Assembly: GCA_963663405.2 (NCBI GenBank)
Contig: CAXXSM010000107.1
Location: forward strand, 1 to 19,969
Direction: 5' to 3'
DNA from: a bacterium
GTDB lineage: Bacteria; Hinthialibacterota; Hinthialibacteria; Hinthialibacterales; Hinthialibacteraceae
DNA: 19,969 bases
Shown here one piece after another: positions 1 to 19,969 of this stretch. Below the pieces are notes generated by a model. It was not told where the DNA came from. It did not search any database and saw only the letters and a list, made by a program, of their open reading frames with translations. Within the stretch, counting starts at the first letter, position 1; each line of letters begins with the position of its first letter. Both the position numbers and the translations under genes were made by a program.

Positions 1-1413
1 GCCGGGGTGGAGGCCCGATTCATTCCATCGCTCAACGATTTTATCATGGCGGTTACTTTCCGGGATACGAGTATGCGAGCCCGTCCGTTGATGTGGTTCG
101 CTTCCATGCGGATGTGGCGGGAGGCTCCGGTGTTTGGTTTGGGGCATGGGCGGTACGCGCCTAATTTCTTAGAAACGGTCTATGAAGTTGGTCAGGAATC
201 AGATCCTGAACGGATTCAGCAAATTACACGTCAGATGAATACTATCCGTTCTGATCGCGCGCATAACGATTACTTTCAATTCCTGGCGGAGACGGGAGCG
301 GCAGGATACGCGCTGGTGTTGTTTCTCATTTTTTCGTTTATCAGCGCAGGCGCGCGGCGGTTGTTTGACGGTTCGATTTCTTTAAGGGATCGAACGCTTT
401 TGATGGGGATGTATCGCTGTCGTTTTCCTGATCGCCTTTCAATGTCTCTACGATTTTCCGCTTCGGCTTCCAGCCAGTTCTCTTTTCTTCGCTCTCGCAT
501 TAGGTGGAATTCTCCGGTTGATTCAAACGCGGGAAGACAATACTTTTCTCTTTTCGTTACCCAAAGAATCCCGTTGGATCTTCGCCGTTGTTGGGTTTGT
601 AATGATCGCGCTGGGCTGCGGGACAATCGTCCGGCATTTGACCGCGTCCCATTACCGTTCATTGGGGGAGAAACATCTTCAATCGGGAGTGGAAGGCTCG
701 ATCTGGGCAGGAAAAGAAACCGGGCAGAATCAATATACCCCCATCCAACATTTGCAAATTGCAAATGAAAGGTTGGATCGCGCGGCTGCCTTGTTTCCAG
801 GGGATGGCGAGATTCTTTTTAATCAGGGAAAAACCTTATTCTATCTCGGTCCCCGTTATCAAAATCAAGCGCTTGAACGGATTCTTCGCGCGAAAGAGAC
901 ATATTGCGTTCCAGATCTGTTTCAGATTCTCACCCATATCTACGTAGCGCAATTAAAGTTCAATCCCGCCCGGCTAAACTCCAATCTTTTGCTGCTTATT
1001 GATCCGGAACGAGAAGGGGCGCAATTTCTCGCGGGACGGATAGATTTTCTTTCGGAACATTATGAAGACGCAATGAATCATTTTCGTCAAGAATTGCGCG
1101 TCGATCCAGAGAACGAAAGCGCGTGGGAATATATCGGACGTATTTACGAAAGGCATTTTCATCAGTACGAAGCCGCCGCGCAGGCGTATGAAAAAAGTAT
1201 TGTATTGGCGCCCCAACGTTCTTAGTGTCCGCGAACGGATCGCAGATCTATACACTGAACACTTTCAACGATATTCCGAGGCGGAAGAGCATTACAAAAA
1301 TTGCTATGGAATTGGCCAAAGCGCGAAATGATCGCGCCAAGCAAGTCAGCCTCCAAACCAAAATGAATCAGCTGAAACTCAAACAAGAGTGGAGAAAGAA
1401 GCCACGTCCATGA
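1..1413 (+). CDS. O-antigen ligase (Wzy_C/WaaL-like) membrane protein with C-terminal TPR repeats; 5'-partial, three apparent +1 indels
   Basis: Frame open from base 1. Ligase-family motifs MWREAPVFGLGHG and RAHNDYFQFLAETGAAG. Removing one G at 405-408 gives GCIAVVFLIAFQCLYDFPLRLPASSLFF and joins ORF 518-1225, which has TPR-like repeats. Removing one C at 1211-1214 gives LAPNVLSVRERIADLYTEHFQRYSEAEEHYK (another TPR). Removing one A at 1296-1300 joins the tail ending TGA 1411-1413. Confidence 0.8.
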
Positions 1414-2113
1414 ATGAGATCCCGAGTGAATTTATTCTTGAAAGCCGTAATTTATCGAAGACATACATTACGGGTGAAGCGAGTCTCGACGTGCTTATCG
1501 ATCTGAATTTGGAGGTCAAGGGAAAACGAATTCATTGCAGTGACAGGAGAATCCGGTTGCGGTAAATCGACATTGCTGCACTTACTTGGCTGTTTAGACG
1601 ATCCCACCGGCGGTGATGTATTGTTTCGAGGACAATCAATATTCCAGTTTAAGGAACCGGACGCGACCGGCTTCGAAACCGGGGAATTTGGATTTGTTTT
1701 TCAATTCCATCATCTCCTGCCTGAATTTACCGCTTTGGAGAATGTGGTCCTTCCGGGTATGATCGCAGGGAACGTGGGATCGGGGATTATGGGACCGGGG
1801 ACGCACTCTTTTAAGCGAATTGAATCTATCTGGACGATTGGATTTTAAACCCGTAAAACTTTCCGGTGGGGAGCAGCAGCGTGTCGCCGTCGCACGGGCG
1901 TTGATCAATCAGCCCTCCATCCTGTATATGGATGAACCTACCGGGAATCTCGATCCGGCGAGAAGCGATGAATTGATTGATTTAATTAAAAAGAAACAAG
2001 AAGAGAAAAAATTAACCGTCGTGCTGGTGACGCATAATCGCGAAATCGCGGCGCGCGCGGACCGGATTCTTGTACTGCGCGAGGGGGGGACTTCACTCGA
2101 TTTCATCAATTGA
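1410..2113 (+). CDS. lolD: ABC transporter ATP-binding protein, LolD/MacB-ATPase type; several apparent indels
   Basis: ATG 1410 overlaps the upstream stop (ATGA). MNEIPSEFILESRNLSKTY..., then a +1 shift at G-run 1520-1522 into ENEFIAVTGESGCGKST (Walker A). GFVFQFHHLLPEFTALENV is typical of LolD. A further shift at about 1770-1800 leads into LSGGEQQRVAVARAL, YMDEPTGNLD and VLVTHN. Confidence 0.8.
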
Positions 2114-2545
2114 ATAGGCGGATATTTGATTTTCCTTTCGATTTCCTTTGAAATGTCTTAAGCCAATCGACCTCAGGCCGATATTAACAAGTGTCAGCCA
2201 CGGAAGGCGCGCAGATCCAAGGATGGATTCAGCCGGTTAGGGGATCGTCCTGGTTCTATCTTTGTTTGTTTCCAGCCTGATTTCTCCAGTCGATCCACGT
2301 CCTGCAATTCCTGGACCGCTTTATTGAAGTGAGGATTCACTTTTTTTGCGGTAAGTGTGAAAGCGTTTGTGTTAATTCGGTCTTGGGCGATGTTAAGGGT
2401 ATAGAAATAGAGATGAAGAAGGGAATAAAATGAATTCTCTGACACGGGAATTGGAAGGTATTTCCCGGTGATTGAGAAATGGTTTTCATTCCTCACATCC
2501 GAACAGAATCGGTTCGGCGCCCTAACCGGCTATTGTTTTTCTCTC

Positions 2546-3569
2546 TTATTGAATCTCGGATAATTCGACTACACGCTTCTCATCCAATGATCGTTTTGCG
2601 GCTAAACCGATGACTACAGCCACGCGGCCATCGGGGCCCTGCGCGGGTGGAGGCGTTCCATTTCACGATAGCGTCGACAAACGCTTTCATTTCTATGATG
2701 TACGAATCAATATAGCGTTCCATAAAGAAATTGTATGGCAGTGGAGCATGAATCCCTTCCTTGTCGCTGATTGAAGTGCGCGTAGGGGCGTTGTTATCCG
2801 CCGCCACCATGCCTTTGGATCCAAAAACTTCCACCCGCTGATCATAGCCATATACGGCTTGACGGCTGTTGTCGATTGTGCCGATCGCGCCGTTTTTAAA
2901 TCGCAGCGTTACCGCGGCTGTGTCAATATCACCCGCTTCTCCAATCTGTGGATCGACCAACACGCCGCCTTCCGCGTAAACCGAAATTATCTCATCGCCT
3001 GCAAGATAACGGGCCATGTCGAAATCATGGATCATCATATCCAGAAACAAACCCCCGGAAACCTTTACGTATTCTATTGGAGGGGGCGCGGGATCGCGGC
3101 TGCTGATCCGGATGAGATGTGGATCGCCGATCGTTCCCGCTTCCACCTGCCGCCGGACTTCGAAAAAGTTTGGATCGAAGCGGCGGTTGAATCCAATCTG
3201 CAGCTGAACGCCCGCTGTTTCCACCGCCTGCAGAGCGCGGTCAATCCGCGCTAGATCAAAATCGATTGGTTTTTCACAAAAGATATGTTTCCCCGCCGCC
3301 GCCGCGTCTTCGATCAATTGCGCGTGTGTATCGGTTGAGGAACAGATCGCGACCGCGTTGATTTCATCGTTGGTTAAAATCCGATGCGCGTCTTGATGGA
3401 CTTGTGAAACACCAAGGCGGGCGCCGCATTCCTGCGCGGATTGAAGGTTCACATCCGCCAGCGCTGAGAGATGGGTGTTTGGGATTCGATAGGCGAGATG
3501 CTCCGCGTGCAGGCGCCCGATTCGCCCCGTTCCGATAACTCCGAAATTTATAGGTTTTGTTTGAGTCAT
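2546..3569 (-). CDS. iolG: Inositol 2-dehydrogenase (Gfo/Idh/MocA family); apparent +1 indel near the C-terminus
   Basis: GVIGTGRIG Rossmann motif, CEKPID, GFNRRFDP, SGGLFLDMMIHDFD, YGYDQRVEVFGS. Removing one T at 2661-2663 restores a typical C-terminus VNGTPPPAQGPDGRVAVVIGLAAKRSLDEKRVVELSEIQ with the stop at 2546-2548. Located in an iol cluster. Confidence 0.9.
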
Positions 3570-3593
3570 AATAATTCCTCTGTTTGCTGAATT

Positions 3594-4496
3594 TTATAGG
3601 CCCAGTGAGCGTAGGTAATCACGATTGCGCTGGGCGCTATCGATGGGAGTTCCCATGCCGGGCAAGACGTCTTGCTCAACGACGATCCAACCGGTGTAGT
3701 TTTGTAATTTCAATTCTTTCACGATTCCAGGGAAATCGACTTCTCCCTTGCCCAGTTCACAAAATACGCCATTTTTCACCGCTTCGAAATAGTCCCATTC
3801 GTTTTCTCTCGCCTGCGCTGCCACGGTGGGATGACAATCTTTAAAATGAATGTGCCAGATTCGATCGGTTAGTGTCCGCAGCGTTTTTAAGGGATCACCA
3901 CCACCATATGTGTAGTGACCCATGTCGAGACAGAGACCGAGTAAACTTGGATCAGTTAAATTCATGAGCCGGTCGATTTCTTGCGGCGTTTCGATGTATC
4001 CGGCGCAATGGTGGTGGAAGACAGTGCGGACGCCGGTTTCCTCAATAACCGCTTTGGCGATTCGTTCGCTGCCTTTGGCGAAAACATCCCATTGCTCGTC
4101 GCTCAATCCTTGGTTGGATTGGATACGGCCCGCGCATTTCGTCCGAGTTTCTACGGTACCGTTCTCATCCGCGAGCACGATGAAGGGAGTGGGATTCACC
4201 GCAGTCATTAATTTAGCGATCCGGATCGCTGTGGATACGCCTTCTTCGTGGGTATCTGGATTCGCCAGAGCGACAGGGACGAAAGCGCCTGCCATCGCAA
4301 GCCCGCGTTTCTCACATTCCTCGCGCAGTTGATCCGGATTAGTGGGCATGAATCCCCAATCCCCCAGTTCCGTTCCTTCGTAGCCGGTTTGCGCTATTTC
4401 GTCCAAGACTTGCTCGTAACCAGCCGCTTCGCCTTCCAATCCGAATTCCAATACGCCCCACGAACAGGGGGCGTTTGCGATTTTGATTTGACTCAT
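3594..4496 (-). CDS. iolE: Myo-inosose-2 dehydratase (IolE-like, AP-endonuclease-2/xylose-isomerase TIM barrel)
   Basis: NAPCSWG N-terminus, GYEGTELG, FHHHCAGYIET, LCLDMGH, HIHFKD, FCELGKGEVDF and GWIVVEQD metal-binding motifs. Adjacent to iolG and iolD. Confidence 0.8.
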   Translation of the reverse strand: MSQIKIANAPCSWGVLEFGLEGEAAGYEQVLDEIAQTGYEGTELGDWGFMPTNPDQLREECEKRGLAMAGAFVPVALANPDTHEEGVSTAIRIAKLMTAVNPTPFIVLADENGTVETRTKCAGRIQSNQGLSDEQWDVFAKGSERIAKAVIEETGVRTVFHHHCAGYIETPQEIDRLMNLTDPSLLGLCLDMGHYTYGGGDPLKTLRTLTDRIWHIHFKDCHPTVAAQARENEWDYFEAVKNGVFCELGKGEVDFPGIVKELKLQNYTGWIVVEQDVLPGMGTPIDSAQRNRDYLRSLGL

Positions 4497-4792
4497 TATG
4501 TTCCTCGTTACCTCTGTTGTTTCCCGAAGGAATATTTAATACAATCAATAATGTGCTTCCATCTATGAAAAGTTTATCTTATTCTTCTGAGAAAGGAAAA
4601 ACAATCCTGGTTGGTTCGATCGCTCCTTTGGGCAGTGATATACGCCTCAAGTTTAAAAAAGGATTCCATACCAAGCTAAATTCATCTTACCATAAGGATA
4701 TCTCTTGACATAATGAGAGTGGGATGGGAATGTTAAGAAAAAGTTAGGGAGATCAGATAAAGAAATTTTCATATAGTGAAAGGGTGAATGCG

Positions 4793-6665
4793 ATGAATAA
4801 AACACAGCGGCTTACAATGGCGCAAGCCTTGTTAAAATTTTTATGCAATCAGTATGTGGAGCGGGATGGAATCGAGCATCGGTTTTTTGAAGGTGTTTTC
4901 GGGATTTTCGGTCATGGAATGGTGGCTGGTTTGGGGCAAGCGCTGGAGGAATACAAGGATGAGATGCGATATCATCAATGCCGGAACGAGCAGGGGATGG
5001 TTCATACAGCTACGGCGTTTGCGAAAGCGAATAATCGTTTAAAAACATTTGTTTGTACTTCATCTATTGGACCAGGAGCGACCAATATGGTCACAGGCGC
5101 GGCGACGGCGACGATTAATCGTATCCCCGTTCTTTTGTTGCCGGGGGATATTTTCGCGCGCCGCAATGTGGCTCCAGTCTTGCAGCAATTGGAATCGCCG
5201 CAATCGCAGGATATTTCCGTCAATGATTGCTTCAAACCGATCAGCCGTTATTGGGACCGGATCAACCGACCGGAACAGATTCTTACCGCCCTGCCGGAAG
5301 CCATGCGTGTCCTGACCAGCCCCGCCGATACCGGCGCGGTTACGATCGCGATTCCTCAAGATACGCAGACAGAGGCTTTCGATTGTCCGGAAGCCTTTCT
5401 GGAAAAACGTGTCCATCATATTCCCCGGCCACGGCCTGAGGAGGTGATGCTCGATCGCGCTGTTGAATGGATCCAAGCGAGCAAACGCCCATTGATTATC
5501 GCGGGCGGCGGCATTCTGTATTCGGAAGCGATGGAAGAATTGGATGCGTTTTGCAATGCCTTTGGCGTTCCTGTAGGAGAAACGCAGGCGGGGAAAGGAT
5601 CGCTTGTTTGGGATCATCCATACAATTTAGGCGCTATCGGTGTGACGGGAACCAGCGCGGCCAATCAAATCGCTCTGGAAGCGGATCTTATTATCAATAT
5701 CGGCACGCGGCTGAGTGATTTTACTACCGCCTCGAAAACGCAGTTCGCGAATCCTAACGTTCGATTTATCGGTATTAATGTTGCGTCATTCGACGCAGTG
5801 AAACATTCCGCTTTACCCGTGATCTGTGACGCAAAAGTGGGACTCGCCGAGCTGACCGAACGGCTGAAAACAGCGGGGGACGCGGCCGGATGAATCATAT
5901 GTGAGTGAAATCGCAAAACGGATAGGGGAATGGAGAAACGAGGAAGAGCGGCTTTTCTCGCTGGGCTCCACGCCCATCAGCCAAGGCGAAGTGATCGGCG
6001 CTGTGACGAACTTTGCCGGACCGAACGATGTGATGGTCTGCGCCGCTGGTGGATTGCCGGGTGATCTGCATAAACTCTGGCGTACAAAAGCGCCCGGCGG
6101 CTATCATCTTGAATATGGGTATTCCTGCATGGGCTATGAAATCGCTGGTGGATTTGGTGTAAAAATGGCCGATCCATCTCGCGAAGTGTATGTGATGGTA
6201 GGAGACGGTTCTTACTTGATGCTATCCAACGAGATTGTCACTTCGATTCAAGAAGGATATAAACTGACGATCGTCTTTTTAGACAATCATGGATTCAATT
6301 GTATTCGTGGTTTGGCGGGCGCCTGTGGAAGCCACGGATTTGGAAATGAGTTCCGGTTCCGCGACGCTTCCAGCGGATTGTTGAAAGGGAATCAGCTGCC
6401 GATCGATTTCGCCGCGAACGCGGCCAGCCTGGGAGCGAAGGTGATTAAGGCGTCGACGAAACAAGAACTTGAACAAGCGCTTGAGACAGCGAAGGGATTT
6501 GATAAAACCACAATGATCGCTGTCGAAGTCAATCCCGCCGTCTATGTGCCGGGATATGATTCATGGTGGGATGTCGCCGTCGCGGAAGTGTCCGGGATGG
6601 AAAGCGTGCGTAAGGCGAGAACTGAATACGAAGAACAACAGAAGAAGGAACGGTATTTCTTATAG
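4793..6665 (+). CDS. iolD: 3D-(3,5/4)-trihydroxycyclohexane-1,2-dione acylhydrolase (ThDP-dependent); apparent +1 indel at 5875-5879
   Basis: RLTMAQAL, GIFGHG, RNEQGMVH, SSIGPGATNMVT, LPGDIFA, PVLQQLE in ORF 4784-5893. GGLPGDLHKLW, YHLEYGYSCMGYEIAG, VGDGSYLM (ThDP motif) and SWWDVAVAEVS in ORF 5901-6665. Removing one G from the G5 run fuses them (AGTRPDESYVSEI). ATG 4793 preferred over GTG 4784 on RBS spacing. Confidence 0.92.
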
Positions 6666-6668
6666 AAC

Positions 6669-6696
6669 TAGGGAATCAATGATTCCCTACGTTTTT
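6669..6696 (+). terminator. Stem-loop with T-tract between iolD and the transaldolase gene (terminator-like or palindromic site)
   Basis: TAGGGAATC (6669-6677), loop AAT, GATTCCCTA (6681-6689): a perfect 9-bp inverted repeat followed by CGTTTTT, immediately after the iolD stop. Confidence 0.55.
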
Positions 6697-6721
6697 AATC
6701 ATTCAAACTTAGAGGAAGAAA

Positions 6722-7822
6722 ATGAAAAAGCGGAAATATAAGAGCCCGCTGCATGAGATGGCGGTAACGACTCCAACGGATTTATGGAACGATTCCTGTT
6801 CCGTGGAAGAATTGACATACGCCATCAAACATGGCGCGGTCGGCGCAACGACTAATCCCGTGATTGTTGGGAATGTGTTGCAGAAGGAACTGCATTTGTG
6901 GGAGGATCGCATTGGTCAACTCATCAAAAAGAATCCTACGGCTTCGGAAGATGACGTGACTTGGATGTTGATCGAAGAGATGGCCGTTAAAGGGGCGGAA
7001 CTGCTTCAGCCCGTCTTTGAACGGGAAAATAAGAAAAAGGGCCGCATTTCGATCCAAACCAATCCTAAGTATTTTCGCAATGCGGACCTGATGACGGAGC
7101 AGGCGGTTTACTTTAATACTCTCGCTCCGAATATGCAAGTCAAAATTCCCGTCACTCAGGCTGGGCTCACCGCCATTGAAGAAGCCACATGCAAGGGCGT
7201 CTCGATTAACGCGACTGTCAGTTTTACCGTTCCGCAAGCGATCGCTGTCGCTGAAGCCGTGGAACGAGGATTACAGCGCAGGAAAGCCCAAGGCGGTTCT
7301 ATCGTGGAGATGTCGCCGGTTTGTACAATCATGGTAGGGCGGATCGATGATTGGTTGAAAGTCGTGGCGGACCGGGAGGATATCATCACCGAACCTGGGA
7401 ATCTTGATTGGGCGGGAGTCGCCATCATGAAACGGGCGTATCAGATGTACCGCAAACGAGGATATAAAACCCGGCTCCTGGCCGCCGCCTATCGCTGTCA
7501 TATGCACTGGTCCCAATTCATTGGTGGAGATCTTGTGGTCAGTATTCCATACGGATGGCAAGTCCGCTTTAATCAATCGGACATCTCAGTCACTCCCCGC
7601 ATCAACCGGTCTGTGCCCAAGAAGATCGTGGATGAACTCCTGCTGAAGTTCAAAGAGTTCCGCAAGGCGTATGGAGAAGACGCGATGAGCGCCTCGAAGT
7701 TCGATACGTTTGGAGCGACGGTGCGGACACTGCATTCGTTTATCGCTGGGTATCAAGACCTTACCGCATTTATCCGGGACCGGATGATTCCCAATCCGGA
7801 CCGGCTGAAAGGAAAGAAATGA
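6722..7822 (+). CDS. Transaldolase-family (Schiff-base class I aldolase fold) protein with atypical active-site residues
   Basis: LWND, GATTNP, NMQVKIPVT (catalytic Lys), GVSINATVSFTVPQA, MVGRIDDWLK. RBS GAGGAAG upstream. Stop overlaps the iolB start (ATGA). Confidence 0.85.
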   Translation: MKKRKYKSPLHEMAVTTPTDLWNDSCSVEELTYAIKHGAVGATTNPVIVGNVLQKELHLWEDRIGQLIKKNPTASEDDVTWMLIEEMAVKGAELLQPVFERENKKKGRISIQTNPKYFRNADLMTEQAVYFNTLAPNMQVKIPVTQAGLTAIEEATCKGVSINATVSFTVPQAIAVAEAVERGLQRRKAQGGSIVEMSPVCTIMVGRIDDWLKVVADREDIITEPGNLDWAGVAIMKRAYQMYRKRGYKTRLLAAAYRCHMHWSQFIGGDLVVSIPYGWQVRFNQSDISVTPRINRSVPKKIVDELLLKFKEFRKAYGEDAMSASKFDTFGATVRTLHSFIAGYQDLTAFIRDRMIPNPDRLKGKK

Positions 7823-8595
7823 CAGACGATTTAATTCAACCATATTTGAATACACCGTTGCATATTGGCTGGAATCCACTCGTCGAAAACGATCCGGAAG
7901 TGAATATCACTCTAGGAATTTACAGGATCGCCAAAGGGGATTCCCATTCGTTTGTGTCAGAGCGTGATGAAATTGCGCTGATGTTGATGGAAGGGAAGGG
8001 AACTCTTGAATGGGAAGGGAAATCCGAATCATTCCAACGCCATTCGTTGATTGAAGATAATCCTTTGACGGTCCATGTGGCAAAAGAGACTCCGGTGACT
8101 ATCCGGGCGGAATCGGAGTGTGAATTCGCGTTTATCTCCACGGAAAATCCCGATTCTTTTACATCCCAATTGTATACGCCGGACGCGATGTTAGAGATCG
8201 ACCATCGAGGCAAGGGAATATTGGATGACGCCTGTTACCGTATCGTTCGCACGATTTTCGACCGGCGCAACGCGCCGGAACAAGCGCGATTGGTATTGGG
8301 GGAAGTGGTCAATTATCCAGGCCGGTGGAGCAGTTATCCACCCCATCATCATACACAACCTGAACTGTATTATTACCGTTTTATTCCCGATTGGGGATAT
8401 GGACACGGTGAATTGGGAGATCAAGTAGTTAAACTGCGTCACCATGATGTTCTGCGCATTACCGGTGAACGCGATCATGCCCAAGTTTCCGCCCCTGGTT
8501 TTCATATGTATTATCTCTGGACAATACGGCATTTACCCGGTGATCCTTATTTGGGATTTGAATATACACCGCCGTTCGAGAGTTTGCTGGATTGA
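7819..8595 (+). CDS. iolB: 5-deoxy-glucuronate isomerase (IolB/KduI cupin family)
   Basis: LVLGEVVNYPGRWSSYPPHHH..PELYYY is the IolB signature region. Also RIVRTIFD and HAQVSAPGFHMYYLW. Located in the iol operon. Confidence 0.88.
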   Translation: MTDDLIQPYLNTPLHIGWNPLVENDPEVNITLGIYRIAKGDSHSFVSERDEIALMLMEGKGTLEWEGKSESFQRHSLIEDNPLTVHVAKETPVTIRAESECEFAFISTENPDSFTSQLYTPDAMLEIDHRGKGILDDACYRIVRTIFDRRNAPEQARLVLGEVVNYPGRWSSYPPHHHTQPELYYYRFIPDWGYGHGELGDQVVKLRHHDVLRITGERDHAQVSAPGFHMYYLWTIRHLPGDPYLGFEYTPPFESLLD

Positions 8596-8665
8596 AAAAT
8601 GGAACGTAGAGATAGCTAATGTAAACGAGCATATTTGATTTGTAAGTTTTCTTTGGAGACCGAAC

Positions 8666-9652
8666 ATGAAGCGATCGTATGTGAGAACGTATACTCTTTG
8701 TTTTCTCTCCCTGCTTCTTTGTTTTTCCTGCGGTGGAGAGAACGGTAAGGATGAAGCGAAAGGATTTCAAATCGCGGTGATTCCGAAGGGAACATCGAAT
8801 GTGTATTGGCAGACGGTGCACAGCGGCGCTCTCAGCGCCGCGAAGGAATTGGGCGTTCAGGTTCTTTGGTCCGGCCCCAAAGTGGAAACGGATAAAGCGC
8901 AGCAGATCGAGATTGTGGAAGATTTTATTGTACAGGGATTGGATGGTATCGTACTGGCTCCACAGGATGTCAACGCGCTGGTTCCCGTAGTCGACCGGGT
9001 CGCTGACGCCAATATTCCATTGGTTTTGATGGATTCCGGTTTGAATTCAGAGAAATACATCAGCTACGTCGCGACGGATAACTACAAAGGGGGAGCCGAA
9101 GGCGCCAAAGAAATGGGCCGGAGATTGAAGGACGGTGGGAAAGTGGTCATCGTCGCCAACGATCCTGGAGGGGAATCGACCAACGCCCGTGAAAAAGGAT
9201 TCCGTGAGACGATCGAAAAGGATTTTCCTGCGATCGAGATCATTGACATGAAATATCATTATAACGATCGGGGAAAAGCGCGCGCGATCATGGATGATTT
9301 GCTAATACGCCATCCCAACATGGACGGTGTTTTCTGCAGCAACGAATCCAGTACGATGGGAGCTATGTTCGCGCTGCAATCGACTGGCGCGGCGGATCGG
9401 ATAGTGTTTATTGGATTTGATTCCTCCCCGGAATTGGTCGTTGGACTTCGGGAAGGCGTTCTTCAAGCGATCGTCCAACAAGATCCATTTCGCATTGGGT
9501 ATGAAGGTGTGAAGGCAATGGTCCGCCATTTACAGGGAGAGAAAGTGGAACGTTGGCTTGATACCGGTGTCTACGTCGTGACGAAAGAGAACATGGATGA
9601 GCCTCAAATCGCTAGATTGCTGAATCCTGATTTTGGTGAATTAGATCGCTAA
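8666..9652 (+). CDS. Sugar ABC transporter substrate-binding lipoprotein (RbsB/Peripla_BP_4 type), possibly inositol-binding
   Basis: Lipoprotein-like signal (MKRS..LLLCFSC). IAVIPKG, YWQTVHSGA, DGIVLAP, YVATDNYKGG, REKGF, FIGFDSS, QQDPFRIGYEGV. RBS GGAG upstream. Confidence 0.88.
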   Translation: MKRSYVRTYTLCFLSLLLCFSCGGENGKDEAKGFQIAVIPKGTSNVYWQTVHSGALSAAKELGVQVLWSGPKVETDKAQQIEIVEDFIVQGLDGIVLAPQDVNALVPVVDRVADANIPLVLMDSGLNSEKYISYVATDNYKGGAEGAKEMGRRLKDGGKVVIVANDPGGESTNAREKGFRETIEKDFPAIEIIDMKYHYNDRGKARAIMDDLLIRHPNMDGVFCSNESSTMGAMFALQSTGAADRIVFIGFDSSPELVVGLREGVLQAIVQQDPFRIGYEGVKAMVRHLQGEKVERWLDTGVYVVTKENMDEPQIARLLNPDFGELDR

Positions 9653-9777
9653 AAATTGATTTTTCTGTCAAGAACTGAGTCATGAGTTTTTCTCTTCCAT
9701 TGATAATCCCCTTCCAATCCCAATAGGCGGGTAAAATATAGAATCTTATCTAATCCCAATAGATTGAAAGACAATGT

Positions 9778-10569
9778 ATGAATGAGGCACTTGTATTTGT
9801 GGGGCATGGAAGCCCTCATCCATCAGCGGCGATGGAATTTATGCGATTGGTGGAATATGCGCGAGAACGAAATCCAGCGTATACAATAGAGTATTGTTGC
9901 TTAAACCATCAATCTCCGTCCATTGAAGAAATGGTTGAAATTTGTGCGAAACGGGGTGTGGAAACGATTGTCATGCTTCCAGTTTTTTTGTTTCGCGCTG
10001 GTCATGTAAAAAAAGACATTCCTACCGCTATCCAGACCGCGCAGCGGCGGTTTCCGCATCTTTCAATCCTTCTTGCCAACAGTATGGCCATCCATCCTAA
10101 ATTGCTCGAAGTTTGTACGAACCGGATCGTAGAGGTGGAGCAAACCGCCGCGCCACTGGCGAGAGAAGAAACCTTGCTTCTAACCGCAGCGAGTGGAAGC
10201 GTCGATCCCTGCGCGAATGGGGATGTCTGCAAACTGACACGAATGATAGGGGAAGAGATGGGATTCGGTTGGGCCGCTTCCTGTTTTCTCGCTTTGACGC
10301 GGCCCAATCTACAGGAAGGACTTCAACGATGTCAGCGTATGGGATACAAACGGATTATTGTGGTTCCACTTCTTTTATTTGCGGGTGTGATGATGGACCG
10401 GATTCAAAAGATCCTGAAATCTTTCGCAATGGATCATTCAGAGACGGAATTTTTATTGGCGAATCATCTTAATGAGCCATCGCTTCTCATTGAGATTCTG
10501 GAAGATCGCGCCTATGAGACGATTCACCGGGGAAGGATTGTGAATGGGATGAAGGCGCAGGATCAGTAG
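9778..10569 (+). CDS. cbiX: Sirohydrochlorin chelatase, two-domain CbiX/SirB family
   Basis: VGHGS and PVFLFRAGHVKKDIP carry the catalytic His pair of domain 1. Second domain GSVDPCANGDVCKLTR...GFGWA..CF...IIVVPLLLFAG. Confidence 0.82.
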   Translation: MNEALVFVGHGSPHPSAAMEFMRLVEYARERNPAYTIEYCCLNHQSPSIEEMVEICAKRGVETIVMLPVFLFRAGHVKKDIPTAIQTAQRRFPHLSILLANSMAIHPKLLEVCTNRIVEVEQTAAPLAREETLLLTAASGSVDPCANGDVCKLTRMIGEEMGFGWAASCFLALTRPNLQEGLQRCQRMGYKRIIVVPLLLFAGVMMDRIQKILKSFAMDHSETEFLLANHLNEPSLLIEILEDRAYETIHRGRIVNGMKAQDQ

Positions 10570-10609
10570 TAAAATAAAAGCGTTTGTTATACGCCGATTG
10601 GATATTTTT

Positions 10610-11434
10610 TCATCGCATTGATTCCGCAAGGCGTTCAAATAAATCATCTTTCATATCGATCTCAACCTGCTTCACATCCGGCAGCGCTTCCACTCGTTCT
10701 TTGATGAGATCCATATTTTTCTGTTGTGACCGCCGGTGGGCTTTAGTATTCACGATTACTTTCCCTTCTTCGCAGTGCACTTGAATCTCTGGATCGAGAT
10801 CGATGAGAAGAGCCTTGATCCTATAGGATAGTTCTTTGTTCTTTGCCCGTTGAATCGAAAAAGTCATTGGTTGATATTTTCGATCTTTGATGGCCGTTGT
10901 GATTAGGGAGAGGGCCTCGTCCATATTTGTATGGCTGTCATTGATTGTTAGATCGTAAAGTTTGGGATCGGAATCATCGAGTCCAAACACCATACTCGCC
11001 CATTTTTCTCGTTCCGCCTCTTCCCGCGCGACGAGTTTTTCCGCCTTTTCGCGTGAAATATTTTCCCGATCAATGGTGAATTGTATCCGGGCCTCCGTGG
11101 AGGTTTGGAGATGCGCTTTCAAAATATGGGAGATGTCTTGCGCGATAATATGGCCAGCTGGCCCATGATAGACAAGGTTGTCTTTTAATAAGTATTCGGC
11201 GGCGGCGGCCAGAATGTAAGAAACATTGCGTATTCGTGTATGTTCGGACAGTTCAAAAAAGGACGGAGCGTGATGAATTGTATGAGAGAGTTTTGATTCG
11301 AGCACATTGAATCGTTTCGAAGCCGTTTCAATCACTTCCCGGCCCACCGATTCATACCCTAAGATTGAGGCGACTCGATCGGCTATATTTTCTCGCACAC
11401 CGCTGTTGCCATAAGAAATAGTGATTATTGACAT
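10610..11434 (-). CDS. Cytidylate-kinase-like family protein with a probable C-terminal BON-like domain
   Basis: Start re-set to ATG 11434 (RBS AAAGGAAGAG). IITIS..., LGYESVGREVI, NLVYHGPAGH and DPKLYDLTIN are typical of the Cytidylate_kin2 family. The C-terminal IQVHCEEGKVIV...VEALPDVKQVEI resembles a BON domain. Confidence 0.72.
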   Translation of the reverse strand: MSIITISYGNSGVRENIADRVASILGYESVGREVIETASKRFNVLESKLSHTIHHAPSFFELSEHTRIRNVSYILAAAAEYLLKDNLVYHGPAGHIIAQDISHILKAHLQTSTEARIQFTIDRENISREKAEKLVAREEAEREKWASMVFGLDDSDPKLYDLTINDSHTNMDEALSLITTAIKDRKYQPMTFSIQRAKNKELSYRIKALLIDLDPEIQVHCEEGKVIVNTKAHRRSQQKNMDLIKERVEALPDVKQVEIDMKDDLFERLAESMR

Positions 11435-11723
11435 CGCAATCTCTTCCTTTCCACCGATTCGTTCAAGCCGTTTCTGTGATTGATCCGAATAGCCTAACCA
11501 AATATCCTGGCGCCGCATTATTCAGTTACATTTTTCCATTTACCTCCATACGGCCATGTGGATTTCTTTTCTAAAGGGTATTTGAATACAAGAAATCGTG
11601 AATCAAAATGGAACGGTTCTCTTACATATTAATATCACAGATATCAATCTGAGTAAACCATAAATTTTGAGATTGGAATCAAGTTGATAAAAAATTGATT
11701 GGAGAGAATCTGGAATTCCTTTT

Positions 11724-12254
11724 CTACTCACGGTTAAATTGTTGAATCAATTTAACCAGTGACCATTTCATCCCCAAAGAAATGGCGAGTTGATAGATTT
11801 CGTATGAACGGAAGGGTTTTTGGAGAAAGAGTATTTTTTCGGGGGGAGGAATTTGCAGAGGGATGCTCTTTAAATCGGAATCCGAATAACCAGTGGCGAT
11901 CACGATTTCAATATCCGAGTCTAACGCCCGGATTTGTCCGGCGGTCCATACACCATCCGGTCCGGGGGGCATGCGTATATCAATGAAGGCGACGGCGAAG
12001 AGTTCGTTTCGTTCGATTGACGTTCGAACCGCCTCAACCGCTTCTTCTCCCTGTTGGCAAAGAGTCACGTCAAAAGAGAACTTTGGAGTTTTGATTGAAT
12101 CCCCGCCGAATAATTTAGCCTGAAGATCTTCGAATTTTGAATCTTCCCGATTTTTAGAACGTTGAGAGGTGAGTATGCTCTTGTATAAATCTAATATTAG
12201 CGCTTCATCATCCACGGCAAGAATTCGATAGCGCTTAGAATCGGAATTACTCAT
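11724..12254 (-). CDS. Single-domain response regulator (receiver) with an internal insertion
   Basis: RILAVDDE, AFIDIRMPPGPDG (phospho-acceptor Asp), IVIATGYSD, FLQKPF. Start ambiguous (12254, 12257 or 12263) and overlaps the kinase stop. Confidence 0.85.
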   Translation of the reverse strand: MSNSDSKRYRILAVDDEALILDLYKSILTSQRSKNREDSKFEDLQAKLFGGDSIKTPKFSFDVTLCQQGEEAVEAVRTSIERNELFAVAFIDIRMPPGPDGVWTAGQIRALDSDIEIVIATGYSDSDLKSIPLQIPPPEKILFLQKPFRSYEIYQLAISLGMKWSLVKLIQQFNRE

Positions 12255-14151
12255 CATCACCACCTGTGGTCAGTATAGTTGGATTTTCTGGTACAATCAA
12301 ATGGAGGCAAGCCCCTTGTCCGTGTCCTTCACTCTCAGCGTAGATACTTCCATGCATCGCAGATATCGTATTAGCGCACCAATGGAGGCCATACCCAGAT
12401 GATATGTCACTTTTTGTAGAAAATCCTCGTTCAAAAATATGGGTAAAAATGTCTGTTGCGATCCCTTCTCCATTATCTTGAATTCGGATATGAATCCCAT
12501 TGACACCACTCACCTGCTCCTGATTCGCTTGGATATTGATAACGCCCTTGGATTGTTTTGCCCGTTTGATTGATTCGGCCGCATTTTTGATAAGGTTTTC
12601 CAGTACTTTTAAGAAAGATGGTTTATGCGTACTGAGTGGACCGATTTCCTCCAGCCGTGGATCGAAGATAATCGAAATCCCATCGTCTGGACCATAGGGA
12701 ACTTGGTTTGCCGCTTCTCGCACAGCGTCATGTAAGGATATCGATTCGAGGATTCGTTCAGCGTGTGAATACTGATCTTGATCCGCTAGCATTTTTTCCA
12801 ATTGGGAAATTATTTGAACGAGACTGTTTAACTGATCGTCAGAATCATGAAGACGCGCAGAGATGTTTTCATTCGCTAAAGAGATGAAATCCTTTAAATT
12901 TCTTTTCCGTTCGGCGGGACAGTGGTTTGCGTCCAATTCCCGTTGCGCTGTTTGTATCTGTTCGATGGAGATTCCCCGGAGATTCTGATGCACTCTATCA
13001 ATCGTTCCAATCATTGGACCAAGCGAATTACGGATATTGTGGAGGACATTCGCGGCCATCTCCGCCATGCCTGAGTAATACGATTGCTTGATTAACTTCT
13101 TCCGAATTTCGTCTAGTTGCTGAATCATGCAATTGAATTCTTTGGATAGAATCCCAATTTCATCCTTTCTCTGCATTACTAGAATGTTCGACATGTCACC
13201 CGTTTTCCCAATGGTTGTTGCATGATGTGTTAATTTGGAGAGTGGTCCAACGATTGTATATTGAAGCAATACTAACATAACGACTAGAAAAACCAGACCT
13301 GCAATGAGAATGGATATCAGTGCGAAATGAATTACAATAGTTCCTTTTTTGCTGATTTCGCGTGGAATGTCTACCCGTATCAGTAGAGCTGGTTCATCCT
13401 GGAAATCGGGGAAAGCCGTGTAGATCAATAGACTGTCACTACTTTGATAGCGAAGAAGATATGGATCCTCCTTTGAAATTTGTTCCAGCGCGTCCTGTTC
13501 CTCCGCGTGGAGCGAGCCCCCTGCGATCGGCCAAACGTGCAATGAGGCGCGGGTTTGTTCATTCAGGTTTGTAATCAATTCATCATTAAACATTCGCCCC
13601 ATCATAATCGTTCCCCGGATTGGCCCTGTATCATCGCTTTTGATTATGGGCCGGGAAGCGATCAGCATGGGACCGCGCGTGGTAAGAATGACACCGGAAA
13701 TGGTGTGGTCTATTGTGTTGTGCTGAAGTAACGGATGGGTTTCTGGCCAGATTTCTTTTGGAAATTCATCCATCTCGATGTGTTCTTCTGTCTTTAGATC
13801 GTATATGTCCCCCCATATCACCTTGCCCGTGCGATCTATGTAGTATATGAGATCGAGATTACTGTCCAAAAAAGTCTCTAGCAGTAAGTTCGAATTGATA
13901 TAGTCGCTGTTCTTGTCTTCTATAAAGTCATATGTATTATCCCAGGCGCCCCAATCGTGAACCAGTAGATCGAGATGATGGATCTCCCTCCATAAGGCCT
14001 CTGTAACTCGTTCTATATCCTTGATGGCCTCTTCTCGTTCAAGTGATGTGAAACTGGGAAGGATTATGTATTGTTGGATACCATAATTTAGCGCTCCAAA
14101 CATGATTATCACAAACAGCGTGATGAATATTACTTTAGTTCTCAGCAGCAT
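12247..14151 (-). CDS. Membrane sensor histidine kinase (CHASE4-like periplasmic domain, HAMP, HisKA, HATPase)
   Basis: Two TM segments flank DWGAWDNTYDFI and GTIMMGR (CHASE4-like). HAMP PLSKL...KDEIGILSKEFN. H-box GMAEMAANVLHNIRNSL, N-box NLIKNAAES, DNGEGI, FERGFSTK, GYGLH, SEGHGQGA. Confidence 0.92.
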   Translation of the reverse strand: MLLRTKVIFITLFVIIMFGALNYGIQQYIILPSFTSLEREEAIKDIERVTEALWREIHHLDLLVHDWGAWDNTYDFIEDKNSDYINSNLLLETFLDSNLDLIYYIDRTGKVIWGDIYDLKTEEHIEMDEFPKEIWPETHPLLQHNTIDHTISGVILTTRGPMLIASRPIIKSDDTGPIRGTIMMGRMFNDELITNLNEQTRASLHVWPIAGGSLHAEEQDALEQISKEDPYLLRYQSSDSLLIYTAFPDFQDEPALLIRVDIPREISKKGTIVIHFALISILIAGLVFLVVMLVLLQYTIVGPLSKLTHHATTIGKTGDMSNILVMQRKDEIGILSKEFNCMIQQLDEIRKKLIKQSYYSGMAEMAANVLHNIRNSLGPMIGTIDRVHQNLRGISIEQIQTAQRELDANHCPAERKRNLKDFISLANENISARLHDSDDQLNSLVQIISQLEKMLADQDQYSHAERILESISLHDAVREAANQVPYGPDDGISIIFDPRLEEIGPLSTHKPSFLKVLENLIKNAAESIKRAKQSKGVINIQANQEQVSGVNGIHIRIQDNGEGIATDIFTHIFERGFSTKSDISSGYGLHWCANTISAMHGSIYAESEGHGQGACLHLIVPENPTILTTGGDDE

Positions 14152-14399
14152 TTTGTTTTATTATCCATTTGATTGACGCTGTATATCATCGGATTGTGAC
14201 AAATCCATAAAAAATCGAATGGGTATTTTTTTTCGTAAGAACGCATGAAACATTATATCTAAAATTTTAAATCTATATTATACCATCTAGGAATCCTTTC
14301 AAAGGAGTGGCTCGCGTCTATCCAAAATAGTAGGCCGTTGTGTTCCGATATTATCGAATGATTAAAACTGAAATTGAAGATTGCATATTCTCTGCATAA

Positions 14400-14415
14400 T
14401 GGCTTATTCTTTGCA
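14400..14415 (+). promoter_or_regulatory. Candidate sigma-54 (-24/-12) promoter
   Basis: TGGCTTATTCTTTGCA matches TGGC-N7-TTGCA, with GG (14401-14402) and GC (14413-14414) exactly 10 nt apart, in an AT-rich intergenic region about 200 nt upstream of the hydrolase gene. Confidence 0.35.
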
Positions 14416-14615
14416 ATGAATTGGTGGTGTAAAGCATTTGCATGTTGGAACACTGTGGTTTTTATCTCTACTGTTTCGATTTACATGCGTATTAAGGGAT
14501 GTATAATTTCCAGTAGAAATGTGTCTGCTTGATCGTATTAAAATTGTACGCCTTTGATAGTACCCGAATTTATTGTAATTCGGTATTTGATTTTATTAGG
14601 GAAGGAGAGTGAATT

Positions 14616-15872
14616 GTGGGGATATTTTCTCGATTTGTGTTTCTTTGGGTAGTGTTTGGATGCTTAGGGGGGTGTTCGAGTGTAATAGTAAAGGACGATT
14701 CCAATTGGATTCTGCCGGCGGATACGATTCCGGAATCAACTCCCTGGGATTTGGTGGCGCTGAGCGAACCTCCTGCTATGGAGTGGCTCGATCGAAATGG
14801 TGAAGTATATTCACTGTTGTATGAAGGACTTTTCTATCAAGGTAAACCTACTCGTGTTTTCGCTTATTACGCCACACCAGGAACGCTGTCAGGTGATCTC
14901 TCGGTGGATCGAAATCTCCCTGCGGTTGTGCTGGTTCATGGTGGCGGGGGGCGCGCGTTCCGGGAATGGGCGCAGCTATGGGCGAGCCGGGGATACGCGG
15001 CGATCGCGATGGATTTAGCGGGTTGTGGACCGGATGGTTCCCGGCTCCCGGATGGCGGTCCCGGTCAGAGTGACGAATGTAAGTTTGGCCGGATCGACCA
15101 ACCGGTCAATGAACAATGGTCTTACCACGCTGTTGCGAATGTGATTCTTGCCCATTCGCTGATTCGTACATTCCCTGAAGTGGACGCCAGCCGGACCGCC
15201 ATTACGGGAATCAGCTGGGGTGGTTATCTGACATGCATTGTCGCAGGTCTCGATTCCCGCTTCAAAGCGGCTGTGCCTGTGTATGGCTGTGGATTTCTGC
15301 ACGAGAATAGTGTATGGCTGGATTGGTTCAATCAAAAAGCGTCTCCTGCGCAACGCCGAAAATGGGTACAGCTATGGGATCCATCTCAATACATGGGTTC
15401 AGCGTCCATGCCGGTTCTCTTTGTGAATGGAGGCAAGGATTTCGCCTACCCACCGGATAGTTATCAAAAAACTTACAATCTGGTTCTATCTCCTAAGAAC
15501 ATCCGTTATACTCCCGAACTAGATCATGGGCATATTTTTGACCGTCCGCCGGAAATTGAGCGTTTTATCGATCATCATCTCAATGGAGGCGCTCCACTGC
15601 CAAAAGTGATATCCTGCCAGATTATCAACGGGCAGGTTCAAGCTAAGGTTAAAACAAAGGAAAAACTGATTTCCGCCAGCTTGCACTATACAACGGATCC
15701 CATTCCCGGTGATAATAAAAATCGTGCGTGGAAAACTGTTTCCGCATTGGTGAAGGGAAAAGACATTACAGCGCCAGCGGCGCCGGATAACGCTACGATA
15801 TGGTTTATCACGGTCCAGGATGAAAAAGAATGTCTTGTATCCAGTCAACTTTTCGTATCAAATTGTGAATAA
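14616..15872 (+). CDS. Alpha/beta-hydrolase lipoprotein (acetylxylan-esterase/dienelactone-hydrolase-like)
   Basis: RBS GGAAGGAG. Lipobox-like CLGGC. VLVHGGGG, GYAAIAMDL, nucleophile elbow GISWGG, candidate Asp in GGKDFAY and His in LDHGH. Confidence 0.85.
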   Translation: MGIFSRFVFLWVVFGCLGGCSSVIVKDDSNWILPADTIPESTPWDLVALSEPPAMEWLDRNGEVYSLLYEGLFYQGKPTRVFAYYATPGTLSGDLSVDRNLPAVVLVHGGGGRAFREWAQLWASRGYAAIAMDLAGCGPDGSRLPDGGPGQSDECKFGRIDQPVNEQWSYHAVANVILAHSLIRTFPEVDASRTAITGISWGGYLTCIVAGLDSRFKAAVPVYGCGFLHENSVWLDWFNQKASPAQRRKWVQLWDPSQYMGSASMPVLFVNGGKDFAYPPDSYQKTYNLVLSPKNIRYTPELDHGHIFDRPPEIERFIDHHLNGGAPLPKVISCQIINGQVQAKVKTKEKLISASLHYTTDPIPGDNKNRAWKTVSALVKGKDITAPAAPDNATIWFITVQDEKECLVSSQLFVSNCE

Positions 15873-15919
15873 TATAATATACAAAGCTAGTTTTGAAAAT
15901 GTATATAGAAAGGTAAATT

Positions 15920-16399
15920 ATGATTGTTGATCGTTTAGACTGTTGGAATCAGTATCCGTTTGGAGAGACATGGAAACGTGTCTTTGATTTTTTATTAACC
16001 TTAGAGCCGAATGCGGAGGAAAAGAGATATCTAATCAAAGGGGATGATGTCTATGCGCAGGTGGCGAGTTATGAAACCCGTTTTCAAGATACAGCCGTCT
16101 TGGAGGCCCACCGCAAATATATAGATATACAAGCGTTGCTCATGGGGCAGGAAACAATCGGGTGGATTCCACAAGAAGGTTTAGAAGTAAAAGAACTATA
16201 TAATCCCACGAAAGACGTTGAATTCTATCACCATCCCAAACAGATCCAAGCGCAGCTTCACTTACAACCGGGTGTCTTTACCTTATTCAAACCTCATGAC
16301 GCGCATATGCCCGGATTGGTTTTAGGGGATACTCCAACGCAGGTGAAAAAAGTTGTTGTGAAGATAAAAGTGGATTTGTTGGAATGTTCGTGCGAATAA
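15920..16399 (+). CDS. YhcH/YjgK/YiaL (DUF386, NanQ-like) family protein
   Basis: LEAHRKYIDIQ, GQETIG, YNPTKDVEFY, FKPHDAHMP and VKKVVVKI match the family pattern. RBS AAAGG. Confidence 0.9.
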   Translation: MIVDRLDCWNQYPFGETWKRVFDFLLTLEPNAEEKRYLIKGDDVYAQVASYETRFQDTAVLEAHRKYIDIQALLMGQETIGWIPQEGLEVKELYNPTKDVEFYHHPKQIQAQLHLQPGVFTLFKPHDAHMPGLVLGDTPTQVKKVVVKIKVDLLECSCE

Positions 16400-16418
16400 T
16401 GGCGGAGAGTAAGAGAAT

Positions 16419-16910
16419 TTACTTTTTTTGAATGTCTTTTAAACATAAAAAATCGACTTTCACATTATTCTTCGCTAACGCTTCTTTCATGAGATACCAT
16501 TTTCGATCGACGGCTTGGAGAATCGGTGGATGTTTTGAGTGGGCTAACGCAACAGCGACGAACTTTTTATCGGATGGATCGAAGGTTTTCAATTTCGGAT
16601 CGGAAGGAAACTCTTCAAAATCTGTTTCGGATGAATTGCGAGGTGTGATTGGGACAAGTTCACATCTCTCACGATTATACATATTCGTATAAATCCATTT
16701 GAGAAATGCATCTCCGAATCCGGGTTGTCCTTCTGAACGTAGGTTTTTTCGATATTCCTTAAAAATTTTCCCTTGGTCGTCGAGTACTATTATTCCAGAC
16801 TTTTTGAGTTCTTCTAAACGTTTAACGCAGTTTTTTACACATTCAGGCGACGCTTGTTCGGATTTTCCATTAGCAACGACGGGGACATTTGTGTCCACAA
16901 CACAGATCAT
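16419..16910 (-). CDS. PIN-domain-like putative nuclease
   Basis: N-terminal CVVDTNV, IFKEYRKNL, FDPSDKKFVAVAL and ILQAVD supply the spaced acidic residues typical of PIN folds. Start overlaps the ATPase stop (ATGA at 16907-16910). Confidence 0.7.
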   Translation of the reverse strand: MICVVDTNVPVVANGKSEQASPECVKNCVKRLEELKKSGIIVLDDQGKIFKEYRKNLRSEGQPGFGDAFLKWIYTNMYNRERCELVPITPRNSSETDFEEFPSDPKLKTFDPSDKKFVAVALAHSKHPPILQAVDRKWYLMKEALAKNNVKVDFLCLKDIQKK

Positions 16911-18289
16911 GAATTTGTCTCTCCTCGTTGGATACGATCCATCTTGGCTTCGACCATTCTTGCCAGTTCTCCGAGATCATCACCAAAAAAATCCTTCGGC
17001 CAGTTGCTGATATCTCCATATTGATTGATTTCTAATTTTTCAATCGCTGAGGCGGCGTTTTCCATGCGGCAGAAATATAAGGCTGTTTTATCGGCGGAAA
17101 TTTTTTCTTCTGCGATTCTGCGTTGAAGGCGCCGCAAGAGATGTTCGCTGTGGCTTTCGAGAATTATTTGTATATTTCTTCTTGTAACGGCTTCGATGAA
17201 TACATCCGCTAAGCAGGCTTGCACGGATGGATGGAGATGAATCTCGGGTTGTTCTAAGATGAGGATCGAGCCTTCGGGGATATAATAACAAAGAACCAAA
17301 ACAGGAAGTATTTGAGAAACTCCAAAACCAACGTCAGTTATTAAAACTTCAGGACTTTTGGCTGTTTTCTTTACTCGCAATTCATAATCCTTCCGATTTT
17401 GGGCGATAGGTTTTAACGTGAAAGAATCGATCATGCCCATTTCTCGAAGCCAATAAGCGATTCTTTGCTCCACAGTCTGTTTGTGTTTTTTATATCCTGG
17501 AGAAAAGGTTTTACCCATACTTCGAGAAGAGAGAAGCGCAGAAATGGAATTTTCTCCCTTACTACCAATGTCATAAGGCTTTTCACCAGCCCATAGATAA
17601 CTTCTTTTGGGATATTCTCGAAGCGGTCCTAAATAGATCATACTCTGAAACAATTTCTCAAATGCGAGTACAAAATCAGAAAAAAAACTAAGATTTTGGT
17701 AATAGCCCGTTAATTCGTCTGGAAAGTCATAGGACTTAAATGGTGAAGGTAAAGACCATGGACGACCAGGATTTCTTTTTGCTATAAAGTTTTCTGAAAT
17801 TAGGTCATATTGATTTTTCTTTTCAAAATTAGATTTACGTTCCATTCCAAATTTAATATTTATATTATTTTGATCACTAAAGGAATAATAAAATTGTTTG
17901 ACAATAGGGCGCTCATCGTAATTTCCAATTGTAGTGTTAAAAGATACATAATTAGACCTTGCTGAATAAGCTGTTTTACTTTCTGGAGAAATAAGTAAAT
18001 ACCTAAACGAAAAATCCCATGATAGGCTAATATCAAGAGACACTCCAGTTTTATGCCCATGAATTAAATCGTAAAAAGTACCCAAATCCACAAGAGATTT
18101 ATCATCACCTGTGTGGAGAACACGGCTGCGGTCGGATGATTCGGTTGTTTGTTTCAGCATCAGGAGTAATTGAATAATGCTTGATTTTCCCGAACTGTTT
18201 GTTCCGAAAAAGCCAGTGAGTGGAGCCAGTTTCAATTTCGTTGTGTCTTTCCAAGATTTGAAATTGATGGCTTGCAATTCGGTAATCAT
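16907..18289 (-). CDS. ABC-superfamily soluble ATPase (AAA_15/AAA_21 type with DUF3696-like C-terminus)
   Basis: NFKSW, Walker A GTNSSGKSS, YLGPLR, signature VGFGVSQILP, Walker B ILILEQPEIHLHP, H-loop LESHSEHLL, C-terminal G.ISNWPKDFFG. No TM segments. RBS AGAGGA. Confidence 0.88.
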   Translation of the reverse strand: MITELQAINFKSWKDTTKLKLAPLTGFFGTNSSGKSSIIQLLLMLKQTTESSDRSRVLHTGDDKSLVDLGTFYDLIHGHKTGVSLDISLSWDFSFRYLLISPESKTAYSARSNYVSFNTTIGNYDERPIVKQFYYSFSDQNNINIKFGMERKSNFEKKNQYDLISENFIAKRNPGRPWSLPSPFKSYDFPDELTGYYQNLSFFSDFVLAFEKLFQSMIYLGPLREYPKRSYLWAGEKPYDIGSKGENSISALLSSRSMGKTFSPGYKKHKQTVEQRIAYWLREMGMIDSFTLKPIAQNRKDYELRVKKTAKSPEVLITDVGFGVSQILPVLVLCYYIPEGSILILEQPEIHLHPSVQACLADVFIEAVTRRNIQIILESHSEHLLRRLQRRIAEEKISADKTALYFCRMENAASAIEKLEINQYGDISNWPKDFFGDDLGELARMVEAKMDRIQRGETNS

Positions 18290-18326
18290 GACTCTGTCCT
18301 CTTCTCTTGTGGATTGGGAAAAATAC

Positions 18327-19207
18327 CTATTTTACCTTATCCTTCTTCCACCCTTCAAAATCTTCTTCGATATTCGGTGTCCATTTGCGGTCGATTTCGC
18401 CGGGGGTGTATTTGCCTTCGCGGAGCCGTTGGTGGCCGAATTCGTCGCGGAGGCGGACATCTTCGGAGCGGGTTACGACTTTCTCCGCCAAGTGTGGGGG
18501 GATGAAGATGATTCCTTCGCGGCGTCCTAAGACTACATCGCCGGGCATGACGGTTGCATGGCCGATGCGGATCGGAATATTGATACCCATCAAGGTTACA
18601 TCAGCGATTCCTGTTGGATCGACGCCGCGTATGAATGTGCTGAAATTGGGGATTTCAAAGATCCCGTCTAAATCGCGGATGCCCCCATCGATCACCATAC
18701 CGGTTTTGCTGCGGGTATAGATCGCGGTGGCGAGATTGTCTCCCGCGTAGGTTCCTTCTTTGATCTTTCCAAACAGGTCCACAACGATTACGTCATTTTT
18801 GACCAACGTGTCAATCACCCAGGAGTTTTGCGCGCCAATCCGGTTGTCTTTTTCCCCCAATTCATTTGTTGTTTTGATGAACGTCCGGACGCTGGGGCAT
18901 GAAGGCTGCGGTCACTGCGCGTCCCACAAGGATCCGATCCGGGTGAAGGTTCATCCAATCCCCTTCAAATTGATGATGGTAACCATTTCGGCGGAGAACA
19001 CTCCAGGCTTCCTCGATCGTGACTTTTTTTCATGCGTTCTAGAATATCGTCCGGCACGCGGGGGCGCCCATCTTCAAAACGTTCGTATGGATTCTGCTGT
19101 GTATAGAGAATCCGTTGTTCTTTTGAGAGTGCGCCGTACTGCGCGAACGCGGGCCATGCGGTAAGGAATGTAAGCGCGATGATTAATGGCAGTTTTTTTG
19201 TAAACAT
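18327..19207 (-). CDS. RraA/HMG-aldolase family protein with N-terminal signal peptide; two apparent +1 indels
   Basis: ORF 19207-18965 has a signal peptide (..AWPAFA/Q) and RFEDGRPRVPDDILERMK. Removing one T at 19024-19030 gives VTIEEAWSVL...ILVGRAVTAAFMPQRPD. Removing one T at 18872-18875 joins ORF 18860-18327 (VIVVD, GDNLAT, VIDGGIRD, VMPGDVVLG..EGIIFIP). Confidence 0.85.
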
Positions 19208-19231
19208 AGTATTACCTCAGTTATAGATTTG

Positions 19232-19969
19232 TTAACTCCACAAGCGGTCGTGGGATTGGATTTCATCCCATTCGGGTGTCGGTTCGAAATAGCCGGGAGA
19301 ATGTAAGTGTTTTTTGACTTCTTCGTCATTCAATTCAATTCCCAAACCAGGTGTTTCGGGAACGGGAATGAATCCATTTTGAACGATCGGTTTCGATACA
19401 CCCGTCACCAGATTGTCCCACCAAGGGATGTCGACGGAATGATTTTCGAGCGCCATAAAGTTCTGTGTGGCGGCGGCGCAGTGCACATTCGCCATGCATG
19501 ATATGGGCGTGCCGGCGAAATGCATCGCCATAGCCACTCCTTGTTCTTCCGCATAATCACCGATTTTTTTCGTTTCGAGGATTCCACCGGCGGTGGCCAA
19601 ATCGGGGTGAATCATATCCACGGCCTTGGCGTCAACGAGTTTATTGAATTCTTCTTTTAGATAAATGTCTTCACCAGTAAGTGTAGGCACATCGATGGCG
19701 TCGGTGATTTTCTTCCATAAATCTGTGAATTCCCATGGGATCATATCTTCGAGCCAAGCGAGTTGGTACGGTTCGAGGGCTTTTCCAAGACGGATGCAGC
19801 TATTGATTCCAATATGCCCGAAATGATCGGCGGCCAAGGGAATTTCATAACCGATGATTTTACGGATTTGGGCCACGTAATCCGCCATGATTTGCAGGCC
19901 TTTGTCCGTGATTTCGATACCGGTAAATGGATGTTTTGTGTTACGATAGCCGTATTGACTGGAAGGGCG
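19232..19969 (-). CDS. Mandelate racemase/muconate lactonizing enzyme (enolase superfamily) protein, probable acid-sugar dehydratase; 5'-partial
   Basis: Frame is open to the window end (RPSSQYGYRNTKHPFTGIEITDKGLQIMADYV...). Metal ligands in PLAADHFGH, WLEDMIP and TGEDIY. Also HPDLATAGG, AMHFAG and VPETPGLGIELN. Confidence 0.9.
   Translation of the reverse strand, partial: RPSSQYGYRNTKHPFTGIEITDKGLQIMADYVAQIRKIIGYEIPLAADHFGHIGINSCIRLGKALEPYQLAWLEDMIPWEFTDLWKKITDAIDVPTLTGEDIYLKEEFNKLVDAKAVDMIHPDLATAGGILETKKIGDYAEEQGVAMAMHFAGTPISCMANVHCAAATQNFMALENHSVDIPWWDNLVTGVSKPIVQNGFIPVPETPGLGIELNDEEVKKHLHSPGYFEPTPEWDEIQSHDRLWS

Follow-up and report, generated by a model that had tools for sequence, protein, structure and literature searches.

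An iol cluster with a transaldolase-like gene

The DNA analysed here, referred to as the window, is a stretch of 19,969 nt of contig CAXXSM010000107.1 (assembly GCA_963663405.2) from an uncultured bacterium of the Hinthialibacteraceae, the genome of which comprises 8.44 Mb in 170 contigs and is 82% complete. The window contains an iol cluster with the following features, in which DKG stands for 5-dehydro-2-deoxy-D-gluconate:

1519..2113, + strand: ABC ATPase in two frames (1519-1746 and 1808-2104); PF00005 fragment, tblastn matches in two frames
2580..3569, - strand: iolG, inositol 2-dehydrogenase; TIGR04380, 445 bits versus a cut-off of 355; GFO_IDH_MocA domains
3594..4496, - strand: iolE-like inosose dehydratase; TIGR04379, 219 bits, below the cut-off of 290; AP_endonuc_2 barrel
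4784..5893, + strand: N-terminal part of iolD; TIGR04377, 606 bits, model positions 1-354
5901..6665, + strand: C-terminal part of iolD, in another frame; TIGR04377, 317 bits, model positions 365-615
6722..7822, + strand: transaldolase-like enzyme, proposed to cleave DKG; PF00923, 130 bits versus a cut-off of 27
7819..8595, + strand: divergent IolB/KduI-family isomerase; PF04962, 154 bits; TIGR04378, 85 bits, below the cut-off of 205
8666..9652, + strand: periplasmic sugar-binding protein of an ABC importer; Peripla_BP_4, 221 bits

As described in a sequence-only reading of this DNA, a transaldolase-family gene is located between iolD and the IolB-family gene, and it is coupled to the latter by an ATGA motif in which its TGA stop codon (7820-7822) overlaps the ATG (7819-7821) of the IolB-family ORF. 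The transaldolase-like ORF encodes a protein of 366 aa and is preceded by a Shine-Dalgarno-like run (GAGGAAG, 6712-6718). The canonical upstream iol set is present: iolG scores above its cut-off, and iolD, although split, is matched by 606 and 317 bits. The genes resembling iolE and iolB score below the equivalog cut-offs, yet are in conserved positions; the former is 53-69% identical to IolE genes of iol clusters in other loci, and the latter is 72% identical to the gene at the same position in locus L009 and 65-69% identical to those in L010 and L011. Thus, the gene content given in the earlier reading (iolG, iolE, iolB and a binding protein) stands, while the split of iolD had been overlooked. 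No permease gene for the ABC importer was found in the window; the iol loci of the relatives L092-L095 contain both a binding protein and a permease. The ABC ATPase at 1519..2113 is possibly the ATPase of this importer, either broken or mis-assembled.

In Bacillus subtilis, myo-inositol catabolism ends canonically with IolC (5-dehydro-2-deoxygluconokinase) and IolJ (a class II DKG-6-phosphate aldolase). Both had been reported as absent from the window, and profile searches for PfkB kinases, class II aldolases and DUF2090 indeed found none there. Across the host genome, which the same reading had named as the next place to search, the best iolC match (TIGR04382) has 95 bits versus a cut-off of 300, with none on the contig of the window, and the sole class II aldolase match is a PF01116 fragment at the end of contig C30. 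The best PfkB gene of the host (contig C36, 95 bits) was considered as a hidden iolC and rejected; it lies between peptidase and FG-GAP genes and has no iol context. DUF2090, as an alternative aldolase, was found in none of the five genomes tested, including the host genome, and the dihydroxyacetone kinase Dak1 was not found in four of the five genomes tested (host genome, G048, G064 and G035). An iolA gene, for a CoA-acylating malonate-semialdehyde dehydrogenase, is present in the host genome (TIGR01722, 487 bits versus 448.5; C125:2884-4332), where it adjoins an MFS transporter gene and is unlinked to the cluster.

The N-terminal iolD ORF ends at a stop codon after a one-base surplus relative to L009, with the frame break placed at 5872/5877. 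Independent contigs break exactly at 5878/5886, none bridges 5879-5885, and read depth is about 2; the read runs X3 and X4 contained only conserved parts of relatives, and a look for RNA data sets containing this DNA found none. Because of this low depth and these contig breaks, and because a PfkB gene elsewhere in the host genome is also split, assembly indels are at least as likely as a real frameshift. Nevertheless, the split iolD and the two-frame ABC ATPase may mean that the pathway is not working in this genome. A decaying, non-functional cluster, whatever the family does elsewhere, would account for both of these features and for the lack of a permease gene in the window. It fits less well with the likelihood of assembly indels and with the state of other genes of the cluster: those for the transaldolase-like, IolB, IolG and IolE proteins have their full length, and all family-invariant residues of the transaldolase-like protein are intact. 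We therefore regard decay as unlikely, but as an explanation to be taken seriously.

The family, its gene neighbourhoods and its co-occurrence with iolC

The profile match to PF00923 and the transaldolase fold of its predicted structure place the protein in the transaldolase/FSA superfamily, and a search of a protein atlas returned transaldolase clusters only. The previously used label "atypical" is fair because the protein scores below the cut-offs of all NCBIfam transaldolase models; the best match is to PRK03343 (119 bits versus 367), while TIGR00876 and TIGR00874 give 84 bits versus 234 and 60 bits versus 396, respectively. Its own family is large, with 60-79% identity across many phyla; no fewer than 546 loci of the scanned species genomes encode a relative, and the family occurs in many bacterial phyla as well as in Asgard and Bathyarchaeia MAGs. 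The closest relative is encoded at locus L009 (79% identity), and an orthologue at locus L091 is from a complete genome. By sequence, the gene appears to belong to a branch of the transaldolase/FSA family that is highly conserved and as yet uncharacterised.

Homologues of the transaldolase-like gene are tied to iol genes, as anticipated. In tblastn searches, 42 of 80 homologue loci of other genomes have iolD at a distance of no more than 10 kb, and the arrangement of the two genes is therefore not due to chance; the commonest named direct neighbours are IolD (22) and IolB (20). An operon of the type LacI-IolB-TAL-IolD-(MMSDH)-IolG-IolE is recurrent in Chloroflexota, Acidobacteriota, Actinomycetota and others. 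An enzyme that could act on the aldehyde product predicted below is often close by: in 21 cases, a direct neighbour encodes either a CoA-acylating malonate/methylmalonate-semialdehyde dehydrogenase (MMSDH; TIGR01722, 545 bits) or an acylating aldehyde dehydrogenase of the SauS/EutE-like type, and an aldehyde-oxidising enzyme is present in 37/80 homologue loci. No kinase recurs in the clusters among these 80 loci. An ORF-based count of contexts gave 43 iol loci and 37 loci without a nearby iol gene, the slight difference from the tblastn count arising because the crude ORF caller sometimes kept an antisense shadow ORF over the transaldolase or IolB gene. At the non-iol loci, the neighbours include IolO-like epimerases, short-chain dehydrogenases, tartronate-semialdehyde-reductase-like enzymes and acylating aldehyde dehydrogenases. 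The iol-linked and non-iol members do not form separate clades but are interspersed, with 16 label changes on a quick tree, and no residues separate the two groups at the 80% level. With 37 of the 80 loci in non-iol contexts and the contexts mixed in the tree, DKG may not be the sole substrate of the family.

The earlier reading had suggested examining whether iol clusters with homologues lack iolC, and the outcome is in favour of the replacement. Among 45 homologue genomes (the 42 with iolD within 10 kb together with L010, L011 and L045), 40 have no iolC above the cut-off. iolC is present in the other five, and in four of these (L009, L020, L056 and L057) it is clustered with the transaldolase-like gene; in L009, the closest relative of the window, the two genes are directly adjacent. 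The four iolC genes score 365-395 bits versus 300 and are not adjoined by a class II aldolase gene, and one of the four genomes with such a hybrid cluster, G026, gave no match to class II aldolases anywhere. A weak PfkB-like ORF is present in three further iol loci.

Two samples that were not selected for the gene, i.e. 35 genomes of the own phylum and 251 genomes of a Chloroflexota class, show the same pattern. In the phylum, iolC is present in 1/11 iolD-bearing genomes with the family and in 4/4 without it, the latter representing one genus; the ten genomes with the family that lack iolC above the cut-off include some that are 95-98% complete. In the Chloroflexota class, the corresponding numbers are 1/12 and 26/32 (Fisher p = 1.6e-5, with kinship ignored). 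Thus, in the iolD-bearing genomes of both samples, the family and iolC hardly ever occur together, with the qualification that the genomes compared here are mostly incomplete MAGs and the counts are not phylogenetically independent. The presence of the family also tracks iolD: it is found in 11 of the 15 iolD-bearing genomes of the phylum but in only 1 of the 20 without iolD, and in 12/44 versus 3/207 genomes of the Chloroflexota class.

Active-site residues and predicted structure

Residues were mapped by aligning the protein with E. coli TalB and FsaA (MAFFT), to the former of which it is ~20% identical. K141, Q112, T165, M204, R207 and R258 are invariant in 120/120 homologues. The catalytic core is kept and includes the Schiff-base lysine K141 (TalB K132/FSA K85), Asn45 (Asn35/Asn28), Asn163, Thr165 (Thr156/Thr109) and both phosphate-site arginines, R207 (TalB R181) and R258 (TalB R228); at the acceptor phosphate site, TalB S226 is replaced by Ala256. 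This conservation would suit a substrate whose tail is anionic and an acceptor that is phosphorylated.

By contrast, the TalB-type catalytic acid-base Glu is absent. Gln112 aligns with TalB E96, and with the corresponding Glu of the transaldolases 3r5e and 3clm, and it corresponds to Gln59 of FSA. In FSA, this Gln is combined with the acid-base Tyr131; here, Met204 is at the position of TalB Phe178, taken as that of FSA Tyr131 based on the F178Y literature, since MAFFT left FsaA gapped in that column. The protein also differs from FSA in its length (366 aa compared with ~220 aa), and the FSA entries match at only 22-25 bits. Because both known acid-base residues are missing, the chemistry of the enzyme is not simply readable from TalB or FSA. 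Judged by their invariance, His260, His262, Asp209, Asp210 and Cys26 are candidates for its acid-base residue.

The AlphaFold2 model (pLDDT 87.1) has a long C-terminal helical part, and its best Foldseek match is 3r5e (E = 1.2e-17, TM 0.79). The long transaldolases 3r5e from Corynebacterium glutamicum and 3clm from Neisseria gonorrhoeae, both pentose-phosphate pathway enzymes, are the nearest solved structures, with 86 and 71 bits by profile and TM values of 0.79 and 0.77 at 19-22% identity. However, these two proteins keep the Glu (SIEVDP and SLEVSP, respectively, compared with SIQTNP here), and they have SFF(V/I)SR where the family has TIMVGR.

Proposed function and alternatives

Based on the observed gene order, family membership, active-site residues and near-exclusivity with iolC, we suggest a model in which the transaldolase-like enzyme would replace both IolC and IolJ; the comparative genomics supports this replacement, while substrate, acceptor and products are predicted from sequence, and we see even prospects for the model in full. 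In this model, IolG, IolE, IolD and the IolB-family isomerase would convert myo-inositol to DKG. Lys141 would then form a Schiff base with the C5 carbonyl of unphosphorylated DKG, the C3-C4 bond would be cleaved with release of malonate semialdehyde, and the bound dihydroxyacetone unit would be transferred to glyceraldehyde 3-phosphate (GAP), yielding fructose 6-phosphate (F6P). The pair of conserved arginines would first bind the DKG carboxylate and then the phosphate of GAP/F6P. Finally, malonate semialdehyde would be converted to acetyl-CoA by a CoA-acylating dehydrogenase encoded elsewhere in the genome.

All of the evidence on context and co-occurrence would fit equally well with an FSA-like DKG aldolase that converts unphosphorylated DKG to malonate semialdehyde and free dihydroxyacetone, the latter being phosphorylated or reduced by another enzyme. 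Gln at the position of TalB Glu96 is the FSA state, and two papers report that residue swaps around the catalytic water can convert transaldolase into aldolase activity (PMC13259622, PMC3962226). However, the acid-base Tyr131 of FSA is replaced by Met204 here, and neither phosphate-site arginine varies, even though a lyase needs no phosphorylated partner. Moreover, the lack of a recurrent kinase in the clusters speaks against this mode, and the absence of Dak1 from four of the five genomes tested is a mild argument for transfer to GAP and against free dihydroxyacetone as a product. In our view, an aldolase of this type is rather unlikely.

The hybrid clusters raise the alternative that the enzyme replaces IolJ only and cleaves DKG 6-phosphate to DHAP and malonate semialdehyde, with the kinase being IolC where present and an unrecognised one elsewhere. 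A true iolC beside the gene in four loci, one of them that of the nearest relative of the window, the lack of a class II aldolase beside these iolC genes (and of any in G026) and the weak PfkB-like ORFs in three further loci are what would be expected in this case. Against it, iolC above the cut-off is missing from 40/45 homologue genomes and from 10/11 in the phylum, including nearly complete ones, and the transaldolases encoded beside iolC have only three weakly distinctive columns in common, none of them at a mapped active-site position. In addition, we know of no member of the transaldolase/FSA family that uses a donor phosphorylated at C1. Altogether, we consider this alternative improbable.

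An ordinary pentose-phosphate transaldolase, merely sited in or recruited into the iol operon, is very improbable: the protein shares its fold and Schiff-base lysine with transaldolases, and it is the only PF00923 match in the host genome, where it may thus have a housekeeping role, and in 8/12 carriers of the family in the phylum, but its presence tracks iolD, the catalytic Glu is replaced in 120/120 homologues, the score is below every NCBIfam transaldolase cut-off, and 14/35 genomes of the phylum have no PF00923 gene at all, i.e. no transaldolase-family gene is needed for housekeeping there.

Compared with IolC and IolJ, the proposed DKG:GAP transaldolase would have the same place in the pathway after IolB, act on the same C-C bond and release the same product, malonate semialdehyde, downstream of the same iolG, iolE, iolD and iolB genes. 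It would differ in that one Schiff-base (class I type) enzyme from a different fold family would stand in for two, in a cluster without kinase or class II aldolase, and in that F6P (or dihydroxyacetone), not DHAP as in the IolJ route, would carry away the three-carbon unit. The sulfo-TAL pathway similarly does without a kinase: an isomerase forms a ketose that carries an anionic tail, the dihydroxyacetone unit of this ketose is transferred to GAP by a transaldolase, and the acidic aldehyde left over is passed to a dehydrogenase. The analogy to sulfofructose transaldolase (SftT/SqvA; BmSF-TAL, PDB 8bc2/8bc3), drawn already in the sequence-only reading, would hold for the pathway logic but not for a close relationship, because BmSF-TAL belongs to a different branch of short proteins (~220 aa) and matches with 43.5 bits over ~70 residues and a TM of 0.44 on the query. 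The likeness is one of function and does not indicate common descent within the family. A further non-orthologous replacement of IolJ in iol clusters, also recognised by context and co-occurrence, is the IolC-DUF2090 fusion, which is proposed from fitness data to be an alternative DKG-6-phosphate aldolase (Price et al. 2022, PMC9007349). DUF2090 is LacD-like, fused to the kinase and acts on a phosphorylated substrate, whereas here DUF2090 is absent (0/5) and the kinase is usually missing too.

A literature search covering full texts found no paper that places a transaldolase in inositol catabolism, in line with the earlier statement that the route was not known to have been described. More tentatively, we speculate that the family is an undescribed branch of the superfamily that relies on a separate catalytic apparatus, with Gln and Met at the positions of the known acid-base residues, and that it may act broadly on 5-keto-(deoxy)hexonates as a transaldolase with GAP as the acceptor and provide a kinase-free end to the breakdown of inositol and other acid sugars; in some anaerobes, this breakdown might be coupled via malonyl-CoA and an mmdA-like decarboxylase to energy conservation.

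The breakdown of myo-inositol is textbook biochemistry, and tools for genome annotation and for finding pathway gaps look for iolC together with iolJ or DUF2090 when scoring it. If the transaldolase-like enzyme alone closes the pathway, inositol use would be under-called in many uncultured lineages, with relatives at at least 546 loci and in 12/44 iolD-bearing genomes of the Chloroflexota class sample giving an idea of the scale. The enzyme would also represent the second natural case, after sulfo-TAL, in which a transaldolase replaces a kinase and aldolase pair, and its Schiff-base aldol chemistry would proceed in the absence of both acid-base residues known from the superfamily, a feature that would attract enzymologists as well as those using unphosphorylated donors in biocatalysis.

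The window cluster and its genome

The transaldolase-like gene lies between iolD and an IolB/KduI-family gene; its stop codon and the IolB start overlap in an ATGA, and a GAGGAAG run stands 5' of its own start. The plus-strand genes for IolD, the transaldolase-like protein, IolB and a sugar-binding protein diverge from the minus-strand iolG and iolE-like genes. The sequence-only reading had the coordinates, the gene order and the complement of iolG, iolE, iolD, iolB and a binding protein right, and left unremarked that iolD and an ABC ATPase upstream of it are each in two frames.

1519-2113 (open reading frames to 2104), ABC ATPase in two frames, upstream of the iol genes
2580-3569, minus strand, iolG
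3594-4496, minus strand, iolE-like gene
4784-5893 and 5901-6665, plus strand, iolD in two frames (model positions 1-354 and 365-615)
6722-7822, plus strand, transaldolase-family gene
7819-8595, plus strand, IolB/KduI-family gene
8666-9652, plus strand, sugar-binding protein
16419-16910, minus strand, HEC-03A (128 bits)
16907-18289, minus strand, HEC-03B, an AAA_15/DUF3696 ATPase (493 bits)

The last two adjacent genes (16419-18289) form a candidate HEC-03 defence pair (PADLOC). A Wzy_C/TPR protein at 1-1225 is possibly also in two frames, with overlapping open reading frames at 1-768 and 518-1225.

The assembly containing the window contig comprises 8.44 Mb in 170 contigs and is 82% complete. 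The iolD frame break comes from a single extra base compared with L009, the locus of the closest relative; public runs with the window DNA have a depth of about 2, and their contigs end at 5878 and restart at 5886. A PfkB gene on another contig (G000:C74:23822-24713) is also split. Such two-frame genes (ABC ATPase, iolD, PfkB and possibly Wzy_C/TPR) at this depth suggest assembly indel errors rather than gene decay. For iolD and the ABC ATPase, such indels are at least as likely as real decay.

As had been claimed, IolC and IolJ are missing from the window, where no open reading frame matches PfkB, class II aldolase or DUF2090. The genome-wide search agreed: in this 82%-complete genome no iolC was found above cut-off (top model match 95 bits, cut-off 300), class II aldolase is represented by one fragment at a contig end, and DUF2090 was not found. 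The 95-bit PfkB match is flanked by peptidase and FG-GAP genes and was rejected as a hidden iolC. The transaldolase-like gene is the sole PF00923 match in the genome, and a CoA-acylating malonate-semialdehyde dehydrogenase above cut-off is encoded on contig C125, unlinked to the iol cluster.

The protein family and its neighbourhoods

The best 120 of at least 8000 candidate homologues from 5.8 billion proteins have 335-416 residues and are 64-100% identical to the window protein. Sources that name them use "transaldolase family protein", and their MAG labels include Omnitrophota, Spirochaetota, Anaerolineae, Deltaproteobacteria, Mahella and Promethearchaeota. Scanning a single genome of each species with a sequence pattern gave at least 572 matching stretches, at least 546 of which encode a relative; the best 80 loci of these served for context analysis. 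In a quick tree, the window protein groups with those of loci L009, L010 and L011 (99% SH-aLRT). Contigs assigned by label to MAGs of Asgard (Sigynarchaeum, Promethearchaeota) and of Bathyarchaeia carry three homologues (L046, L062 and L069; 62-63% identity), and iol genes lie close to two of the three. On the tree, hardly anything separates the Bathyarchaeia copy from one in a Hydrogenedentota MAG, which may reflect transfer or mis-binning. The L066 contig carries two identical copies in mirror-image gene order, which suggests a palindromic artefact of assembly.

A tblastn search with the window's own proteins, limited to 10 kb around the homologue, detected iolD in 42 of the best 80 loci, IolE in 33, IolG in 31 and window-type IolB in 25. 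Clustering of open reading frames across the same loci gave IolD in 34, canonical IolB (TIGR04378, 335 bits) in 31, IolE in 27, IolG in 26, LacI regulators in 24, CoA-acylating (methyl)malonate-semialdehyde dehydrogenase (MMSDH; TIGR01722, 545 bits) in 19, short-chain dehydrogenases in 14 and a SauS/EutE-like acylating aldehyde dehydrogenase in 12. The commonest direct neighbours are IolD (22), IolB (20), MMSDH (11) and the acylating dehydrogenase (10), and the order LacI-IolB-transaldolase-IolD-(MMSDH)-IolG-IolE-IolG recurs. In six Anaerolineaceae loci, L059, L067 and L070 among them, a tungsten-type aldehyde:ferredoxin oxidoreductase (AFOR_N/AFOR_C) lies 3' of the iol operon; it may offer the aldehyde product another outlet.

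Distribution against iolC

If the transaldolase-like enzyme stood in for IolC and IolJ, as the sequence-only reading proposed, its gene and iolC should tend to exclude each other. This is mostly so, and not strictly. Among the genomes of 45 of the best 80 loci (all 42 that have iolD, together with L010, L011 and L045), iolC is below cut-off or missing in 40 and above it in five, four times within the cluster.

In the window's own phylum, all 35 sampled genomes were searched; the transaldolase-like gene occurs in 12, iolD in 15 (14 above cut-off, and the split gene of the window genome) and iolC in five. This sample and one from a Chloroflexota class, both chosen without regard to the gene, divide as follows.

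iolC among iolD-bearing genomes
Own phylum, with the transaldolase-like gene (n = 11): iolC above cut-off in 1, the L009 genome
Own phylum, without it (n = 4, all one genus): iolC above cut-off in 4
Chloroflexota class, with it (n = 12): iolC in 1, the three genes on three different contigs
Chloroflexota class, without it (n = 32): iolC in 26

The four phylum genomes without the transaldolase-like gene have the order IolB-IolC-IolD-IolE-IolG, while relatives that are 95-98% complete have IolE-IolG-IolD-transaldolase-IolB or IolD-transaldolase-IolB, with no space for a kinase; just one of the 20 phylum genomes without iolD has the gene. From these counts and gene orders, the window arrangement is therefore the norm of the lineage and L009 the exception. 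The Chloroflexota sample comprises 251 genomes spread evenly over the class to which one carrier belongs, and its Fisher's exact p of 1.6e-5 overstates the evidence because the genomes are related, not independent, and the MAGs are incomplete. Here the gene tracks iolD (12 of 44 iolD-bearing genomes versus 3 of 207 without iolD) and, in eight of these 12 carriers, lies at most 2.4 kb from it.

The hybrids count against a strictly kinase-free reading. An iolC-type kinase is present in only four of the 80 loci, L009 (79% identity; order iolD-iolC-transaldolase-iolB), L020, L056 and L057, each time within the cluster. None of the four genomes has a class II aldolase next to iolC, and one lacks any class II aldolase match; the fifth iolC genome, G024, has a separate pair of iolC and class II aldolase on another contig. 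The hybrid clusters may represent redundancy or a transitional state, a general aldolase may serve them, as PMC13311982 proposes for Dysosmobacter, or the transaldolase-like enzyme may also accept the phosphorylated substrate. Sequence comparison revealed no distinctive active-site residues in the hybrid-locus transaldolases.

Active site, proposed reaction and wider family

We aligned the family with the TalB and FsaA sequences of the annotated E. coli K-12 record, with which the residue numbers in the literature agree. TalB N35, E96, K132, N154, T156, F178, R181, S226 and R228 align with family N45, Q112, K141, N163, T165, M204, R207, A256 and R258, respectively. The alignment at TalB D17 is ambiguous, and its likely counterpart is the invariant D24 of a WNDSCS motif. 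Q112, K141, M204, R207 and R258 are invariant in all of the best 120 homologues. In a profile alignment with 3r5e, the long transaldolase of Corynebacterium glutamicum, SIEVDP and SFFVSR are replaced by SIQTNP and TIMVGR. FSA holds its catalytic water with Gln59, Thr109 and Tyr131. According to PMC3962226, the F178Y exchange turns TalB into a dihydroxyacetone aldolase, and TalB R181 binds the acceptor phosphate. The family thus has the Gln of the FSA type, lacks both the acid-base Tyr of FSA and the acid-base Glu of transaldolases, and retains the two anion-site arginines. The predicted model (pLDDT 87.1) has a long-transaldolase fold (TM 0.79 to 3r5e at 22% identity). BmSF-TAL, a sulfofructose transaldolase of the short type, is related only distantly (43.5 bits, TM 0.44).

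5-Dehydro-2-deoxy-D-gluconate (DKG) has a CH2OH-CO-CHOH-CHOH- head followed by CH2-COO-, and IolJ, a fructose-bisphosphate aldolase homologue, cleaves its 6-phosphate to DHAP and malonate semialdehyde. Because IolJ belongs to that family, we infer that the two carbinol carbons of DKG have the configuration accepted by transaldolase and FSA. In the proposed scheme, the enzyme would form a Schiff base at C5 of DKG, retro-aldol cleavage would release malonate semialdehyde, and the bound dihydroxyacetone unit would pass to glyceraldehyde 3-phosphate, giving fructose 6-phosphate, or to water. Three features support this putative assignment of substrate, acceptor and products: the gene is tightly paired with that of the isomerase IolB, a malonate-semialdehyde or acylating aldehyde dehydrogenase is often encoded next to it, and the enzyme retains the anion site. 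Dak1 is present in one of five carriers tested (G013) and absent from the window genome, G048, G064 and G035, which mildly favors transfer to glyceraldehyde 3-phosphate.

Known pathway endings, as given in PMC9007349, are IolC plus IolJ and an IolC-DUF2090 fusion. Our full-text search of the main texts of an available set of papers found no paper on a transaldolase in inositol catabolism. Gene linkage and anticorrelation with iolC support, at the level of comparative genomics, the proposed replacement of IolC and IolJ, that is, a kinase-free ending via the transaldolase-like enzyme.

No iol gene is nearby in 37 of the best 80 loci, nine of them on contigs under 8 kb. Neighbors here are GntR regulators, one or two short-chain dehydrogenases, an IolO-like epimerase (242 bits, cut-off 300), a 3-hydroxyisobutyrate/tartronate-semialdehyde reductase-like enzyme, and MMSDH or an acylating aldehyde dehydrogenase. 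For instance, an IolO-like homologue of 5-keto-L-gluconate epimerase lies just upstream of the transaldolase-like gene in L013, L018 and L076, and the reductase-like gene follows the transaldolase-like gene in L018 and L061. These epimerase and reductase neighbors hint at kinase-free cleavage of other 5-keto-hexonates. In L076, L050 and L025, an mmdA-like carboxyltransferase (TIGR01117, 712 bits, below cut-off) accompanies the acylating aldehyde dehydrogenase and the transaldolase-like gene, and malonate semialdehyde could possibly be converted there to malonyl-CoA and, by decarboxylation, to acetyl-CoA. Shared by the loci without iol genes is a predicted sequence of steps: an isomerase or dehydrogenase would make a keto-acid sugar, the transaldolase-like enzyme would act next, and an enzyme for acidic aldehydes would come last. 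Such a scheme would fit a wider substrate range of the family.
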